From a virus, in the UHGV virus genome UHGV-1351068: a stretch of DNA of 64,000 bases. One strand, 5' to 3'. How positions within the stretch are numbered: position 1 is the first letter of the stretch; each line of letters opens with the position of its first letter. Shown piece by piece: positions 1 to 64,000 of the stretch. The notes below the pieces were generated by a model that was not told the DNA's origin, ran no database searches, and saw only the letters and a list, made by a program, of their open reading frames with translations. Position numbers and translations under genes: made by a program.

Positions 1-112
1 TCCCACCCTTTAGCCATCATAGCCTTGGCCACCAGAACCATCGTTGGAGAGATTTCCGGGAGGATTTCCCGGTTGAACCACTCTTCGAAGTTTTCATCGA
101 ACTCAAACTCTT
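1..112 (-). CDS. partial ORF (N-terminal part, continues beyond window start); dexA.1-position hypothetical
   Basis: ATG at 110-112 on minus strand (MEEFEFDENFEEWFNREILPE...), immediately upstream of dexA. Confidence 0.4.
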
Positions 113-115
113 CCA

Positions 116-805
116 TTAGCCACGCCCCTTAGGTAAACTCAGTGGATCGGTATCTTCTGGACTTGGTGCTTCGCTTAGGCCTAGAGCATAGCGTTGAGCA
201 TATTTAAGCATTAGAATATCTTTGGCACAGTCATGGATACTATCATGCGCGATAAATCCATCGAGCGTACCCTTTGGAAGAGGGGTAGTTGTCAGCCCAC
301 GAGTCAGAAGCAGCGATTCAATTGCAGTACGAATGTCACGCTGATTCCAGAACTTGCATGGTTCTTCTTTAAATGTATCAATTTCTTCTTCGGAAATTCC
401 TTGGGCTCGTTGAACATCGCGAAGACAATCAACAAAAATCGGAAAGTCAAAGCTCTGCCCACGACACCAGCCAAAGGAATCCCATGGGTGAATTCCATTA
501 TCAATCAGATATTGCTGGGCTTCTTTAATTCCAGCAATTACTGATAAATCGTCTGGCGTTGAGGCCAGGTTAGCCCGGGCTTCAGCTGATTGTTTCTTCC
601 ACCAATCAAGAGTAGACTTACCAAACAACCGATGACCTTTCTGGGATTTAAGGTCAAACTTAATACGATGACCACGCTTGACCAATTCATCGAAGCTTTC
701 CAGAACTTCAGGGTCAGAATCAAAGGTGATTAGTGCAAGGTCAATCACGGAAGAGCTTGACACATTTCCGAATGTTTCAAAATCAATAATAAAGTCTTTA
801 GCCAT
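116..805 (-). CDS. dexA: exonuclease A (DnaQ-like 3'-5' exonuclease), T4 DexA ortholog
   Basis: 229 aa; DFETFG exo motif I; size/position vs T4 dexA (227 aa) next to dda. Confidence 0.8.
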   Translation of the reverse strand: MAKDFIIDFETFGNVSSSSVIDLALITFDSDPEVLESFDELVKRGHRIKFDLKSQKGHRLFGKSTLDWWKKQSAEARANLASTPDDLSVIAGIKEAQQYLIDNGIHPWDSFGWCRGQSFDFPIFVDCLRDVQRAQGISEEEIDTFKEEPCKFWNQRDIRTAIESLLLTRGLTTTPLPKGTLDGFIAHDSIHDCAKDILMLKYAQRYALGLSEAPSPEDTDPLSLPKGRG

Positions 806-1052
806 TTTGAGCCTCTAGCATAAATTTAATTTCGCGTAACTGGCAACCAATATATTCGCTCAGATACACCTTTGGGTCATATCCTGTAAACCAAGTGATA
901 GCATTAGCGTTATCTGCTATATCACGAAGCTCATTCAGAACTGTATCAATTTTAATGTTAATAGCACGCTTAACGTTATCTGGTGCTTCAAACTTAGATT
1001 CTTGTAAGCCAACAATCATTGTTTGAAGGTCTTCTAATTTCAATTCAAACAT
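798..1052 (-). CDS. hypothetical protein (84 aa)
   Basis: minus-strand ORF packed between dexA and dda. Confidence 0.5.
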   Translation of the reverse strand: MFELKLEDLQTMIVGLQESKFEAPDNVKRAINIKIDTVLNELRDIADNANAITWFTGYDPKVYLSEYIGCQLREIKFMLEAQNG

Positions 1053-1058
1053 ATTACC

Positions 1059-2390
1059 TCACACATAAAATACATCATATCGACCTCGGGTAGTACCAAC
1101 ATATAATAACTGCTGTGCGAGAGAAGCATCTGCCATGTGAATGCATGGAGTATAAATGAAGCTTCTGTCAATTGAGATACCCTGGGCCTTATGGAAAGTT
1201 GAAGCCGGCAATGCTTTCACTTTATGGAACTTGCGCTTGGCATCCCAAAATTCAGACCAAGGAGCTTTACCTCCTTTATTCCAATTCTTATATGTATCTG
1301 CAGTTTTTGCCAAGAAGAATTGAAATTTATTCATTTCTTCTTCGGATGAGATGACACAGATTTTCTCTCTAGCGTACTCTTCATCGTCGCCATAGGTTTC
1401 AATATCTAATACCCAATGACGAACCAGATATTCACCTGGAACACCTCTGGCACCCAAAAATGTGGTGGTTTCAACTGCGTCTAATATGCGAACAAACTGA
1501 CCATTATTGAAAAGAATTTCGCTGAATTTCTTCCCTTCAAATTTAAGTTCCTTGGTAAGAGGTTCTTGCATAACAACAATCTCACCTACTACGAATGGTC
1601 GGTCAGTTTCGTATATTCTTCGTCTGATTATTTCGTTCAGTTTATCAACAGATTTATTCGTGAACGCAAGCATTCTGTTTTCAAATAAATCTTCTGGGGT
1701 TTTAACTAAATTAAAATAATTTAGCATAAAATCTTTAAGGGCAGTTCCTTTCGTAAAACCACGGACACCATGACCATCAACTACACAGTCACGAATCCAT
1801 CCACCATTTCTGATTTCGGTAGCGACTTCAATGATTGGGGCATTACTCCGCATCACCTCGGTCAAATGAAGCTGTAAGAAATCTTTATGAGTGAAGAATG
1901 GACTCAATGCAGGTTCATTACTTCCAGGTTCTACTGGACGAATTTGAGCCTTATCACCAATGGCAATGACAATACACCATGCAGGAATAGTTGCCATCAA
2001 AATCTTAAACAGCTTACGGTCATACATTGAAGCTTCATCACAGATGAGAACTCGAATAGATGCCATATCCGGAACTTTCTTCTGCTCAAACAGCACGTTT
2101 TCTTCATATGTCGTCGGGTTAATTTTCAGAAGACTATGAATAGTACTGGCTTGCATTCCACTGAGCTTAGATAAAACCTTTTTGGCCCCATGCGTAGGTG
2201 CTGCCAACGCAATTCCAGAGATACCCTGAGAAATCAAAGCATCAATGATAAATTTAGTTAAAGTTGTTTTACCTGTACCGGCAGGTCCATTAATCGTAAT
2301 GTGTTGTCCTTTAGCTCCTTGTTTGACCATTTCAATGACTTTATTAAAAATCGCTTTTTGACTTTCTTTTAATTGGTCAAACGTAATCAT
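1059..2390 (-). CDS. dda: Dda DNA helicase (SF1B)
   Basis: 443 aa; Walker A GPAGTGKTT; clear resemblance to T4 Dda as I recall it, incl. conserved C-terminus GTTRGRYDVFYV. Confidence 0.95.
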   Translation of the reverse strand: MITFDQLKESQKAIFNKVIEMVKQGAKGQHITINGPAGTGKTTLTKFIIDALISQGISGIALAAPTHGAKKVLSKLSGMQASTIHSLLKINPTTYEENVLFEQKKVPDMASIRVLICDEASMYDRKLFKILMATIPAWCIVIAIGDKAQIRPVEPGSNEPALSPFFTHKDFLQLHLTEVMRSNAPIIEVATEIRNGGWIRDCVVDGHGVRGFTKGTALKDFMLNYFNLVKTPEDLFENRMLAFTNKSVDKLNEIIRRRIYETDRPFVVGEIVVMQEPLTKELKFEGKKFSEILFNNGQFVRILDAVETTTFLGARGVPGEYLVRHWVLDIETYGDDEEYAREKICVISSEEEMNKFQFFLAKTADTYKNWNKGGKAPWSEFWDAKRKFHKVKALPASTFHKAQGISIDRSFIYTPCIHMADASLAQQLLYVGTTRGRYDVFYV

Positions 2391-2701
2391 GCCACTTTTA
2401 CCCTCACTACATGTAGATTTTTAATTTTTGCTTTGAGTTTTTCGCGCTCAACATCGCTAAGTGGTTCATACACTAGCTCAGTTGTTTTCCACCAAAGCAT
2501 TCCTTTGGTTTTGCTTTTCCCAGTAAAATTCCCTTTTGCTAATTTGTCTGTTAAAACCGACATTGTACGAATCCGTGCTTTATTGGCTGATTCTTCATTA
2601 GTGAAGACCACACATCGTTCTCCATCGTACATATCAGTTGTGACTGGATGGTCAAATCCGTCTTTATCCTTATACGCTACTACATATCCATAGTGTTGCA
2701 T
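2387..2701 (-). CDS. hypothetical protein, dda.1-position
   Basis: 104 aa ORF, start overlaps dda stop. Confidence 0.5.
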   Translation of the reverse strand: MQHYGYVVAYKDKDGFDHPVTTDMYDGERCVVFTNEESANKARIRTMSVLTDKLAKGNFTGKSKTKGMLWWKTTELVYEPLSDVEREKLKAKIKNLHVVRVKVA

Positions 2702-3456
2702 TACATTTTACCTCTCAAAAGTTGGAAGAAGGACGCAGTCAATGGAAGACCTTTTTTCAATTTTAACTTATCTAACATTGAGCATTTTTCTAACCGACGA
2801 AGTGAGCTAACAATTAGCCGTATTGATTGTACACGGATTTCAGCATCTGATGGACGATTCGGAACTGACGCTAAAATAGCAGATAACTTACGCTCAACTT
2901 TAGCTAATTCAGATTTACCACCGCTGATACGAGTTCTCAATGCATTAATAAGTTCTAAATCAGCCGAGGTTGCAGTTCCATTCTTTTCTTTTTGCACAAA
3001 TTGAGAAAGATGATTTTCACGATTGTGTAAGTTAGTTTTAATTGATGCGATAGTTTTTTCATACTCACGAATCTTTTCCCAACGAGAAGCTTCTTTATCA
3101 CTTGTTGGCTTAACAGAATCTGAAGAACGAACTATGCGTGCTGCGATTTCATTCGCTTTTCGCTCAAGTCCTTCAATAGTGTTATTTCCACGTAAAGTAT
3201 TATACTTTTGCTTGACAGGAATAACATTCCCCACTACATATCCTAAATCATTATTCCAGCGTTCAAGAGTCATGCTGTCAGGATGATTTCCTTTGACGGT
3301 GCCAAACTTTTCACCTGAGTATGCGCAATGAGTCTGTTGCATGATGTTAAACAGATACTCGGGAGTAAGATTGAACTCCTTGTGCCGACGTTGGGCAGAA
3401 CCTAAAGTTGTAATCAGACGAGTATAAACTTTAGCAGTTTCAGCAGTGAATTTCAT
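2701..3456 (-). CDS. srd: Srd-like (sigma-70-like decoy) protein
   Basis: 251 aa, same size and position as T4 srd between dda.1 and mod genes. Confidence 0.55.
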   Translation of the reverse strand: MKFTAETAKVYTRLITTLGSAQRRHKEFNLTPEYLFNIMQQTHCAYSGEKFGTVKGNHPDSMTLERWNNDLGYVVGNVIPVKQKYNTLRGNNTIEGLERKANEIAARIVRSSDSVKPTSDKEASRWEKIREYEKTIASIKTNLHNRENHLSQFVQKEKNGTATSADLELINALRTRISGGKSELAKVERKLSAILASVPNRPSDAEIRVQSIRLIVSSLRRLEKCSMLDKLKLKKGLPLTASFFQLLRGKM

Positions 3457-3535
3457 TATGTTTTCCTCAAAATGCTTTCGTCTTACGGACGGTATAATGG
3501 GTCTAGGTCCCTAGTTCTAGATAATCACTAGTTGA

Positions 3536-4225
3536 CTAAGCTATAGTAACACTAAAGTAGTCCATAAGTAAACCAGATTTTTCAACTTTGTTATGACCCA
3601 CCACTTTGAACTTAGTTCCCATCGGTAGCATCCTTTCTTGTTCTTTATCAATCATCTCGATGTCAGCGCTTCTGCGCTGAGCAATGTTATCAATCACGTC
3701 ATTTGGTCGCATGAATTCAGAATCTGGTGCAGTAATTAAAAGCGATTTCATGTTGGTATGATAATCAAATGATTGATGGCAATTATTGACTTCAATGACT
3801 ACAAATGTCGAGTAATGCCATTTGCCTGCAAACTCTCGGGCGATCGTTTCATCTGTTGTGAATGACGCCACCTTTCCAAAGTCAAATTGCTCTCCTTTAA
3901 TAAGAGCGTCATAAAAGGCTTTAGCCTCACGGCATGATAAACCTCTATAGAGAGTGTCTCTGTTATCAATTTGATGACGCCTAACGATAGAGTCAAGTTT
4001 CTTATGAAATTCTTCGCCAATCTTATTGTTCATGCACTGCCACAGAATTGACTGTTCTTTGCAGTCAAAACGATTAGCTAATGCTTCCCACACGCTTAAA
4101 TCATATAAGGGTAATCCTTTGCTTTCTCGCGCGAAGTTAAGAACATCAATGGAACGAATGGGTTCTTCGATAGGAATAACCTTTGATAATTTTACTGAAA
4201 TAGATGGGTTTAATAAAATAGCCAT
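3536..4225 (-). CDS. ADP-ribosyltransferase, ModA/ModB-like
   Basis: R-S-E ART motifs: TLYRG, SFTTD, EQE; T4 mod position. Start set to internal ATG at 4225 (GGAG RBS 7 nt upstream) because the early promoter -10 overlaps the longer ORF start at 4258. Confidence 0.7.
   Translation of the reverse strand: MAILLNPSISVKLSKVIPIEEPIRSIDVLNFARESKGLPLYDLSVWEALANRFDCKEQSILWQCMNNKIGEEFHKKLDSIVRRHQIDNRDTLYRGLSCREAKAFYDALIKGEQFDFGKVASFTTDETIAREFAGKWHYSTFVVIEVNNCHQSFDYHTNMKSLLITAPDSEFMRPNDVIDNIAQRRSADIEMIDKEQERMLPMGTKFKVVGHNKVEKSGLLMDYFSVTIA
3541..3573 (-). promoter_or_regulatory. early promoter (conserved family), srd
   Basis: minus strand GTTTAC -N19- TACTATAG. Confidence 0.5.
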
Positions 4226-4251
4226 GATATTCTCCATTTTGGTTACGAGAG

Positions 4252-4283
4252 GTATCATATCATGGCTTTTTAGAAGAGTAAAC
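4252..4283 (-). promoter_or_regulatory. early promoter (family variant), mod gene
   Basis: AAAAAGTAGTTTAC -N18- TATGATAC. Confidence 0.45.
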
Positions 4284-4295
4284 TACTTTGTGAAA

Positions 4296-4496
4296 TTATT
4301 TTGCCCACGGAGACCAGGGCGGCGGGTCAGACCAGATTGAAGCTAGTTCATCTAGAAGAGCTTCTGGGGCTTTAATACCATACTTCTGTATAATTATACG
4401 GTATTCGTCTTTGATGTCCTTAGAAATCACTGGATGAACTTGAACCTCTTCCTGAGGCTCTTCCATCATTTCAAACAAATCCATCACATGAACCAC
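4296..4496 (-). CDS. hypothetical protein (66 aa)
   Basis: minus ORF in mrh.x position. Confidence 0.4.
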   Translation of the reverse strand: MVHVMDLFEMMEEPQEEVQVHPVISKDIKDEYRIIIQKYGIKAPEALLDELASIWSDPPPWSPWAK

Positions 4497-4993
4497 TCAG
4501 TATTGCGATACAGACAACTACTGCTGTTATATCCATCAGCTGCTTTTTGCAACAGCGGGCTTGGAGCAAGTTTGATAAAATCTGCGCCCATATATAACCA
4601 AACTAACTTAGTAAATTCTATTAGAGAATCTGTGCTATCAATGATAATCTTTTTGCCTCTTGAAATTATGTCATTTTCGTATTCATATAAGCTAGTTTCA
4701 TGACATACATTGGTGTATCCTTTCAAGTGGAGAGCATGCAGTATAGAAACAGGACTTCCTGGAACTGTATCTACGTCAAAGACATGAGCAGTCTTAATAA
4801 TGCCATAATCTTCAGAAGGACACCAACCAAACGCCTCGAATTTATTAATTAAGTCTTTGAAATCTTTGTCGAACGTACTGTATAGAGCAACAGTAAAAAT
4901 TCTATCTTGGTCAAGACGCAAAACTCCATTTGCATCACTTCTTGATTGAACTGCACGTTGTAAACTTACTTTATAGATTTTTGCGTTTGCCAC
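4484..4993 (-). CDS. hypothetical protein (169 aa), mrh-position
   Basis: minus ORF between mod and soc as T4 mrh. Confidence 0.5.
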   Translation of the reverse strand: MANAKIYKVSLQRAVQSRSDANGVLRLDQDRIFTVALYSTFDKDFKDLINKFEAFGWCPSEDYGIIKTAHVFDVDTVPGSPVSILHALHLKGYTNVCHETSLYEYENDIISRGKKIIIDSTDSLIEFTKLVWLYMGADFIKLAPSPLLQKAADGYNSSSCLYRNTEWFM

Positions 4994-5162
4994 AAAGAGC
5001 TCCTTCAGTCATGTTATTGTCTTCAAACCATTTATCATTTGCTTTAATTAAAGCTGGAGCTGCTTTAAGCAATAACGCAGCAGCTCTTACACCTCTGTAC
5101 CAACAATCAAAATGAGACTTCTTTAATGGTGATTGATACCAGGGCTTAGTATAACATATCAT
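4971..5162 (-). CDS. hypothetical small protein (63 aa)
   Basis: ORF only. Confidence 0.3.
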   Translation of the reverse strand: MICYTKPWYQSPLKKSHFDCWYRGVRAAALLLKAAPALIKANDKWFEDNNMTEGALCGKRKNL

Positions 5163-5214
5163 TTTGTTCTCCTCAGTTAGTAGGAATAATATACTATTCC
5201 CAGTATAGCATAAA

Positions 5215-5232
5215 AGGACTCCCGAAGGAGTC
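5215..5232 (-). terminator. UUCG-tetraloop hairpin terminator after soc
   Basis: GGACTCC-TTCG-GGAGTCC on minus strand followed by T-run. Confidence 0.55.
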
Positions 5233-5240
5233 CTTAATTT

Positions 5241-5468
5241 TTATACTTCTTCATCAGCTTCAAACATTTTCGCATTGGTGGTTGCCCAAGTTGCAGCATC
5301 ATCAACTACTGTTGAATAAGCGGCTTTTTCGGATGGGAAAATCTGATACTGTGCATTAGCAATGCGATGTGAGTCAGAATATACCTTAAAAGCTACAGAT
5401 ACTTCAGTACCTTTAACCTCGCCATCAGCAGTTGTATGGTCAAAAGTTTTGATGTTTACGTAAGCCAT
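5241..5468 (-). CDS. soc: small outer capsid protein Soc
   Basis: 75 aa; YVNIKTF...FPSEKAAYSTV matches T4 Soc; late promoter TATAAATA 5497-5504 upstream; terminator hairpin downstream. Confidence 0.9.
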   Translation of the reverse strand: MAYVNIKTFDHTTADGEVKGTEVSVAFKVYSDSHRIANAQYQIFPSEKAAYSTVVDDAATWATTNAKMFEADEEV

Positions 5469-5496
5469 TTTAATCTCCTATTTAGTTTTACAGGAG

Positions 5497-5504
5497 TATT
5501 TATA
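5497..5504 (-). promoter_or_regulatory. T4-type late promoter TATAAATA (soc)
   Basis: exact TATAAATA on minus strand 29 nt upstream of soc ATG. Confidence 0.7.
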
Positions 5505-5636
5505 TAGCTGCTGTAAGCGCCTTTAATATTTCTTTATCAATTTCTCGAGTGATTTCTTCTCGAAGGGCCAATACTAAGGCCCTTTCTTTTTGTTTTCTGA
5601 TAATTTTTAAACGACGCTTAGATATTCTTTTAGCCA

Positions 5637-6158
5637 TCAGTAACCACTGTCTTGACGTTCAAAATTATGTTTGTTTTTCAGATAATACAGTTTAAAGATT
5701 TCTTCTGCATCTAATCCAAGAGCCATGAACATATTCAGAACAAAGTGCAGGATATCAATCATTTCAAACTTGATTTCAAGCTGGTCTTTATCAGACAGGT
5801 CTTTGATATAAGTTTCCTGCATCTTGACATGGTCAGCTTTCCATGGTTTCCACACAGCGCTAGCTGCCTTTTCACCATTACTCATACCGCCGAGAGAAGT
5901 CAGCAGTTCACGGAATTCGTCATCAATGTAATCTTTTTGATTACGCAGCCACTGCACGATATCACCGGCTTGAGCTAATTCGTCAGGATGCATGTTAGTG
6001 CCAGGCTTATCGTTTGCTAGACGAACCTGAAGAGATTTTTGCATATCAAGCATTACTTGCAGAGGGTCACCACCAACTTTGCGTACGATACCTGCGTATC
6101 GAGCTTCAGCTTTATCTGCACCAGCGATCAGTTGACTACATTCGTTAAAGTGTGCCAT
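5637..6158 (-). CDS. 56: dCTP pyrophosphatase gp56 (MazG-like)
   Basis: 173 aa vs T4 gp56 171 aa, position soc-56-61. Confidence 0.8.
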   Translation of the reverse strand: MAHFNECSQLIAGADKAEARYAGIVRKVGGDPLQVMLDMQKSLQVRLANDKPGTNMHPDELAQAGDIVQWLRNQKDYIDDEFRELLTSLGGMSNGEKAASAVWKPWKADHVKMQETYIKDLSDKDQLEIKFEMIDILHFVLNMFMALGLDAEEIFKLYYLKNKHNFERQDSGY

Positions 6159-6224
6159 TATTTTATTCCTTTCAATTAAATTAGATAAATATTATATCAC
6201 TTAACATAAATAGCAGGAGGATTC

Positions 6225-6416
6225 ATGTCTGAAGTGAAACGAGAATGTAAAGACAAAGGAGGATTTGGAAGATATCTTTACATCGGAATCGCCACTGCTG
6301 CTTTAGCTGCATGGAATTATGTGGTAGTTCCATTAGCTAGCACACACGGGCTAGTTCTTCCTCCAATGCCGTTAGAAAAAGTTGTGTCGTTTATTATGAC
6401 TGGAGGATTGCTTTAA
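6225..6416 (+). CDS. hypothetical small membrane protein (63 aa), plus strand
   Basis: only sizeable plus-strand ORF in an intergenic gap; hydrophobic segment; no RBS checked. Confidence 0.25.
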   Translation: MSEVKRECKDKGGFGRYLYIGIATAALAAWNYVVVPLASTHGLVLPPMPLEKVVSFIMTGGLL

Positions 6417-6434
6417 TTTAAGGGGCTTTGGCCC

Positions 6435-7460
6435 CTATATCTTCGCATATTTGTCAAGACGTAATTTAGCCATTAAACCTTGCGATATATTTTGATTAAT
6501 ATAATCCGTTATTTCAGAAGCAGTTGCCCCCTCTTTCATAATCATATCATTTATATCTTTGCTTTTCCAAGGCGACTTATCCCAGAAAACTACCTTTTCA
6601 CCAGCATCTACTAAACGTTTCATACGCTTAATTGTATCAGGATGACGAGGTTCATGGTCCATAATCCATGCTCGGTTATCATGACATGGAACTTGAGCTA
6701 AATCTAAAGACCCGCCAGTGATTGCAATAGCGTTATCAATGAACAACGAATCTATTGGTCCTTCCATGACGAATACGAGTTTTGACTCATCAATGGTGTC
6801 GAGACCATAAATTTTGGTCGCGTGTTCATGGGCTTTGATTGTGATGTATTTTTGTGGAGCATTCTTTCGTAGTGCTCGTCCTTGAAACGACTCAATCTCT
6901 CCTTTCTTGTTGAAGATAGGAATAACCAAACGTGGTTCGTTCGTCTCATTCTTATAGGTTCCTGGATTAACGGAGTTAACAAGAGAAGGCCATTGGTTAG
7001 TAAACCATAACCTTTTCCAAGAAGTGCTTGGAATACATCTGGCAGTCACGTATTTAACTATCGGATGTTCCTTCGGAAGTCTATCTAATCGCTCACAGAA
7101 ATTAAGTTTTTCTATTACGGGGAGTTTTGCATTAATTTTCTCAGACGGTTCTACAGCCTTTGGCTTATCAAAGACTTGTTCCTTTCTTTTCTCAAGAAGA
7201 TACTCTCGATAGAGATCGGGTTCATTATCTTTAAGATATTGTGATAGCCACTTATTATACTCACAGTTGAAGCAATGGCAGCGTAATCCTTGACCCGCAT
7301 CAAAAATCCAGAATCGTGCTTTATTGATATCTTTCTGTGAGTCACCACAAATTGGGCAACGGCAGTTTAACTTGAATGTTGAAGATGTAGTAACGTGTCT
7401 AAATTTAGGTAGGTGAGATATTGCGCGGATAGCGAATTCGTTATCAACCCAGCTTGACAT
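6435..7460 (-). CDS. 61: DNA primase gp61
   Basis: 341 aa; N-terminal Zn finger CRCPICGDS...CHCFNC; TOPRIM-like core; T4 gp61 342 aa. Confidence 0.9.
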   Translation of the reverse strand: MSSWVDNEFAIRAISHLPKFRHVTTSSTFKLNCRCPICGDSQKDINKARFWIFDAGQGLRCHCFNCEYNKWLSQYLKDNEPDLYREYLLEKRKEQVFDKPKAVEPSEKINAKLPVIEKLNFCERLDRLPKEHPIVKYVTARCIPSTSWKRLWFTNQWPSLVNSVNPGTYKNETNEPRLVIPIFNKKGEIESFQGRALRKNAPQKYITIKAHEHATKIYGLDTIDESKLVFVMEGPIDSLFIDNAIAITGGSLDLAQVPCHDNRAWIMDHEPRHPDTIKRMKRLVDAGEKVVFWDKSPWKSKDINDMIMKEGATASEITDYINQNISQGLMAKLRLDKYAKI

Positions 7461-8095
7461 TATGCTCTCCTGAAATGGTCTATAATTTTTTGATATACTA
7501 TATCAGGATATCCATTAGCAACCGATATTCTTCTAAATTTTACATATCCTGGCATTCCTGAATCAATCCAGAGCTTCTTCAATTCGTCATAGTATTTCCA
7601 CTGTGGTCCACGCTTAATAGATGACATCAGTGCAGATATTTCAGGTCTTTTCTTCCCATACATTGAATTTCCTTCACCACTACGTTTTAACGACCACATT
7701 TCCTTGTTTTCATTGGAGTGATGTTTACCATAAAACGGATTTCCTTTGCCAGTCCTAGCTTCCGATTGGGATTTAGAATATTCAGTCCTTACCCAAGAAT
7801 ACATTTTATTATTTCGTATGGTGTACTTCGCATTAATTGTCATGTTTCTAGCTGCTAAAACTAGAGAATGGTAAAATCTTTTGTTGGGGTGATTTTTATA
7901 TATTTTGATGAGAAGTTGGTGCGCCAAATAGTGTTCTGCCGCGGTAAGTAATACCTTGTTATCGTCTGTATTAATTCCTCCAATACAGCTTGGAATTATA
8001 TGATGGTATTCTGTGTATGCATCAATACTTGATTTATCTAATCCTCTTAGCTTAGATTTAGAAATCAAATTATCATATATTTTTTGATAATTCAT
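7460..8095 (-). mobile_element. free-standing HNH homing endonuclease with NUMOD3 repeats (Mob-like)
   Basis: HNH core EYHHIIPS...N...N...AEHYLAH; two NUMOD3-like repeats GNPFYGKHHS / NSMYGKKRP; inserted between gene 61 and sp where T4 has only tiny 61.x ORFs. Confidence 0.75.
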
Positions 8096-8134
8096 ATTAT
8101 ATTCCTCTGGCCTTAAACTAATAAGGCCATTGTA

Positions 8135-8302
8135 TCACGTTTCAGGTTTTGATTTATCTCGCTTTTTCTTTGGGAGAGTTTCTGGGCCTTTATTTACTAC
8201 TGCGCCCGAAGTAGTGCCTGATGCAATGTTCTGAGGATTACCGCCGGTATCGCCAGCAACCATTTCCTCATTAAGTTTAACAAACTCTTTAAATGTTTTC
8301 AT
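8135..8302 (-). CDS. small hypothetical protein (55 aa) MKTFKEFVKLNEE...
   Basis: hand-translated minus ORF below the 60-aa track cutoff; N-terminus resembles the T4 capsid targeting sequence MKTYQEF. Confidence 0.3.
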   Translation of the reverse strand: MKTFKEFVKLNEEMVAGDTGGNPQNIASGTTSGAVVNKGPETLPKKKRDKSKPET

Positions 8303-8314
8303 AGAGCCTCCAAA

Positions 8315-8533
8315 CTATTTATTATTTCCACCATCAATACGAATACACTTGTACGTAGTGTAGACTGATGGTGAACCGAACCCGGAATCGGCTTTGATGC
8401 CAGTAAATTGTTTTCCCGCATCTTCACATTTCTGAGCCAGAGAAGACTCGTTCATTCCTGTGAATGATAACTTTTCAGTAGAAACACCGCCGGCACCAGT
8501 CATTATAGCAATTACTAATACGTATGTAATCAT
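8315..8533 (-). CDS. hypothetical protein (72 aa)
   Basis: ORF, start overlaps sp stop. Confidence 0.45.
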   Translation of the reverse strand: MITYVLVIAIMTGAGGVSTEKLSFTGMNESSLAQKCEDAGKQFTGIKADSGFGSPSVYTTYKCIRIDGGNNK

Positions 8534-8823
8534 CCGAGAATCCAGCTTGCAATTGTGAAGTTATCAAAATTAGCATCGCAGTACAGAGCATAGTTCAGTT
8601 TAATTGCTGCGCCATCATTGGAGATTTCTGCCTGAACTTCTTTCATCTTGCTTGGGTCAGTGTTCTCGACGATATGGTCTACGTCAGCACGAATCTGTTC
8701 AACAACTTCGCTTTCATCAGCAGTCATTGACCACTCACAGAGGTCTTTATCATAGTTCGCTAGCGCCGGAACGGCTGAGCAGGATGATACTGCGAAGATT
8801 AAAGCAAGTGCAATCTTTTTCAT
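8530..8823 (-). CDS. sp: spackle periplasmic protein Sp
   Basis: 97 aa with signal peptide MKKIALALIFAVSSCSAVPALA, same length and position as T4 sp (61.3). Confidence 0.75.
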   Translation of the reverse strand: MKKIALALIFAVSSCSAVPALANYDKDLCEWSMTADESEVVEQIRADVDHIVENTDPSKMKEVQAEISNDGAAIKLNYALYCDANFDNFTIASWILG

Positions 8824-8852
8824 TTCGGTTTCCTCAATTTGTTTCAGTAAGG

Positions 8853-8884
8853 CTATAGTAACATGGCCAAACTTAAAAGTAAAC
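8853..8884 (-). promoter_or_regulatory. early promoter (family), sp
   Basis: GTTTAC -N18- TACTATAG on minus strand. Confidence 0.55.
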
Positions 8885-9117
8885 TATCTTTTGAATAATT
8901 TTTCGAGGACTTCGTCGGATGTCAAATTCTTGGTTGGAAGGTATATCGCAGAGTTAACCCAGATACCTTCGTCATTATATGCCTTAACTTCACCATAGTC
9001 ATATGAAGATAAATCTGCTTTGTTGTAAGCTATGACTCCACGATGGACGCTATCAGACGCCGTCACCACAAAGGAGCGACCTGATTGGTCGCGAATTACG
9101 CTAAACACAAAAATCAT
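8884..9117 (-). CDS. hypothetical protein (77 aa), 61.4/dmd-position
   Basis: ORF directly downstream of gene 41. Confidence 0.45.
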   Translation of the reverse strand: MIFVFSVIRDQSGRSFVVTASDSVHRGVIAYNKADLSSYDYGEVKAYNDEGIWVNSAIYLPTKNLTSDEVLEKLFKR

Positions 9118-9127
9118 AAAATTTACC

Positions 9128-10567
9128 CTAGAATTTCAACTCTTCTGCTAGAGCATCAAGCTTAGAACGTGATACTCGTTCTTGACGATTAGATTCGGCT
9201 ACACGGTTCTGTGCACCGGCACCTTCTCGGACGGTATTGCTTGGATTAGGCTTAGTTGGGTCGTTTTGCTGCTCAATTTCTACCCAACGCTGATTAGCCT
9301 TATGTACACCCATAGAGAACTTATTGTTGATGTTCTTATCACCGTAACGTGATTTAATCTGCTTAATTAATTGCTGCTTCATCTGAGCAAGTTCAGGGGT
9401 TTCAATCACAGCCAGCATAAAGTCTGCCGTAGCAGGTAGACCCGCAGATTCTGCAATATCACTCATGTCCATATCAGAAGCATCCCACGCTGAACGACCT
9501 ACCTGAGCTGCGGTCCAAAGAACAGTTTCAGATTCTACAGCCAATGCACGAAGTTCTTCTGCAATAGCTTTAACTAACGTGTAACTGTTTTCAGTATATT
9601 GACGAATACGGCAAGAAGCACAAATACCAAGATAGTCAATGATGATAACAGTCGGTTTAAAGTTCTTCTTGAGTTTCAACTCATTCAGAAGAGCTCGGAA
9701 TGTATTAGCGTTAGCGCCACCAGTCGGATACTGTTTAATGATTAAACGACCAAGAGTACTAGAACTACGCCATTTTTCCATCTTGCCTTTATATTCAGCG
9801 TATGATACACATCCATCGTCAATATCATCAAGTGATACATCAAGCAAGTTAGCATCAATACGTTTAGCGCAAACTTCTTCGGCCATTTCCATGGAAATAT
9901 AAAGGACGTTATGCCCCATCTGAAGATAGTCTGCAGCCAATGAACATAATCCTAATGATTTACCAACGTTGACGCCAGCCATCAATACGTTCAGTGTACC
10001 AGTCTCGGCACCACCTTTAGTAATTTTGTTCAGAATGCTAAGTTTAAACGGAACTTTACGAGCTTTATTCTGGTATGATAACCAACGAGCTTCATAATCT
10101 TCCATCCAATCATGGCCAATATAGCTATCAAACGATACTGATAACGCTTCACGCATGATATCAGGAATAGCCCCAATATCAGGAAGACGCTTATCGCGTT
10201 TATTTGGCTCAAGCTGGGCATTAGTCTGAATTTCAATAATTCGAGACGTTGCGTTGTACATAGCCTTTTCTTGAACGTACTTCTCTGTTTCCTTAACTAA
10301 CCAATTCAAATCTTCAGGAGCATCAGATAACTTATCAATAAGTTTCTTTGCACCTTCATGTTCCGTTTCAGTTATAGACGAATTATCCAGTGCTACACAT
10401 AACGCAGTCTTTGAAGGAATTGCTGTGTATTCATTAACGTGTTTCTTAATTATGTTAAACACCGTCTGAGCAGGTCCTTGCTCGAAGTACTCTTTGTCCA
10501 TATATGGCCAAACCTTCGTAAAGAAAGCCTGGTTGTAAATCAGATTAGCTAAGATTGTTTCTACCAC
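9128..10567 (-). CDS. 41: replicative DNA helicase gp41 (DnaB family)
   Basis: 479 aa; Walker A GVNVGKS; T4 gp41 475 aa; order 41-61. Confidence 0.9.
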   Translation of the reverse strand: MVETILANLIYNQAFFTKVWPYMDKEYFEQGPAQTVFNIIKKHVNEYTAIPSKTALCVALDNSSITETEHEGAKKLIDKLSDAPEDLNWLVKETEKYVQEKAMYNATSRIIEIQTNAQLEPNKRDKRLPDIGAIPDIMREALSVSFDSYIGHDWMEDYEARWLSYQNKARKVPFKLSILNKITKGGAETGTLNVLMAGVNVGKSLGLCSLAADYLQMGHNVLYISMEMAEEVCAKRIDANLLDVSLDDIDDGCVSYAEYKGKMEKWRSSSTLGRLIIKQYPTGGANANTFRALLNELKLKKNFKPTVIIIDYLGICASCRIRQYTENSYTLVKAIAEELRALAVESETVLWTAAQVGRSAWDASDMDMSDIAESAGLPATADFMLAVIETPELAQMKQQLIKQIKSRYGDKNINNKFSMGVHKANQRWVEIEQQNDPTKPNPSNTVREGAGAQNRVAESNRQERVSRSKLDALAEELKF

Positions 10568-10576
10568 TTTAACCTC

Positions 10577-10927
10577 TTAAAAGATTTTCCATAATGATTT
10601 TTTCTTGGTCTTTAATGCACTCTGGATTTGTTGTTTAACACAAGCTTCCACATGAGGATAAAGTTCATCCTTATGAGCTTCAGATGGTGTACTGAACTCA
10701 ATAGTTACTTCCCCCGAAGGAGAAATATTTAATTTATGAACATAAACCAAGTGTGATTGACCATTTAATTTTATCACAATTTCTTGGATAACAGTCTTCA
10801 TAGCTTCTTGGATTATTTCATGGCTTTTCTTGAACACTCGTTCTTGACGCTCGAAGTCTCCCTCTTCCGAGGGAGATTCTTGTTCAAATTTCTCGAGTTC
10901 AGATTCTAAATCAAACTCAGTCTTCAT
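10577..10927 (-). CDS. gene-40-position protein (116 aa)
   Basis: between uvsX and 41 as T4 gene 40. Confidence 0.45.
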   Translation of the reverse strand: MKTEFDLESELEKFEQESPSEEGDFERQERVFKKSHEIIQEAMKTVIQEIVIKLNGQSHLVYVHKLNISPSGEVTIEFSTPSEAHKDELYPHVEACVKQQIQSALKTKKKSLWKIF

Positions 10928-12092
10928 TCATGAAGTTCTCTAATTCATCTTCAACTTCAGCAGCTGATACTGAACCACTCTCAGGAAGTTTAACACCATC
11001 AACCTTAGTTGAAACTTTTGAGTTAATCATTTCTGCTACCGCTTCATCAACCGCAGCGTTTGAATCAATAGCACCCAACTGATACCGGGCTTTGATAGCG
11101 TCACGGAATGGCTCATGCTTAAACAGAGGACCCCAAAATTCCGTACTGCTCGTATCTTTTGCCCGCCAGGATTTTTCTTCACGAATCATCTCACCGGTTT
11201 CAACATCCAGGAATTCTCGTGCATACCATCCATTTTTCGGTTTAACCACAAACCCGATATCTAGAGCCATATCAAGCAGACCACTATATGGATCGATACC
11301 ACCATCGAATTTAACATCGATGAAGAACTTACTTTTCTCTTTGACAGTACGCGATTTCTCAGCGTTCAGGACAAACTGATATCCCTCAAGCTCAGAACCA
11401 TCTTTAATTTGACGTTTACCGATGATGAACACAGTATCCGCAGAATACATAGGACCTGTACCACCAGTCATTACCGTCTTACTGAACATCTCGATAGTCT
11501 CGATTGTGTGGTTAACCGCGACACAAGGAATGTTCTTAATAGAGAAGTAAGGAGTTACGATACGGAAGAGCGACTTCAGACTTTTCGCACGAGTCATATC
11601 TGCAACAGATTTCTCGTTCAAAGCATCTTCGGTTTCCTTTTTAGACGCCATGTTACCAATAGAGTCGATAAACACGATGACTTTTTCACCACGCTCAATA
11701 GCTTCAAGCTGGTTAACCATATCGATTTTTAATTGTTCAACCGACTGAACCGGTGTATGAATTACACGGTCAGGGTCAACACCCATAGATTTCAGATAAG
11801 CTGGAGTGATACCAAATTCTGAATCATAGAACAAGCAGACCGCATCAGGATACTTATTAAGATAAGCACTAACCATTGTCAGAGACATGTTAGATTTGAA
11901 GTGTTTAGATGGACCTGCGAAGATAGTCAACCCGGACTGCATACCACCATCCAACGCTCCACTGATTGCGATATTAAGCATCGGAATTTTGGTTCTAACT
12001 ACATCTTTCTCGTTAAAGAATTTTGATTTAGTCAGTTCTGCTGTCATTTTAGAAGTGGATGCTTTAATCAGGCGAGATTTTAAGTCAGACAT
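10917..12092 (-). CDS. uvsX: UvsX recombinase (RecA family)
   Basis: 391 aa, identical length to T4 UvsX; Walker A GPSKHFKS. Confidence 0.9.
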   Translation of the reverse strand: MSDLKSRLIKASTSKMTAELTKSKFFNEKDVVRTKIPMLNIAISGALDGGMQSGLTIFAGPSKHFKSNMSLTMVSAYLNKYPDAVCLFYDSEFGITPAYLKSMGVDPDRVIHTPVQSVEQLKIDMVNQLEAIERGEKVIVFIDSIGNMASKKETEDALNEKSVADMTRAKSLKSLFRIVTPYFSIKNIPCVAVNHTIETIEMFSKTVMTGGTGPMYSADTVFIIGKRQIKDGSELEGYQFVLNAEKSRTVKEKSKFFIDVKFDGGIDPYSGLLDMALDIGFVVKPKNGWYAREFLDVETGEMIREEKSWRAKDTSSTEFWGPLFKHEPFRDAIKARYQLGAIDSNAAVDEAVAEMINSKVSTKVDGVKLPESGSVSAAEVEDELENFMNED

Positions 12093-12174
12093 TCATTATA
12101 TTCCATAAGTCTCCATTATATTTTTCTCACAGGTTAAAGGATAGAGTAATTATATTACTTTGTTCTTGAAGCTA

Positions 12175-12426
12175 TTAACAGAAGTTCCATTTCTTCTTGG
12201 TGTTATAAACCACTGTTTCCATATCTATTTCGTAGTGTATTTTACATCCAACACACATGCCGTGCCACCAACAATGCATTCCATCTGAGCTAGTAGTTCC
12301 TTCGTGAACAAACTCGTCAGATTTACACACGAAGCATCTGAATTCTTCAGCTTTGAAAATGTTACCAGCTACGTCAGATTTATCATAGATGTTCATAAGA
12401 GGTCCTTGGAGGGCTTTCGCCCTCAA
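12175..12426 (-). CDS. small zinc-ribbon protein (83 aa)
   Basis: CxxC...CxxC pairs (CFVCKSD; CVGCK); start overlaps downstream GT gene. Confidence 0.45.
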   Translation of the reverse strand: MRAKALQGPLMNIYDKSDVAGNIFKAEEFRCFVCKSDEFVHEGTTSSDGMHCWWHGMCVGCKIHYEIDMETVVYNTKKKWNFC

Positions 12427-13265
12427 AGATATGGTTCTACCTTACCAAACTCATGGAAGGCCTGAGATTTCACTCGAGTGTTAATACACATACGAATTGA
12501 TTTCAGAGGTTCGTTATCACCGAATAAACCACGTCTTTCACCGTCTTTAGATTTCCAACGGGCTTGATTTGGGAAAGCAGCATGCAGCTGTTCAAGGGCT
12601 CTATTCTGGCGAGCAGTATCACGCTGTGTAGAACAACCACCAGGTGACTGCACCTTACCAGATTTAACGAGGTACTTAAACAGAGCCAGATGAGGATGAC
12701 CCATGTTAATTAATTTTAGAAAAGCATAAGCATCTTCGTTAAGGTCAATAATTCCGTAGCCAATGTCTTCTGCGGTAAGTTTAGTCAAATCATAGAAAGT
12801 ATTGGTGAACCCAAAGCTATTCTCACGATAATGACCCCAGCTTGATGTGATTTTGAAAATCGGTAAGCGAGCATGACCGTGATAATAACCACAATCCATG
12901 GCAGTCTCGACGTATTTGACCATATCATCAAATACCTCTTGACTCATTGCCTCGCCGACACCAAGTGGAACCCGGCGATCGTCGCGTTCACGAATTTCAG
13001 TCAGATGAATGGTCGTATCATCATCAAGCATCCAAATTCGTTGCCCTGCATACATTTCAGTAATCAGACGGCGAGTTCCCGCAATTCCATCGACATCATC
13101 GGGGACAGTAACGATTTTAGCAGCATGACCGTGCCAAGTTTCGTATGCTTCTTTTTCTGATTCACGTACTACAAGATGTGGAACATAACCTTCAGGAAAC
13201 ATAGTCAGGGCAGTAACTGCCCCGGCGCGCTTATAACTTGGAATTACAAACTGAATCATTTCCAT
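12423..13265 (-). CDS. glycosyltransferase, GT-A-like (DxD), in the T4 beta-gt slot; candidate hmC-sugar transferase
   Basis: 280 aa; N-terminal IPSYKR (GT2-like) and WMLDDDTT DxD motif; not T4 beta-gt (351 aa GT-B); lies between uvsX and gene 42. Confidence 0.55.
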   Translation of the reverse strand: MEMIQFVIPSYKRAGAVTALTMFPEGYVPHLVVRESEKEAYETWHGHAAKIVTVPDDVDGIAGTRRLITEMYAGQRIWMLDDDTTIHLTEIRERDDRRVPLGVGEAMSQEVFDDMVKYVETAMDCGYYHGHARLPIFKITSSWGHYRENSFGFTNTFYDLTKLTAEDIGYGIIDLNEDAYAFLKLINMGHPHLALFKYLVKSGKVQSPGGCSTQRDTARQNRALEQLHAAFPNQARWKSKDGERRGLFGDNEPLKSIRMCINTRVKSQAFHEFGKVEPYL

Positions 13266-13990
13266 TCACCTTTATAGTCTTTCTTTGCGATGTGAGTTTC
13301 ACCCGTGTGAGCATAATTATCTACGAGATAGAAATGTCGAGAATATACGTGCAAAGACCCGACGTTCCAAATAATGTCACCAACTGAATAATTTTTACCT
13401 GATGCATTCAGAAGTTTGGTTAACTGTTCCAAAACATAGAGCTGCCATGCATAGTCATTACGATATCCAAAGACGACATCATTCGAACGCATGTTTACCA
13501 CAGCATGCACACGATTATCACGAATCAGATACTGAACATTGTTAGTACACATGAAATCACTCATGCCATCGCGCTCAAAATCATACTGCATTTGAGGTCG
13601 TGTATAAATCATAATTCCGCGGCGAGAATCAGGATTATTGATAAGTTCTTTCGCACAGTTAGCAAACTGTGAATAGTTTTGTGTTGACCAAACTGCCCAG
13701 CCATAGTTAGAATTAATCTCGCCGTGTTTGGATGCAATTGCTTTCCAAATAGCTGGGGTTTCACCCGGAATATCTTTAACGAATAAACTTTGAGATTTAT
13801 ACCACTCAAGTTCACGAGCAATGTATCCATCATTAACTGCGCCAAAAATTAGGTTTTCATCTGCAATAAATGATGCACCTACGATTTCAATAGTCTTCAC
13901 ACCCGTCTTATCAATCACAAATTCTTTGTTGAGCAAAGCATCAGCGAATTCTTGACGGATATCTTGTACTGTCATTGGAGTTACAATCAT
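13256..13990 (-). CDS. 42: dCMP hydroxymethylase gp42
   Basis: 244 aa thymidylate-synthase-like; T4 gp42 246 aa; position before imm/43. Confidence 0.85.
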   Translation of the reverse strand: MIVTPMTVQDIRQEFADALLNKEFVIDKTGVKTIEIVGASFIADENLIFGAVNDGYIARELEWYKSQSLFVKDIPGETPAIWKAIASKHGEINSNYGWAVWSTQNYSQFANCAKELINNPDSRRGIMIYTRPQMQYDFERDGMSDFMCTNNVQYLIRDNRVHAVVNMRSNDVVFGYRNDYAWQLYVLEQLTKLLNASGKNYSVGDIIWNVGSLHVYSRHFYLVDNYAHTGETHIAKKDYKGEWK

Positions 13991-13998
13991 GAGACCTC

Positions 13999-14205
13999 TT
14001 ATTTAACTTGCTGGATAATAATTGTATTCTGCTGTGCGTTAGAAGCAGACCAAATCAGCGCAATTAACCAACCGATAATGGACCAACCGAATACTAGATT
14101 TGTGATAAAGATTCCACCCCGTGATTTATGCTTACGACTGCAAGCTACAAAGGTCGGCAAAAAATAGATGAAGAAAAGAATGATTAAACCAAATACTGCT
14201 TCCAT
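13999..14205 (-). CDS. imm: superinfection immunity protein Imm
   Basis: 68 aa two-TM protein FIYFLPTFVA...RGGIFITNLVFGWSIIGWLIALIWS, typical Imm family. Confidence 0.75.
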   Translation of the reverse strand: MEAVFGLIILFFIYFLPTFVACSRKHKSRGGIFITNLVFGWSIIGWLIALIWSASNAQQNTIIIQQVK

Positions 14206-14215
14206 GTTAATCTCC

Positions 14216-14659
14216 TCAGTTAGACATGCATTTGTTGTAGATGTGATTTTGGAGAGATTTTAACTGCTCCATACGTTGTTTATGCTCATTATAACTCAAT
14301 CCGCCGTTAGCAAAATCAGTTAAACGAATCTGGTCATTCACTGCTGCCGCTTGAGCAGTGCACGTACGTTCTTTTTGAGTTTTACGCAGACGCTTAATTT
14401 CTTCCAGTTCATGCTTATTCTGCTCAATCATGTCAAGTTCCATCGCAGACAGCTGACGATTAGGATTAGCTTTTTCTTTCGCCAACCGACGCTCAACCGC
14501 GAGCGATTCAGCAGAGACCTGGTTGCTAGCACGATAGTATCCTACAGTACCGCCAATTGCTCGCACCTGTCCAACAGAAGAAGCCGGGACGATATCACCT
14601 TGTGGCATTTGACAACCAGTCAGCGTGAGAGCAACAATAACAGCAAGTAACGATTTCAT
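14216..14659 (-). CDS. lipoprotein (147 aa), imm.1-position
   Basis: signal peptide plus lipobox LTGC; coiled-coil C-terminus; early promoter upstream (14690-14721). Confidence 0.6.
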   Translation of the reverse strand: MKSLLAVIVALTLTGCQMPQGDIVPASSVGQVRAIGGTVGYYRASNQVSAESLAVERRLAKEKANPNRQLSAMELDMIEQNKHELEEIKRLRKTQKERTCTAQAAAVNDQIRLTDFANGGLSYNEHKQRMEQLKSLQNHIYNKCMSN

Positions 14660-14689
14660 TGTAATCTCCTCAGTATGTTATTTCGAGAG

Positions 14690-14721
14690 CTATAGTACCA
14701 CATCCTTGTGGTAAAGTAAAC
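14690..14721 (-). promoter_or_regulatory. early promoter (family), lipoprotein/imm
   Basis: AAAAAAGTTGTTTAC -N18- TACTATAG. Confidence 0.55.
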
Positions 14722-14728
14722 AACTTTT

Positions 14729-17437
14729 TTAAAAATCGAACATGTCAAGAAGAGACGATTTCTCTTCATAGTCTAACCCTGCCGCTTCAGACATACCCGT
14801 CAGAGGTTTAACGAACGATTTTTGGAACAGAACACTGTGGTCAAGCCACACTAGAACTTCCTGTCGGATTTCTTGTGGCAGCTCAGTGCCCGATGGCCAT
14901 GCCATGCATTTCTCACCGTACGGGTTACCTTCACGCAGCGGGATGACCATCACTTTCTCACCTTCCATGATTGGTGTTATACCTTCAAATCCTGCGGTTG
15001 CTCGGTTATATGCCAAAGCACCTTTAACGTGATATGGTGTACCTTTATCTGGATATCCTGCACCGTCATCATACTTACCGATGTTGTTTGCAGTCTTAAC
15101 TTCGGCGATTACTTTATAATCAAGTTCACGATATTCAGACTCAAACTGCTTATAATATTGCTGTAAAGATTCTTCACCTTCCTGCAGCATACGCCGAATA
15201 GATTCTTCCAATGCATTCTGAACAGCAGTTGGCGTAGAACTTTGCTGAGTTTCCATACCCATGATTTTCAGATGAGGTTCTGCATATCGAGTACCTTCCA
15301 TATCATACACGTTCAGAGCATATCGTTTCTTCGCTTTCCAGAATCCGCCAATGCCGTTTGACCCCAACGGAGGACAAGAAATAGCTTCACGGTCCATGAA
15401 CATTAAATGTTCTTTGTTGTTCATGTATTCACACATCTCACGATATGATTGGTCAATCCATGGTTCCATTTTCTTCTTGCCGAATTGGTTCAGGAATTCG
15501 ACCAAATCGTTAGTTTCTTTGAAACGCTCAAGACCTACCTTCTCGATAACCTTATCAACACAAACGTAAATTGAGTCAGTATCACCAGCTACTACAAACG
15601 AATGTCCTTCGGTGCCACATACCTTGTTGAGGTATTCATTAACTTTACGTTCAATCCATTGAATTGCCATTTGACCAAACAATGTGATTGCTGATGCGTT
15701 GCGCAAATCATAATAACGGAAGTAAATGTTACCCAATGCACCATAAAGTGAGTTGATCAGAATCTTACGGTTTAACTGGTTAGTGTTACCCAAGATTTCA
15801 GCGTGTTTACATTCAAACATCAGTTTGTCAAGACACTCTTCGGTATATGTCAGCAGTTCTGCTTTCATATCATCAGAGAAATCTTCATAGACATTAACTT
15901 CTGCGAATTTATCGATAGTTCCAAACTTCTTATCATTCAGAACCTTTTTAATCAGTTCTTGATTTCGTTTGGCACCCATCATTTTATTTTTCCACTCTTT
16001 ACGCTGATAAAATACCTTCGCGATTTCAACTGGAATGACACCATCTACATCTTTACGATACATCCAACCATTTGGTGAACATGAATATTCATCAGACGGA
16101 CGAGGAGCAGTCTTGTTAATGTACTCACCCAACGGATGAAGTTTAAACTGTCCAACGATGGTTTCTGGTGAAATATTAACTTGTCGAATGATTGACGGAT
16201 ACAGAGATGTCAAGTCAAACGACATGATATAACGGTATGCAGCAGGAACTGGTTCCTTAACATACGCACCAGGATATGACTGTTTAACATGAGAACGACT
16301 TTGCGGAATAACTTTGTCCTGTTCTTTCAGACTGTTAAAGATGATTGCGTCCCATGTTTTAATTGGACTCATTACACCTTGATACGGCATCTTCGCATAA
16401 TAAGACATCGAGATAGCCAGGTCAATAAATCCGCGAACAGCATCAATCGCTTGTACTGATTCAACGTCGATGATGTTATACGAAATATACCGTTGGTGAT
16501 TAGTTTCACGCAACTTATTGATCGGACCGTCATATGCTAATTTACCTTTCTTGGTTTCATAATAAGCAATGAAATCCAACTTATACGTCGGTTGGTTCGT
16601 GAAACTAAATTTCTTATACAAATCCATGTAATCAAGAATAGTCACACCCATGATAGAATAAATTTCTTTATCACCATACATGTTTGTGATAATCTTAGAT
16701 GAAACTTTGTTCAGAGGAGAGAACCGTTTCATCGTACGCTCACCAAGAATCTGTTTCACACGATTCATGATGTACGGAATATCAAATCCTTCAATGTTCC
16801 AGCCAGTAAAAATTGCTGGGCATTTCTGTTCCCAAAGATTGATGTACTCAAGCATCATTTCTTTTTCTGAATTGAACGGCATATATACTACGCGGTCAAG
16901 AATATGTTGTGGAACTTCATCACCGCCTTCGGAATCTAAACGAGCAGCGAGTTTCTTGTCCCACTCGGAAACAGAACCATAAAGAGAATGCAGTAAATCA
17001 AATACGTAGAACTTGTCATCAACCGAATCGTAATGAGTGATAGCATCAATTTCATATTCTGCTTTCATCGGGTCTGGGAATTGAGATGCAGTAACCTCAA
17101 TGTCACAGTTTGCGATTCGGATGAATTTTTTATTATAAACGATTTCTGAACCGTAAGTATCACTGATATACGCGAGTTTGAAATCATCCATACCCATTGC
17201 TTCCATTCCCATATCTTCCATACGACGCATCCAATCGCGGGCATCTTTCATAGTTGGGAATGTATTTTTCTTGCAATACTTGCCGTAGATATCTTTGTAC
17301 TTTGTTTCTTCCATGCAATGACTAAACATCACAGGAGAATACGGAACACGACGCATGCGTTCCTCACCAGTAGAATCGATATAACGTTCTACGATGTCAT
17401 TGCCTAGAGATTCAACGCTAATATAAAATTCTTTCAT
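14729..17437 (-). CDS. 43: DNA polymerase gp43 (family B)
   Basis: 902 aa; N-terminus MKEFYIS..RYID.. resembles T4 gp43 as I recall it (about 85% over the N-terminal stretch); exo and pol motifs (YGDTDS). Confidence 0.97.
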   Translation of the reverse strand: MKEFYISVESLGNDIVERYIDSTGEERMRRVPYSPVMFSHCMEETKYKDIYGKYCKKNTFPTMKDARDWMRRMEDMGMEAMGMDDFKLAYISDTYGSEIVYNKKFIRIANCDIEVTASQFPDPMKAEYEIDAITHYDSVDDKFYVFDLLHSLYGSVSEWDKKLAARLDSEGGDEVPQHILDRVVYMPFNSEKEMMLEYINLWEQKCPAIFTGWNIEGFDIPYIMNRVKQILGERTMKRFSPLNKVSSKIITNMYGDKEIYSIMGVTILDYMDLYKKFSFTNQPTYKLDFIAYYETKKGKLAYDGPINKLRETNHQRYISYNIIDVESVQAIDAVRGFIDLAISMSYYAKMPYQGVMSPIKTWDAIIFNSLKEQDKVIPQSRSHVKQSYPGAYVKEPVPAAYRYIMSFDLTSLYPSIIRQVNISPETIVGQFKLHPLGEYINKTAPRPSDEYSCSPNGWMYRKDVDGVIPVEIAKVFYQRKEWKNKMMGAKRNQELIKKVLNDKKFGTIDKFAEVNVYEDFSDDMKAELLTYTEECLDKLMFECKHAEILGNTNQLNRKILINSLYGALGNIYFRYYDLRNASAITLFGQMAIQWIERKVNEYLNKVCGTEGHSFVVAGDTDSIYVCVDKVIEKVGLERFKETNDLVEFLNQFGKKKMEPWIDQSYREMCEYMNNKEHLMFMDREAISCPPLGSNGIGGFWKAKKRYALNVYDMEGTRYAEPHLKIMGMETQQSSTPTAVQNALEESIRRMLQEGEESLQQYYKQFESEYRELDYKVIAEVKTANNIGKYDDGAGYPDKGTPYHVKGALAYNRATAGFEGITPIMEGEKVMVIPLREGNPYGEKCMAWPSGTELPQEIRQEVLVWLDHSVLFQKSFVKPLTGMSEAAGLDYEEKSSLLDMFDF

Positions 17438-17511
17438 GGGTTTCCTTTGTTTATAGACCGAGTTATTAGTCTTTAGGTGGGATAATTATACTCCAATTTT
17501 TTATAAAGTAA

Positions 17512-17529
17512 AAGGGCCGAAGCCCTTTT
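17512..17529 (-). terminator. UUCG hairpin upstream of gene 43/after regA
   Basis: AAAGGGC-TTCG-GCCCTTT. Confidence 0.55.
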
Positions 17530-17530
17530 C

Positions 17531-17893
17531 TTACGCGCCGATTGTGTACTTAGATTTTAAGGTCCATTCATGTTTCTGCTTGAACGTAATGACCCGGAAG
17601 TTATTCTGCATCTGAGCAAGAGTTTGACCACGATTAATACTCAGTAGACCCCAGTCAGCAAGTAGTTGTGCGATTGAGTCTCGACGAATTTCATCTTCCA
17701 AATCAATAGTAACAGGGCGGCCATCAAGCTTCAACATTTCTTTAAAATGAACAATATAGTAACGACCTTGTTTCTGAAGAATGTGGCAGCTTTGATATAG
17801 TACCTTATCTTTGTTATTAGCAATTCCCATACGGGTCAGAGTTTCTTTAACTTTCAGGAAGTCTTCAGGCTGTTTCAGTGTAATTTCAATCAT
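17531..17893 (-). CDS. regA: translational repressor RegA
   Basis: MIEITLK.PEDFLKVKETLTRMGIANNKDKVLYQSCHILQK closely matches T4 RegA; start taken at internal Met (MIEITLK) of the 123-aa ORF. Confidence 0.9.
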   Translation of the reverse strand: MIEITLKQPEDFLKVKETLTRMGIANNKDKVLYQSCHILQKQGRYYIVHFKEMLKLDGRPVTIDLEDEIRRDSIAQLLADWGLLSINRGQTLAQMQNNFRVITFKQKHEWTLKSKYTIGA

Positions 17894-17895
17894 CT

Positions 17896-18471
17896 TTACC
17901 ATTCCAATGCTGTTTTCTTAAGATTTTTCTGTTCTTTCACGTTTTTCGTGATTGTCTTGACCAATTCATCAGTCACAAGACCTTTCATTTTCTTGAGAGC
18001 AGGTTTAAGCTTGTTTTTAGCTTCCAGGGTCTCTCTATACATCCTAGCGTCAATCGCATTGACCTTGTAATATGTCATTATAACTTGAAGAATCAATGCA
18101 TCCTGGATGTTTTCTGTTAACTTAGCCCATTTACCATACCGACGACCTCTAGGAACAGAGGCCATCATATAGTTATAGTGTGCTTGGTCAGATAACCCTT
18201 GACCAACAAGGTTCATAACATAAACCGAAGGCATACAGTCAGGGTGTTGAGAAAGAGCGTTTTCAACCATGAATTTTGAATAATCCATCGTCGAGATATT
18301 CAAATGCTCTTGCTTTTCGTTAATAGACCCAATAATTGTGAAGAATTGATTTTCTGCTTTTTCTTTATATGAATCAGATAATTCCTGGACTTTCGTCCAG
18401 TCTTTACCTAACCACGCTATTTGGTGCTCGTTATACTGATCATCATCTTCAAATAAACTCATCATTTCCAC
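17896..18471 (-). CDS. 62: clamp loader small subunit gp62
   Basis: 191 aa, T4 gp62 187 aa, between regA and 44. Confidence 0.85.
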   Translation of the reverse strand: MEMMSLFEDDDQYNEHQIAWLGKDWTKVQELSDSYKEKAENQFFTIIGSINEKQEHLNISTMDYSKFMVENALSQHPDCMPSVYVMNLVGQGLSDQAHYNYMMASVPRGRRYGKWAKLTENIQDALILQVIMTYYKVNAIDARMYRETLEAKNKLKPALKKMKGLVTDELVKTITKNVKEQKNLKKTALEW

Positions 18472-19424
18472 TGCATCTCTACAACAAGTTGAATAAGCAT
18501 ATAAACCAAGTGTAATTCAATCGAAGCTGCTATGCCATGATACTGGTTATTTTCACCGATGATTTCATACATTCGGATAATGCTTGGGCCAGTAACCATT
18601 GTATACAGTTCCGAAGAAAGTTTATCTACGAACCAAGTATAGTCTGCTGCATATTTCGGGGCAAGAGCACGGAGTTCTTTGATGTTCTTAGTTTTAATAG
18701 CTTCGATGACATCTTCAATTGAACCACGGTCATTCAGAACGATAGACAAGATACCTGCATCAATCACACCCTTAGAAGAATAATGATCAAGCATGTTAAT
18801 GGTCTTACGGAATTCTGGAAAATTCTTTTTGACCAAAGCAGCTACAACTTTCTTATCTTCAACTACCACGCCTTCGTTTTCACAAATTGCGAGACAACGC
18901 TTGAGCATCTCGATTTGCATTGGCTTAACATCAGATGGAGATGGTTTACCAAAATTAATTACACGGCAACGAGACTGAAGAGGTTTAATGATACCATCAA
19001 GATTGTTTGCAGTAATGATAATAGTACAGTTTGTGCTATACGCTTCCATGAATGAACGCAGATGTCGTTGAGATTCTGCAAGACCTGCACGGTCAAATTC
19101 ATCAATAACGATAATTTTCTGCTTGCCTGCAATAGAGGCAGAACTCGCAAATGCAGTTAACGGTCCACGAACGAAATCAATCTTACAGTCAGAACCATTC
19201 ACGAACATCATTTCAGCATTAATGTCATTACACAATGCTTTAGCTACTGTAGTCTTACCAGTACCAGGAGAAGTGCTATGGAGGATTAAATGAGGGATTT
19301 TACCTTTTGCTACTAGAGCTGTAAAGATTTCTTTATCTTCAGCAGGAAGTACACACTCAGAAATAGTACCTGGACGATACCGCTGTTCCCACATGAAGTC
19401 TGCTTCATTTACTGTCAATTTCAT
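18462..19424 (-). CDS. 44: clamp loader ATPase gp44 (AAA+)
   Basis: 320 aa; SPGTGKTT Walker A, IDEFD, SRC motif; closely matches the T4 gp44 sequence as recalled. Confidence 0.95.
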   Translation of the reverse strand: MKLTVNEADFMWEQRYRPGTISECVLPAEDKEIFTALVAKGKIPHLILHSTSPGTGKTTVAKALCNDINAEMMFVNGSDCKIDFVRGPLTAFASSASIAGKQKIIVIDEFDRAGLAESQRHLRSFMEAYSTNCTIIITANNLDGIIKPLQSRCRVINFGKPSPSDVKPMQIEMLKRCLAICENEGVVVEDKKVVAALVKKNFPEFRKTINMLDHYSSKGVIDAGILSIVLNDRGSIEDVIEAIKTKNIKELRALAPKYAADYTWFVDKLSSELYTMVTGPSIIRMYEIIGENNQYHGIAASIELHLVYMLIQLVVEMQWK

Positions 19425-19451
19425 TTATATTTCCTCATTCAGAATTTGGGT

Positions 19452-19465
19452 GGGGCCGAAGCCCC
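19452..19465 (-). terminator. UUCG hairpin between 44 and 45
   Basis: GGGGC-TTCG-GCCCC. Confidence 0.5.
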
Positions 19466-19472
19466 GAAATTA

Positions 19473-20174
19473 TTACTCAAAATCAAAGGTACTGTCTGCT
19501 TCCATTGCTACTACATAAGAGGCTGATGCACCTTCAAATTTCGCTGCAGTCTGTTTCTTGGAGCCATTCATTTTTGCCCACAGCATCAGTTTATAATCGC
19601 CGATAGTCATCTTCATATTGCTCATGTTGATGATAAAGTTGAAGTTACCCTCACCTTCATAATCACCGAGTGTCAGAGAATACTTCGGACGGGTCAGTGC
19701 AGCATCTTCTACTTTGTTATAACCACGCAGAACAATTTTACCATCAACATTGGTGATAGCAATTGTGTCAATCTGCATGCCACGAGATACTCGCATCAGC
19801 TGTTGCAGGTCTTCACCTTTAAAATCGATAATTACGTTTGCCACCGGGAATGGGATTGGTTTAGTCGGGAACACGATTGTGCTCGGGTCAGCTGCTGGCC
19901 AGAAGATAGTTGAGCGAGCATCTTTAATTGCCAGATTACCATCTTCCTGCATGATAATATCTGCATCATCACCAACCAAAGACAGAATGCTCAGGAAACT
20001 GTTCAGGTCATAAATTGCTACATCAGTATCGATGGTATCAGAAATTGTTGCTTCAGCATAAGTCGTACCATTAACAGCACGAGTCATGATAAAATTGCCA
20101 GGTTTCAGCATGATACCAGAGTTGATGGTGGAGAAGTTTTTCAGAATGTTCAGAGTTTCTTTAGAGAATTTCAT
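19473..20174 (-). CDS. 45: sliding clamp gp45
   Basis: 233 aa; T4 gp45 228 aa; position. Confidence 0.85.
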   Translation of the reverse strand: MKFSKETLNILKNFSTINSGIMLKPGNFIMTRAVNGTTYAEATISDTIDTDVAIYDLNSFLSILSLVGDDADIIMQEDGNLAIKDARSTIFWPAADPSTIVFPTKPIPFPVANVIIDFKGEDLQQLMRVSRGMQIDTIAITNVDGKIVLRGYNKVEDAALTRPKYSLTLGDYEGEGNFNFIINMSNMKMTIGDYKLMLWAKMNGSKKQTAAKFEGASASYVVAMEADSTFDFE

Positions 20175-20209
20175 TTCAATACCTTTTAATTAAGTTCAGG
20201 ATAATTATA

Positions 20210-20587
20210 TCAAGCTGCGAATGTAGCAGTTAATTCTTCTGCAACAATCTGACCTGCCGCAACGAGTTGCTCATCAGCATCTACACAGTAATCATTTTCT
20301 AGACGTTCGCCACCGTGACGATCAGTAACAATTTTAGCACCAGCCTTGATTGATTCATTGTAATGCTTACGCATCAGTTCAATCCATTTTTCTGCGACTT
20401 CATCATCGATAGATTTATAGAAAGCAAAGCGAGCTTCAGAATCTTTAATCTTATCTTTGATAGCCTGTTTAGTTTCTTCAGTTAGAGCCAGAACCCAAGA
20501 TTTACGAATACGATTTTGGTTATTCGGGTTGGAATCTGCACGTACGTTTTTAACCTGGATATCTTTCACATCAACAAAATTAATCAT
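20210..20587 (-). CDS. rpbA: RNA polymerase binding protein RpbA
   Basis: position after gene 45; start set to internal Met MINFVD (125 aa) to avoid overlap with 45.2 ORF; T4 RpbA 129 aa. Confidence 0.55.
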   Translation of the reverse strand: MINFVDVKDIQVKNVRADSNPNNQNRIRKSWVLALTEETKQAIKDKIKDSEARFAFYKSIDDEVAEKWIELMRKHYNESIKAGAKIVTDRHGGERLENDYCVDADEQLVAAGQIVAEELTATFAA

Positions 20588-20597
20588 TATATTTACC

Positions 20598-20792
20598 TTA
20601 ATCGTAGTAATCTTCAACCATCCAACCGGGATTCCTGTTGGACATGACTCTATTATATTCATTTCCCGTAAAAGCATCTCGTAACATTTCTTCAGTTACA
20701 AGATGACGTTCATCAGAAAATAAATTAACTAACACATAACGCTTTAATTCAGGAAAGGCCAACAGATGTTGGCCCGTAGTAAACTCATTCAT
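20598..20792 (-). CDS. 45.2-like small protein (64 aa)
   Basis: ORF upstream of rpbA, ATG overlapping gene 46 stop (T4 45.2 62 aa). Confidence 0.5.
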   Translation of the reverse strand: MNEFTTGQHLLAFPELKRYVLVNLFSDERHLVTEEMLRDAFTGNEYNRVMSNRNPGWMVEDYYD

Positions 20793-22471
20793 TCCATCAC
20801 CGTGAATCGTCCGACCTTCTTCATTTGAAGGTGTTGGCCATATGCCTGCGGGTCGTGGTCACGGTGAGAAATAATAAACACATTGGCATCTACCATCTTA
20901 TTAAGAATAGCAGTTATTGCCTTAACACCTTCTGCGTCGGTAGCCGAATCATAAACTTCATCAAGGAACAGACAGTTTATTTTAACACCAGAAACTTTTT
21001 CAGCAATATCACGCCACGTGAATAGTAATGCTATATCAATTCTGGCTTTTTCACCCTGACTAAACGAGGCATAACTAAACTCTTCTCGTCCACGTGATTT
21101 AATCGTTTCAGAGAACTCTTCGTTCAGTGTGAACGAATAATCAGCTTCCATAATTTTTAGGTAGCTGTTAATTTGCTTATTGAACATCGGGATGTACTTC
21201 TTGATGATAGCTCCTTTAATACCGGAGTCTTTCAGCATTTCAGTTAAAATACCACGACGATATTTTTCCATAACCAAATTAGTTTTGACGAGGATAATTT
21301 TATCTAATTCTTCTTGTAGCAGTTTAATCTTGTCTGAGTTATCAATAAACTCCTGAGATGCTTTATCAATAGCTGCTTTAATACGACGTGCCTTTTCCAC
21401 AGCAGTGATAGTCATTTGCTTTAAACTACCCATTTGGGTTTTGATATCTCTAGCGCGAGCCCGGACCGTGTTATACTCGCGAGCTAGTTCATCCAGTTCA
21501 CTCTGGCGCGTCTTTAACTCACCAAGAATGGTATTACATTCTTCAACATGATGATTAATCTTAGTGATTAGAGTGTCATTAGAATGCAAATCCTGCAAGC
21601 ACGTTGGGCAATGACCACCTTTATCATACAGCCCAAGAACCTTTGAATATGATTCAATTTTAGACCGAATTTTAAATGTTTTACCTTGAACTTCTTGGAT
21701 TGACTCTGCTGGGTCGTCTCCAATTACTAACTCAAGCAGTTCTCTCTGAAGAGTTTCTAATTCTGCTTTATACCCACGGGCTTCATTGACCTGTTCATCA
21801 TACATCGCCTGCAGGCGAGCAACGTTATCACCAGAAAGTTTCTTCTGCTTTTCTGCATACTCATGGTGAGTTTTAATTTCATTAGTCAATGCTTCACGCT
21901 GAACATCATTAACCTGGATTTGCTGATTGATTTCTCTTATCTGTGTCTTGTTCAGTTTGTCCATATCAGCTAAAAGAGACACTTCAAGCAAATCTTCAAC
22001 GAGCTTTCGTCTATTAGCAGTTGATAACCCCATGAACGGAGTATATCCTGCCGTTCCTAATACGACAATCTGCTTAAACGATGTGTATGACATGCCGATG
22101 AGGCTTTCAAAGTAGGATTGAAAATCCTTTGAACTTGCGGCTTCATCAAGCTTATTGCCATCTCGTAAAATCTCAAAGACATTCGGTTTTTGTCCACGTT
22201 TAATGTAGAAACTATGACCGTCATACTCCATCCACAGTTCTACTACAAAGTCCTTCTTATTGAATGAGTTAATTAATTGACCTTTCTTAATATCACGGAA
22301 TGGTTTACCAAATAAGGCAAAAGTAATAGCTTCAAGCATAGTACTTTTGCCACCACCATTCTTACCTGTGATTAAGGTCTTTTGACATTTATCAAGTTGA
22401 ATGTCAATGGCCGCTTGGCCAACTGACATTATATTCTTATACTTGACACGATTTAGTTTAAAAGTCTTCAC
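20789..22471 (-). CDS. 46: recombination endonuclease subunit gp46 (SbcC/Rad50-like)
   Basis: 560 aa identical length to T4 gp46; Walker A GKNGGGKST; Zn hook CPTC; ABC signature. Confidence 0.92.
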   Translation of the reverse strand: MKTFKLNRVKYKNIMSVGQAAIDIQLDKCQKTLITGKNGGGKSTMLEAITFALFGKPFRDIKKGQLINSFNKKDFVVELWMEYDGHSFYIKRGQKPNVFEILRDGNKLDEAASSKDFQSYFESLIGMSYTSFKQIVVLGTAGYTPFMGLSTANRRKLVEDLLEVSLLADMDKLNKTQIREINQQIQVNDVQREALTNEIKTHHEYAEKQKKLSGDNVARLQAMYDEQVNEARGYKAELETLQRELLELVIGDDPAESIQEVQGKTFKIRSKIESYSKVLGLYDKGGHCPTCLQDLHSNDTLITKINHHVEECNTILGELKTRQSELDELAREYNTVRARARDIKTQMGSLKQMTITAVEKARRIKAAIDKASQEFIDNSDKIKLLQEELDKIILVKTNLVMEKYRRGILTEMLKDSGIKGAIIKKYIPMFNKQINSYLKIMEADYSFTLNEEFSETIKSRGREEFSYASFSQGEKARIDIALLFTWRDIAEKVSGVKINCLFLDEVYDSATDAEGVKAITAILNKMVDANVFIISHRDHDPQAYGQHLQMKKVGRFTVME

Positions 22472-23490
22472 TGATTTTGTGCCTCAATGTATAACTGTTT
22501 AGACATAACCTTTAAGGCTTTGATATCATCTGCGGACAGGTCTTCAAGTGCTTGGATATATTCTTCCATTAAATCCAATAAGCTTTTAACTTCTACTTCT
22601 TCGCCATCTTCAGACTCAACCGAGTTGTCAACTTTAGAAACAGTTCTTAATTCATGTACTACCTTTTCAAGTTCTGATTCAAACTTAGGAAGGTCTTCAT
22701 CGACCGCAGTGATAATAATTCGCACTGCAAGATTTCTGAACTCTTCAAAATCAACTTGCCCTGTGACAGGATAAATCAGTTTTCTGTGCCAAGTGATTTC
22801 ATTAGGGACGAAATCAAAGGTTGATAATTCAGTGTCTTGAACCCAGAAGCCACGTGGGTCGTTCTCGTCACCCGCTGTAAGCGTCCAAGGCGTTCCGATG
22901 TACTTAACGTTTGCTGCGCTTGATATGGTGTGGAAGTGCCCAGACCATACTTGTTTGTACTTTTTGAGGAAATCTGGTTCCAGCCCATGAGATTTCATTC
23001 CTTTATAAAAATAAAAGCCATTAAGTTCCCAATGACCAATGCAGTATTCAGCAGACGATTCTTTGATATGCTTCATGATTTCTGATGTGTTCTCTTCACA
23101 CATCCATGGACACAAGTCAATCAAAGTCCCATCAAAATCCATAGTCACGGGCTTTTCAATAACAGTAATATGCTTATACTTACCAAGAACTTCGGTTGAT
23201 GCATTAGGCGTCAACGTATTCTTGTAGTGCATGTCATGATTTCCGACGATCGTAATTAAGTTAATTCCTTCTTTCTCAAGAGACTCTGCAATTTCACGAG
23301 CAAATTCCATTGTCTTATGAGTGATAGCTTTACGAACGTCAAAAATATCACCGTATTGAATGATAGTTTTAATTCCATTCTTTTTGGCATAATCAATATG
23401 CTGTTTAATTCCGTGTCGCTGTACATCCTGTACCCACGGGTCATCTGCGCGGACACCTAAATGCCAATCGCCTGAGTGAATAATTTTCAT
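22468..23490 (-). CDS. 47: recombination nuclease subunit gp47 (Mre11/SbcD-like)
   Basis: 340 aa; phosphoesterase motifs GDWH, GNHD; T4 gp47 339 aa. Confidence 0.9.
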   Translation of the reverse strand: MKIIHSGDWHLGVRADDPWVQDVQRHGIKQHIDYAKKNGIKTIIQYGDIFDVRKAITHKTMEFAREIAESLEKEGINLITIVGNHDMHYKNTLTPNASTEVLGKYKHITVIEKPVTMDFDGTLIDLCPWMCEENTSEIMKHIKESSAEYCIGHWELNGFYFYKGMKSHGLEPDFLKKYKQVWSGHFHTISSAANVKYIGTPWTLTAGDENDPRGFWVQDTELSTFDFVPNEITWHRKLIYPVTGQVDFEEFRNLAVRIIITAVDEDLPKFESELEKVVHELRTVSKVDNSVESEDGEEVEVKSLLDLMEEYIQALEDLSADDIKALKVMSKQLYIEAQNQ

Positions 23491-23541
23491 ATAACCTCTC
23501 TAGTAGAGTTTAATTTTATATTATTCCATGAATAGCAAAAA

Positions 23542-23555
23542 GGGCCCGAAGGCCC
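23542..23555 (-). terminator. UUCG hairpin between a-gt and 47
   Basis: GGGCC-TTCG-GGCCC. Confidence 0.5.
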
Positions 23556-23560
23556 ATTAC

Positions 23561-24757
23561 TTATTTTGTCATTAACTCAAATTGTTCTTTAAAGCAATGC
23601 TCAGAATCTTGGTGTTCTACCAGGAATTCAAATGCTTTATTTCGCTCTTTATCATAGAGCTTCTGGTCAGATGACAGATGTTTCATTCGTTCAAAGACTT
23701 CATTTTTATTTTCATCATTCAACCACAGAATGCCAGAATCATGAGAAGTCAATGGCTTTCCATCAACCCGGAATTTCAAAGCATCACCAGTAGCTTTATG
23801 GAACACAGGAATAGTTCCACAAGCGCCTAGTTCTAAATGCGTGTATTCCAGAGAACGCTCAAGGAATTTATCCGGAAGACGTGACAGCTGATAGCCAAAT
23901 CCAGACTGAGACATACGCTCAAGCATCTCAGAGTTAACATATCGGTCAAGAACTTGAGGATTCAGACCTGGTCCAGTTTTAACCTGATGATAATGACGGC
24001 AATAATCGATTTCATAGCGTTCTTTGATGTTAATAAACGCAGGACTGCGTTCTAACCCTTCCAAGATAGTCGTTTTGCCTGCGGGACGCAGATGACTTTC
24101 ATGGAAATCAAACATCAAGAAATAGCCTTTCCACGTAGTAGTACGACCAATCCAACGATGGATATCAAAGTCAATAGCAGAGAAGTCTTTCCAATACTTA
24201 TCACGAATTGCTTTGATGTTCATAGCAGGTTGAAAGTTATAAACTGGAGGAGCTGAGTCAGAATCATCAAAGAAACTCAACCCGCCGCTTGGAAAATATT
24301 CTTCCATTAGCACGGTATTAAAATCGCCGTTTGAGCTATGACTAAACAGTACATCAGCACGCTTAACGGTTTCTTCAAGACCAGCATTTCTACGAAGTGA
24401 CAAGGCTCTATGGTCATGTTGATATACGACTACCCGAACCTCAGGTTTAATGTTCTCTATGAGCTTCTTATAGTTATCAATCGCTGCTTCTGGAGCGTTG
24501 ACAGCAGGTACTGAGTTGATGATAAGAATGTCACATGCGTTAAGCAGAGATAAAGTCTTATCGTAGTCATCTGCAAGAGACACAGGAATAGTTACATCTT
24601 TATAGCTATGTGCTCTATTACGAGTAAACGCTTTATCTTTAGCGTAAATGATATTTACTTCATGGCCATGTTTTACTAACCACTCACGATGCTCGAGACT
24701 GAACTTGGTTACGCCACATCCCTCAAGTCCGCGAGCCATTAAAATATTAATCTTCAT
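23561..24757 (-). CDS. a-gt: DNA alpha-glucosyltransferase
   Basis: NILMARGLEGCGVTKFSLE... strongly resembles T4 alpha-gt; start set at MKINIL (24757), because a MotA-box middle promoter lies inside the longer ORF-track 5' extension. Confidence 0.9.
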   Translation of the reverse strand: MKINILMARGLEGCGVTKFSLEHREWLVKHGHEVNIIYAKDKAFTRNRAHSYKDVTIPVSLADDYDKTLSLLNACDILIINSVPAVNAPEAAIDNYKKLIENIKPEVRVVVYQHDHRALSLRRNAGLEETVKRADVLFSHSSNGDFNTVLMEEYFPSGGLSFFDDSDSAPPVYNFQPAMNIKAIRDKYWKDFSAIDFDIHRWIGRTTTWKGYFLMFDFHESHLRPAGKTTILEGLERSPAFINIKERYEIDYCRHYHQVKTGPGLNPQVLDRYVNSEMLERMSQSGFGYQLSRLPDKFLERSLEYTHLELGACGTIPVFHKATGDALKFRVDGKPLTSHDSGILWLNDENKNEVFERMKHLSSDQKLYDKERNKAFEFLVEHQDSEHCFKEQFELMTK

Positions 24758-24785
24758 ATATTGACCTTTGTTGTTAATTTTGGAT

Positions 24786-24811
24786 ATTTTACCATTCCCG
24801 TAATAAAGCAA
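24786..24811 (-). promoter_or_regulatory. MotA-dependent middle promoter for alpha-gt
   Basis: minus strand TTGCTTTA (MotA box) - 12 nt - TAAAAT, ~28 nt upstream of MKINIL start. Confidence 0.6.
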
Positions 24812-24827
24812 AAGGGCCGAAGCCCTT
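24812..24827 (-). terminator. UUCG hairpin upstream of a-gt promoter
   Basis: AAAGGGC-TTCG-GCCCTTT. Confidence 0.5.
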
Positions 24828-25093
24828 TAAATTTTCTTGTATACAACATAACCTGCCGCTTCACATATACGCTTAGCTTCTTCAAAGCGTTTAAGCATAT
24901 CCACCTTGGAATTATGAATTTTATCATAATCGGGAGCAGGTGCTTCTCTTCGAGCGGTGTCACATTTATAACAGAAGTAACTACGCTTTGGTCCTGTATA
25001 ACGTTCTGAACAATTACTACACCGGCACGCGTAATTTCCTTCAGGCCAATCATGCCCAGGATTAGAACCCATCAAATTCGTCATACATCCCAA
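24827..25093 (-). CDS. small Cys-rich (zinc-binding?) protein (88 aa)
   Basis: CRCSNC...CYKC pairs. Confidence 0.45.
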   Translation of the reverse strand: MGCMTNLMGSNPGHDWPEGNYACRCSNCSERYTGPKRSYFCYKCDTARREAPAPDYDKIHNSKVDMLKRFEEAKRICEAAGYVVYKKI

Positions 25094-25103
25094 TTCTCTT
25101 CAT

Positions 25104-25301
25104 TTACCATTCATACCACCGTTTAACTTGGAAGGTGTCAACCCAGACAAGAGAGTTCTTATCTATTAGCTTACATCCTTCGGTAGAACCTAACACACGA
25201 TATTGATTATCTGCTACTTTTACTGCCATCGTTCCAGTAGCAGTGTTCAAAGTAAATCCCGCGTCTTTACGTATACGTTTAAATTTTACTTGTACCAGCA
25301 T
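25104..25301 (-). CDS. hypothetical protein (65 aa)
   Basis: ORF. Confidence 0.4.
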   Translation of the reverse strand: MLVQVKFKRIRKDAGFTLNTATGTMAVKVADNQYRVLGSTEGCKLIDKNSLVWVDTFQVKRWYEW

Positions 25302-25581
25302 TTAGAATGTCCCAAACTGATTTACGAGAGGTATTCCAGCAAGTCAGAATAATCTCATCGGTAAAAGGTTGTTTTAAAATAGTACGCAGTTTTTCAATAG
25401 CATACTTGTAAGCAGGGAAATTGTTGTCTAATACCGCGTCTCCAGCATGAGCTTTTAATCGCTCAAGTTCACGACGGTTTTTACGAACAACTTTGTTGGC
25501 TCGAGCAATAGCTTGTTCTTCTGCAGCTTCCATTAGTTTCTGCTGCAGTTCGTCGCGCTCTTCCTGGGTAATATTGTTCAT
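25279..25581 (-). CDS. hypothetical protein (100 aa)
   Basis: ORF. Confidence 0.45.
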   Translation of the reverse strand: MNNITQEERDELQQKLMEAAEEQAIARANKVVRKNRRELERLKAHAGDAVLDNNFPAYKYAIEKLRTILKQPFTDEIILTCWNTSRKSVWDILNAGTSKI

Positions 25582-25582
25582 G

Positions 25583-25813
25583 TTATTCCTTTGGATGGTA
25601 ATTTATTTCAAATGTGAATTCAGTATCAGTCCAATTATAACTATGTTCAATTATAGCAGAATCTGATCTGAAATCAGCGTCATGTGGATTTTTCGGGTCA
25701 ATGTGAATATCAAGATCAAGCACCTCCCTTAAATACATCTTTAGCAAATAAGGGATAGCGTCTAGGTCTTGCACATCTTCTAAAAACCCGTCGAGGTTAA
25801 TCTTCAGCCTCAT
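25583..25813 (-). CDS. hypothetical protein (55.x position); start uncertain
   Basis: 103-aa ORF overlaps gp55 3' end by ~100 nt; internal Met start (25813) reduces the overlap. Confidence 0.4.
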
Positions 25814-26345
25814 ATAAAAATTCCAGATTAGGTCCATCACTTGTAGGTTCGCTCTTTTTAGCAGACCCTGGCGCCTTATAAGCGGTGGATTCATACTGCG
25901 TCATTTTATCGTAGATGTCCTGAATAAAGGTTTCATCTGCTAACGCAACCATATCATCGTCCCGTGAATCATACACGTTGTGGACAAAATAGCTGTATTT
26001 CTTTGCCATTTCTTTGCGTTCTTTTTTGATACGCTGAACGAATGCATTGAAACAAGCTTGGGTTATATACGCATGCGGGTTATCATACTTAGTTTCATCG
26101 AAGTTGATTAAGCCTTTAATTGCGGCTTCAATCCCGTCTGAAATCATTTCTTGCTTCCAAGATTGGGTGTATCCTGAAAAGTTGAAACGCTTACTCAGAC
26201 CTTCTGCGATCAGCATAATAGCAAGGCCGATCGTATCGTTCTGTTTTACTACTCGAGGACCGCCAGCAGCTTCAGACTCCCGACACTTCTCTTTCCATGA
26301 ACAGATTGATTTATACAACTCCTTGTTATTTACATAATTACTCAT
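25797..26345 (-). CDS. 55: late sigma factor gp55
   Basis: NYVNNKEL...[36 protein letters not shown]... closely matches the T4 gp55 sequence as recalled; start at MSNYVNN. Confidence 0.95.
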
Positions 26346-26411
26346 ATTGCCTCTTCGCTTCAATTAATAATATCTATTATAACAAATTTGGGAAGCGAGA
26401 GGATTAAAGCA

Positions 26412-26657
26412 TTACTTAATCAATTCAGCGCATGCAATTAATTTCATCATGATACGATAAAAATCGTTATACGTGAAATCTAATGGAACATCAATGACGG
26501 CTTCAAAATCTTCAAATACACGTTCCATTCCATAACCAGCGATATCATCTGATTCAGCATACCAGTACGTTCCATCTTGTGCAAAAGTTATTTGGCTATT
26601 TTCAAGACAGAACACACCTTTAATATTTTCATGGGTAAGAGTCAATTGAATTTTCAC
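26412..26657 (-). CDS. hypothetical protein (81 aa)
   Basis: ORF in 55.x cluster. Confidence 0.45.
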   Translation of the reverse strand: MKIQLTLTHENIKGVFCLENSQITFAQDGTYWYAESDDIAGYGMERVFEDFEAVIDVPLDFTYNDFYRIMMKLIACAELIK

Positions 26658-26932
26658 AGTTCACCCTTCATAATACGATAGCATTGGAACAACTGTTCCA
26701 TGATACGTTTGAATTCAACCAAACTAAGTTCAAACCAATCAGATTCATCTACTTCATGCATCATTTCCATGAATGAAGAGTATAGACTTTCATAATGAGT
26801 TTCATTTAACATAGAAGCATGGGTTTCCCAATACATGCTCTCTTCATTGTCAAACCAAACACCCATATAAGAATCTATAGTAAATCCGCCGATGCCTTCT
26901 ACTACAATCGTAATTTGGTTTATTTTAGCCAT
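26654..26932 (-). CDS. hypothetical acidic protein (92 aa)
   Basis: ORF, overlapping stop/start. Confidence 0.45.
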   Translation of the reverse strand: MAKINQITIVVEGIGGFTIDSYMGVWFDNEESMYWETHASMLNETHYESLYSSFMEMMHEVDESDWFELSLVEFKRIMEQLFQCYRIMKGEL

Positions 26933-27144
26933 GCTTTCACCGCATCAATAGCATCTTCAAATTTAGAGAAAGCATCCACGGACGTGTATTCATTCTCTCC
27001 AGAGCGTTCATAAATCCAAAACGCATCAAAATCTTCTTCAATGATGAATTCCCCGTTAGGAGTTTCAATCGTGTTTCTGCCATCAGGCGTTTTAGATATG
27101 AACCATCCAAGAAAACCAACTTCTGCAATTTGTTCTTCAGTCAT
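26920..27144 (-). CDS. hypothetical protein (74 aa)
   Basis: ORF. Confidence 0.4.
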   Translation of the reverse strand: MTEEQIAEVGFLGWFISKTPDGRNTIETPNGEFIIEEDFDAFWIYERSGENEYTSVDAFSKFEDAIDAVKAWLK

Positions 27145-27436
27145 TTAAAATTTCCACCAATTGATTATAGTTTAATGCTTTTCCAGAAGAAATCATAACA
27201 TTACAAAATCTGTATAATGCTTCTTTTGATACTTTATACACGTAATCGGAAGTTGTTACAATGTATGAAATACGTACAAATGTTGGGGATTTTTCTGCTA
27301 ATTCGTATGCTAGTTTTCTAGCTCTGCCAATGTCATCAGCAAACTTGGTATCAGCAAGCAAAATACTATCAAACACCCAACGGCTGGTAAAAATTTCTGT
27401 GTATAGAATAACTTTACGCATCAAGATATTCCTCAA
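27137..27436 (-). CDS. hypothetical protein (99 aa)
   Basis: ORF. Confidence 0.45.
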   Translation of the reverse strand: MRNILMRKVILYTEIFTSRWVFDSILLADTKFADDIGRARKLAYELAEKSPTFVRISYIVTTSDYVYKVSKEALYRFCNVMISSGKALNYNQLVEILND

Positions 27437-27689
27437 GTTCTTTTAAAGTAAGACCTTCTGCCCACTTGTATTCATCATTTACTACAGATTGATGATCAGC
27501 ACTCATTGGATAAAATTTACATTTGCCTGGAAATCCATATTTCATATGGGTTCGTGTATCAAAACGTCTATCAAGATATTGTTGTACACCTACAATCGTG
27601 GTGTATTCGTCAATAACGACAATGTTAGATCGTAATTCTAGAATGCAAAATCGTACGCGAGAAGGACATCCGTTTTGATTTAGTTTCAT
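27414..27689 (-). CDS. hypothetical protein (91 aa)
   Basis: ORF. Confidence 0.45.
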   Translation of the reverse strand: MKLNQNGCPSRVRFCILELRSNIVVIDEYTTIVGVQQYLDRRFDTRTHMKYGFPGKCKFYPMSADHQSVVNDEYKWAEGLTLKELEEYLDA

Positions 27690-28018
27690 TTTGCCGCCTT
27701 AACCGCTTTCACATCACGAAAACCTTTCTTGCGTTGGTTTTTCATTTTGCGAATAGCGGATTCAGAAATTTCACCAACACCAACTACGATGGGTTCTACA
27801 CCGAATGCTTTAATACCAAACTCAGACAGAAGATAAGCTACGACCAATTCGCGGATGCGTGCTTTACCAATTTTTTGTCCTTCTTCTTTCATCGTACCGT
27901 GGAGTTCAACTTCCCATTGGTCAAGAAGGGCAGGAGTTACATGACGACCGTCTTCCAACATAGCAGAAACTTTATAGTATGCGAAAGCGTTCAGTGCGTT
28001 TTTAATTGCTTGGGACAT
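27686..28018 (-). CDS. hypothetical protein (110 aa)
   Basis: ORF. Confidence 0.45.
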   Translation of the reverse strand: MSQAIKNALNAFAYYKVSAMLEDGRHVTPALLDQWEVELHGTMKEEGQKIGKARIRELVVAYLLSEFGIKAFGVEPIVVGVGEISESAIRKMKNQRKKGFRDVKAVKAAK

Positions 28019-28082
28019 ATTAATTTCCTCAGTAACGATTGTTTTGACAGAGGAGATTTTAAATCAAATCTCCTGTAGCAAA

Positions 28083-28352
28083 TCAATCTTTGAGAGATTT
28101 TAACTCTTCGAGCATATCGTAGTATTCTTTACTAGCAACCGGAGCTACAGTACAGTGGTAGCTATTGAATTCATGATATTTCACGAAGCGTTCAAGGTGC
28201 CACTTAATCAGATTGTTAATTCGGTGAAGCAGACCCCCATCTGAACCGACGTAGACAACCACTTCAAATTGAAGCCCATCCCAAATTCGGGTACGGACGA
28301 TATCACCTACAGCAAAAGTTTTCATGCGATGTACCAATGTTCGTTTTGCCAA
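28083..28352 (-). CDS. hypothetical protein (89 aa)
   Basis: ORF. Confidence 0.4.
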   Translation of the reverse strand: MAKRTLVHRMKTFAVGDIVRTRIWDGLQFEVVVYVGSDGGLLHRINNLIKWHLERFVKYHEFNSYHCTVAPVASKEYYDMLEELKSLKD

Positions 28353-28510
28353 GACTCACCCTTGTACCAGCGAGTCATATCATATCCATTTTCATCACAG
28401 ATGACCTTGTTCTTCATCAAGAAGTATTCGTCATCAGTAAAATGCACATGCTTTACTTTACAGCCTTTACTCATAGCTTCTAGAGCTTCTTGCCAATTTA
28501 ACCAGTTCAT
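28322..28510 (-). CDS. hypothetical protein (62 aa)
   Basis: ORF; early promoter immediately upstream (28556-28587). Confidence 0.4.
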   Translation of the reverse strand: MNWLNWQEALEAMSKGCKVKHVHFTDDEYFLMKNKVICDENGYDMTRWYKGESWQNEHWYIA

Positions 28511-28555
28511 ATTTTCCTCTCGAGTTAAACGGTATGCTGTTATCCATTGATAGAG

Positions 28556-28587
28556 CTATAGTATCACTCATCAGCTAGCTTGTAAAC
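28556..28587 (-). promoter_or_regulatory. early promoter (family)
   Basis: GTTTAC -N18- TACTATAG. Confidence 0.55.
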
Positions 28588-28695
28588 AACTTTGTGAAAT
28601 GGATTTAAAATAAAAGAGAGGTCCCACAGGAACCTCTAAATGAAGGGTATAGAAATATACAGAAGGTGGTCAAGATGACCTTAGAAAGGAACCGG

Positions 28696-28998
28696 TTAAT
28701 CTTCTATGATATCTGGGTCATGCCCAGCAGCAATAAGATTGGTTTTGAATGTTGGAATGTCATACTGCTTAACGTTATCCATAAAAATGACAGGATACCG
28801 AATAGCAAGCGATGGATAGCACCCGATGCGTTTAGCAAGTGACTCAATCAACGGACGGTCATAAACCGGTTGACCGTCTACCTCATTGATTACGTTATAG
28901 AACTCATACGGAAGTTGCAGCTTATCGAGCAAGTCACGAACTGCTTTACATCCAGGGCATCTCCAAACTTCTTCAGGGATGCCATAGATTTCTATCAT
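28696..28998 (-). CDS. nrdH: glutaredoxin-like NrdH
   Basis: 100 aa; CPGC redox motif near N-terminus; upstream of nrdG/nrdD. Confidence 0.75.
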   Translation of the reverse strand: MIEIYGIPEEVWRCPGCKAVRDLLDKLQLPYEFYNVINEVDGQPVYDRPLIESLAKRIGCYPSLAIRYPVIFMDNVKQYDIPTFKTNLIAAGHDPDIIED

Positions 28999-29207
28999 TT
29001 CATGACCTGTTGGAGTTTAGCAGTCAGAGTGTTAACTCGTTTCTGAAATTCTTCATTAGATAACTTTTCATCTTTCTTGGTAGGATTAATCCAATCTGCG
29101 ATGATAATAAGAACAATAAACGGAATTGCTACGAAAGCACCTGCCGTTAATGCAACCAAAGCGATAACGTTAGAAATAAATTTACGAATAGCATTAATAA
29201 ATTTCAT
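28995..29207 (-). CDS. small membrane protein (70 aa)
   Basis: one long hydrophobic helix. Confidence 0.4.
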   Translation of the reverse strand: MKFINAIRKFISNVIALVALTAGAFVAIPFIVLIIIADWINPTKKDEKLSNEEFQKRVNTLTAKLQQVMK

Positions 29208-29324
29208 AATTTTCCTTAAATAGTAAAGATGAACGCTGTCATAGCCAGAAATTCCGGTCCAAACAGTTCAGTAGCCATGTGGTTCAGGGTAAACATAATT
29301 TTGTAAGTCAGCATATCTATTTCC

Positions 29325-29795
29325 TCAATCGTGTGTCCAGGTAGAACCATTTCTTACCCAGAGTCTTTGGTTGTCAGAACCGCGCCAGTTTTTAGTAGTT
29401 GGCAGTGATTTCTCATATTTCCCATCAATTATAACATCGATGTGTTGTAGCAAATCTAAATCTTTGATATCTTCAAACTTATATCCTGTCCACATCCAGA
29501 TATCTTTCTCCGGAAATCTTGCTTTAACCCAAGAAACTAAATTTGAAATCTCTTCTCGGTTCTGTGGATAAAGTGGGTCACCACCGGTTAAGGTAAGGCC
29601 TTGGATATACGATTTGCTTAAGTGAGATGCAATTTCTTTAACGGTATTCATAGTGAATAGCTGTCCGTTACGAGCATTCCAAGTAGATTTATTATAACAC
29701 CCTTCACATTTATGCAAACACCCTGTGACAAAAAGAACGACCCTGCATCCAGGGCCATTCACAAAGTCAGAAGGGTAGATTCTGTCGAAATTCAT
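29325..29795 (-). CDS. nrdG: anaerobic RNR activating enzyme NrdG (radical SAM)
   Basis: 156 aa (T4 NrdG 156 aa); CLHKCEGCYN radical-SAM cluster motif. Confidence 0.9.
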   Translation of the reverse strand: MNFDRIYPSDFVNGPGCRVVLFVTGCLHKCEGCYNKSTWNARNGQLFTMNTVKEIASHLSKSYIQGLTLTGGDPLYPQNREEISNLVSWVKARFPEKDIWMWTGYKFEDIKDLDLLQHIDVIIDGKYEKSLPTTKNWRGSDNQRLWVRNGSTWTHD

Positions 29796-30000
29796 TGAAC
29801 CTTACCTCATTACGTGCTTCTACTTCTGCATCATATTTCCAGGGCTCATCAGTTTGAATAGCCCCAGCCGATAATCCACTTTCGGGGTCACGGGTTATAG
29901 CAATTCCAAGCGGATGCAGAACCTCTTTGTTGATTTTCCAAATCAATCCCCATTCGCTAAGTTGGTTCCAATCAACTTGCTTCATTGGTTTCTCTAACAT
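29767..30000 (-). CDS. hypothetical protein (77 aa)
   Basis: ORF between nrdD and nrdG. Confidence 0.4.
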   Translation of the reverse strand: MLEKPMKQVDWNQLSEWGLIWKINKEVLHPLGIAITRDPESGLSAGAIQTDEPWKYDAEVEARNEVRFNEFRQNLPF

Positions 30001-31810
30001 GTTTTACCCTATGCATAATTTCTTTGTTCTTACCAAGATTGAACCCACGCTCAGAAGGATTACCAAGATAGCCGCAAGTCCTACGAATTGTATTCATTTT
30101 CTTTGGATCAGTTTCACCGCAAATTGAACACGTGAATCCGTTTTCAGTAGGTGTCATCTCATGAGTAGAACCACAAGAAAGACATTTATCTACTGGCATA
30201 TTAACACCAAAATAATCCAACTTCTCGATAGCATAGTCCCATACCGCTTCAAGACCTTCAAGGTTGCGCTTCATGTCAGGAAGTTCAACATAAGAAATAT
30301 GACCACCTTTAGCAATGGAATGATATGGTGCTTCACGGTCAATCTTTTCAAAAGGCGACAGGTTTTCTTCTACTGACACATGGAAACTATTAGTGTACCA
30401 GCCTTTATCAGTTACGCCCTTAACATCACCAAACTTGGCTTGGTCAATCTTACAAAAACGATAGCAAAGACTTTCAGCCGGAGTAGAATACAAACTAAAG
30501 GCATAGCCGGTTTCTTCCGTCCACTTGTTTAGCTTAGTGTTAATGTACTTCAGGACGAGTTTACCACTTCCTTTAAAAGTAAGCATATCAAATTCGTGGA
30601 TGCCAATATATCCTAATGAAATTGAACTACGTCCATTTTTGAATAGCTCAAGAATTTCATCATCAGGTTTCATACGCACACCAAAAGCACCTTCCTGGTA
30701 AAGAATAGGAGCAACTGACGCAGTAACACCTTCAAGTGATTTAATTCTAGTTAAAAGAGCTTCTTTACAAATATCAAGACGTTCATCCAGTAGTTTGAAC
30801 AGTTTATTACTGTCATCCGAACTTTTATAATTTGCATCCAGAGCTATCCTAGGGAGGTTCAGTGTTACTACCCCTAGATTATTACGGCCATCAAGAACGG
30901 GTTTGCCAGAAGAGTCTCTCCAAGCACCAAGGAAACTTCTACAGCCCATTGGAGATACAGGAGTTTCTGAACCTGTAATTGCTCTATTATTTCTAGCACT
31001 GATGATATCAGGATACATGCGTTTAGCTGCGCATTCTAATGCAAGCTGCTTAATATCATAGTTCGGGTCTTCTTTACGTAGATTAATGCCTTCTTCTACA
31101 AACATCACAAGCTTTGGAAAAATTGGAGTAATTCCATCACGTCCTAATCCACGAATACGATTATCAAGAATAGCTCGTTGAATTAATTTTTCTTCCCATG
31201 ACGTGCCCATACCAAATGTGATAGTCACAAATGGAGTTTGGCCATTTGAACTGAACAAAGTATTCACTTCATATTCATACGCCTGGAAAGCATCAAATAC
31301 GTCCTTTTCTGTTTTTGAAATAGCATAATCTTTTACTAATGCTACTTGATATTTGCGAGCATCACGTACGTGCTTAGCGAATGTCTTCTCTACATAAGGA
31401 GCCAGAACTAAATCGACATTAGCAAATGTAGTTCCACCATATTGGTGAGATGCTACCTGTGCAGTGATTTGCGCCATAATAGCAGTAGCTACTCCAATAC
31501 TCTTAGGAGTTTCAATTTGAGCGTTACCAAGTTTAAAGCCATTCTGCAACATACCTTTCAAATCTACCAAACAGCAGTTGGTGAAAGGCAAAGCTGGACT
31601 GTAGTCCATATCATGAAAATGGATAACACCTTCTTTGTGTGCTTCCATTACAGAGAAAGGAATGACCTGATTGGCGATATGTTTAGATACGATACCAGCC
31701 ATCAGGTCACGTTGGGTAGGAAAAACACGAGAATCTTTGTTAGCATTCTCGTTTAAGAGGTCCTTGTTGGTTTTATTAATAAGTCCCTGGATTTCTAATT
31801 CGATATTCAT
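29972..31810 (-). CDS. nrdD: anaerobic ribonucleotide reductase NrdD (glycyl radical enzyme), uninterrupted
   Basis: 612 aa continuous ORF; C-terminal Zn-ribbon CLSCGS...CSICG and glycyl radical region RTCGY; no intron, unlike T4 nrdD. Confidence 0.92.
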   Translation of the reverse strand: MNIELEIQGLINKTNKDLLNENANKDSRVFPTQRDLMAGIVSKHIANQVIPFSVMEAHKEGVIHFHDMDYSPALPFTNCCLVDLKGMLQNGFKLGNAQIETPKSIGVATAIMAQITAQVASHQYGGTTFANVDLVLAPYVEKTFAKHVRDARKYQVALVKDYAISKTEKDVFDAFQAYEYEVNTLFSSNGQTPFVTITFGMGTSWEEKLIQRAILDNRIRGLGRDGITPIFPKLVMFVEEGINLRKEDPNYDIKQLALECAAKRMYPDIISARNNRAITGSETPVSPMGCRSFLGAWRDSSGKPVLDGRNNLGVVTLNLPRIALDANYKSSDDSNKLFKLLDERLDICKEALLTRIKSLEGVTASVAPILYQEGAFGVRMKPDDEILELFKNGRSSISLGYIGIHEFDMLTFKGSGKLVLKYINTKLNKWTEETGYAFSLYSTPAESLCYRFCKIDQAKFGDVKGVTDKGWYTNSFHVSVEENLSPFEKIDREAPYHSIAKGGHISYVELPDMKRNLEGLEAVWDYAIEKLDYFGVNMPVDKCLSCGSTHEMTPTENGFTCSICGETDPKKMNTIRRTCGYLGNPSERGFNLGKNKEIMHRVKHVRETNEAS

Positions 31811-32280
31811 TTTAAACTCTTACGAAGCTGCTTCTTGTATTTTGAAGCAAGTTGTGATTTTCCATCACTTTCCTCGTATGTAAACCCATGCAATTCCATT
31901 TCAGCAATCATCTCAGGTTTACCAAGACGTGAAAAGCGTTTAGCCATATCGGCAACATATTGCGGGTGAATATTACTGTCTTTACGATTCTGGCGGAGAT
32001 AGACCAGCAAATTCTCTAACCATTCGAGGTAGTCAATATCTTGACCTTTTAAACCAGAGCGGTTGAACTTATGCTTCATTTGGCCTTCTGCCGCATTACA
32101 CAGGTTACAGAGCAAGCCTCTGACCTTTCCTGCATTGTCACCTTCTAACGCATGGTCATGGTCGAGGTGGTTCTTTTGAATGTCCTCATCTAAAGGACGT
32201 TTGCAGCAAGGACATAATCCGTTCTGTGCCTGATATAGTTTTTCTTTTTCTTCTTTATATAACTTACCGGTTAATAACAT
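31807..32280 (-). CDS. 49: endonuclease VII (Holliday junction resolvase) gp49
   Basis: 157 aa; NHLDHDH...GKVRGLLCNLCNAAEGQMKHKFNRSGLKGQ closely matches the T4 endo VII sequence as recalled; late promoter at 32308-32315. Confidence 0.95.
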   Translation of the reverse strand: MLLTGKLYKEEKEKLYQAQNGLCPCCKRPLDEDIQKNHLDHDHALEGDNAGKVRGLLCNLCNAAEGQMKHKFNRSGLKGQDIDYLEWLENLLVYLRQNRKDSNIHPQYVADMAKRFSRLGKPEMIAEMELHGFTYEESDGKSQLASKYKKQLRKSLK

Positions 32281-32307
32281 ACTCTTACCTCAGCGATTAG
32301 ATAAGAG

Positions 32308-32315
32308 TATTTATA
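32308..32315 (-). promoter_or_regulatory. late promoter TATAAATA (gene 49)
   Basis: exact octamer 28 nt upstream of gp49 ATG. Confidence 0.65.
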
Positions 32316-32316
32316 G

Positions 32317-32637
32317 CTAAATTAACGAGTAACTACTATAGATGTTATGATTAGACTCTTTTATGCAGAAAGAAGTACAGAAAGCATAGATGCCTTCATA
32401 ATCATCCGCATTGAACTCAATATATGAATTAGTTTCTTTGTGAATAATACTCATTTTTGGCCAAGCCATTCCACCGATGTCATCGTCATAATATCCATTA
32501 CTGAATTTAATAATGTCACCAATTTTATATCCATGACTACGTAAGATTTCCCTTGCAATACGATGAATATCACAAAAATCCAAAATTTTTACTGTAATAG
32601 TTTTGGTTACGCATGATTTAGACATATTGAACTCCAA
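32317..32637 (-). CDS. hypothetical protein (106 aa)
   Basis: ORF. Confidence 0.45.
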   Translation of the reverse strand: MEFNMSKSCVTKTITVKILDFCDIHRIAREILRSHGYKIGDIIKFSNGYYDDDIGGMAWPKMSIIHKETNSYIEFNADDYEGIYAFCTSFCIKESNHNIYSSYSLI

Positions 32638-33070
32638 GACGAGTTTCCAAGGCGACGATATAATCAGCTGCTTTCTGCATTAAATCGTATTCTTCAGAAT
32701 CACAATTTTCTTGACCTGCGAAAGCATAAAGAGCTTTGGTAATTGGAACAATTTTTCCATGAAAATGGTCGAGTTTAATTTCAGAAATATTTGGAACGTC
32801 TTCACCTTGGCCGATTTCTTTAATTTGGTGCATGGTATCTTCACTATAGAAGCACCAGAACCAAGATTCACCGAATGGAGTTGGGTCATTAATTGTGATG
32901 ATTTTATTTGTGAGCAAATCAATTACTGCTGTAATGCCACATGTTTCAAGGTCATCTTCATTAACTGCATTGATAACCTGAAATTTAAATCCAGGAACAA
33001 ACTGGGGAAATTGTTCAGTTAATTCATCATCATTTTCTATAACTTCAAACTGCTTACCAATAAGTTCCAT
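32618..33070 (-). CDS. hypothetical protein (150 aa), pin-position
   Basis: ORF in position of T4 pin/49.x; not verified. Confidence 0.4.
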   Translation of the reverse strand: MELIGKQFEVIENDDELTEQFPQFVPGFKFQVINAVNEDDLETCGITAVIDLLTNKIITINDPTPFGESWFWCFYSEDTMHQIKEIGQGEDVPNISEIKLDHFHGKIVPITKALYAFAGQENCDSEEYDLMQKAADYIVALETRLGVQYV

Positions 33071-33190
33071 TCACTTTGTCCTCATAATCAAGTAGTTCGT
33101 TAATGGTAGGTTCAGAAGTATTATAATCTTCTTCAGGAATAGCATCTTCCTCTGGCTCGACAGTTTCCCATCGAGCCGTGTACCAAGGTT

Positions 33191-33613
33191 TTATGCCTTT
33201 GCTGCTTTGCATGGTGCCGGAGCGGAATCATTAACAGAATCGTATTCAATACGCCATTCAACTTCAGTACGAGTAACTACTTTCTCGTGACGAGTGACGA
33301 TATCTACTTCAGGAGGATTATAATACCAATCGGTATGATATGAACCTGAACGAGACTCTGATACCATGAAATGGACGCCGCGAGCTGGGTAATACCAAAT
33401 CTGAAAACGGCTTTGATACTTATGGTCCTGTGTCCATTCATCATCTTCTACTAAAACAAAGATTTCTTCCTCTTCATCATCACCGTTCGGTGGATATTCG
33501 AAATCATAGTTGTCGTCCCATTCGCCAGTGACACCAGCGATATGCTTGATTTCTTTTACTAATTCAGCGTTAGTCATTTTAACCTCGTAGTTTTTGTAGG
33601 TCTTCATCATCAA
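33191..33613 (-). CDS. hypothetical acidic protein (140 aa)
   Basis: ORF. Confidence 0.45.
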   Translation of the reverse strand: MMMKTYKNYEVKMTNAELVKEIKHIAGVTGEWDDNYDFEYPPNGDDEEEEIFVLVEDDEWTQDHKYQSRFQIWYYPARGVHFMVSESRSGSYHTDWYYNPPEVDIVTRHEKVVTRTEVEWRIEYDSVNDSAPAPCKAAKA

Positions 33614-33745
33614 TCCAGCTTTCTAAACCAGACGGAAGCGCACATTCAATTTCCCACAACAGTTCTTCAATAGCTTGCAAGCGGATGAACTCTTCTGCTG
33701 AAATTGTTACCGTGCACGGAGCTTTTAAATCACCAATATCATAAC

Positions 33746-34054
33746 TCATAATTCTTCCTCATGCCAAGAACAGTCAACTTCAAAATCTGGTCCGAGCTCT
33801 TCATCTTCCCAACGCCAAGACCCTAATGGATTACCAGCATCGTAATCAACTTCAAGACCAATATAACTCCACTGAACACCATGAATGATATTTCCCTGCT
33901 TTACAAAGAATTCGCCCCATTGGTGTGTGAAAGCATAATGTGGATCAGAGATAGCTCTTTCAATCATTGCTTCACGAAGATTACGTTCTAAATCTACTTG
34001 GTCGCCTTCAGGAAAAACAAACTCAATTGGGTATTTCATAATTTCACCATACAC
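33746..34054 (-). CDS. hypothetical protein (102 aa)
   Basis: ORF. Confidence 0.45.
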   Translation of the reverse strand: MYGEIMKYPIEFVFPEGDQVDLERNLREAMIERAISDPHYAFTHQWGEFFVKQGNIIHGVQWSYIGLEVDYDAGNPLGSWRWEDEELGPDFEVDCSWHEEEL

Positions 34055-34281
34055 TCACCGTATTTCCATTTAGACATAACCTTAACTCCATTAGAGTAAG
34101 TTACCTCTACCTTTGCTCGATGATTTTTGATTTGTTTAATCTCACCGGTTTCTAATCCACCATAGCCATAATAAAGGGCTACAATATCACCCTCCCGAAG
34201 GAGGGTTCCACGATAATCATGCATTGAATTTGAATTTACGGAGTTCATCAAAACCGCCGATATGTGTACCGTCAGGAGCAA
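34036..34281 (-). CDS. hypothetical protein (81 aa)
   Basis: ORF. Confidence 0.4.
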   Translation of the reverse strand: MLLTVHISAVLMNSVNSNSMHDYRGTLLREGDIVALYYGYGGLETGEIKQIKNHRAKVEVTYSNGVKVMSKWKYGECMVKL

Positions 34282-34486
34282 AAATCTGAGGCATAGTTAA
34301 TCCAACTTGCGATTCACGTCCTAAACGGCGAAGCAAATCACTGATAACCACTTCATCAAATACACCTTTTTCTGGCATTACATTGATGAATGCATACTCT
34401 TGTTTCTTAACATCGAGCAGACGCTTTGCATTATCGCAAAATACACACTTATGAATGCTGCTGTCGTAACCAAAAACCGTGAACAT
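34217..34486 (-). CDS. nrdC: phage thioredoxin/glutaredoxin NrdC
   Basis: 89 aa; CVFCDNAKRLL matches T4 NrdC CVYCDNAKRLL. Confidence 0.85.
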   Translation of the reverse strand: MFTVFGYDSSIHKCVFCDNAKRLLDVKKQEYAFINVMPEKGVFDEVVISDLLRRLGRESQVGLTMPQIFAPDGTHIGGFDELRKFKFNA

Positions 34487-34739
34487 CTTCTTCTATTTCC
34501 TTAAATACTTGAGCTTGAACTGTTTTCCAATCTGGGTGGCGTACTGCTTTAACGTAATTTGTCATACCAAGACGCTTCATTACTTCGCCATCAATAGCTG
34601 CTTGAGCAAAATTTCTTCCGCGGGTCATAGCTCCTTTGAGTTTAGAACTATCAACTATTTGACCAGTCTCATTATAATAAACCGAATACATGAGTAGCAT
34701 TACTCGTTCGGCTTCTTCCATATATCGTTTACGAGCCAT
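34449..34739 (-). CDS. hypothetical protein (96 aa), nrdC.x
   Basis: ORF. Confidence 0.4.
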   Translation of the reverse strand: MARKRYMEEAERVMLLMYSVYYNETGQIVDSSKLKGAMTRGRNFAQAAIDGEVMKRLGMTNYVKAVRHPDWKTVQAQVFKEIEEDVHGFWLRQQHS

Positions 34740-34894
34740 TTTCAGCCTTAGTAGTTATAACTAATGTTTTACCATCTAACGCATCGAGAATATCTTTGAT
34801 GCAATTATCTGGCATTGGTTGAACGCTAGCTAATTGCTTGGCAATATCATCAGGAATTCCCATACGTGGTATATTTAATTTGCTAAAATCAATT

Positions 34895-35407
34895 TTATCC
34901 ATTAGCAGTTACCGGGAAGTGTTCTGCCAATTTAGCAGCAATGGCAGCGTTAATTTGATCAGCGAAATTTTTATTCATTGCATTAACAATGATTTCTTGA
35001 ATTCGGAGATTAGCTCTTTCAATAGACATCTTAATACGACCTTCAGCTTGCTTAACAGCGTCATCAATAGTTTGACGAACCATATCATCAATAGCATTTT
35101 TAGCGCATGATTGGGCAGCGTTACGCATCATCTGTGACATTTCTTCTTTAGCAGACATATCATTCCAACCGCGAGTATGGAACATCTGCTGAACTTGCTT
35201 CTTAACTTCTGCTCGGACATCTGGAATAGTCACAGCAGCAATATTAACTTCAGATTGTACTGCTTGCTTCAGCTTATTCTGTGAATCTTTTAACACCATT
35301 TCTTTAACGATGTTATTGATTACTGACTGTTGCAGTTGAGCACGGGCTGCTGTACCTTCTGGGAATAACTGGCGTACTGCATAAGTATCTAATTTAATGT
35401 CAATCAT
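34895..35407 (-). CDS. hypothetical coiled-coil protein (170 aa)
   Basis: ORF. Confidence 0.45.
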   Translation of the reverse strand: MIDIKLDTYAVRQLFPEGTAARAQLQQSVINNIVKEMVLKDSQNKLKQAVQSEVNIAAVTIPDVRAEVKKQVQQMFHTRGWNDMSAKEEMSQMMRNAAQSCAKNAIDDMVRQTIDDAVKQAEGRIKMSIERANLRIQEIIVNAMNKNFADQINAAIAAKLAEHFPVTANG

Positions 35408-35736
35408 TTTACCTTTTTCACTCCAGGAATATTAGAGATAGTTTCAAATACTTCGTCAAAGTTATCTTTATCAACAGTGACTACCATAGTGCGAGCGGTC
35501 TGTTTCTTTTTCCAACGTTTAAAGAAAGTTGCAAGACTCAAATCATGGGAAGTGAAGAAATCATCGGTTTTGTAAACATATCCGCTTTCAATTTTTACTA
35601 CAGCATCAGGTGAAGGGTCTTCATATTCTTCTACTTCAACATCATCAAAGAGAATTAAAGTGTCATCATGATAATAGCCTTCCCAGAAGGCTTCATCGTT
35701 ATAAAATTCTTTCCAAAGCGCGCCAGTTGTTTTCAT
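35404..35736 (-). CDS. hypothetical protein (110 aa)
   Basis: ORF, overlapping start/stop. Confidence 0.45.
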   Translation of the reverse strand: MKTTGALWKEFYNDEAFWEGYYHDDTLILFDDVEVEEYEDPSPDAVVKIESGYVYKTDDFFTSHDLSLATFFKRWKKKQTARTMVVTVDKDNFDEVFETISNIPGVKKVK

Positions 35737-36047
35737 TTAATCACCTTCTTCCAAGCTTCGTGAGCAGCGCATGCTAATACTTCATCATCAGTCAAATTGA
35801 ACTTGCCTTCATTACGACGAGCAATCATTTCATTGAATTCAGTATCAGTTCTAAGCATCATGTTAAGAACTGTAAAATCCATTGTCGCTCGAAGATATTC
35901 TTTAAGCTGCATAGGGTCGATGCCACTTTCGTATGCGTCAAGAATCATATCTGCAATGATGTTATCAAAGTTTTTGTCTTTTATGAGGTTATTAGCATAC
36001 TCGACAAAAAACTTAGTATTAGCACCAGTAATAGTTTTAGTAATCAT
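35733..36047 (-). CDS. hypothetical protein (104 aa)
   Basis: ORF. Confidence 0.45.
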   Translation of the reverse strand: MITKTITGANTKFFVEYANNLIKDKNFDNIIADMILDAYESGIDPMQLKEYLRATMDFTVLNMMLRTDTEFNEMIARRNEGKFNLTDDEVLACAAHEAWKKVIK

Positions 36048-36304
36048 TTTAATTTTCTCTCAAATTTATGCTTACAAGTCCGACATTTCATTTTCAGAAT
36101 ATCGGTTGTCCAATCGACAAGCTGTACTTGAATACTACCACATTTTTCGCAAGGCACAACTTGTTTAGCTGCAGCTTCTCGACGGTCTACCATTTCAAGA
36201 CAGGCATCCCAGTCAATTTTAAATTCAGGTACAGGTGGATACTCAAACTCAATTTCAAGGTCGTTATCATCAACGACCATGTCTTCTTTTAATTGATTTT
36301 TCAC
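36044..36304 (-). CDS. zinc-ribbon protein (86 aa)
   Basis: CEKCGS...CRTCKHKF. Confidence 0.45.
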   Translation of the reverse strand: MKNQLKEDMVVDDNDLEIEFEYPPVPEFKIDWDACLEMVDRREAAAKQVVPCEKCGSIQVQLVDWTTDILKMKCRTCKHKFERKLK

Positions 36305-37275
36305 AGTAAGCTCCGGGCATACTCGAGAGATTCATACCGCTCTTTGTACTCGTTAAGCGATTTGACTAAATCTGCCATCATCAATTCATGCTTAGCCAAT
36401 TCAGCTTCTTTTGTGTCAATAAATCGCTTAACCGATTCCATTTCGGCAGTAATACTATTCTTAGCGATTTCAATATGATTTACTGGTGTTAACGGAAGAG
36501 GCTTAACAACATTGAGATACATATGTGCTACATCTTCATCAATAACTGGGGTGGTGCTCAATGTTTTAGGAAAAATCTTAAATGGGTCCAAATGCACTTC
36601 AAGAACAGATGAGTTTTCACCCTGCTGTTTACAGCATGATTTTTTAACTACATCCATATGCTCTAAAGCAGTACGAACTTGCGCTAAAAGCGCCCGGGCC
36701 GGATACTTTCCGCTGGACAAATGGCTATTAATATGAATTCGTACAGTTACATTGTCAAGCTCTTCTGCACGAATAAATGAAACCCCTTTAGGATTTCTGG
36801 AAGTAGTAGAAGATACCTGGTATTTCACACGGTCATCGCCTTTAAGTAAGCAAATTGAACGATTAAGAATACGACGCAGGTTTGCATTAAATTCAGAGCA
36901 GAAGATTTGAGCAGCGCTGCGGTCATGTCTTTCTTCAGTTTTAAACGCTCCTGCCGCAAAATTATAACGCTGACCATAAATTTTAGCATTGCCGATAGCA
37001 AACTTTTTGAGCTGCTTCTCTGCTGACATTGCGCCTAACCAGCGAGAACGACGAATGTTTTCTACAACAAAACTGACATAGTTGGCTTCGTGTGCTGCCA
37101 TGCTATTTAGCACACGTCGAGCTACGTTACCAGCAATTGCTACATTATAAGCAGCTGGGTTTAAATCATGCAAAGCTGCCAAAACCTTTACGTGCTTCTC
37201 ACGCTTTGACAACCCCTTTCCATTATGCTTATCAAATTCACCGGCTACAAACATCTTTAATTCATTCTTATTCAT
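36301..37275 (-). CDS. hypothetical protein (324 aa), nrdC.10/11-like position
   Basis: large ORF, no motif recognised. Confidence 0.5.
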   Translation of the reverse strand: MNKNELKMFVAGEFDKHNGKGLSKREKHVKVLAALHDLNPAAYNVAIAGNVARRVLNSMAAHEANYVSFVVENIRRSRWLGAMSAEKQLKKFAIGNAKIYGQRYNFAAGAFKTEERHDRSAAQIFCSEFNANLRRILNRSICLLKGDDRVKYQVSSTTSRNPKGVSFIRAEELDNVTVRIHINSHLSSGKYPARALLAQVRTALEHMDVVKKSCCKQQGENSSVLEVHLDPFKIFPKTLSTTPVIDEDVAHMYLNVVKPLPLTPVNHIEIAKNSITAEMESVKRFIDTKEAELAKHELMMADLVKSLNEYKERYESLEYARSLL

Positions 37276-37345
37276 TATCTTTTCCTCTATTTTGGACTGG
37301 GCTCAAAGAGTATCTCAAAATCTCCCTGAACCCATTATACAACAA

Positions 37346-38134
37346 TTATTCATCAAGCATAATAACTTTGCTTGGACGCTTATAGAAAGCATGAGTTTTA
37401 TCATCTTTCGCTAATTCAAATGTAGCAGTAAACTGTACTTTGCCTCTGTATTCAAACGGAATACTTTTTGGAAGGGAGCCGTAAACCGTAGCTCCATTCT
37501 CAAGTACAACCATCATCTTACATTGTACGCCGTAATAGTCTTCATAAACTTTTACTGACGTTACGGTACCAGAGACAGTCACTCGTCCTTCTGGTGCATC
37601 CCCTTTATTCTTATTCAGCTCATTGAATATATTATCAAAGACCTGTTTTGAATGTTCCTGGATAGCCTCTAAGATGCTCTTATGGGCTCTAACTTCTGCC
37701 ATAACAACATCCGTTCCGTCTTGCAATTTCCACTCTTTATATGGAATGCGTACTTCAAGAGGATAACCATACTCGCGAAGTTCTTTATACTCTTCTTGAG
37801 TTAAGCGGAGTTTCCACCAACCGTGGTCACCTGTATACTCAGACTTATCCAGTGAATCAAATTCTGTAACATACGGCAAGTAACTGCCCGCGTGATAAGC
37901 TTCAACTTCACCTAATTCATTTTCCCAAAGATAACCATCAAAGGGAGCATGAGGGCGATCATCTTTGCCCCAAGTAGGAGCTACAACTTTATCAAAGTAT
38001 TCACGACCGAAGCGGGTCTTCGCCCATCCAGCATTCAACTCCTCGGCGCGTTTTTCAACTTTCGCTCGGTGTGCTTGGCGGGCTACACGATTTTCTTCAA
38101 CAAGTGCAGAGATAATCTCGGTTAAAGTTTTCAT
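37346..38134 (-). CDS. hypothetical protein (about 262 aa)
   Basis: ORF; start moved to internal Met MKTLTEI (38134) since an early-promoter -10 overlaps the longer start. Confidence 0.45.
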   Translation of the reverse strand: MKTLTEIISALVEENRVARQAHRAKVEKRAEELNAGWAKTRFGREYFDKVVAPTWGKDDRPHAPFDGYLWENELGEVEAYHAGSYLPYVTEFDSLDKSEYTGDHGWWKLRLTQEEYKELREYGYPLEVRIPYKEWKLQDGTDVVMAEVRAHKSILEAIQEHSKQVFDNIFNELNKNKGDAPEGRVTVSGTVTSVKVYEDYYGVQCKMMVVLENGATVYGSLPKSIPFEYRGKVQFTATFELAKDDKTHAFYKRPSKVIMLDE

Positions 38135-38161
38135 TTTATTCTCCAGTTTGGTTGACGAGAC

Positions 38162-38192
38162 CATCTTATCAACAGCCTCGCCGAAAGTAAAC
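38162..38192 (-). promoter_or_regulatory. early promoter (family variant)
   Basis: AAAGTAGTTTAC -N17- ATAAGATG. Confidence 0.4.
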
Positions 38193-38458
38193 TACTTTGT
38201 GAAAAATTTTCTCCAAAGCAGAACTGCGTCTCTACGAGATACTTCTACTGCTCCTAGAGCAACTGCTTGCTTGCGACGAACATCGCGCAAATCATAGTGT
38301 GGAACTCGCTTATCCTGGAACCAAGAACGTTTCATTCCGATAGTTTCTGCCATAGCATGCAACTCATCAAGGTTGTCGCTAAACATATGGCAGTTCTTTA
38401 CTTGATGACCTCTCATTTTCCAACCATGATTCATCAAGACATCTACGTATACCGTCAT
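38192..38458 (-). CDS. hypothetical protein (88 aa)
   Basis: ORF. Confidence 0.4.
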   Translation of the reverse strand: MTVYVDVLMNHGWKMRGHQVKNCHMFSDNLDELHAMAETIGMKRSWFQDKRVPHYDLRDVRRKQAVALGAVEVSRRDAVLLWRKFFTK

Positions 38459-38645
38459 TTCTGATTCTCGATGTAAGTTTCAATAATGAACTGAGCTAAA
38501 CACAATAAATTATCTTCTGAAGGAGAATCTGCTAAATTCTCAACCATTTCTGAAATAGTTCCAAAAGCTTCTTCAGTATTGAACATTTCTTGAAGTTCGT
38601 TCCAAGTAGGTGCTTTCATTTCAATCTCCTCATTAGTTAACGAAG

Positions 38646-38677
38646 CTATCTTATCATGGCTTTTCTAAGATGTAAAC
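38646..38677 (-). promoter_or_regulatory. early promoter (family variant)
   Basis: GTTTAC -N18- TAAGATAG. Confidence 0.45.
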
Positions 38678-38683
38678 AACAAA

Positions 38684-38699
38684 AGGGCCCGAAGGCCCT
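38684..38699 (-). terminator. UUCG hairpin
   Basis: AGGGCC-TTCG-GGCCCT. Confidence 0.5.
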
Positions 38700-38989
38700 T
38701 AAAAAGATCGGAAATCACTGTTAAACCATGGCGACTGGTGTTGTCGCCGCTTAAGCAATTTCAGTTGGTATTTCCTATTGTCTTCTATAATCATCTTAGA
38801 GGCTTTTAGCTCTTCAGCCAATGAGACCTGTTTACGGTCCATCAAGATGAGGTTCTGGGTCTTCTGGGCAAACGTCTGAATACCTTTGAGACATTCCACA
38901 GATTCCTCCATCCCTCGTTTATACTTGGTTCGGGCAGCATTTAACTGCCCTTCATAATACGCATGTATAGACACTATAGTACTAAACAC
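38699..38989 (-). CDS. hypothetical protein (96 aa)
   Basis: ORF. Confidence 0.4.
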   Translation of the reverse strand: MFSTIVSIHAYYEGQLNAARTKYKRGMEESVECLKGIQTFAQKTQNLILMDRKQVSLAEELKASKMIIEDNRKYQLKLLKRRQHQSPWFNSDFRSF

Positions 38990-39179
38990 CTTTTACCTCA
39001 ATAACATCTAAGATAATATCTTCAACGTCTTGCTCAGGGAATGCCACGCCATTGGTCTGCCCATGCTGAAATACTGCTTGGTACGCTGACGGCGCAGAAA
39101 TTCGGGTTGAACGTTCTTTATTGTCATAGCATTTGCCATCAATAAAGCGTTTAAATTTAACTTCATAGGTTTTTAGCAT
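38982..39179 (-). CDS. hypothetical protein (65 aa)
   Basis: ORF. Confidence 0.35.
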   Translation of the reverse strand: MLKTYEVKFKRFIDGKCYDNKERSTRISAPSAYQAVFQHGQTNGVAFPEQDVEDIILDVIEVKGV

Positions 39180-39181
39180 TA

Positions 39182-39502
39182 TTACACCTTAGCATAATTG
39201 ACAATTTGTTCACGGTCAGCAGGCCAATTCAAATCAGAGCGCTTTTTGTTTGACCAAGCAATATTTTCTTCAGCCCAATGAAGTTTAGCCGATACGCTCT
39301 TTTGTACGTCTCTGATGGCTTCTTCAAGATAAATGCCTAAATCTCTCGGGTTAGTTCCTTGAGTTTTAAATGCATTGAGCAAAATATTTCTTACGACTTC
39401 TTTAAATTGATTTTCAACTTCCGGGTGAATAAATTCACGATAACCGTTGCACGGATATCCAAAAGCATCTACCATACGAGTAGTACTAAATTCTTTGTTC
39501 AT
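39182..39502 (-). CDS. hypothetical protein (106 aa)
   Basis: ORF. Confidence 0.45.
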   Translation of the reverse strand: MNKEFSTTRMVDAFGYPCNGYREFIHPEVENQFKEVVRNILLNAFKTQGTNPRDLGIYLEEAIRDVQKSVSAKLHWAEENIAWSNKKRSDLNWPADREQIVNYAKV

Positions 39503-39837
39503 AATCCGAGCGCCTCGCGTTCATCAGGATTTAATTTAGCCAAAGCGGATTCTTTAATTTTTTCCAACCGTTTACGCTTAGCTTCAGGTGTTTCTTCCTG
39601 AACACTAATAGCAGCGCTTTTAGGAAAAGTCCACGATTCACCATTTTCATCGGTGAATGTAATTAGTTCCGTTGGCTTACGATTAACTGTACCATCTGAG
39701 CCCCACCAAGACTGCCCCTTAACTGCTTCTTCGGCAACGCAATATGAACCATAATAACCAAACAACTCACTACGACGATCGTCTGGTGAAACATACGCTG
39801 CATAGGCTTCACTTTCCGTCATTACCCAGTTTTTCAT
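39499..39837 (-). CDS. hypothetical protein (112 aa)
   Basis: ORF. Confidence 0.45.
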   Translation of the reverse strand: MKNWVMTESEAYAAYVSPDDRRSELFGYYGSYCVAEEAVKGQSWWGSDGTVNRKPTELITFTDENGESWTFPKSAAISVQEETPEAKRKRLEKIKESALAKLNPDEREALGL

Positions 39838-40268
39838 TTTAGCACCTCATAACGAATAAGTTCAATACGATTTTTAAGCTCTTGGTATGATTTACGCCAA
39901 GGCTTATAATAGGCATTTAAATCTTGGTGTTGTTTATGCATTTCGTCTAAATGCTTTACTGCATCCTGCACATTTGCAAGGAAAGTATCAAATACTTTAT
40001 TAGCGTATTCTTTCCTGAGCTCAATGAATGGAGGAGCACGAAATACGTTTACCATTACACGTAATTCATGATAAGAAGAATGGACTTCAGCTAATACATT
40101 CTTCTTATCGCCAAAATTAAACTTATAAAGCTTTTCACAGATTGCTTCACAGGCTTTCTCTGCTTTACCCTTGGGTTTACCTGCAAAGATATGACCAGGC
40201 GGATATACTTTAATATCGTTTAACCAACATTCAATATCTTTAATAGCTGCTAAACTCATTGTACCCAC
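39834..40268 (-). CDS. hypothetical protein (144 aa)
   Basis: ORF. Confidence 0.45.
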   Translation of the reverse strand: MGTMSLAAIKDIECWLNDIKVYPPGHIFAGKPKGKAEKACEAICEKLYKFNFGDKKNVLAEVHSSYHELRVMVNVFRAPPFIELRKEYANKVFDTFLANVQDAVKHLDEMHKQHQDLNAYYKPWRKSYQELKNRIELIRYEVLK

Positions 40269-40444
40269 GCTCCATTTTCATCAATGTAATTAATCCACTC
40301 GTTAATAGTCCAGGAAGAGGTATCACCTTTAGGAGTATCAACGATATACATTCCGCCTTTAAACAAAACACGTTTTACATCATTAGAAATTAAAGTAGCC
40401 ATTATATTTTCCTCAGTTAGGGAGGATTTCTCCTCCCGTTTAAA

Positions 40445-41434
40445 TTATTTCAGCATTGTTACTTCAGCGATTGTCCGCCAATTTTTACGGTCAGTCGCAA
40501 CGAAATCACCGATATAAAGAGCAGTACGGAGAGATACGTTACGCAGACGATTTACGTTATCTTTCATAAATTCCAAAACTTCAATAACTTCAGAATTTCT
40601 TAACCCACGGTTCTGTAACATAGAAGTAGTCATTATTACATCTTGAACACGAACCATAATCTCTTCATTAGTGTGAACACCAAGGTCAAGATAAACCGAA
40701 CGTGATACCAAGGCTTGAAGATGCGGAGCAAGTTTAGAACCGCGCTCTAATTCACGGTCAATATCAACGTTAGTGATAAAGACCACAGTACCTTCAAACT
40801 CAAACTCATTAGGAATTCCTTTATCTTCCAAGAAAGAAGATGCAGTGCTCCAGCATACTTTACGTTTCTCCCCTGAATCCAAAGCAGCTTTCAGAAGGTT
40901 AAGAATGTCCATATCAGAGAATACATCTACATCATCAATAAGCAGAACTGAATTTGCTTCACGTGATTCCCAAAGACGGCAGTATAAACCAATTCCTGAG
41001 ATTTTACCGTTAACTGATTTGTAATCAATAGCGTTAGTATCATGAGCATGTTGTAATGCTTTATCCAAAGAGTAAGTCTTACCGATACCTGCTGCTCCGG
41101 AGATAATCAGAGAACGAATATTCCCGTGGATTAAACCGTTAGTCATTAATCCCATGACGTTAAAGCGTTTCTTGATACGCTCTTTCATTTCATCAACGGA
41201 TTCAACAACTTCAATTTTAGCAGCTACTCCGTCAATTGTGATATCATCTTTGAATACCCAAACACCACGCTTTTTGCCATTCAGTTCAACAAAGACTTTA
41301 CCATCACCCTGACGAGAATCTTCAGCACTTAAGCTATCCGGGAACCACTCACCGAGTAACTCATAAGTACCTGAAATCTCTTTGCCGAAGTAAATCCCTT
41401 TCTTGATGGTGATAGTTGACATTTTATTCTCCAT
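40445..41434 (-). CDS. AAA-type ATPase with ~100-aa N-terminal beta-rich domain
   Basis: Walker A ISGAAGIGKT, Walker B VLLIDDVD, downstream sensor-like TNVD; own early promoter 41459-41489. Confidence 0.6.
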   Translation of the reverse strand: MENKMSTITIKKGIYFGKEISGTYELLGEWFPDSLSAEDSRQGDGKVFVELNGKKRGVWVFKDDITIDGVAAKIEVVESVDEMKERIKKRFNVMGLMTNGLIHGNIRSLIISGAAGIGKTYSLDKALQHAHDTNAIDYKSVNGKISGIGLYCRLWESREANSVLLIDDVDVFSDMDILNLLKAALDSGEKRKVCWSTASSFLEDKGIPNEFEFEGTVVFITNVDIDRELERGSKLAPHLQALVSRSVYLDLGVHTNEEIMVRVQDVIMTTSMLQNRGLRNSEVIEVLEFMKDNVNRLRNVSLRTALYIGDFVATDRKNWRTIAEVTMLK

Positions 41435-41458
41435 TACTCTGTTTTGTTTTGATGGAGC

Positions 41459-41489
41459 TATAGTATCATTCTACAGCTCCAAAGTAAAC
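41459..41489 (-). promoter_or_regulatory. early promoter (family), AAA ATPase gene
   Basis: AAAAAGTAGTTTAC -N17- TACTATAG. Confidence 0.55.
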
Positions 41490-41499
41490 TACTTTTTAA

Positions 41500-41715
41500 T
41501 TATTTTTCTAAAATTTCATTGATGTAGTAAGGACGAACCTTTGAACCGAGATAGAAGTCATCAACAAAATCAATCAAGTTGTCAGTTTCACCACGGATGA
41601 TAGCAAGCTTAGAGAACGCTTCTCCTACCATCATCGGTTCAAATTCTACGCCATAGGTTTCAGCAGCTTTAAAGGCTTTATCAATGTTGTTTACGACGAT
41701 TTCTAAAGTTTTCAT
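41500..41715 (-). CDS. hypothetical protein (71 aa)
   Basis: ORF with own early promoter (41751-41782). Confidence 0.4.
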   Translation of the reverse strand: MKTLEIVVNNIDKAFKAAETYGVEFEPMMVGEAFSKLAIIRGETDNLIDFVDDFYLGSKVRPYYINEILEK

Positions 41716-41750
41716 TTTTATTCTCCGTTATCTGTTTGGGTGGTACAGGT

Positions 41751-41782
41751 CTATAGTATCATCAGCTAACGAGTTTGTATAC
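41751..41782 (-). promoter_or_regulatory. early promoter (family variant GTATAC)
   Basis: GTATAC -N18- TACTATAG. Confidence 0.5.
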
Positions 41783-41810
41783 TACTTTATGCATTCTTTT
41801 GAAACAAAAA

Positions 41811-41830
41811 GAGGAGCCCGAAGGCTCCTC
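41811..41830 (-). terminator. UUCG hairpin
   Basis: GAGGAGCC-TTCG-GGCTCCTC. Confidence 0.5.
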
Positions 41831-41832
41831 AG

Positions 41833-42072
41833 TTATGCGTGCTTGTTGATAGCGTTTTCTGCGATACGCTTTGGAAGTTTACCTGCCCAGCGGAAGAACA
41901 TGATAATCGCTCCAACAATAAAAGCAGGGAACCAAAAGATGAGATAAAACCAATACTCTCCTGCTTTCTCGATGGTTCCATTTTTGATTAGATGCTTACA
42001 GACAGACCAACCCACGATAAAGTAAATTATTGCAATAACGATTGGCACTACTACGCTCCACAGTAAAATCAT
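41833..42072 (-). CDS. small membrane protein (79 aa, 2 TM)
   Basis: two hydrophobic helices. Confidence 0.45.
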   Translation of the reverse strand: MILLWSVVVPIVIAIIYFIVGWSVCKHLIKNGTIEKAGEYWFYLIFWFPAFIVGAIIMFFRWAGKLPKRIAENAINKHA

Positions 42073-42290
42073 ATTTCAGCCCAGTAAAGTGAGAACCGGA
42101 GAGTTTCTCCGGCCCATGACATAAAACGATGTACTTGTTTTCGAGTAGGTCGAGCAGAGAACTTAGCATTCACTCTACGACCAGTCTCTCTACAAACTGC
42201 TTCCAAGTACCACCGTCTACCTTTATGAGGTCTTCCATAATTCAAGAAGACCTTCATTGTATCATTTGTAGTAAGAATTGTGGTTTTCAA
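42069..42290 (-). CDS. small basic protein (73 aa)
   Basis: ORF. Confidence 0.35.
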   Translation of the reverse strand: MKTTILTTNDTMKVFLNYGRPHKGRRWYLEAVCRETGRRVNAKFSARPTRKQVHRFMSWAGETLRFSLYWAEI

Positions 42291-43272
42291 GATAAACCTT
42301 CTCGACGAAATCGTCCCAGAACTTCATGTCTACTTTCTTAGGCATTCCGTTCTTTTCAGCAGTATGAGCTAGAATTTCTACTTCATCTACTACAGACTCG
42401 AGAAGCTCCTGTACTTCTTTGAACGGTAACTCACCTGCTTTGACCATCTTGACCATTTTAGCATGGGTCAGAGGGAATTGAAGGTCACCAGTCATATAGA
42501 TTTCCTGAAGCTGCAGACCTGCACGAAGAGCATGACTCAGTGCTTTCCAATCTACACCTTCATTAGCTTCTGCCTTACGAGCACGTTCGCCATATTCAGC
42601 ATCAAGCTTCTCAAGGGAGTACTTCATTTCTTTAACTGTGATAGTTGTCTGGAATTTACGACCCAGAACGTTATAAAACTTCTGCTCGCCTGATTTGTGG
42701 TCAACGAAGGTGGTCCATTCGAGGAATTCACCGAGAGGAAGTTTCTCTGCGATATCCTGTACTTTCCAACGCTCATTGATACCCTTCTGCTGAGGACGAT
42801 CGTCATATTTCCATTCAGGAACATCTCTGATAACATCCAGGACTTTATGCAGGTCAGCTAAACGAGAACCCTTAACACCATACTTACCTGCTTGCTTACG
42901 GACATATCCAAGATAAGCCTTCATGTCAGTAGTATAAAAACGAGCTCGGTTGTCTTGAATGAATTTCCATACTTCAGGAAGGTCAGATGCAACTACCAAT
43001 TCCGGTGGAGTATGCAGCATATCCAACGCGACAGTTTCACCGTCAGCAGCGAGCTTGAAGAAATACTTTAAGCTGAACAGCTCATGGTCGACGTCGTCTT
43101 TCGTATTTTTGGTTGCGCTGTTATTAGTATTACGATTAGTATGATTCATCGCTTGACACAACAGAACATCACGCGGATGAGGTACAAAGATTTCTTTAAA
43201 ATCCACATCTGACTCGGGAGTTGAAGTACCATACAGATGTGAACCAAAATAAGATTTTACGATTGTTTTCAT
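42262..43272 (-). CDS. Pol-beta-superfamily nucleotidyltransferase (RlaP-like)
   Basis: N-terminal hG[GS]x(9-13)DxD motif FGSHLYGTSTPESDVDF; third acidic residue region ALDML; 336 aa. Confidence 0.55.
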   Translation of the reverse strand: MKTIVKSYFGSHLYGTSTPESDVDFKEIFVPHPRDVLLCQAMNHTNRNTNNSATKNTKDDVDHELFSLKYFFKLAADGETVALDMLHTPPELVVASDLPEVWKFIQDNRARFYTTDMKAYLGYVRKQAGKYGVKGSRLADLHKVLDVIRDVPEWKYDDRPQQKGINERWKVQDIAEKLPLGEFLEWTTFVDHKSGEQKFYNVLGRKFQTTITVKEMKYSLEKLDAEYGERARKAEANEGVDWKALSHALRAGLQLQEIYMTGDLQFPLTHAKMVKMVKAGELPFKEVQELLESVVDEVEILAHTAEKNGMPKKVDMKFWDDFVEKVYLENHNSYYK

Positions 43273-43691
43273 AAGTAAATATGATTCCTTTTAGCGAATT
43301 TAATCAAATCATTTGAGGCTTTAGCACAGGCTTCAACATGTTCTTTATCAGTACTCTTCTTAGAATTGCGATTAACATTCCCGATTTTCTGCATAGTATG
43401 GTAGTATACTACGTCATGGAAATGATATTCTTGACCGTCTGGATGTGGTTCGCGGCGGGCGGTTTTAATAACATGTGTATCATACATAGGAACTAATGCC
43501 CAATCATTCCCGGTATTAATGATTGCTACTTGGATATCCATTTTGTTCCATTTAAAGGCATTAACATATCCAAGAACACGATGAACTCGGTCAAACATTG
43601 CGAATTTGATTTCAGAAGAGCTTGCCATTTTCATCTGCTTAAGCAAGCTCATAGAGAGTTTCTTTTTGGTTGTTACGATTTCAATTTCCAT
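43269..43691 (-). CDS. hypothetical protein (140 aa)
   Basis: ORF. Confidence 0.45.
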   Translation of the reverse strand: MEIEIVTTKKKLSMSLLKQMKMASSSEIKFAMFDRVHRVLGYVNAFKWNKMDIQVAIINTGNDWALVPMYDTHVIKTARREPHPDGQEYHFHDVVYYHTMQKIGNVNRNSKKSTDKEHVEACAKASNDLIKFAKRNHIYL

Positions 43692-43894
43692 AACCCACCC
43701 TCATAATATATGTCTAAATCAATGTTATCTTTGCCGCTGTACTTGCCAGTCAAAGGAATAAATTTAACCGTAATCTTTTCGCCGTCATCAAAAGTAAATT
43801 CAGCAATAGGATATGTAGAAATTATACCACGTTCGGTTTTAGCACGAAAGACGGCCCGAAGGCCGTTCACGATATAAACTTGATCATTCTTCAC
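43673..43894 (-). CDS. hypothetical protein (73 aa)
   Basis: ORF. Confidence 0.35.
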   Translation of the reverse strand: MKNDQVYIVNGLRAVFRAKTERGIISTYPIAEFTFDDGEKITVKFIPLTGKYSGKDNIDLDIYYEGGLWKLKS

Positions 43895-44384
43895 TAGTTT
43901 TACCTTCTACATAATCAATCATTGGGCAGACTTTCCGCTTACGGGCTTTTAAATACTGGACAAATACCGATGGTTCGGCTTCTGCAGGAAGACCCGCTTT
44001 TACTCGAGCAAGTTTTTTGGTATACTGTTTCTTATTGCGATAGCGTTTAAATTTTTCTAAACCAAAAATAAATCCAAACGCTATAGCTGCAAATAAAAGC
44101 ACAAATGCTGCTATAACCACTGCGCCAACTGGTACTGCTACAACATTTAGCCAAAAGGCGGATAAACTAATACCCATCCAAGCGAGAATTCCTGTCTCTG
44201 CCACAATCGGCCAACCGAACATCCATGCAATAGAACCAATGAATATAGTAATTGCTGAAGAGAACAGAATATGAAGTACTGTTGTCCAGAAGTATCCGCA
44301 TAGAGTTTTTGGCATTTTCCATATATTGCCAGATTTAAACCACAGGTTCATTTTGAAATGCCAAGAGTTTTTATTAATATTCAT
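43884..44384 (-). CDS. integral membrane protein (166 aa, ~4 TM)
   Basis: multiple hydrophobic helices, basic C-tail. Confidence 0.5.
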   Translation of the reverse strand: MNINKNSWHFKMNLWFKSGNIWKMPKTLCGYFWTTVLHILFSSAITIFIGSIAWMFGWPIVAETGILAWMGISLSAFWLNVVAVPVGAVVIAAFVLLFAAIAFGFIFGLEKFKRYRNKKQYTKKLARVKAGLPAEAEPSVFVQYLKARKRKVCPMIDYVEGKTSEE

Positions 44385-44386
44385 TA

Positions 44387-44608
44387 TCAGTCCTTCATAG
44401 TTGGAATCATAGTTACAAGATATTTTACGAGCTGTTCAGCATCGGATTTATCAATCATCAAGATAGTACCGTTGCGCTCAATTTCAATAAGTGTAGAACC
44501 GTATAGCTCTACGGTAGTCAGATGCAAATCATTAATGTATGGACTTTCGTCCTCAATTACTGCATCGCCTTTACGGGATTTTCCGTCCCATACTAATTTA
44601 CTCGCCAT
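44387..44608 (-). CDS. hypothetical protein (73 aa)
   Basis: ORF. Confidence 0.4.
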   Translation of the reverse strand: MASKLVWDGKSRKGDAVIEDESPYINDLHLTTVELYGSTLIEIERNGTILMIDKSDAEQLVKYLVTMIPTMKD

Positions 44609-44789
44609 CTTTTGCCTCTATCAAGAATTGAATTAATGAATCAATTTGTTTAGTGTCAAGATGAATTATATCATTGCCTTGTTTTAGCACGATACGACTC
44701 AACTTTTTAGTGAAATACGAATTCACAACCTTTACATGCACATCGCTGTACGGATTATCTAAATTGGTACTATCAAGAATACTTTCCAT
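44598..44789 (-). CDS. hypothetical protein (63 aa)
   Basis: ORF. Confidence 0.35.
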   Translation of the reverse strand: MESILDSTNLDNPYSDVHVKVVNSYFTKKLSRIVLKQGNDIIHLDTKQIDSLIQFLIEAKDGE

Positions 44790-44791
44790 AA

Positions 44792-45058
44792 TTACCTCAA
44801 TTGTGAATCTTTTGAACCACGACGATTATAAGCAGAAGTCATTACTGTATCCCACTTTCCTTGACATTCTACACACCGTTGACAGCCTTTAACCAACAGA
44901 CGACGAGTTACTGGGATTTCCTCATCACAATCAACACAGAACTCTTCGGATTCCCGCTGTTCTTGGAGTTGTTTCTGAAGACGGGCCCATTCAATCCCGT
45001 CTGCTATTGTAGCTTCACGAGTTGCAAATCCGTCATCTGATGGGCCCCATCCATTCAT
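44792..45058 (-). CDS. DksA/TraR-type C4 zinc-finger protein (88 aa)
   Basis: C-terminal CVDCDEEIPVTRRLLVKGCQRCVECQ four-Cys finger characteristic of TraR/DksA family. Confidence 0.55.
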   Translation of the reverse strand: MNGWGPSDDGFATREATIADGIEWARLQKQLQEQRESEEFCVDCDEEIPVTRRLLVKGCQRCVECQGKWDTVMTSAYNRRGSKDSQLR

Positions 45059-45149
45059 TTCAAACTCTCCAGAATCATTTGCACCAAATTATATGTAAAC
45101 ATCGGATGCTGGTATTGTACCACAATGTAGATGATAAGTAAAACGTTTC

Positions 45150-45638
45150 TCATTCTTCGCCATCATCAAAGTCGTAGTAATCATAATCACAACTGTCAAG
45201 ATAAGAATCCATAAATTCTTGTTGACGGCGGAAATCTTCAGAAGGGGTCAGTCTGTCTGCATACGCTTGGTCATCTGGATCGCTGAACTTGTCTTCTTGC
45301 AGTTCTTTAATGAACTGTTCAGCTTCTTCACGCGTCCAAAACCCGCGATTAAGATTATGAACCGAACGTTTTTCACCTGGCTTGAATACGCCCATATCAT
45401 GGGCAGAACGCTCAGTTGAATAACTTTCAGTTTGGCCAGCATAGTTTTCATATTCGCAAATCACCTGGAAGAAAGGAGATTTTCGCGAATATACACCACG
45501 AAGACCAAGTTCAACATCATACGTGCCTGAAGCAACAATGTAACGCGTTATTTCGCCGGTTTTAGTTTCTGTGCGATTAACACCACACACGTGATAAAAG
45601 ATTTTTCCAGGCTGAAGTTCAGTGGTTAACTTAATCAT
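45150..45638 (-). CDS. hypothetical protein (162 aa)
   Basis: ORF with own early promoter (45669-45699). Confidence 0.45.
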   Translation of the reverse strand: MIKLTTELQPGKIFYHVCGVNRTETKTGEITRYIVASGTYDVELGLRGVYSRKSPFFQVICEYENYAGQTESYSTERSAHDMGVFKPGEKRSVHNLNRGFWTREEAEQFIKELQEDKFSDPDDQAYADRLTPSEDFRRQQEFMDSYLDSCDYDYYDFDDGEE

Positions 45639-45668
45639 AATGTTTTTCTCGTTTGGTTGTTGATATGT

Positions 45669-45699
45669 CTATAGTATCATGTAATGAAGGGAAGTAAAC
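45669..45699 (-). promoter_or_regulatory. early promoter (family)
   Basis: AAAAAGTTGTTTAC -N17- TACTATAG. Confidence 0.55.
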
Positions 45700-45741
45700 A
45701 ACTTTTTGAAAGAAAATGCCTCCCGAAGGAGGCGGAGGGTA

Positions 45742-46128
45742 TTACTGCAATGATAACAAATACTTAGTCTTGTAGCATAGACCTGTAATGTCATCCAGAA
45801 CACTTTGGAGGGCGGCAGGAACGGACTTGTAGATACCATCGGCCTTAGCCAGAATGAAGTCTAGCATTTCAATGGTGTCCTTTGGCAGCTCTTTCTGCGA
45901 TGGTAAAGCCGGTGTATAACTCTTACCTGAGAATCCTAACCACTGCTCACCAAAAGCATCTATCAAATCTGGAATCTCGTTAAAGAAAACTTCATACGCT
46001 TTATGTCTGGCATACGATTTGGTATCAAAATGCGCTGAATGAAAATACGCTTGAGACACCATAAGTAAACCGATGAATTCATCCTGTGGAGTAAGTTTAC
46101 CGTCCTTTACAAAATCATTGAACTTCAT
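45742..46128 (-). CDS. hypothetical protein (128 aa), rI.-1 position
   Basis: ORF adjacent to rI. Confidence 0.45.
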   Translation of the reverse strand: MKFNDFVKDGKLTPQDEFIGLLMVSQAYFHSAHFDTKSYARHKAYEVFFNEIPDLIDAFGEQWLGFSGKSYTPALPSQKELPKDTIEMLDFILAKADGIYKSVPAALQSVLDDITGLCYKTKYLLSLQ

Positions 46129-46402
46129 TATCGAGTTGTATCCTCATACGGTTAGCGTATTCTTCACCTGCTGAACGTCCTAAAGAATCGCAATCTTTAG
46201 AACAAGACTCGCTCTTCCATTTACTTTGTACGAAAGCATAGAACTGTTCAGACTCTTGCTTACTAGGCTCCTTAAATTTAGCATAAACTTGTAGAGCTCC
46301 CTCAACATACGAATTATAATCTGAAATGTCGTCGTGTGATGCAGCTGGGAATGAAATCCCGCAGCCCAACACCAGGGCTAAGCAAATGTGATTAAAGGCC
46401 AT
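46115..46402 (-). CDS. rI: lysis inhibition regulator RI
   Basis: 95 aa; signal-anchor N-terminus; SEQFYAFVQ...DCDSLGRSAGEEYANRMRIQLD parallels T4 RI SEQFYSFMR...DFECIERGAEMAQSYARIMNIKLE. Confidence 0.8.
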   Translation of the reverse strand: MAFNHICLALVLGCGISFPAASHDDISDYNSYVEGALQVYAKFKEPSKQESEQFYAFVQSKWKSESCSKDCDSLGRSAGEEYANRMRIQLDNEVQ

Positions 46403-46413
46403 ACGGCCTCCTA

Positions 46414-46632
46414 TTATTTTTGTCCAGTATTGCGTTTGTGCTGAAGTACAGCCTTAACTTCTTTGAGGTATTTTTCCAGCTTACGTTTACGGGTATAATC
46501 TGCTTTTGAACTATGTTGACGAATTTCTTCCTGAAGGTGCGAAATACCATGCCCAATCTCACGACGAAGTTCGTCCAGCTGCTCTACAGTAAGATTACGA
46601 AGTTGCTTTTCACTTAAATGCTGCATATACAC
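46414..46632 (-). CDS. hypothetical protein (72 aa), rI.1 position
   Basis: late promoter TATAAATA 46651-46658 upstream. Confidence 0.45.
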
Positions 46633-46650
46633 CTCATCAGTTAGTAATAG

Positions 46651-46658
46651 TATTTATA
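46651..46658 (-). promoter_or_regulatory. late promoter TATAAATA
   Basis: exact octamer ~19 nt upstream of ORF 46414-46632. Confidence 0.55.
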
Positions 46659-46672
46659 TAAGTATGTGTTAC

Positions 46673-47056
46673 TTAATCCCAAAGCCATTCGCAGATGCCT
46701 TGCTCAATGGTTCTAGCACCAGCTTCGTCCCAGTTATATTCTTCATCATACTTCAATGCACGTTTAATTTCGGCTTTATGAAATAAACGCGGAACTGGCA
46801 TTGCATAGCGCGTCCAACGTAGAGTTTTCCAGAATCCATCGCGCTTTGATTTAGCGATCAGTTTCTTGGCCTCTAACGGTCTTTCCCTGTTTTCAGAAAT
46901 ACGCAATTCTACATATTTCTGCTGGTTTTCTTTATCTTTCTGAGTTTTAACGTATTCGTTATAGCTTTTAATATAAGCAAATTCGTTATTATTCTGATCG
47001 TTCCATTTGGAAGATTTTACTACATGCCAGCCTTTACGGCGAATTGTTCTAGACAT
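46673..47056 (-). CDS. hypothetical protein (127 aa)
   Basis: ORF. Confidence 0.45.
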   Translation of the reverse strand: MSRTIRRKGWHVVKSSKWNDQNNNEFAYIKSYNEYVKTQKDKENQQKYVELRISENRERPLEAKKLIAKSKRDGFWKTLRWTRYAMPVPRLFHKAEIKRALKYDEEYNWDEAGARTIEQGICEWLWD

Positions 47057-47340
47057 TATTACCTCGTTAAGTTAAATTACCTCAACGATAGTAAAATCCT
47101 GATTTGAAAAATTTAATATTCATGAATAGATGACCTTGCATTTACATTTTGGACATTCAGGTTCTTTGGTTTTAAGACGCTTGGTAGCAGTCTTTGGAGC
47201 AGTGTTGTAATCATATACATGAAGACAACGATAGCACATCACATATTTTTTCATATTAAACCAATAACGAAAGCAATATTACGTATAGTAAGAATCCAAC
47301 TACGAATCCTAGTACTATACCACCGACTATAACAAATAAG

Positions 47341-47544
47341 CTACTCATGTTTAATATAACACCCATTCGTATTAGCAATAAAGTCTTTGCCCTGTGCCAA
47401 TACTTTACATTCGGAATTAAGACGATTTTGCATTTCTTCTCGTCTATCGCTTTGTATAGATGCTGCCACACCAATCCAAATGAATAGCATACCTACAATT
47501 AGCATCAGGATAGTGTTATACGTTCTTGGCTTCATTATAAACAC
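47341..47544 (-). CDS. small membrane protein (67 aa)
   Basis: hydrophobic helix; alternative overlapping ORF 47256-47474 also membrane-like; one of the two is real. Confidence 0.35.
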   Translation of the reverse strand: MFIMKPRTYNTILMLIVGMLFIWIGVAASIQSDRREEMQNRLNSECKVLAQGKDFIANTNGCYIKHE

Positions 47545-48115
47545 CTACCAGTTCGCACCAGTGTTTACGACAAAGAGAAACGTATTTGTCTTCACCACCA
47601 AGTTCTACTACTTCACCATCGGTAATAGCATTTCCGTTTTCGTCAATACGAGCTACCATTGTAGCCTTACGTCCACAGTGGCAAACGCCCTTGAGCTCAA
47701 CAAGTTTATCGGCTACAGAAAGAAGAGCTTTAGAACCTTCGAATAACTCGCCGCGAAAATCAGTGCGAAGCCCATATGCCATTACTGGAACATCATACAA
47801 GTCAACGATTTTACATAGCTGAAGAACATGTTCAGCAGTCAAGAATTGTGCTTCATCTACAAATACACAATGAATATCACGTTGCGTTTGTGCCCACTTG
47901 AAAAATTCAAGTATGTCAATAGATTCGTCTACTGTATTAGCTTCATGACGAAGACCAATACGAGAAGTAACTTCCGTTGCCGAATCCCGAGTATCAATAG
48001 CAGGTTTCAGAATGAGAGTTCCCATGCCGCGTTCTTTATAGTTATGGGCTGCTGTAAGAAGATTAGCTGATTTGCCTGCATTCATGCTCGCGTAGTTGAA
48101 ATAAAGCTGTGCCAT
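47516..48115 (-). CDS. tk: thymidine kinase
   Basis: 199 aa; Walker A NAGKSA; closely parallels T4 Tk (AAMNAGKSASLLIAAHNYKERGM...). Confidence 0.92.
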   Translation of the reverse strand: MAQLYFNYASMNAGKSANLLTAAHNYKERGMGTLILKPAIDTRDSATEVTSRIGLRHEANTVDESIDILEFFKWAQTQRDIHCVFVDEAQFLTAEHVLQLCKIVDLYDVPVMAYGLRTDFRGELFEGSKALLSVADKLVELKGVCHCGRKATMVARIDENGNAITDGEVVELGGEDKYVSLCRKHWCELVGVYNEAKNV

Positions 48116-48306
48116 TAAAGTGTCTCCATAAAATCAGAAATAGCATTCTTAGAACGAATGAGTTCATCGTATTCTTCGGGTAGACCATTTCCGTAAATGG
48201 CACTAATAGCTACTACTTGCTCGGCACCTGCATAATCGTCAATCAACTGCCATAGTTTAGTTTTTTGCTCTTCAGTAATCATCTATTTACCTCTAACAAG
48301 ACAGAT

Positions 48307-48774
48307 TTAGCATTTAGCCTCTTCATATTCTACCACCGTAATGTCAATATCAGGGGTTGCTAAATTAATAAGTTTCTCAATTAGTTCCCAATCACCGCCA
48401 GCAATACCAGCTCCAATTTTTGGAATGTATAGAGGACGATTATAAACAACACGACCAGAATTTAGCTCATGGAATGCGTTAAAGATTGCGCCATAATCAA
48501 CATTTGGACCTGGCGCATACTGAGTGTATAGATTATAGCAATACGCAGTGCCATTCTTGTGGATAGCTCGTGTATGAGTTCCAAGCTTGGCTAAATTGTT
48601 GTCATAATAACGGTCTTCATCGATGTCAATATCGAGAATTGGAGGATATGCTTTAGCAAGTTGTCCAGCTACACCAGCACCCATTGTAGTAAAGCAATTA
48701 CATCCATGAGCAATATCGCATTCATGCTTCATGAATAGTTCTACAATATTACCCTTGATATATCCAGTAATCAT
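48307..48774 (-). CDS. macro-domain protein (ADP-ribose binding/hydrolase)
   Basis: macro loops HGCNCFTTMGAGVAGQLAKAY and IPKIGAGIAGGDWELI; 155 aa. Confidence 0.55.
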   Translation of the reverse strand: MITGYIKGNIVELFMKHECDIAHGCNCFTTMGAGVAGQLAKAYPPILDIDIDEDRYYDNNLAKLGTHTRAIHKNGTAYCYNLYTQYAPGPNVDYGAIFNAFHELNSGRVVYNRPLYIPKIGAGIAGGDWELIEKLINLATPDIDITVVEYEEAKC

Positions 48775-48782
48775 TTATTCAC

Positions 48783-49175
48783 CTACGGAATTTTATAAGT
48801 TGCATATTCATTAAGATTATTGTATACTCTTAAAAATATAGCATTGTTACAGTTAAGGATAGGGTTTAACACGCCTTGTTCTTTAGGGTGCATTACTCCG
48901 TCAATAGAAACGCCGTCACTCTGCATTCCACATCCACGAGCGTTATATTCGACAAGTGGAACTATTACCTGGTCATCTTTATCTTGATAATTATAAAATG
49001 ACATTAGCAATTTTCTACTACTAGGCACAAATGCTATTTCAATATTGTTCTTGAATGGACCGTTGCTTTCTATTTTAGTCCCCTGTGCTGCAAGCACAGT
49101 TTCAGGATAGCCTGGGAGCTTTTCCCAGGCATTAACTGAAAATGCGCAGCATAATAAAATAGCCGCTTTTTTCAT
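48783..49175 (-). CDS. secreted/periplasmic protein (130 aa)
   Basis: signal peptide MKKAAILLCCAFSVNA. Confidence 0.5.
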   Translation of the reverse strand: MKKAAILLCCAFSVNAWEKLPGYPETVLAAQGTKIESNGPFKNNIEIAFVPSSRKLLMSFYNYQDKDDQVIVPLVEYNARGCGMQSDGVSIDGVMHPKEQGVLNPILNCNNAIFLRVYNNLNEYATYKIP

Positions 49176-49492
49176 TTTGACGATAGTCCTGACATATAAC
49201 GAGCCATTAATTGGTCACGATACATTAAACATATATTTTCGTTAGGAGCATTGACACATAAATCTTTCATGCTCTTAGCCTTACGATTTATTAGTGTTGT
49301 CCACTGAGCCGGGCTACGTGAATCTTTTACTCCATCGCTGAATGCTGAATCTAATTCAAGCGCTAATATATCAACACATTCAGAGTTCGTATTGCAAAAT
49401 GTTTTAGCGATACGAAGTGAATCTGTCATTGAATTTTCAGCATTAGCAGAGAATGCCAATACCAATCCAAGAAGCGCGGCGTACTTTACCAT
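49172..49492 (-). CDS. secreted/periplasmic Cys-containing protein (106 aa)
   Basis: signal peptide MVKYAALLGLVLAFSANA; 4 Cys. Confidence 0.5.
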   Translation of the reverse strand: MVKYAALLGLVLAFSANAENSMTDSLRIAKTFCNTNSECVDILALELDSAFSDGVKDSRSPAQWTTLINRKAKSMKDLCVNAPNENICLMYRDQLMARYMSGLSSK

Positions 49493-50037
49493 TATTCCAC
49501 CTTTGTATGTAGCATTTTATGTTTCTTTAAGAAATTAGCTTTCTCTAGGACATCTGATGCATAAGAGTTTCCTCTTTTGACATTCCATCCTGCGTTATAA
49601 CTAGCAAGAGCTTTTCGCATATTGCCGTTATGTATATTTAACCAATATGAAAGCTCAATATATGCCCATTCCGCGGAATTCTGTCTAGATTTAAGCATTT
49701 TTCTTATTTCAGAATCACTAAGGTTTTTGCCCTCTAATTTAGCTCTGGCTTTAACCGTAGGCAAGTAATTTTGAAATACCCCATAAGAATGATGCCCCTT
49801 TCCTGCTTTTAAATTGGCTCCTGCCGAAGATTCTTTCCATGATATAGCAGCCATTATATATCCTAAGCCGTTATTATCATATCGGTTATGCGGAGATTTT
49901 TCTTTTCCGGATTTTTGATATTGTTCACCAAAATTATATGCGTAATGCAAGTTGTCAAGTTGAACATTACTGAAAGTTGGCTCAGACCCAAAGGCCGTTG
50001 AACATAAGGCCATTAGACCGATAAGCGCTTTTTTCAT
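49492..50037 (-). CDS. periplasmic lytic transglycosylase (SLT-domain) candidate
   Basis: signal peptide; catalytic-type motif AISWKESS...GVFQ and downstream ASYNAG, typical of family-1 lytic transglycosylases. Confidence 0.5.
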   Translation of the reverse strand: MKKALIGLMALCSTAFGSEPTFSNVQLDNLHYAYNFGEQYQKSGKEKSPHNRYDNNGLGYIMAAISWKESSAGANLKAGKGHHSYGVFQNYLPTVKARAKLEGKNLSDSEIRKMLKSRQNSAEWAYIELSYWLNIHNGNMRKALASYNAGWNVKRGNSYASDVLEKANFLKKHKMLHTKVE

Positions 50038-50044
50038 GTTTACC

Positions 50045-50503
50045 TCAATTAATGTGTATAACTTTTGTGCTGATTTTACCTTTCAAACGTTTATCATTAA
50101 CGAATGCCATACGACACTTTATACTAGGTCCTTTTCCTGGTCTTGGAATATCCATGGTAAACCCTAGCCACAGATTTCCATCCGTAATTTCTAACCGCAT
50201 TGGCTTATACTCAATGTTTTCATCAATGTCCTTTGGGTCAATTGGAAGCCAAGGCATTGCTAAGAATTCATTAATTTCTTTAAGATGATTAGGAATTTTG
50301 GAAAGAACAGAGAATACATACTCTTCATCAATTTCACGTTGGATAGCACGGTCCAACAAATGATCAGAGTACTTAGTGAAGAAAGGCTCTTTACCCTCGG
50401 CTTTCGCCCGGGCACGAACAGATAAATTCAAAGAGCGAAATGCTTCCTCAAACTTACGACGCAGTTTAGTTCTGCGAATGAATACTTCTGGGTTAGTTGA
50501 CAT
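50045..50503 (-). CDS. regB: endoribonuclease RegB
   Basis: 152 aa; EVFIRR.KLRR.FE..FR...HLLDRAIQREIDE.YVF...LEITDGNLWLGFT parallels T4 RegB; early promoter 50529-50560. Confidence 0.9.
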   Translation of the reverse strand: MSTNPEVFIRRTKLRRKFEEAFRSLNLSVRARAKAEGKEPFFTKYSDHLLDRAIQREIDEEYVFSVLSKIPNHLKEINEFLAMPWLPIDPKDIDENIEYKPMRLEITDGNLWLGFTMDIPRPGKGPSIKCRMAFVNDKRLKGKISTKVIHIN

Positions 50504-50528
50504 AGTTCATTCTCCTTTGTTTATAGGG

Positions 50529-50560
50529 CCATAGTATCATGGCCCGCAAGGAAAGTAAAC
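50529..50560 (-). promoter_or_regulatory. early promoter (family), regB
   Basis: AAAAAGTAGTTTAC -N18- TACTATGG. Confidence 0.55.
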
Positions 50561-50566
50561 TACTTT

Positions 50567-50848
50567 TTAATATTTTTCTTCTGGTTGAAACACTGAACGA
50601 CACGCCCACATTGAGGCTTCCTTCAGGTGCTGAATAGCATTGCGAATTTGAGTAATACGCTCATGTGCTAAATCAAATTCTTTGTCGCTCATTGTGCTAA
50701 CATCTAAATTCATGTATTTTTCAACATGCTCTTCTTCTAATGCTTTAAAAATTAATCCAAGACGAATTTCCGCGTCTTTGATAGCATTTACTTTACCAAT
50801 CTTTTCATCGGTATGTGGCTTATATCCTTTGATATCTTCAATTGCCAT
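50567..50848 (-). CDS. hypothetical protein (93 aa)
   Basis: ORF. Confidence 0.45.
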   Translation of the reverse strand: MAIEDIKGYKPHTDEKIGKVNAIKDAEIRLGLIFKALEEEHVEKYMNLDVSTMSDKEFDLAHERITQIRNAIQHLKEASMWACRSVFQPEEKY

Positions 50849-51210
50849 TATAGTGCCTCTGTGAAAGTACGAGCGATAACGTCGCGCTGCTGTTCTGGTG
50901 TCAGGGAGTTAAAGCGTACCGCGTAGCCAGAGACACGAATCGTCAGCTGCGGGTATTTTTCCGGATGTTCAACCGCATCCAGCAGCGTTTCACGACGCAG
51001 CACGTTAACGTTCAGGTGCTGACCGCCTTCAATTTTTACCGTTGGCTGGTATTCAATTTCTACTTCACGAGCCTTGTAGCCATAAAAAGTTTCAGCATCC
51101 GTAATAGTATCTTCTTTAAGAACTTTTGAAACGATTATTCGTGCGTCATCACCATCTTCAATGTAAATAGTGCCTTTAAGTTCACCTTCAAGAATTTGAT
51201 ATGCTTTCAT
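50848..51210 (-). CDS. grcA: GrcA/YfiD-like autonomous glycyl radical cofactor
   Basis: 120 aa; C-terminal 60 aa nearly identical to E. coli GrcA ([56 protein letters not shown]) incl. glycyl radical motif RVSGY; locally GC-rich. Confidence 0.85.
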
Positions 51211-51218
51211 ATTTCCTC

Positions 51219-51563
51219 TTAATTAGATTCTTTATTCCAACCACGCATGTATGCGGTAATTACACTCATTTTATTCCATTCGTCTGAATGAAACTTTGCA
51301 GCTGCTTCTAGATAAGTTATTTTATCTTCATGATAAGTAACTTCTTCATCAGTTTCTTTATCGTATTCCACAATTTCAATAGGCTCGTTAACTCCATATC
51401 CGCGAGTGCCTATATACGTTGTAGCTTCTTCCCACTGTTTGGTTGTTTCATTCCAAGTTCCATTCTGATGGGCTTCATAGAAATACTGCTCGCCAGAATT
51501 ACTGAACCAAGCACAGAAGCTCTCGACTAGGTGTGGAGGACACCTTATAACAATTTCAGCCAT
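51219..51563 (-). CDS. hypothetical protein (114 aa)
   Basis: ORF. Confidence 0.45.
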
Positions 51564-51856
51564 TGCATTGTTTTCTCTTGAATGCGTTGGTCATATGTGA
51601 TTAAACTTGAACTAATCACGCCTTTGAGCTTACCGGATATAAACTCAATTCTAAAATTAGGATAGCGATTCATCCACTTCGTGTTGGGAGCATTAGAAAT
51701 GAATTCTGCGCCTTTGAACGGGCCAGACAGAAACTTGTAGCGCTTGTACTCAAGCAGGTTGCCAGCAGTAACCATTGTTATTAATTGCTTCATATCGGCA
51801 AATCCTGTATTTTCCATTACTGTAATCATATCAACAATTTCTGTCTGTGTCATCAT
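51545..51856 (-). CDS. hypothetical protein (103 aa)
   Basis: ORF. Confidence 0.45.
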   Translation of the reverse strand: MMTQTEIVDMITVMENTGFADMKQLITMVTAGNLLEYKRYKFLSGPFKGAEFISNAPNTKWMNRYPNFRIEFISGKLKGVISSSLITYDQRIQEKTMQWLKLL

Positions 51857-52386
51857 TGCATTCCTATCACGAAAAATAAAGGTAAGGTATCATTAGGCAT
51901 AGACCATCTGATAGCTTCCTGGTACATATCATAGAACTTCATCATATCGGGAACTTTCATTGGTTCTTCAATGATAATTAATGCTCTTCCAAACTTTCTT
52001 CCCCTAAACTTGTAAGAGGAATCATTGGATAGAAATTCCCTGATTGTCATCGGAACAATTGATTTAGCTATATCGTTAGCTGGTAATTTATTAATTATGT
52101 GTGATGAATTGTATTCTCGTAGAATACCTTCCATCAATTCAGATGATTGTGTGTATCGAGTAGATAAGATTATAACCGAACCATCTTCAAGCAACCAATC
52201 GGTAGCGAATTGACATAAGGCTGCAGTCTTTCCGGTTTGTCTTCCACCGTCTAGACGAAGGGTACCGTACTCTCGCATAAGGCAAGACGGTTCATAAAAG
52301 CTATAGTTGGGATTATTCAATCGTCTGTCTGCAGCGTCTCTGAAAGCATGCATCAGGGTCAAATAAATGGGAGTTAAGTATTTCAT
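51853..52386 (-). CDS. P-loop NTPase-like protein (177 aa)
   Basis: Walker A-like GGRQTGKTAA; hydrophobic strand plus acidic residues LIIIEEP as Walker B candidate. Confidence 0.45.
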   Translation of the reverse strand: MKYLTPIYLTLMHAFRDAADRRLNNPNYSFYEPSCLMREYGTLRLDGGRQTGKTAALCQFATDWLLEDGSVIILSTRYTQSSELMEGILREYNSSHIINKLPANDIAKSIVPMTIREFLSNDSSYKFRGRKFGRALIIIEEPMKVPDMMKFYDMYQEAIRWSMPNDTLPLFFVIGMQ

Positions 52387-52557
52387 TTTAAATTCCTAAA
52401 AGGGGCCATTCCTTGGCGCATGTTTAATCCATCGACACACTATGTAAACCCCTTACCGCACTTGGGCTCGACCTTATTACAGGTAGGGAAAGCTACTTCA
52501 CTCAGAGGACTCGACGTTCATGAGGAGAGGTCGTGTTCAGCTTTATTAGGAAATTAC

Positions 52558-53037
52558 TTACTTAATTGATTTAGCGTAACGAATAGCGCCGCGATCGTTT
52601 ACGAACGCAATCTTACCATTACGCATGTACATGGTAACAGTACGCTGATAACCATTAGAGGTTTTACCAGACTGATAACCTACTAATGCAAAGTTATCTT
52701 CACCAGGTTTATTCTGCTTAGACTTAATACGCTCATGACCATGCGCCATTAAGGTGCGTGCATCACCAGATGCTACTGCCTTGCGAGAAGATTCATCTTC
52801 AACCGAAGAGACAAAATCATCGAATGAATCAAACTTAGCATGGCTCTTATTATATAACTTGCCGTCTACTACGTAGTTATATCCAACAACGTCCATTTCA
52901 ATTTCTGTGCCATCTTCTAGCGTGGCGGTCATCTTCTGACCTTTTTTAAATTTCAGAAGATTACTTCCAACAGATTCAGTCATTACGCCAACTGTTGCTA
53001 AACGGGATTCATTTAAAAATTCTTGATAGGTTTTCAT
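52558..53037 (-). CDS. internal (head-packaged) protein with capsid targeting sequence
   Basis: N-terminus MKTYQEFLNESRL matches T4 IP CTS consensus MKTYQEFIAE with L-x-E prohead protease site; 159 aa; upstream of e as T4 ipII/ipIII. Confidence 0.7.
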   Translation of the reverse strand: MKTYQEFLNESRLATVGVMTESVGSNLLKFKKGQKMTATLEDGTEIEMDVVGYNYVVDGKLYNKSHAKFDSFDDFVSSVEDESSRKAVASGDARTLMAHGHERIKSKQNKPGEDNFALVGYQSGKTSNGYQRTVTMYMRNGKIAFVNDRGAIRYAKSIK

Positions 53038-53532
53038 TTATTTTCCTTGATAAGCAGACCAAGTTCCGGTCCGCATTGTTTCAATTACACGACGAGCACG
53101 ATTAGGTGTCTGACGATACCAACGTGAATTTGCAAGTTCCTTGGCAGCAGCTTCCCACTTTTTAGCGAGTAATAACCTCATTGAAGCTGGGAACCCGGCT
53201 ACACCAGATACACCCATTTGGAATACCATGTTAATCAGAGCAGCTCTACGAACATCATCTAATACATTATATACCGGGTTTAATGTAGCATTAGCAACAA
53301 TACCTTTAATTGCCTTCTCAACATCTTTGGCAAAAATTACTTCTGCCTCAGCCTGAGTAATTTGTCCACCGGTAGAACGACCTACTAGCTTGTCCAGGTT
53401 AGAAATAGCCAAAGATTTTGACGGGTCTTTAGTCAGTAAGTGGCCAATACCAATGGTCCAATACCCTTCGGTATCTTTATAAATTTTGCTGTCATATCCT
53501 TCATCGATACGCAACATGCCAAAAATATCCAT
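53038..53532 (-). CDS. e: lysozyme (endolysin) e
   Basis: 164 aa identical length to T4 lysozyme; [22 protein letters not shown] ... RWY.QTPNRA.RVI.T.RTGTW. Confidence 0.97.
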
Positions 53533-53561
53533 AAGGACCTCCTATTAAATTATAGGAGTAT

Positions 53562-53870
53562 TTATTTGGCCCTACACTTGGCTATAAACATGTCAATGCT
53601 GCAATTTTCATACGGCGTCCATTTATCTTTCCACCATACATAATCTCTTTTATCGTCCTCGGGCAATTCACTAAATCCCGGATATAGCTGTTCTGCCATA
53701 TAATATGCTGATTTTGTATACTCGCCGTCACCGAAGACGTATCGTGATTTCATTAGTATACGCGACATTTTATCCCTAGGATGAAATATGCTAACCCATT
53801 TTCCATCGTGAATAAATCGTAGCTCATGCTTATAAATGTGTGGAATGCATAATTCAACGGCTTCTTCCAT
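53562..53870 (-). CDS. hypothetical protein (102 aa)
   Basis: ORF. Confidence 0.45.
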   Translation of the reverse strand: MEEAVELCIPHIYKHELRFIHDGKWVSIFHPRDKMSRILMKSRYVFGDGEYTKSAYYMAEQLYPGFSELPEDDKRDYVWWKDKWTPYENCSIDMFIAKCRAK

Positions 53871-53877
53871 AATAACC

Positions 53878-54330
53878 TCACTGAGCTGTGCTATACATTT
53901 GTGTCATGATTTTGTATAAACTCGGTCCCATCACATATTTCCATTGAGAAGGTTTAATTAAAGCAAATGCATCGATTTCCGGGAAAGAAATTCCATTTTC
54001 ATCTTTATGGTAAGCTGTGCAACGGCAATTCTTAAACACTTCTGGGCTCACAGGGAGCATATATCCAAACAAATGGATATCCTTATTGCTGGCATAATCA
54101 TGTCGTCCGAGGTCATATAAGAGATCCTGGTCAAACCCAATAAACCCTGTTTCTTCCTGGCACTCACGAATAGCAGCTTCTTTTGGTGTTTCACCAGGCT
54201 CAACATGTCCTTTCGGAATATCCCATCTAGAGCCTCTACCCTGGACATAGGTATTTGTCATACGACCCATGAAAAGCCGTTTGTCATCGGTAAAGAATAA
54301 GATTCCTGCGCTGAGCTCTTTCATTGGCAT
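53878..54330 (-). CDS. nudE: Nudix hydrolase NudE
   Basis: 150 aa; Nudix box GHVEPGETPKEAAIRECQEETG; T4 nudE (e.1) position. Confidence 0.85.
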   Translation of the reverse strand: MPMKELSAGILFFTDDKRLFMGRMTNTYVQGRGSRWDIPKGHVEPGETPKEAAIRECQEETGFIGFDQDLLYDLGRHDYASNKDIHLFGYMLPVSPEVFKNCRCTAYHKDENGISFPEIDAFALIKPSQWKYVMGPSLYKIMTQMYSTAQ

Positions 54331-54557
54331 TCATTCCAACTTTCTTCAAGAATATCTTCCATGGCAGTATAGACCATAGACTCTAGTACACCATCACAAT
54401 TATATGAACCCTCTACCGAGAAATCACAGATAGGTCCATTAATACCAAGCAGTTCTTCTTTAAGTGAAATCTCGATACCGCTCAGCGATTCATTATCACT
54501 GTAACACAGAAGGCGAGTATCACCATTTTCAAATTTTACATGCACTGCAACAGCCAT
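54321..54557 (-). CDS. hypothetical protein (78 aa)
   Basis: ORF. Confidence 0.4.
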   Translation of the reverse strand: MAVAVHVKFENGDTRLLCYSDNESLSGIEISLKEELLGINGPICDFSVEGSYNCDGVLESMVYTAMEDILEESWNECQ

Positions 54558-54883
54558 TATTTCATCTCCTTAATCCAGGATAAAGTTTCATTACGAGAAT
54601 CATCTTTAGATTTTTCTTTCTTTACTTTGGGCTTATCAAATACACCCCGCTGTCGTTGGGAAACGAATTGCAACCAACGAGCAAGCATTGCAAACCAAGT
54701 TCCAACACCTGACATCCAACCTAAATAGAACAAAGTATCTCCAAAGATTGGTGAAAAGAAGTAAAAACCCCAAAAAGTCCCAAATCCAACAAAAGCTGAA
54801 AATGAAAACCAGATAAGCAAAAATAGGAAAAAATACCCAGGCTCATCGTCTTTAATCATTCCACGGTAACAAGTTTTAATCAT
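54557..54883 (-). CDS. membrane protein (108 aa)
   Basis: three hydrophobic helices. Confidence 0.5.
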   Translation of the reverse strand: MIKTCYRGMIKDDEPGYFFLFLLIWFSFSAFVGFGTFWGFYFFSPIFGDTLFYLGWMSGVGTWFAMLARWLQFVSQRQRGVFDKPKVKKEKSKDDSRNETLSWIKEMK

Positions 54884-55176
54884 TTTCTGCAGCTCCTAAT
54901 CCAGGTGTTGAAATCTTCTTTTTCTTTCCACTTCTTGTATTTCATGCGGTAAGCTAAAAATGTGCAGCAATTAATCAACGCGATAATTAGCATCCATGAA
55001 AAACTAAATATGAAAACACCTAAAAATAAAAGCATAATCATAAATTCTGAGACGTTCAATCCAAAGAATGTCCCTCCAACAATTACAAAAGCACAATATA
55101 AAATCCATGTCACGATTCCAAAAGCTGGCGCAAGTCCATCTTGGTTCCAAAACCCGTCAGGTTTACATTCATTCAT
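54880..55176 (-). CDS. membrane protein (98 aa)
   Basis: 2-3 hydrophobic helices. Confidence 0.5.
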   Translation of the reverse strand: MNECKPDGFWNQDGLAPAFGIVTWILYCAFVIVGGTFFGLNVSEFMIMLLFLGVFIFSFSWMLIIALINCCTFLAYRMKYKKWKEKEDFNTWIRSCRK

Positions 55177-55532
55177 TTTCTTCTCACCTCTTTAATAAAC
55201 TCAAACGACTTTTTGCGATTCCATTCAAGAGTTAAATTCTTGCACTGTTCTTTCCATTCAGCTTTACGCTTATAATTATTGCGAGACCATTTAACCCATC
55301 GGGAACATTCAATTAACCCCATGATGAGCAAACTAGTTCCCCACCATGCAAGCAGAATTCCGAATAACACTGCCGGTGTAATATCAGTTAAATGCATGAT
55401 ATCAATCGCGGCAAAGGTACACATTGCGCCGACAGTTGCACCAATACCAGGAACAAGGGCATAATCAATCTGATCAAATTTATAGACATAATTATAAACG
55501 GGAGGTTCACTTGGCAGATATAAGTTACTCAT
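55173..55532 (-). CDS. membrane protein (119 aa)
   Basis: two hydrophobic helices, basic C-tail. Confidence 0.5.
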   Translation of the reverse strand: MSNLYLPSEPPVYNYVYKFDQIDYALVPGIGATVGAMCTFAAIDIMHLTDITPAVLFGILLAWWGTSLLIMGLIECSRWVKWSRNNYKRKAEWKEQCKNLTLEWNRKKSFEFIKEVRRK

Positions 55533-56131
55533 TTCTGCACCCTCTCACGGCAGTATTTGATAAATTCATCAATGATTAATTGTTTGCCTACCAAATTATT
55601 AGAGTCAAACATACCCATGACTTTTGGTGGTAATTCATTAACGCAGTAATTTAAATAATTGCTATAATCATCCTGAGATGTCACGTATTTAACCAGATTA
55701 ATACCGAGACGATAACTAGTTTTATTATAGATAATCTCGATAACTACTGTATATGTTGTGGAGCTAGAAGTAAAATATCCATCGGCATTAGTACGAGCTG
55801 ATGTTAGATTTGATGGAGAATCGTTGAAAGAATAAATTCCGTACCGAAGTGCAAAGATATCTACAAGCTTAACTCCGTCGGAAATAGACGAAATATTAGA
55901 AATTAAGTTTTTCAGCTTGGAATAGTCTTTAAGAACGATAGCCCGCGGTAAAACTGTGGTGTTATACCCGTTATAGCGAGTTTTCCAATTTTCAGGCCGA
56001 GTATCAGGATAAGCAAATTTTCCAAGAATATCAGTGATTTCTGTTGGGAATCCTGCTGCAATTAATTCTTTAATTTGAGGTGTTGCCATTGGAATATCTC
56101 CAGCGCATTCATATAACATTTTATTATCCAA
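55529..56131 (-). CDS. hypothetical protein (200 aa)
   Basis: ORF. Confidence 0.5.
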   Translation of the reverse strand: MDNKMLYECAGDIPMATPQIKELIAAGFPTEITDILGKFAYPDTRPENWKTRYNGYNTTVLPRAIVLKDYSKLKNLISNISSISDGVKLVDIFALRYGIYSFNDSPSNLTSARTNADGYFTSSSTTYTVVIEIIYNKTSYRLGINLVKYVTSQDDYSNYLNYCVNELPPKVMGMFDSNNLVGKQLIIDEFIKYCRERVQK

Positions 56132-56135
56132 GTTA

Positions 56136-56152
56136 GGGGGCCCGAAGGCCCC
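56136..56152 (-). terminator. UUCG hairpin after PspA-like gene
   Basis: GGGGCC-TTCG-GGCCCCC. Confidence 0.5.
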
Positions 56153-56159
56153 GGTAAAA

Positions 56160-56753
56160 TTACTTCAGACTTTCCAGATATTCCTGGACATCAGCAGTGG
56201 TGGTTTCAATACCCGGCTGAGTACCGCTAAAGGTTTCAACTTTCATCATGATGTCTTGTACATCTACTTTAGCGAGTTCTGCGATTTCAATCACGTCGTC
56301 AGCAGAGGTAATACCCAGAGCAGAAGCATTACGGGTCTCACGGATGTATTCGAGTTTCACTGCCAAATCAAGACGTTGGTCATCAAGCTTAACTACGGTT
56401 TCTTCAATTTGGGCCCGCATTTCTTTATATTCGGCTGCTTTATCACGTAAAGCTTTAGCAGTACGACGATACAGAAGACCCAATTTAGCGTGGGTTTCTA
56501 CATTCATACCTTCTGCCATCAAGCGACGAATTTCACGCTCTTTAGAAGCACCCGCTTGGTCTTTTTCATCAGCAAGTTTCAACAGACGCTTTTCTTCATT
56601 TACCGATTTAACATGCGTGGTACGTAGTTTAGTGATTTCATCAATAATACGATTTGCCGCAGTGGTATACTGGTCTTCAACAGAAGTGTTCTGTGCAACA
56701 AAGGTACCGAATTTAGAACGGATGAATTCAACGAGCTTTTTTAGAATAGACAT
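56160..56753 (-). CDS. PspA/IM30-family-like coiled-coil protein
   Basis: start at [15 protein letters not shown] (PspA-like N-terminal amphipathic helix), long heptad-rich helices, ~198 aa; UUCG hairpin terminator downstream. Confidence 0.4.
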
Positions 56754-56782
56754 TTTATTTCCTTTCAATAGTTAATGGTGTT

Positions 56783-57112
56783 TTATTCGTACGGATTAAT
56801 CCAATCATACGTGTATGGTTTAATGATTAGACCTTGTTCGTTTTTACTGCGTTCAAATACCTCGATGTAATCAGTAACGTATGATTCTAGCCCGAGAATG
56901 AGTACAGTCTCTTTTCCTTCTTCTACTGTTGCCTTAATTAAGCGCTCGATAGCTATTTTAGCCTCAAGACGAATATCAGCAAGAGTTTTTGGAACTTCAT
57001 TTGTAAGCATTAATGAGTTCTTCCATTTTATCCAAAACTGCGATATCAACAATACGATTAACTGCCGGATCGTCAGCAAATTCAGTGTAGGTTGAAATAA
57101 CCAGGTTCTCAA
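56783..57112 (-). CDS. hypothetical protein (109 aa)
   Basis: ORF; overlapping alternative ORF 56997-57260 (87 aa) is in another frame; one of the two is spurious. Confidence 0.35.
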   Translation of the reverse strand: MRTWLFQPTLNLLTIRQLIVLLISQFWIKWKNSLMLTNEVPKTLADIRLEAKIAIERLIKATVEEGKETVLILGLESYVTDYIEVFERSKNEQGLIIKPYTYDWINPYE

Positions 57113-57278
57113 TAGTTTTCAGTGCAGCCATTCGTTCTTCTCCAGACGGAAAGTTTGGTGTTTCACCAAACAGTCTAGCAAAAGATTTAAAATAAGTTTG
57201 CGCTACTAATCTCAACTTATCTTGATACATACTAATTTCCTCAGTAGGTGGGGAGTTCATTATAACTCCCCAAAATTA

Positions 57279-57569
57279 TTAGCAGTTAATTACCGCTTCA
57301 ATTCGTTTGGTTAAAGCACTAGCAGTTTTTGCGAATTTAATTTGAACAGTTTCGGTAGGAGCTTCTTCATGGTAAACTCGAACGTAGTACTCTTCAACAG
57401 CAGGCCAATCTTTACGAACATGCTTAATCAAATCTTTAAGTTCACGAGTTTCTGCTACATTGAACACTGCGTGTTCATGTTCACCTTTAATCCAAATCGC
57501 GCGATAACGATCAGGAGTACCGTAATTGTTATAACCACGTTCAATTTGGATAAAGTTGAATTTAGACAT
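57279..57569 (-). CDS. hypothetical protein (~97 aa)
   Basis: start moved to internal Met MSKFNF because early promoter (57605-57636) lies inside the longer ORF. Confidence 0.4.
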   Translation of the reverse strand: MSKFNFIQIERGYNNYGTPDRYRAIWIKGEHEHAVFNVAETRELKDLIKHVRKDWPAVEEYYVRVYHEEAPTETVQIKFAKTASALTKRIEAVINC

Positions 57570-57604
57570 TTTATTCTCCGTTACTCTGTTTTGTTTTGAT
57601 GGAG

Positions 57605-57636
57605 CTATAGTAACCGAGTTGATAGAGGAAGTAAAC
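57605..57636 (-). promoter_or_regulatory. early promoter (family)
   Basis: GTTTAC -N18- TACTATAG. Confidence 0.55.
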
Positions 57637-57755
57637 AACTTTGTGCAAAAAATTTTAGGGCATCTGGAGGAACTTTCTGGAAGCTAGAATGGATTTATAC
57701 AGCCGAGGATACAAAATGCCCTAGATGAATTCTAGGGCTGTAGGATTACATTTTA

Positions 57756-58340
57756 TTATACATTGTACGATAATTCTGTCTGACGACTGAGTTCAACAAG
57801 GTGATGATTCAGTTTAGCTAAAAGCGTTTTCACTTCACCGATATGCTGAGTTTCACGTGCAGAAGGTTTAGCACCTTGGGATTCACGATACTTCCACAGA
57901 TTATCGAAATAGAATTGAACTGCTTTATAAAGAGGACCATTATCTCTTACTAGTGGAAGAGCTTTATCAATAGCTTTAAACAGTTCACCTGAACCAATGA
58001 TGTCTCCATGGTCTCCACTAATTTTAAGGCCAGGAATATTTTTAGGTTTCGCTTTAACCGGAGCCGGTTTTGCGGCCGGTGCTTGTGCCGGAGAAGCTCC
58101 ACGTGCAGGTGTAGTAACCTTTCCGCCTAAACTTTCAAAGGCAGCTGCCACCTTAGCATAGTCTTTAGGATCGCTAATCCCAATACCATAAATCTTTTCC
58201 ACAGAAGCCGCAAATTTGCTAAAATCATGGCGTTCACCACGTGGAACCAATACCAGAGCGTCACGCCATTTCGATTTAGTCATGCGGCCAGGAGCTGCTT
58301 CAAAAAGCTCTTCTTCGGTTAAAAAATCTTTAAATTTCAT
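57756..58340 (-). CDS. hypothetical late protein (194 aa) with Ala/Pro-rich linker
   Basis: late promoter TATAAATA 58372-58379 upstream; ORF. Confidence 0.5.
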   Translation of the reverse strand: MKFKDFLTEEELFEAAPGRMTKSKWRDALVLVPRGERHDFSKFAASVEKIYGIGISDPKDYAKVAAAFESLGGKVTTPARGASPAQAPAAKPAPVKAKPKNIPGLKISGDHGDIIGSGELFKAIDKALPLVRDNGPLYKAVQFYFDNLWKYRESQGAKPSARETQHIGEVKTLLAKLNHHLVELSRQTELSYNV

Positions 58341-58371
58341 TGCAAAAAATCCTTAGTGTCGATTAAATTAC

Positions 58372-58379
58372 TATTTATA
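58372..58379 (-). promoter_or_regulatory. late promoter TATAAATA
   Basis: exact octamer 32 nt upstream of ORF 57756-58340. Confidence 0.6.
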
Positions 58380-58798
58380 CTAAAAAGCCCCGTCCGAAGA
58401 CAGGGCTCTAATAATCGACAGCATCACCCACTGGCAGATGACCTGCGAAATTCATTCCTTTGAACTCGGAGGCATCAGTCTCATCCAAAGGAGTATAGCG
58501 TCAGGAGGTTATGCTTGCGACAGTGAACAACCGACTTGCGGCAATGGACGAACCATTCTCTTCTATCTGACGACTCAACGAGGGCATACGCAAGTTTCCC
58601 TTCGAATTACATTACATCGTATTCTTCAACTAGATACTGATAATAGGAATCGTTTGCTTCAAGTTCTTCCGCATATGATGTTGCTTCGGATTTAGTGTGA
58701 AAAATCTTAAGAGGCAAAGAATATTCTTCATAGCCATATTCACAGTTCCAGTTATTTTTTACTACAGCATATACTTTCATATTTTCCTCATTAATTTT

Positions 58799-58878
58799 TG
58801 GTATGGGTAGGAATCGAACCTACAAGCCATTCAGCACCAGGGCCTCACGCTCTACCTATTTGAGCTATCACATACCAG
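58799..58878 (-). ncRNA. tRNA-like RNA, anticodon arm not resolvable by hand
   Basis: canonical T-arm GTAGG-TTCGATT-CCTAC, 3' CCA, D-arm GCTC...GAGC, but no 5-bp anticodon stem found (12-nt loop between AGGCC/GGCTT). Confidence 0.4.
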
Positions 58879-58882
58879 AATT

Positions 58883-58958
58883 TGGTGCCGGTTGACGGAA
58901 TCGAACCGCCGACCTTCTCATTACAAGTGAGTTGCTCTACCTACTGAGCTAAACCGGC
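58883..58958 (-). tRNA. tRNA-Thr (UGU)
   Basis: revcomp GCCGGTT TA GCTC AGTAGGTA GAGC A ACTCA CTTGTAA TGAGA AGGTC GGCGG TTCGATT CCGTC AACCGGC A CCA. Confidence 0.85.
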
Positions 58959-58963
58959 ATATT

Positions 58964-59044
58964 TGGTGAAGAATTACCTACGTCACTAGGTTGGCTGTTC
59001 TGTCCACTTAAGGCTTGCAGCAGGAACACCATGGCTTTTCACCA
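58964..59044 (-). ncRNA. candidate small stable RNA (~81 nt) with perfect 7-bp terminal stem and 3' CCA
   Basis: minus-strand 5'-TGGTGAA...TTCACCA-3'; lies between two tRNAs; no T-loop motif. Confidence 0.3.
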
Positions 59045-59079
59045 TTGATCCTCTCACGACTGAGACATTCTTCATAATT

Positions 59080-59164
59080 TGGTGCACCGAGAGGGATTCG
59101 AACCCTCAATCCCTGCGGCGTAGCATTTTAAGTGCTATGTGTATACCAGTTCCACCATCGATGC
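59080..59164 (-). tRNA. tRNA-Leu (UAA), type II
   Basis: anticodon arm TAGCA CTTAAAA TGCTA, long variable arm, T-arm GAGGG TTCGAAT CCCTC, CCA encoded. Confidence 0.85.
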
Positions 59165-59168
59165 GAAA

Positions 59169-59245
59169 TGGTCGAGGCAGAAGGATTCGAACCTTCGACC
59201 TGCGGATTAGAAGTCCGCTGCTCTATCCAGCTGAGCTATGCCCCG
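59169..59245 (-). tRNA. tRNA-Arg (UCU)
   Basis: D-arm GCTC AGCTGGATA GAGC; anticodon arm GCGGA CTTCTAA TCCGC; T-arm GAAGG TTCGAAT CCTTC; CCA. Confidence 0.85.
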
Positions 59246-59249
59246 AGAG

Positions 59250-59376
59250 TGTTCAGGCAGGACTCGAACCTGCACGACTGATTCCGTCGGCGATTTACCA
59301 CCGTCGCCAGCATATGATGCAATATGCGAGCTCAAAAGGTGTCCGTCACCATGTCTACCGATTTCAACACTGAACA
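59250..59376 (-). ncRNA. tRNA-like stable RNA candidate (~127 nt), analogous in position to T4 RNA C/D
   Basis: 7-bp terminal stem TGTTCAG/CTGAACA, tRNA-like T-arm GCAGG TTCGAGT CCTGC, GGTAGAC D-loop-like segment, too long for a tRNA, no CCA. Confidence 0.35.
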
Positions 59377-59387
59377 AGATAATTATA

Positions 59388-59864
59388 TTACTGATTATTT
59401 ATAGCATTTCTTAAACGATAAAGTTGATTACAGAATTCGCGTTCAGTCAAAATCGTTTCAGAAATTTTATTTTTACCCATACTGTGAGTGAGTGTAGAAT
59501 TCCTGGTAGCAGCCAAAGCTCTTCTGAATCCTTCATTTTTACTAAGTGCATCGTATGCTCCTGTCAGTAAATTCTGATACGCTTCTGAAGCACGATGGAT
59601 TGGCACGCCTTTCCAATAAAGTGTTTGTGTTGGCCACCACCGTTTCTTTTTACCTTTGAACTTAGCCGATTTACCAACTAGTGTACATACATGTGCTTGC
59701 ATTTCAGGCGAAGAAAATTTGAGGGACTGCAAGAATCCCTCCATTGAGGCACATTCTACGCCATCATAGATAAATTTATGAGGAGCAAAGTTGCTCAAAG
59801 CACATGATGGATATGAACTACCTGAACCAATATCCATTACTTTTCCTTCACGTATTTCAACCAA
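59388..59864 (-). CDS. NADAR (YbiA-like) domain protein
   Basis: 158 aa; YbiA/NADAR motifs ALSNFAPHKF and ASMEGFLQSLKF. Confidence 0.6.
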   Translation of the reverse strand: MVEIREGKVMDIGSGSSYPSCALSNFAPHKFIYDGVECASMEGFLQSLKFSSPEMQAHVCTLVGKSAKFKGKKKRWWPTQTLYWKGVPIHRASEAYQNLLTGAYDALSKNEGFRRALAATRNSTLTHSMGKNKISETILTEREFCNQLYRLRNAINNQ

Positions 59865-60394
59865 TCAACTTTTAACGGGCTTTCTTTTTGTTTATACGTA
59901 ATTCCAACATGGAATGCAACCGGGGCGTCAGGAATACGGATTTCTTCTTTAATGTCAAAGATTTCTACTTTCTCAAATACTCGCATGAAATCATAGTCAT
60001 ATTCAATTGGATTACCCAACCAAGCCTGAATAGCATACATAACTTCATTTGAACAAGAATAATGATCATCTAAATAAGCATCAAACTCTTCGTCTGAACA
60101 ATCATATGCAGGAACATCAACGCCAAAGAATTTCTTGGAAAATTCAGGAGTTACATACTTCTGTTCAGTATGAAGCTTTTCAAGAATTGCTTCATGGTTG
60201 TAATCATTATTTCCAAGGCATTCACAACGCCGACCACGAGAAGAGAACCATTCAAGAACGTGAATTACTTGATTAATCTCTTCTTTTTCTAAGCCATAAA
60301 CCATTTGGGTAGAATATCGGTCGGCATCATTTTCCCAAGTGGTAATTGCCATTGCTAAGCCTTTAGGAATAACTTGTCCAAATTTAACTTTCAT
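59837..60394 (-). CDS. hypothetical protein (185 aa)
   Basis: ORF embedded in tRNA island. Confidence 0.45.
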   Translation of the reverse strand: MKVKFGQVIPKGLAMAITTWENDADRYSTQMVYGLEKEEINQVIHVLEWFSSRGRRCECLGNNDYNHEAILEKLHTEQKYVTPEFSKKFFGVDVPAYDCSDEEFDAYLDDHYSCSNEVMYAIQAWLGNPIEYDYDFMRVFEKVEIFDIKEEIRIPDAPVAFHVGITYKQKESPLKVDWLKYVKEK

Positions 60395-60590
60395 TATACA
60401 TTCCTCATATCTATTCGTTCTAAGGTATATTCTTTAAGAACAATCTGTTGACCACTTTTCAACAAGAATAATTGAATAGGATTTAATCCAAACCCGTGTT
60501 CTAAATCATGGTCAGTTAAATTTCTGTCGCAATAATTGAAATACATGTCAATTCTAACGAGAATGGTTTTCATAACTCCTCACACGAATT

Positions 60591-60667
60591 TGGTGACCCT
60601 GGCAAAGACTCGAACATGCAACCAATCCCTTATGAGGGGAACGCTCTACCAATTGAGCTACAGGGCC
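60591..60667 (-). tRNA. tRNA with CAU anticodon, T4 tRNA-Ile(CAU)-like (Ile2/Met)
   Basis: GGCCCTG TA GCTC AATTGGTA GAGC G TTCCC CTCATAA GGGAT ...TTCGAGT... CCA; resembles T4 tRNA-Ile. Confidence 0.75.
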
Positions 60668-60696
60668 TTTATAGAAATCTTATGACTTTTATAAAA

Positions 60697-60712
60697 GCCC
60701 TCCGAAGAGGGC
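60697..60712 (-). terminator. UUCG hairpin inside tRNA island
   Basis: GCCCTC-TTCG-GAGGGC. Confidence 0.45.
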
Positions 60713-60744
60713 GCCTTGTCGGGCTATCCACCTGCTAGGCAGAA

Positions 60745-60969
60745 TTACTCACACATAAAATCAGCTACTTCCCAGAAGTCATTTTCAACTGCTACTTTAA
60801 CTACCGGAGAAATTTCAGATGTTTTAATAGAAACAATTACATCACCTGCGACAGTTTCTACCAGACCAACGATTTTCTCGCGGCGAGCAACAAATTTACT
60901 CACCGGATGGAATTTGCCGGTAGCAGCGAACATAGCTTCTTGGTCAACAATCAGTGCGATACGTTTCAT
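60745..60969 (-). CDS. hypothetical protein (74 aa)
   Basis: ORF in tRNA island. Confidence 0.4.
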   Translation of the reverse strand: MKRIALIVDQEAMFAATGKFHPVSKFVARREKIVGLVETVAGDVIVSIKTSEISPVVKVAVENDFWEVADFMCE

Positions 60970-61023
60970 TCTTTTTCCTTGTTTGTTTTGATGTAGTAAT
61001 AATAACAGGTTATTCTTGTAGCA

Positions 61024-61314
61024 TTAAATCTCGAAAATCGTTCCGTTTTCCCACATTGTTGCGAACATAGGAGAAACCTTAACGAATGATTTGCTTCGCA
61101 TTGCAACGTAGTCGTTATCTACTTTAGCCAATCCTGAAGCAATATCAGTAATACGGCCACACCTCATAGAACCACGACCACCTTTATTATATGTACGTTC
61201 TCCGTAGAAAACGATATCGCCAACTTGCACTTCTCGACCTTTAGAATCTTTCATCATATTTTGCCTGCTGAATTCGTTTAAAATCGTTAACAAGTTCTTT
61301 TGGGTCTGACGCAT
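61024..61314 (-). CDS. hypothetical protein (96 aa)
   Basis: ORF. Confidence 0.4.
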   Translation of the reverse strand: MRQTQKNLLTILNEFSRQNMMKDSKGREVQVGDIVFYGERTYNKGGRGSMRCGRITDIASGLAKVDNDYVAMRSKSFVKVSPMFATMWENGTIFEI

Positions 61315-61606
61315 TGTTAAATGGAAGAACTTGACGTAGTTTACTTATTTTACATCCGGTATGATAAGCAATAACTTCTTGAATATCACGTTCACTGAAG
61401 TACTCATATTTAATTAATGCTTCATATCTGCATTTAATCCAAACCCACATACCTTTGCGTTCATCAAAAGTGTATGCAAAATCAGCATGAAGCATTAAAT
61501 CACGTTCAGATTTACATAATCCTAAAGCAAAATTAGTTGGACGATTCCATTGTAATTTCACCGTAATAGCATTTACGCTATTTGCTACACCGATAAAGAT
61601 ATTCAT
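61241..61606 (-). CDS. hypothetical protein (121 aa)
   Basis: ORF (overlaps previous ORF 3' region in another frame). Confidence 0.4.
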   Translation of the reverse strand: MNIFIGVANSVNAITVKLQWNRPTNFALGLCKSERDLMLHADFAYTFDERKGMWVWIKCRYEALIKYEYFSERDIQEVIAYHTGCKISKLRQVLPFNNASDPKELVNDFKRIQQAKYDERF

Positions 61607-61812
61607 TCTATTTCCTTCGCTTGATTTTGGTCTTCTTGTCGTGCACGAGAACGTCCTGCTTTATGCAGTGATTCGTAATATGCTCGACGTCTATCAATGT
61701 TTTCTGTACGATATGCTTTCCCGAAATGGGATGTTTTGAAGCCGTAGTATTTCATAATATAATTCTCAATGGCAAGTGATTGGACGGTATGCCCGGCCTC
61801 GAACCGAGTCAC
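61603..61812 (-). CDS. hypothetical basic protein (69 aa)
   Basis: ORF. Confidence 0.35.
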   Translation of the reverse strand: MTRFEAGHTVQSLAIENYIMKYYGFKTSHFGKAYRTENIDRRRAYYESLHKAGRSRARQEDQNQAKEIE

Positions 61813-61930
61813 ACTGACTTTGCAGAATCCGTGTGTTTAATATATCACCCATACTCGATAGCATATCTGAACGAGACTGCAATCCCGCTACTCAGCTTAC
61901 ACCATCTTGTATTGTGTCATACCGATAATT

Positions 61931-62007
61931 TGGTCTCCATAGAATGACTCGAACATTCGACCTTTCCATCCCAAATGGAACGCTCTACCAGGCTGAGCTA
62001 TACGGAG
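61931..62007 (-). tRNA. tRNA-Pro (UGG)
   Basis: CTCCGTA TA GCTC AGCCTGGTA GAGC G TTCCA TTTGGGA TGGAA AGGTC GAATG TTCGAGT CATTC TATGGAG A CCA. Confidence 0.85.
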
Positions 62008-62012
62008 TAATT

Positions 62013-62087
62013 TGGAGCATCCAGGGAGAATCGAACTCCCATCTTCTGGGTGGAAGCCAGACATAATATCCGCTATACGATGGATGC
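62013..62087 (-). tRNA. tRNA-Gly (UCC)
   Basis: acceptor GCATCCA/TGGATGC; anticodon arm TCTGG CTTCCAC CCAGA; T-arm GGGAG TTCGATT CTCCC; CCA. Confidence 0.8.
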
Positions 62088-62092
62088 AAATT

Positions 62093-62168
62093 TGGCAGGC
62101 CCTGAAGGAATCGAACCCTCATCACTGGGTTTGGAGCCCAGCATAATAGCCGTTATACTAAGAACCTG
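62093..62168 (-). tRNA. tRNA-Trp (CCA)
   Basis: anticodon arm CTGGG CTCCAAA CCCAG; T-arm GAGGG TTCGATT CCTTC; 76 nt with CCA. Confidence 0.75.
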
Positions 62169-62174
62169 TTGTTT

Positions 62175-62250
62175 TGGTGCGAATACCTGGGCTCGAACCA
62201 GGGACCTACCGCTTATCGGGCGGTTGCTCTACCAACTGAGCTATATTCGC
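62175..62250 (-). tRNA. tRNA with GAU anticodon (Ile), unusual C33
   Basis: GCGAATA TA GCTC AGTTGGTA GAGC A ACCGC CCGATAA GCGGT AGGTC CCTGG TTCGAGC CCAGG TATTCGC A CCA. Confidence 0.6.
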
Positions 62251-62254
62251 GAAT

Positions 62255-62339
62255 TGGCGGAGAGTAAAGGAGTTGAACCCTCACCGTTTCCGATGGCCCG
62301 GATTTCAAGTCCGGTTTGCTACCACTAGCGCTACTCTCC
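62255..62339 (-). tRNA. tRNA-Ser (UGA), type II
   Basis: acceptor GGAGAGT/ACTCTCC; anticodon arm CCGGA CTTGAAA TCCGG; long variable arm; G CCA. Confidence 0.8.
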
Positions 62340-62344
62340 AATGT

Positions 62345-62420
62345 TGGGGTGGCCGGCGGAATTCGAATCCGCGACATCGAGGATCACAACCTCGGGTTCT
62401 ACCAACTGAACTACGACCAC
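62345..62420 (-). tRNA. tRNA-His (GUG)
   Basis: GTGGTCG TA GTTC AGTTGGTA GAAC C CGAGG TTGTGAT CCTCG ... discriminator C73 then CCA; no encoded G-1. Confidence 0.8.
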
Positions 62421-62515
62421 ATCAATATTCACTCCATCCATCATGAGGACTTCATACGGTAGCTAAAGCAGGTTCATGACTTCTGCCTACACATCGTGTT
62501 GAATGAATATTAATT

Positions 62516-62590
62516 TGGCTGAACCACCTGGACTCGAACCAGGGATCGTAGGATCAAAACCTACTGCCTTACCAACTTGGCTATGATTCA
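62516..62590 (-). tRNA. tRNA-Gln (UUG)
   Basis: TGAATCA TA GCC AAGTTGGTAA GGC A GTAGG TTTTGAT CCTAC ... TTCGAGT ... G CCA. Confidence 0.8.
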
Positions 62591-62596
62591 ATTGTT

Positions 62597-62673
62597 TGGA
62601 GGCGGAGGCAGGATTCGAACCTGCGCGTGTCGGGATATGAGCCCAACATTCTACCAACTGAAGTTACCCCGCA
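62597..62673 (-). tRNA. tRNA-Met (CAU), initiator-like
   Basis: anticodon arm TTGGG CTCATAT CCCGA with three consecutive G:C pairs 29-31/39-41; acceptor TGCGGGG/CTCCGCC with unpaired 1:72; irregular 8-10 region. Confidence 0.6.
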
Positions 62674-62834
62674 TTTATCCGGGTTCTTGAAGTACTAACA
62701 AGTAGCTTGATGTAGAACACGCTAAAGATATAATCTTACGAATATAGAGCTTATTCCGTGGGAACAAACAGCTTCGTCCTCGGCATTATCTTATAGGACT
62801 CAAACTCATCTTCAAGAACTGCCACGTTCTTATT

Positions 62835-62910
62835 TGGCGGACCTAACGGAATTCGAATCCGTGACTCTCGCGTGACAGGCGAGTATTTTAACCGCTGAAA
62901 CTATAGGTCC
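62835..62910 (-). tRNA. tRNA-Asp (GUC)
   Basis: GGACCTA TA GTTT CAGCGGTTA AAAT A CTCGC CTGTCAC GCGAG AGTC ACGGA TTCGAAT TCCGT TAGGTCC G CCA. Confidence 0.85.
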
Positions 62911-63140
62911 ATAATTCGCTTTCAGAGATACTCTGGCACGATGCCGAAGCAAAGGGGAACAGGACTCTCATCACCTTGGTACCAGATGAATCTTGTTTAG
63001 CACTCTGTTCTAAGATGTATCCCTGAAAGCGAACTTTCAACGCCGTAAGAAATTATAAGCACGTAGTTATCGTTGAGGGAACTCGTACACAGGGAATTCT
63101 ATGCCGACGATTTATCAGAACGTCTTCTGACTTCTTCATT

Positions 63141-63225
63141 TGGCGGGCCGTGCAGGTATCGAACCTGCCTAGTCATTTCTGACACGGATTAACAGTCCGT
63201 CGCTTACCCTCTCAGCCAACGACCC
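63141..63225 (-). tRNA. type-II (long variable arm) tRNA with anticodon GUU (Asn)
   Basis: GGGTCGT TG GCT GAGAGGGTA AGC G ACGGA CTGTTAA TCCGT GTCAGAAATGACTAG GCAGG TTCGATA CCTGC ACGGCCC G CCA; 3-bp D-stem and 15-nt variable stem-loop. Confidence 0.65.
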
Positions 63226-63230
63226 GAATT

Positions 63231-63307
63231 TGGTGGGACACCGAAGACTCGAACTTCGGACACCCGGATTAAAAGTCCGGTGCTCTAACCAACTGAGCTA
63301 GTATCCC
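63231..63307 (-). tRNA. tRNA-Lys (UUU)
   Basis: GGGATAC TA GCTC AGTTGGTTA GAGC A CCGGA CTTTTAA TCCGG GTGTC CGAAG TTCGAGT CTTCG GTGTCCC A CCA. Confidence 0.85.
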
Positions 63308-63313
63308 TAAATT

Positions 63314-63400
63314 TGGTGGGGAGTAATGGAGTCGAACCACTCGAGCCTTTTGAGCAACAGATTTACAGTCTGTCCCGCTACCCCTACGGTCTAACTCCCC
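63314..63400 (-). tRNA. tRNA-Tyr (GUA), type II
   Basis: acceptor GGGGAGT/ACTCCCC; anticodon arm CAGA CTGTAAA TCTG; long variable arm; A CCA; late promoter 13 nt upstream. Confidence 0.8.
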
Positions 63401-63412
63401 AATGGGTAATTT

Positions 63413-63420
63413 TATTTATA
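63413..63420 (-). promoter_or_regulatory. late promoter TATAAATA at head of tRNA island
   Basis: exact octamer 13 nt upstream of tRNA-Tyr 5' end. Confidence 0.55.
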
Positions 63421-63482
63421 CTGCCCTGAAATTAATAAGAGCAGTTGATAGATTAATAATAACAAAGAAAACCTAAAGCATA

Positions 63483-63893
63483 TTACACAATCGGTGAGCT
63501 CTTTGATTTAACCAGGAATACCCGATGTGGTGAATCCATATGAGAGAGCAATACCCGGTGCTCAGGAATTGGACTTGTATGGAAAGGAACCACACGATAG
63601 CCTTTAGGTGTAAATCCTAACAAAATACCAACACTTGCTGCCGAAAGCGACCCGCCACAGTAGTATGATACTAAATCACCAGGCTGGATTTCATTGTCAA
63701 GAGAATCGGTTTTTGTATGTTTAGGCGTAACTAAATCATTAGGAATTGGAACGCCTTGTGCATCATAGTATTCATGGGCAAGAAGCTTATAATTCTCTTG
63801 ATAGAAAGTATTAAATGCAGCTCTGATATTCATCACAATTTCCTCACAATTAATCTTTGTATGCTTCAGTTGAACCTTTAGCAACGGTTTCAA
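63483..63893 (-). CDS. hypothetical protein (up to 136 aa)
   Basis: ORF upstream of tRNA island; start uncertain (internal Met MNIRAAF possible). Confidence 0.4.
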   Translation of the reverse strand: MKPLLKVQLKHTKINCEEIVMNIRAAFNTFYQENYKLLAHEYYDAQGVPIPNDLVTPKHTKTDSLDNEIQPGDLVSYYCGGSLSAASVGILLGFTPKGYRVVPFHTSPIPEHRVLLSHMDSPHRVFLVKSKSSPIV

Positions 63894-64000
63894 ATCGGGA
63901 ATTCAGTATCTCAAAATAGTCTTGATACGTTCCCTGGAGGGCTTCATAGCATTCTTCTACTGTAGAGTAGACACCTCTGATTTGGTCAGAGCCAGGAGCA

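Follow-up and report, generated by a model that had tools for sequence, protein, structure and literature searches.

Gene order between gene 43 and uvsX

The DNA analysed here (hereafter the window, 64,000 nt in full) is part of the genome of a T4-like Klebsiella phage, assigned to the genus Jiaodavirus by the taxonomy of the KPV15 RefSeq record. Over positions 12100-13300 it shows 100% identity to several Klebsiella phages, among them ValerieMcCarty04/05 and vB_Kte_K65PH164, and about 150 records match this segment at 95-100% identity; Kpn6N is 97% identical in the transferase region described below. On the minus strand, the genes run in the order gene 43 (14729-17437), an ORF of 147 aa (14216-14659), imm (13999-14205), gene 42 for the dCMP hydroxymethylase (13256-13990), a transferase gene of the TAGT family (12423-13265), a small Cys-rich ORF encoding a putative Zn-binding protein (12175-12396), uvsX (10917-12092) and genes 40 and 41. 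The uvsX recombinase gene, an ORF whose product is 82-89% identical to the UvsX proteins of T4, T2 and CC31, forms the downstream boundary of the transferase slot. An RNA hairpin called by its fold energy occupies 12409-12424 on the same strand, in the spacer between the TAGT gene and the small ORF, and overlaps the TAGT stop codon. A gene for a GT-B alpha-glucosyltransferase, annotated as such in KPV15, is also on the minus strand at 23561-24757.

Two features of this neighbourhood are recorded in passing. The 147-aa ORF that lies past gene 43 and before imm, labelled hypothetical in KPV15, may encode a phage lipoprotein, to judge by its lipobox-like N-terminus (MKSLLAVIVALTLTGCQ). In addition, gene 42 is intact in the window (244 aa) and broken into two CDS in the KPV15 RefSeq record (19312-20045), where gp55, motB, rIIA and nrdG are fragmented likewise; these splits are probably sequencing frameshifts.

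The transferase is a Jiaodavirus ortholog of the T2/T6 beta-alpha enzyme

A 280-aa ORF carrying the motifs IPSYKR and WMLDDDTT had originally been predicted between uvsX and gene 42, and all of these elements are present, on the minus strand. The length of 280 aa counts from the first ATG. Judging from the reading frame and its relatives, translation probably starts at the third codon, an ATG at 13259, giving a protein of 278 aa: this ATG overlaps the gene 42 stop codon as ATGA, the T2 enzyme starts with the Met that corresponds to it (MIQFVIPSY), and 278 aa is also the length in the KPV15 annotation and in the metagenomic cluster representative P0001. Because of the ATGA overlap, the TAGT gene is taken to be coupled to gene 42 upstream. 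About 35 nt past this start, within the 5' coding region (13206-13224, minus strand), lies a GC-rich, terminator-like hairpin (CGGGGCAG-TTA-CTGCCCTG), which may be a chance match of a simple consensus scan.

We next assigned the protein to a family by profile and sequence searches. The Pfam profile TAGT (PF20691) matched with 37.8 bits against a gathering cutoff of 27.5, aligning residues 5-210 to profile positions 2-205 of 205, and PHROG 842, named 'beta-glucosyl-HMC-alpha-glucosyltransferase', matched with E=1e-80. Direct comparison with the T2 protein gave 63.9% identity over 277 aa (E=1e-116), and with the T6 protein 63.8%. A tblastn search of the phage collection found TAGT homologs in 689 phage records, about 136 of them from Klebsiella phages. 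For alignment building, a word-indexed protein search returned 10 relatives of the TAGT and three of the small ORF, so an exhaustive HMMER search was used, which yielded 324 TAGT relatives at E<=0.001 and hence a deep alignment. An NCBIfam scan of both proteins and a PDB sequence search with the TAGT protein gave no match.

In an 80-sequence alignment reaching down to about 20% identity, R11 (of IPSYKR), D79-D80-D81, D176, G207-G208 and R213 are invariant or at least 90% conserved (278-aa numbering, in which the DDD motif is residues 79-81). The AlphaFold2 model built from this alignment is confident (pLDDT 94.1, pTM 0.92) and places the DDD motif directly after beta-strand 74-78, the canonical position of a GT-A DxD motif. 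The Foldseek check that had been proposed returned TAGT proteins as its viral-model matches. The expectation of a GT-A, DxD-type glycosyltransferase rather than a T4-like GT-B beta-GT is thus borne out by the model and the conserved DDD motif, and the T2/T6 beta-alpha (gentiobiosyl) enzyme, one of the options named at the time, is a homolog at about 64% identity over the full length. On these sequence and model grounds, we identify the 278/280-aa ORF as the Jiaodavirus ortholog of the T2/T6 ba-GT (g-gt; PF20691), a predicted GT-A nucleotide-sugar transferase.

We also considered whether the ORF might encode something other than a glycosyltransferase, or be a decayed remnant. The ORF is intact, 95-100% conserved across about 140 Jiaodavirus genomes, and retains all of the family-wide catalytic motifs in a confident GT-A model. 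These observations contradict such a reading, nothing was found in its favour, and we regard it as scarcely credible.

Comparison with related and displaced transferases

The T2/T6 enzyme was reportedly cloned by Winkler & Rueger in 1993. The window protein shares with it the length of 278-280 aa, the full-length identity, the GT-A fold and the DDD motif. Its gene likewise comes right after gene 42, whose end its start overlaps (by 4 nt in T2), and ahead of uvsX, and has the same companions, gp42 and an alpha-GT, with no beta-GT. The two systems differ in that T2 and T6 are Escherichia coli Tequatrovirus phages, whereas the window comes from a Klebsiella Jiaodavirus and has an additional 73-aa ORF between the TAGT gene and uvsX; moreover, the product chemistry is a prediction for the genus of the window phage. 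The T2/T6 ba-GT itself is a PF20691 member with a GT-A fold by AF3 and a sister of GT2 (PMC13216743), and in T6-like phages the TAGT gene is syntenic with the T4 beta-GT gene (PMC13390438).

Outside the genus, the closest TAGTs (69-72% identity) are those of the Karamvirus/Moonvirus phages CC31, Merlin and Ursula, where the gene likewise lies directly after gene 42. In these phages a beta-GT gene follows next and an alpha-GT is lacking (PMC13216743); the window phage, in contrast, has no beta-GT, and its alpha-GT gene is about 11 kb away. The T4 beta-GT (GT-B, PF09198, PDB 1JG7) shares the genomic neighbourhood, the T4 order being 42 - b-gt - segA - uvsX, and also acts on hmC DNA with UDP-glucose. 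It has no sequence similarity to the window TAGT, its fold is GT-B rather than GT-A, and it glucosylates bare hmC, whereas ba-GT extends alpha-glucosyl-hmC. The cellular GT2-like inverting GT-A transferases TarP (6H1J), WrtF (9OMH) and GalNAc-T1 are only 7-17% identical in sequence to the window TAGT, and their acceptors are protein, lipid or polysaccharide, not DNA.

The companion enzymes match the T2/T6 configuration

The presence of both gp42 and an alpha-GT, on which the assumption of hmC-based DNA had rested, was confirmed by phmmer against PDB. The window gp42 aligned over its full length to the T4 dCMP hydroxymethylase (1B49/1B5E, E=1e-117), and the 398-aa alpha-GT aligned over residues 1-398 to the T4 DNA alpha-glucosyltransferase (1XV5, E=4e-182). 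Since both T4-type enzymes are encoded, the phage DNA is very likely hmC-based. A canonical beta-gt encoded elsewhere was also sought. A tblastn search of the 64,000-nt window with T4 beta-GT gave no match (best E=0.83). In the phage collection, the same query matched 126 records; among the 40 matches listed there is no Jiaodavirus, and the one Klebsiella entry is the Karamvirus-like KaAlpha. Klebsiella stands outside the ten commonest organism names (each with at least 3 records) among the matches. With gp42 and alpha-GT present and beta-GT absent, the gene set of gp42, alpha-GT and TAGT is the T2/T6 configuration.

Taken with the homology, modelled fold, motif conservation, synteny and presence or absence of partner enzymes observed at this locus, we consider it quite probable that the TAGT ortholog and the alpha-GT form a pathway to gentiobiosyl-hmC, without a T4-type beta-GT and with the small ORF as a separate gene. 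In this pathway, gp42 would make hm-dCMP, which would be built into DNA; the alpha-GT would then move glucose from UDP-glucose onto hmC in alpha linkage; and the TAGT would finally extend part of the alpha-glucosyl-hmC by another glucose in beta-1,6 linkage. The beta-1,6 glucosylation of alpha-glucosyl-hmC with UDP-glucose is a predicted activity of the window TAGT, and we infer by orthology which sugar is donated, to what acceptor and in what linkage, and what share of the cytosines is modified.

The ortholog in T6 provides the genetic basis for this prediction. T6 lacking ba-gt has DNA with alpha-glucosyl-hmC only and becomes sensitive to Brig1 and BapA (PMC11078745; PMC13160076), and gentiobiosyl-hmC has been detected by LC-MS in T6-like phages with alpha-GT and TAGT (PMC13390438). 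The extent of the second glucosylation varies widely, from 5% in T2 to 72% in T6 (PMC11078745), and cannot be predicted for the window phage. Our literature search for a measured DNA modification in Jiaodavirus found genome-based prediction only, and gentiobiosyl-hmC is likewise a prediction for this genus.

An arabinosyltransferase had been offered as another option for the second sugar enzyme. In the RB69-type arabinosyl-5-hydroxycytosine system, a ThyA homolog acts as 5-hydroxy-dCMP synthase together with arabinosyltransferases and UDP-arabinose genes. The window enzyme is a 64-72% ortholog of ba-GT/TAGT encoded together with an alpha-glucosyltransferase and a T4-type hydroxymethylase, and its pairing does not appear to be with the RB69-type 5-hydroxy-dCMP pathway, the ThyA homolog here aligning over its full length to the T4 hydroxymethylase. 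On this indirect evidence, the arabinosyl option is not supported.

The small Cys-rich ORF is probably separately initiated

The gene preceding uvsX had been described as a co-oriented, translationally coupled 83-aa CxxC...CxxC protein. A co-oriented ORF of this type does lie beside the TAGT gene, but its likelier length is 73 aa and the coupling is not supported. The 83-aa form (mechanical ORF 12175-12426) rests on a TTG buried in the TAGT stop (TTGA). Homology supports a start at the ATG at 12396, preceded by an AAGGA Shine-Dalgarno sequence at 12403-12407: PHROG 11273, which has no assigned function, matches residues 1-73 over its 73-position profile (E=1e-39), relatives annotate or call the ORF at 73 aa, and the homolog of Erwinia phage Cronus shares the start Met. 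With its own Shine-Dalgarno sequence and a 26-nt spacer holding a hairpin, the small ORF is unlikely to be coupled to the TAGT gene by overlap and is independently initiated.

Homologs from four genera share C21, C24, C42, C48, C51 and H31 without exception (C21xxC24, C48xxC51). This set is compatible with a Zn-binding module, for which 'zinc ribbon' is a motif-level statement only. The small ORF has no match in Pfam, and the AF2 model of the 73-aa protein, built from a 4-sequence alignment, is unreliable (pLDDT 44.8).

The hairpin in the spacer (GAGGGC-GAAA-GCCCUC) consists of a 6-bp stem closed by a GNRA loop, with the AAGGA directly after it, and folds as RNA with a dG of -17.8 kcal/mol (z = -3.9). 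Its sequence is kept in two divergent metagenomic relatives (L009, L010). Covariation was sought, and the stems are identical in the relatives at hand, leaving nothing to compare. An intrinsic terminator was ruled out here, as no T-run follows; the hairpin could be an element that affects mRNA stability or modulates translation.

Weighing the alternatives

We then asked whether the 73-aa protein could serve the TAGT specifically, as a zinc-ribbon subunit or partner that targets it to DNA, for example, as the original prediction implied by naming it a partner. The two genes are adjacent and co-oriented across a short spacer, an arrangement kept in a divergent relative with 75% small-ORF identity, and the small ORF stands at the 3' end of the cytosine-modification cluster in every genus examined. 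Yet the records do not bear out an obligate pair: TAGT homologs occur in 689 phage records and small-ORF homologs in 164, so that about 525 of the 689 TAGT-bearing records are without the small ORF, T2, T6 and about 500 Tequatrovirus records included. No homolog was found in Escherichia phage records, T6 among them; the T2 TAGT gene adjoins uvsX directly with no small ORF between, and the T6 enzyme is functional in its absence (PMC11078745). Conversely, the small ORF lies beside uvsX with no TAGT detected in the gene cluster in Cronus, CHI14, phiR1-RT and PEi20. The order in Erwinia phage Cronus is 42 - small ORF - uvsX with no GT between, and in Serratia CHI14, Yersinia phiR1-RT and Edwardsiella PEi20 the small ORF comes after a kinase-like gene that is part of another cytosine-modification cluster. 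The separate Shine-Dalgarno sequence of the small ORF and the hairpin that sets it apart from the TAGT stop also argue against a partner role, which we reject on co-occurrence and on context in five other genera and rate as very unlikely. What the homologs share is a place right before uvsX, where the modification cluster ends; the small ORF has its own start and is not specifically linked to the TAGT.

The other alternative concerns the chemistry of the transferase itself, namely that a TAGT-family enzyme unlike that of T2/T6 might accept either anomer or bare hmC, or use another linkage or donor, so that the adduct would not be gentiobiosyl-hmC. The survey in PMC13216743 leaves the specificity of alpha-GT-paired versus beta-GT-paired TAGTs open, posing either one anomer-indifferent TAGT or two kinds, and reports many TAGTs in the company of neither alpha-GT nor beta-GT. 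We compared the TAGTs of the window (12423-13259), the CC31 locus (3001-3837) and the T2 locus (2507-3349). The window protein is 71%, 72% and 69% identical to those of CC31, Ursula and Merlin, all from phages with beta-GT as the first transferase, and 64% identical to the alpha-GT-paired T2/T6 enzymes, whereas the flanking proteins are equidistant (CC31 vs T2: gp42 70.5% vs 72%; UvsX 89% vs 88%). Similarity between TAGTs is therefore no guide to which anomer the partner enzyme produces, and, with the closest TAGTs coming from beta-GT phages, acceptor specificity cannot be read from sequence similarity alone. This pattern bears on the question posed in PMC13216743 and is our sole reason for keeping a small probability for a chemistry other than that of T6. 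Against it stand the 64% full-length identity to a genetically validated T6/T2 enzyme, the shared motifs and the T4-like alpha-GT partner. Furthermore, the Jiaodavirus, Tequatrovirus and Karamvirus TAGTs are nearly equidistant (64-71%), much as the flanking gp42 proteins are (69-72%), which fits vertical descent of one orthologous enzyme. We consider such a departure unlikely. A bolder combination, in which the TAGT would be anomer-indifferent or yield a non-T6 adduct and the 73-aa protein, found where cytosine-modification clusters end in six T-even genera, would assist DNA hypermodification or UvsX as an accessory factor so far overlooked, strikes us as improbable.

Place among known T-even modification systems

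The pathway to gentiobiosyl-hmC, which we prefer, is not an unusual one. The sugar state had been called 'altered' in comparison with T4, but alpha-GT or beta-GT together with TAGT is the majority arrangement in the 2026 NAR survey, in which the T4 combination of alpha-GT and beta-GT is the rare one (PMC13216743). GenBank/RefSeq records identical to the window already bear the product name beta-glucosyl-HMC-alpha-glucosyltransferase. The TAGT gene, the family and fold of its product and its occurrence in Jiaodavirus have been annotated and published before and constitute no new biology; the window TAGT is an ordinary member of a known family in the commonest T-even configuration. The practical value of the assignment lies in therapeutic Klebsiella Jiaodavirus phages, where the presence of alpha-GT and ba-GT helps to predict which host defences are evaded. 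In T6, DNA with gentiobiosyl-hmC is protected from the BapA deglucosylase and, in vitro, from the Brig1 glycosylase, but can still be cleaved by GmrSD-type enzymes (PMC11078745, PMC13160076, PMC13216743).

Several minor observations concern the surroundings of uvsX in other phages. In Winklervirus, Roskildevirus, Tegunavirus and Kanagawavirus, small-ORF homologs directly precede uvsX, whichever cytosine-modification genes come before them; in the comparison loci they are at L002 3495-3684, L003 3501-3713, L004 3519-3695 and L008 3501-3710. In Edwardsiella phage PEi20 the small ORF is unannotated. In CHI14, two genes separate the small ORF from the thymidylate-synthase homolog, and neither had a Pfam match. 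GIY-YIG or HNH homing-endonuclease genes adjoin the TAGT gene in some close Jiaodavirus relatives (Roth67, Merci), and the T4 counterpart is segA, between b-gt and uvsX (T4 locus 3571-4236). This intergenic neighbourhood looks like a recurrent insertion site for homing endonucleases.

Follow-up and report, generated by a model that had tools for sequence, protein, structure and literature searches.

The gene considered here lies on the minus strand of the window, that is, the whole 64,000-nt stretch of viral DNA that was analyzed, and consists of an ATG-to-TAA open reading frame (ORF) of 120 codons (Table 1). The source of the window is a Jiaodavirus-type (T4-like) phage of Klebsiella/Raoultella, and a gene of Klebsiella phage ATCCa shares 98.9% identity with the ORF. 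A sequence-only reading of the same DNA had placed a spare-part gene of the GrcA (YfiD) type at 50848-51210, an identification borne out by independent matches: the product matches Pfam Gly_radical (PF01228) over residues 60-101 (E=4.8e-18), its closest solved structure is the NMR structure of E. coli YfiD/GrcA (PDB 6OWR, E=9.8e-40, residues 20-120) and a second structural match is to residues 696-758 of pyruvate formate-lyase (PFL; E=1.9e-27). Residues 92-100 read RVSGYAVRF, with the radical glycine position at G95, and the RVSGYAV loop (R92-V98) is the same in the GrcA proteins of Escherichia coli and Raoultella.

Like bacterial GrcA/YfiD, the protein is a stand-alone polypeptide of about 14 kDa with a C-terminal domain that duplicates PFL residues ~693-759 and includes the radical glycine. 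Its two halves relate to the bacterial proteins very differently. Compared with E. coli GrcA, 59/65 residues are identical at the C-terminus (just three differences from GGQHL to the end) vs. 14/55 at the N-terminus, a half that is about 25% identical to, and seven residues shorter than, its bacterial counterpart; with Raoultella GrcA, 62 of the 65 C-terminal residues are shared. On the NCBIfam GrcA equivalog model (TIGR04365, IPR011140) the phage protein scores 148.2 bits, below the cut-off of 170, because its N-terminal half is divergent; Raoultella GrcA reaches 226 bits. The alignment to this model spans residues 18-120, and since it still begins at residue 18 the N-terminal part reads as a remote GrcA homolog rather than an unrelated sequence. 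Judged by these scores the protein is better filed in a phage vs.6 subfamily of GrcA-like proteins than as a strict GrcA equivalog, and the labels "pyruvate formate-lyase" or "hypothetical protein" carried by such phage genes should be replaced by "vs.6-type autonomous glycyl radical cofactor".

Table 1. Features of the vs.6 region and related genes in the window
Feature	Position	Strand	Remarks
vs.6 (phage grcA-like gene)	50848..51210	minus	ATG...TAA ORF, 120 codons/aa
Predicted ribosome-binding site of vs.6 (GAGG)	51215..51218	minus	4 nt upstream of the ATG; assigned from sequence
Phage-specific 5' part of vs.6	51022..51210	minus	codons 1-63; GC 0.355, GC3 0.21
Putative host-derived conversion tract	50867..51021	minus	gene positions 190-344 (codons 64-115), coding for the structured radical domain
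Phage-specific 3' tail of vs.6	50848..50866	minus	T TTC ACA GAG GCA CTA TAA
acb2 (T4 vs.4 homolog), downstream of vs.6	50567..50848	minus	Pfam PF24729 Acb2_Tad1_hairpin, 6.3e-16
regB	50045-50503		Pfam REGB_T4, 1.6e-65
NrdD	29972-31810		encoded in the window
NrdG	29325-29795		encoded in the window

The T4 vs.6 Ortholog and Its Neighborhood

The ORF is, by length and shared residues, the ortholog of T4 vs.6 (Y06I): both products have 120 residues, of which 100 are identical (83%), including 39/55 in the N-terminal half (73% identity at the nucleotide level) and 61/65 in the C-terminal half. In the region examined, vs.6 is the T4 gene that carries the annotation "autonomous glycyl radical cofactor GrcA"; Y06I is presumably the SwissProt name of its product, the 120 residues of which fit the ~14 kDa of Y06I.

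In T4 the genes follow the order regB - vs.3 - vs.4 - vs.5 - vs.6 - vs.7 - vs.8, and the vs.6 neighborhood of phages RB69 and CC31 is arranged in the same way. The order in the window (regB, acb2/vs.4, vs.6) follows the regB - vs.4 - vs.6 - vs.7 cluster of T4, and because of this matching position vs.6 is not a new acquisition. Unlike T4, the window has no vs.5 between vs.6 and vs.4, hence the overlap of the vs.6 stop with the start of acb2. The setting also differs from that of the bacterial gene: vs.6 sits in an early/middle gene cluster of a virulent phage, whereas bacterial grcA adjoins ung. DNA homologous to vs.6 was found in approximately 1500 records of the phage collection searched, T5-like phages included, and six early T4-like genomes (6/6) all contain the gene, which is among the only 11 functionally unassigned ORFs that the six share (PMC1524935).

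A Host-Like Tract within an Old Phage Gene

The sequence-only reading had described the gene as conspicuously GC-rich relative to its flanks, and the measurements agree for the 3' half. The tract listed in Table 1 has 55.5% GC vs. a window mean of 39.4% (z=3.7), a value reached in just 0.12% of all 155-nt segments of the 64 kb. The GC-richest segment of this size, 50873-51027 (56.8%), is tied with a tRNA cluster, and the remaining GC peaks, at ~59-63 kb, correspond to that cluster of 16 tRNA genes. Third-position GC (GC3) in the tract is 0.57, vs. 0.33 +/- 0.05 (maximum 0.43) in 54 long minus-strand ORFs of the window, and ranges from 0.47 to 0.68 in the corresponding host sequences.

Host alleles from one R. 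ornithinolytica, two K. pneumoniae, one K. aerogenes and one E. coli were compared, and breakpoints and mosaic structure were assessed by site painting and by the length of identity runs; the K. pneumoniae and K. aerogenes grcA and pflB sequences were taken from chromosomes mislabeled as plasmids in PLSDB. Gene positions 190-344 of the window vs.6 are identical at 155/155 nt to the chromosomal grcA of R. ornithinolytica NBRC 105727 (L004 221-604). Over positions 187-345 identity is 98.7% to R. ornithinolytica, 91.2% to K. pneumoniae and 86.8% to E. coli grcA. Of 185,579 species genomes (one per species), a single one, R. ornithinolytica NBRC 105727, contained an exact match to a 23-mer taken from the middle of the tract, and there the match falls inside chromosomal grcA adjoining ung, as in E. 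coli; a scan of IMG/VR with the same 23-mer gave zero matches.

T4 vs.6 shares this two-part architecture, with a host-identical tract in its 3' half (positions 219-356, 138/138 nt identical to E. coli grcA). The two tracts, apparently independent imports, differ in type, that of T4 following the E. coli allele (LEDAVKH) and that of the window the Raoultella/Klebsiella type (LLDAVEH). Over the last 195 nt identity to E. coli grcA reaches 94% for T4 vs.6 and 81% for the window gene, which is itself 82% identical to T4. Over the first 165 nt both phage genes are ~44% identical to grcA and 73% identical to one another; the whole 5' part of the window gene likewise has ~44% identity to E. coli and Raoultella grcA and 73% to T4 vs.6. 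The window vs.6 is thus a mosaic, an old phage gene in which the radical-domain half is host grcA DNA.

The last 195 nt contain 24 sites at which Raoultella and E. coli grcA differ. The window gene carries the Raoultella base at 20 of these, the E. coli base at two and neither at two; T4 carries the Raoultella base at none, the E. coli base at 23 and neither at one (Fisher's exact test, p=7e-11). Nearly all 24 sites are synonymous, so purifying selection fails to explain the split. The idea of an ancient phage gene without recent exchange, kept similar to the hosts by purifying selection and convergent codon usage, draws on the extreme conservation of the radical domain at the protein level in PFL-type glycyl-radical enzymes, but it is already refuted and retains next to no probability. 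All synonymous sites are identical over 155 nt (window and Raoultella) and 138 nt (T4 and E. coli), the window and T4 genes differ exactly where the host alleles differ, and the phage lineages that were not converted (see below) keep the protein motif at 73-84% nucleotide identity, which is the outcome of selection alone.

As donor of the tract, a R. ornithinolytica-type allele is the best reading, the exact species or strain being a candidate. Two other donors were considered and rejected. In blastn, all 5,426 E. coli genomes aligned over 175 nt at 86.3% identity, and the Raoultella-type allele was preferred; K. aerogenes pflB is 81% identical in the tract, vs. 91-99% for the grcA alleles.

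These results bear on the proposal, made in the sequence-only reading, that the gene was recently acquired from an enterobacterial host, with a C-terminal portion of ~60 residues essentially identical to E. coli GrcA and an N-terminal half that has diverged. Recent enterobacterial origin applies to about 155 nt and not to a gene that has a T4 ortholog in the same neighborhood. The C-terminal likeness to E. coli GrcA is real for the protein, though E. coli is not the donor at the nucleotide level; and the N-terminal half, very unlike bacterial GrcA as noted, is an old phage part (1.4% divergence within Jiaodavirus) rather than one altered after transfer. Low identity to host grcA combined with an average GC content, named beforehand as the mark of an ancient phage gene, is what the 5' half displays and the 3' half does not. 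Capture of the whole gene from an E. coli-like host, followed by divergence of the N-terminal half, would account for the nearly identical C-terminal protein and the GC-rich region, yet for the gene as a whole it is refuted and very improbable: the N-terminal half groups with T4 vs.6 at both the nucleotide and the protein level and not with bacterial grcA, it is as AT-rich as the rest of the phage, the position of the gene is conserved with T4, RB69, and CC31, the tract is closer to Raoultella (98.7%, with the 155/155 run) than to E. coli (86.8%), and one half at 44% is incompatible with another half that is 100% identical at synonymous sites.

Recurrence Across Phages

An alignment of vs.6 from eight Jiaodavirus phages, several further genera and the host alleles was used to follow the tract in other phages. 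Among the eight Jiaodavirus genes mean divergence is 1.4% at positions 1-186 and 6.7% at positions 187-345. At the protein level the former is the part least conserved with respect to bacterial GrcA and the latter the most conserved, and this inversion of variation is the pattern that imports from different donors would produce. Painting of the 14 sites that separate R. ornithinolytica from K. pneumoniae grcA gave the Raoultella type at 13/14 sites for the window gene and ATCCa, and the K. pneumoniae type at 12/14 sites for TNG87 (identical run of 86 nt) and at 11/14 for Nispero (run of 101 nt); Ra_O-2, PMBT63, Roth17, and pzk-kv6-1 have mixed tracts. Part of this mosaicism could stem from phage-phage recombination that spread a few original host imports within Jiaodavirus.

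The tract alone (159 nt each) of E. coli, K. pneumoniae, and R. ornithinolytica grcA was also used to query the phage collection. With the E. coli tract, 267 phage records had at least 99% identity (one of them 159/159), 370 had 95-99% (637 in total at 95% or above) and 14 had 90-95%; given only 14 records in this last class, a gap separates the host-matched from the other phages. The K. pneumoniae tract found no phage record at 99% or above, 108 at 95-99% and 33 at 90-95%, the respective numbers for the R. ornithinolytica tract being 0, 5, and 122. Among the matches listed at 95% or above for the three tracts, every record is a T4-type phage, mostly isolated on the host group concerned: for E. 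coli mainly Escherichia/Shigella isolates, with single Yersinia and Serratia phages, and for K. pneumoniae and R. ornithinolytica exclusively Klebsiella or Raoultella phages.

Other phages are not host-matched: identity to the host grcA tracts is 80-84% in Slopekvirus, 77-80% in Karamvirus CC31, 73-76% (about 75-76%) in Krischvirus phages of E. coli and 73-75% (to 76%) in T5-like phages. In Aeromonas, for which one allele (A. caviae grcA) served as query, zero phage records reached 90%, and the host-matching pattern does not extend there. Host conversion of vs.6 thus appears to be lineage-restricted and not universal, because several lineages that grow on the same hosts lack host-matched tracts; plausibly, homologous recombination fails once the phage and host copies have drifted too far apart. 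Taken over the lineages in which it was seen, recurrent host-to-phage conversion of vs.6 is very probably real.

Direction and Mechanism of Transfer

Several observations favor host-to-phage transfer. GC3 in the tract is host-like (0.57 vs. a phage background of 0.33), the host tract runs on from a normal bacterial N-terminal half, and the host alleles diverge equally inside and outside the tract (Raoultella and K. pneumoniae grcA are 89.9% identical in the N-terminal part and 91.2% in the tract), as would be expected under vertical descent in the hosts. The opposite direction, in which the host received the tract from a phage or phage-derived sequence entered bacterial assemblies, could find support in the restriction of the exact 23-mer to a single R. 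ornithinolytica genome among species representatives, yet we consider it highly improbable. Apart from the composition and equal divergence just described, the Raoultella tract is continuous with a normal N-terminal half next to ung, all E. coli genomes (5,426/5,426) match the query, best at grcA and with 80-90% identity, and T4 agrees with the single E. coli grcA allele that was compared.

The ends of the tract suggest how the exchange took place. Its 5' end is a GGxGGxCAGCAC motif where homology between phage and host begins, and its 3' end lies 19 nt before the stop codon of vs.6. The tract is internal to the region that can be aligned between phage and host, and we therefore infer gene conversion between existing homologs rather than a fresh illegitimate insertion. 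T4-type phages recombine efficiently with short homologies carried on plasmids or host DNA, as exploited in marker rescue and in insertion/substitution vectors, and this capacity would supply the machinery for conversion.

The radical-domain half of vs.6 would accordingly have been overwritten repeatedly through homologous recombination with the chromosomal grcA of the current host; in the window gene the latest event would have copied ~155 nt from a R. ornithinolytica-type allele, with the 19 nt at the 3' end and the divergent N-terminal half left phage-specific. With high confidence we read the gene as an old vs.6 ortholog that encodes a GrcA-type cofactor and has undergone repeated host conversion of its radical half. 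That such conversion in Tequatrovirus, Mosigvirus, and Jiaodavirus is selected, as adaptive host tracking, and is not a neutral by-product of T4-type recombination is a tentative and rather doubtful extension. If true, host tracking would keep the phage spare part matched to the PflB and PflA of the host (e.g., LLDAVEH vs. LEDAVKH), and the tract would be a natural, datable marker both of the species that recently supported growth of a virulent phage and of the frequency with which T4-like phages acquire chromosomal DNA from their hosts.

Function of the Protein

Both T4 Y06I and YfiD receive a glycyl radical from the PFL-activating enzyme and restore the activity of oxygen-cleaved PFL, as far as the work of Wagner et al. 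(2001, pmid 11444864) is conveyed in PMC8683613. In YfiD the disordered residues 1-60 contribute to the binding of cleaved PFL, and the radical is carried by residues 61-127, which are folded like PFL residues 693-759 (PMC8683613). The mosaic boundary of the window gene coincides with this domain boundary, the tract corresponding to the structured residues 61-127 and the phage-specific part to the disordered residues 1-60. The radical domain of the window protein is 75% identical to the last 67 residues of PflB.

Repair of host PflB, and plausibly of TdcE too, is the best-supported function of the window protein, by analogy with T4 Vs.6, to which it is 83% identical. In the proposed sequence of events, modeled on the tested proteins of T4 and E. 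coli, G95 would acquire its radical from the host PFL-activating enzyme (PflA), the C-terminal domain would slot into a host PFL whose C-terminus has been removed by oxygen, and the repaired enzyme would restore production of acetyl-CoA and formate in the infected fermenting or microaerobic cell. The repeated replacement of the domain by host grcA sequence suggests, if indirectly, that the phage protein is interchangeable with host GrcA on host PflB. Its target or regulation could nevertheless differ, because identity to the bacterial sequence is only ~25% in the N-terminal half, which is important in YfiD for attachment to cleaved PFL.

Rescue of either NrdD or host PflB had been put forward in the sequence-only reading, which correctly listed NrdD and its activase NrdG among the products of the phage (Table 1). 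The PflB part of this proposal is the one that fits the data. A BLASTP comparison of the protein with the NrdD of the window detected no similarity (best E=7.3), and given 75% identity to the PflB C-terminus, rescue of NrdD is unsupported. A spare part for phage NrdD, or another phage-specific role of the N-terminal half in place of PflB repair, is in our estimate unlikely, if less so than the alternatives on origin and direction weighed above. The presence of NrdD and NrdG, the role in nucleotide metabolism speculated for vs.6 in an early genome paper (PMC1524935), an N-terminal half that is phage-specific and conserved among phages and the score under the GrcA equivalog cut-off speak for such a role; the similarity to the C-terminus of PflB and not to that of NrdD, the rescue of cleaved PFL reported for the T4 ortholog and the recurring replacement by host grcA, with the interchangeability it suggests, speak against it.

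T4 Vs.6/Y06I is one of just two spare-part proteins validated for PFL, and with the function already published for this ortholog it is not new here. The contribution of this analysis is the evolutionary signature of the gene.

Relation to Known Systems

No description of host-allele conversion of vs.6 was found in the searchable literature. The closest documented analog of the mosaic is recombination between host and phage copies of cyanophage psbA. T4-like cyanophages reportedly carry psbA and psbD genes with host-like patches, which Sullivan and colleagues are said to have attributed in 2006 to recombination between the host and phage copies. Like vs.6, these are host-derived metabolic genes of T4-like phages with host-like patches of composition and sequence. 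The case of vs.6 differs in that the phages are enterobacterial T4-like phages, the gene is of 363 nt with exchange confined to one structural domain, and the tracts are perfectly identical to alleles of named host species. Sullivan et al. (2006; PMC1484495) treat intragenic recombination of psbA.

Although strictly virulent and destructive to the DNA of their hosts, such phages carry perfect copies of 138-159 nt of host grcA inside an old AT-rich gene, and different phage lineages, even sister strains, bear the alleles of different hosts. This makes vs.6 a compact natural example of apparent host-to-phage gene conversion beyond the photosynthesis genes of cyanophages. The tract may also record recent host use, since the closest relative of the window phage was isolated on K. 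pneumoniae and the tract points to R. ornithinolytica.

The 3' Tail and acb2

The phage-specific end of vs.6 bears on the downstream gene. Its last 15 nt (ACAGAGGCACTATAA) are the same in 8/8 Jiaodavirus genes and unlike every host allele. Within the tail a GAGG at 50856-50859 precedes the acb2 ATG by 7 nt and is likely the Shine-Dalgarno sequence (ribosome-binding site) of that gene, and the tail may have been retained because this site resides there. The stop codon of vs.6 and the ATG of acb2 overlap by 1 nt, and acb2 is probably translationally coupled to vs.6.

The host tract of vs.6 in a close relative and next to acb2

K. pneumoniae ATCC 13883 served as the isolation host of Klebsiella phage ATCCa, the closest relative of the window phage, and despite this the ATCCa copy of the GrcA-like gene vs.6 includes the tract of the Raoultella ornithinolytica type, with one additional change (CTG to ATG, which replaces Leu by Met in TLLD). 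Because a phage from K. pneumoniae bears an R. ornithinolytica-type tract, the tract may be a record of an earlier host and not of the isolation host.

On its 3' side vs.6 ends in a phage-specific tail that contains a GAGG motif, 7 nt 5' of the ATG of the anti-CBASS gene acb2 (the T4 vs.4 homolog). This motif and the stop/start overlap of the two genes suggest that acb2 is translationally coupled to vs.6; the same arrangement may be the reason why the host tract ends where it does.

Coordinates of the features described (L-numbers denote loci of the phage or bacterial records compared with vs.6)
Feature	Location	Strand	Remarks
vs.6-acb2 junction	window 50846-50859		TAA of vs.6 and ATG of acb2/vs.4 share one base
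ORF of 177 aa	window 51853-52386	minus	location equivalent to T4 vs.8
GC-rich peak	window 14478-14632		54.8% GC; adjoins family-B DNA polymerase ORF
Family-B DNA polymerase ORF	window 14729-17437	minus	
tRNA cluster	window 58883-63400	minus	16 genes
vs.6 copy, Klebsiella phage ATCCa	L002 4001-4363		
vs.6 copy, Klebsiella phage phiKp_9	L011 451-813		Slopekvirus
grcA-like gene, Salmonella phage S113	L015 415-783		T5-like
grcA, K. aerogenes NCTC10006	L019 303-485		

grcA-like genes in other phage lineages

The protein specified by the Slopekvirus copy has LLDAVEH, the residues of the Klebsiella type, but the DNA is only 82-84% identical to the Klebsiella/Raoultella grcA alleles, a combination that could stem from an older conversion or from selection for host-type residues. 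A grcA-like gene also occurs in T5-like Demerecviridae and in Krischvirus phages of E. coli; these copies are not host-matched, since their radical-domain DNA shows only 73-76% identity to E. coli grcA.

Sources of the host grcA alleles

The host grcA alleles analyzed here originate from entire chromosomes labeled as plasmids in the PLSDB plasmid collection, namely L017 (CP125156.1), L021 (NZ_AP026896.1), and L022 (NZ_OL790812.1). These records belong to K. pneumoniae, A. caviae, and P. mirabilis and are 4.1-5.4 Mb long. The grcA of K. aerogenes NCTC10006 has one additional A in a GAAAAA run and is annotated as a truncated CDS of 324 nt; the extra base probably arose through an error in sequencing or assembly and does not mark a genuine frameshift.

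Other GC-rich peaks and the ORF at the vs.8 position

Most of the GC-rich peaks of the window beyond the vs.6 tract are explained by the tRNA cluster (Thr, Leu, Arg, two Met, Pro, Gly, Trp, Ile, Ser, His, Gln, Asp, Asn, Lys, and Tyr). The peak beside the DNA polymerase ORF had no match among E. coli genomes. The ORF at the vs.8 position matches the P-loop family Terminase_6N weakly (E=9.7e-6), and its counterpart in one related record is labeled "terminase large subunit", a designation that is unlikely to be correct.
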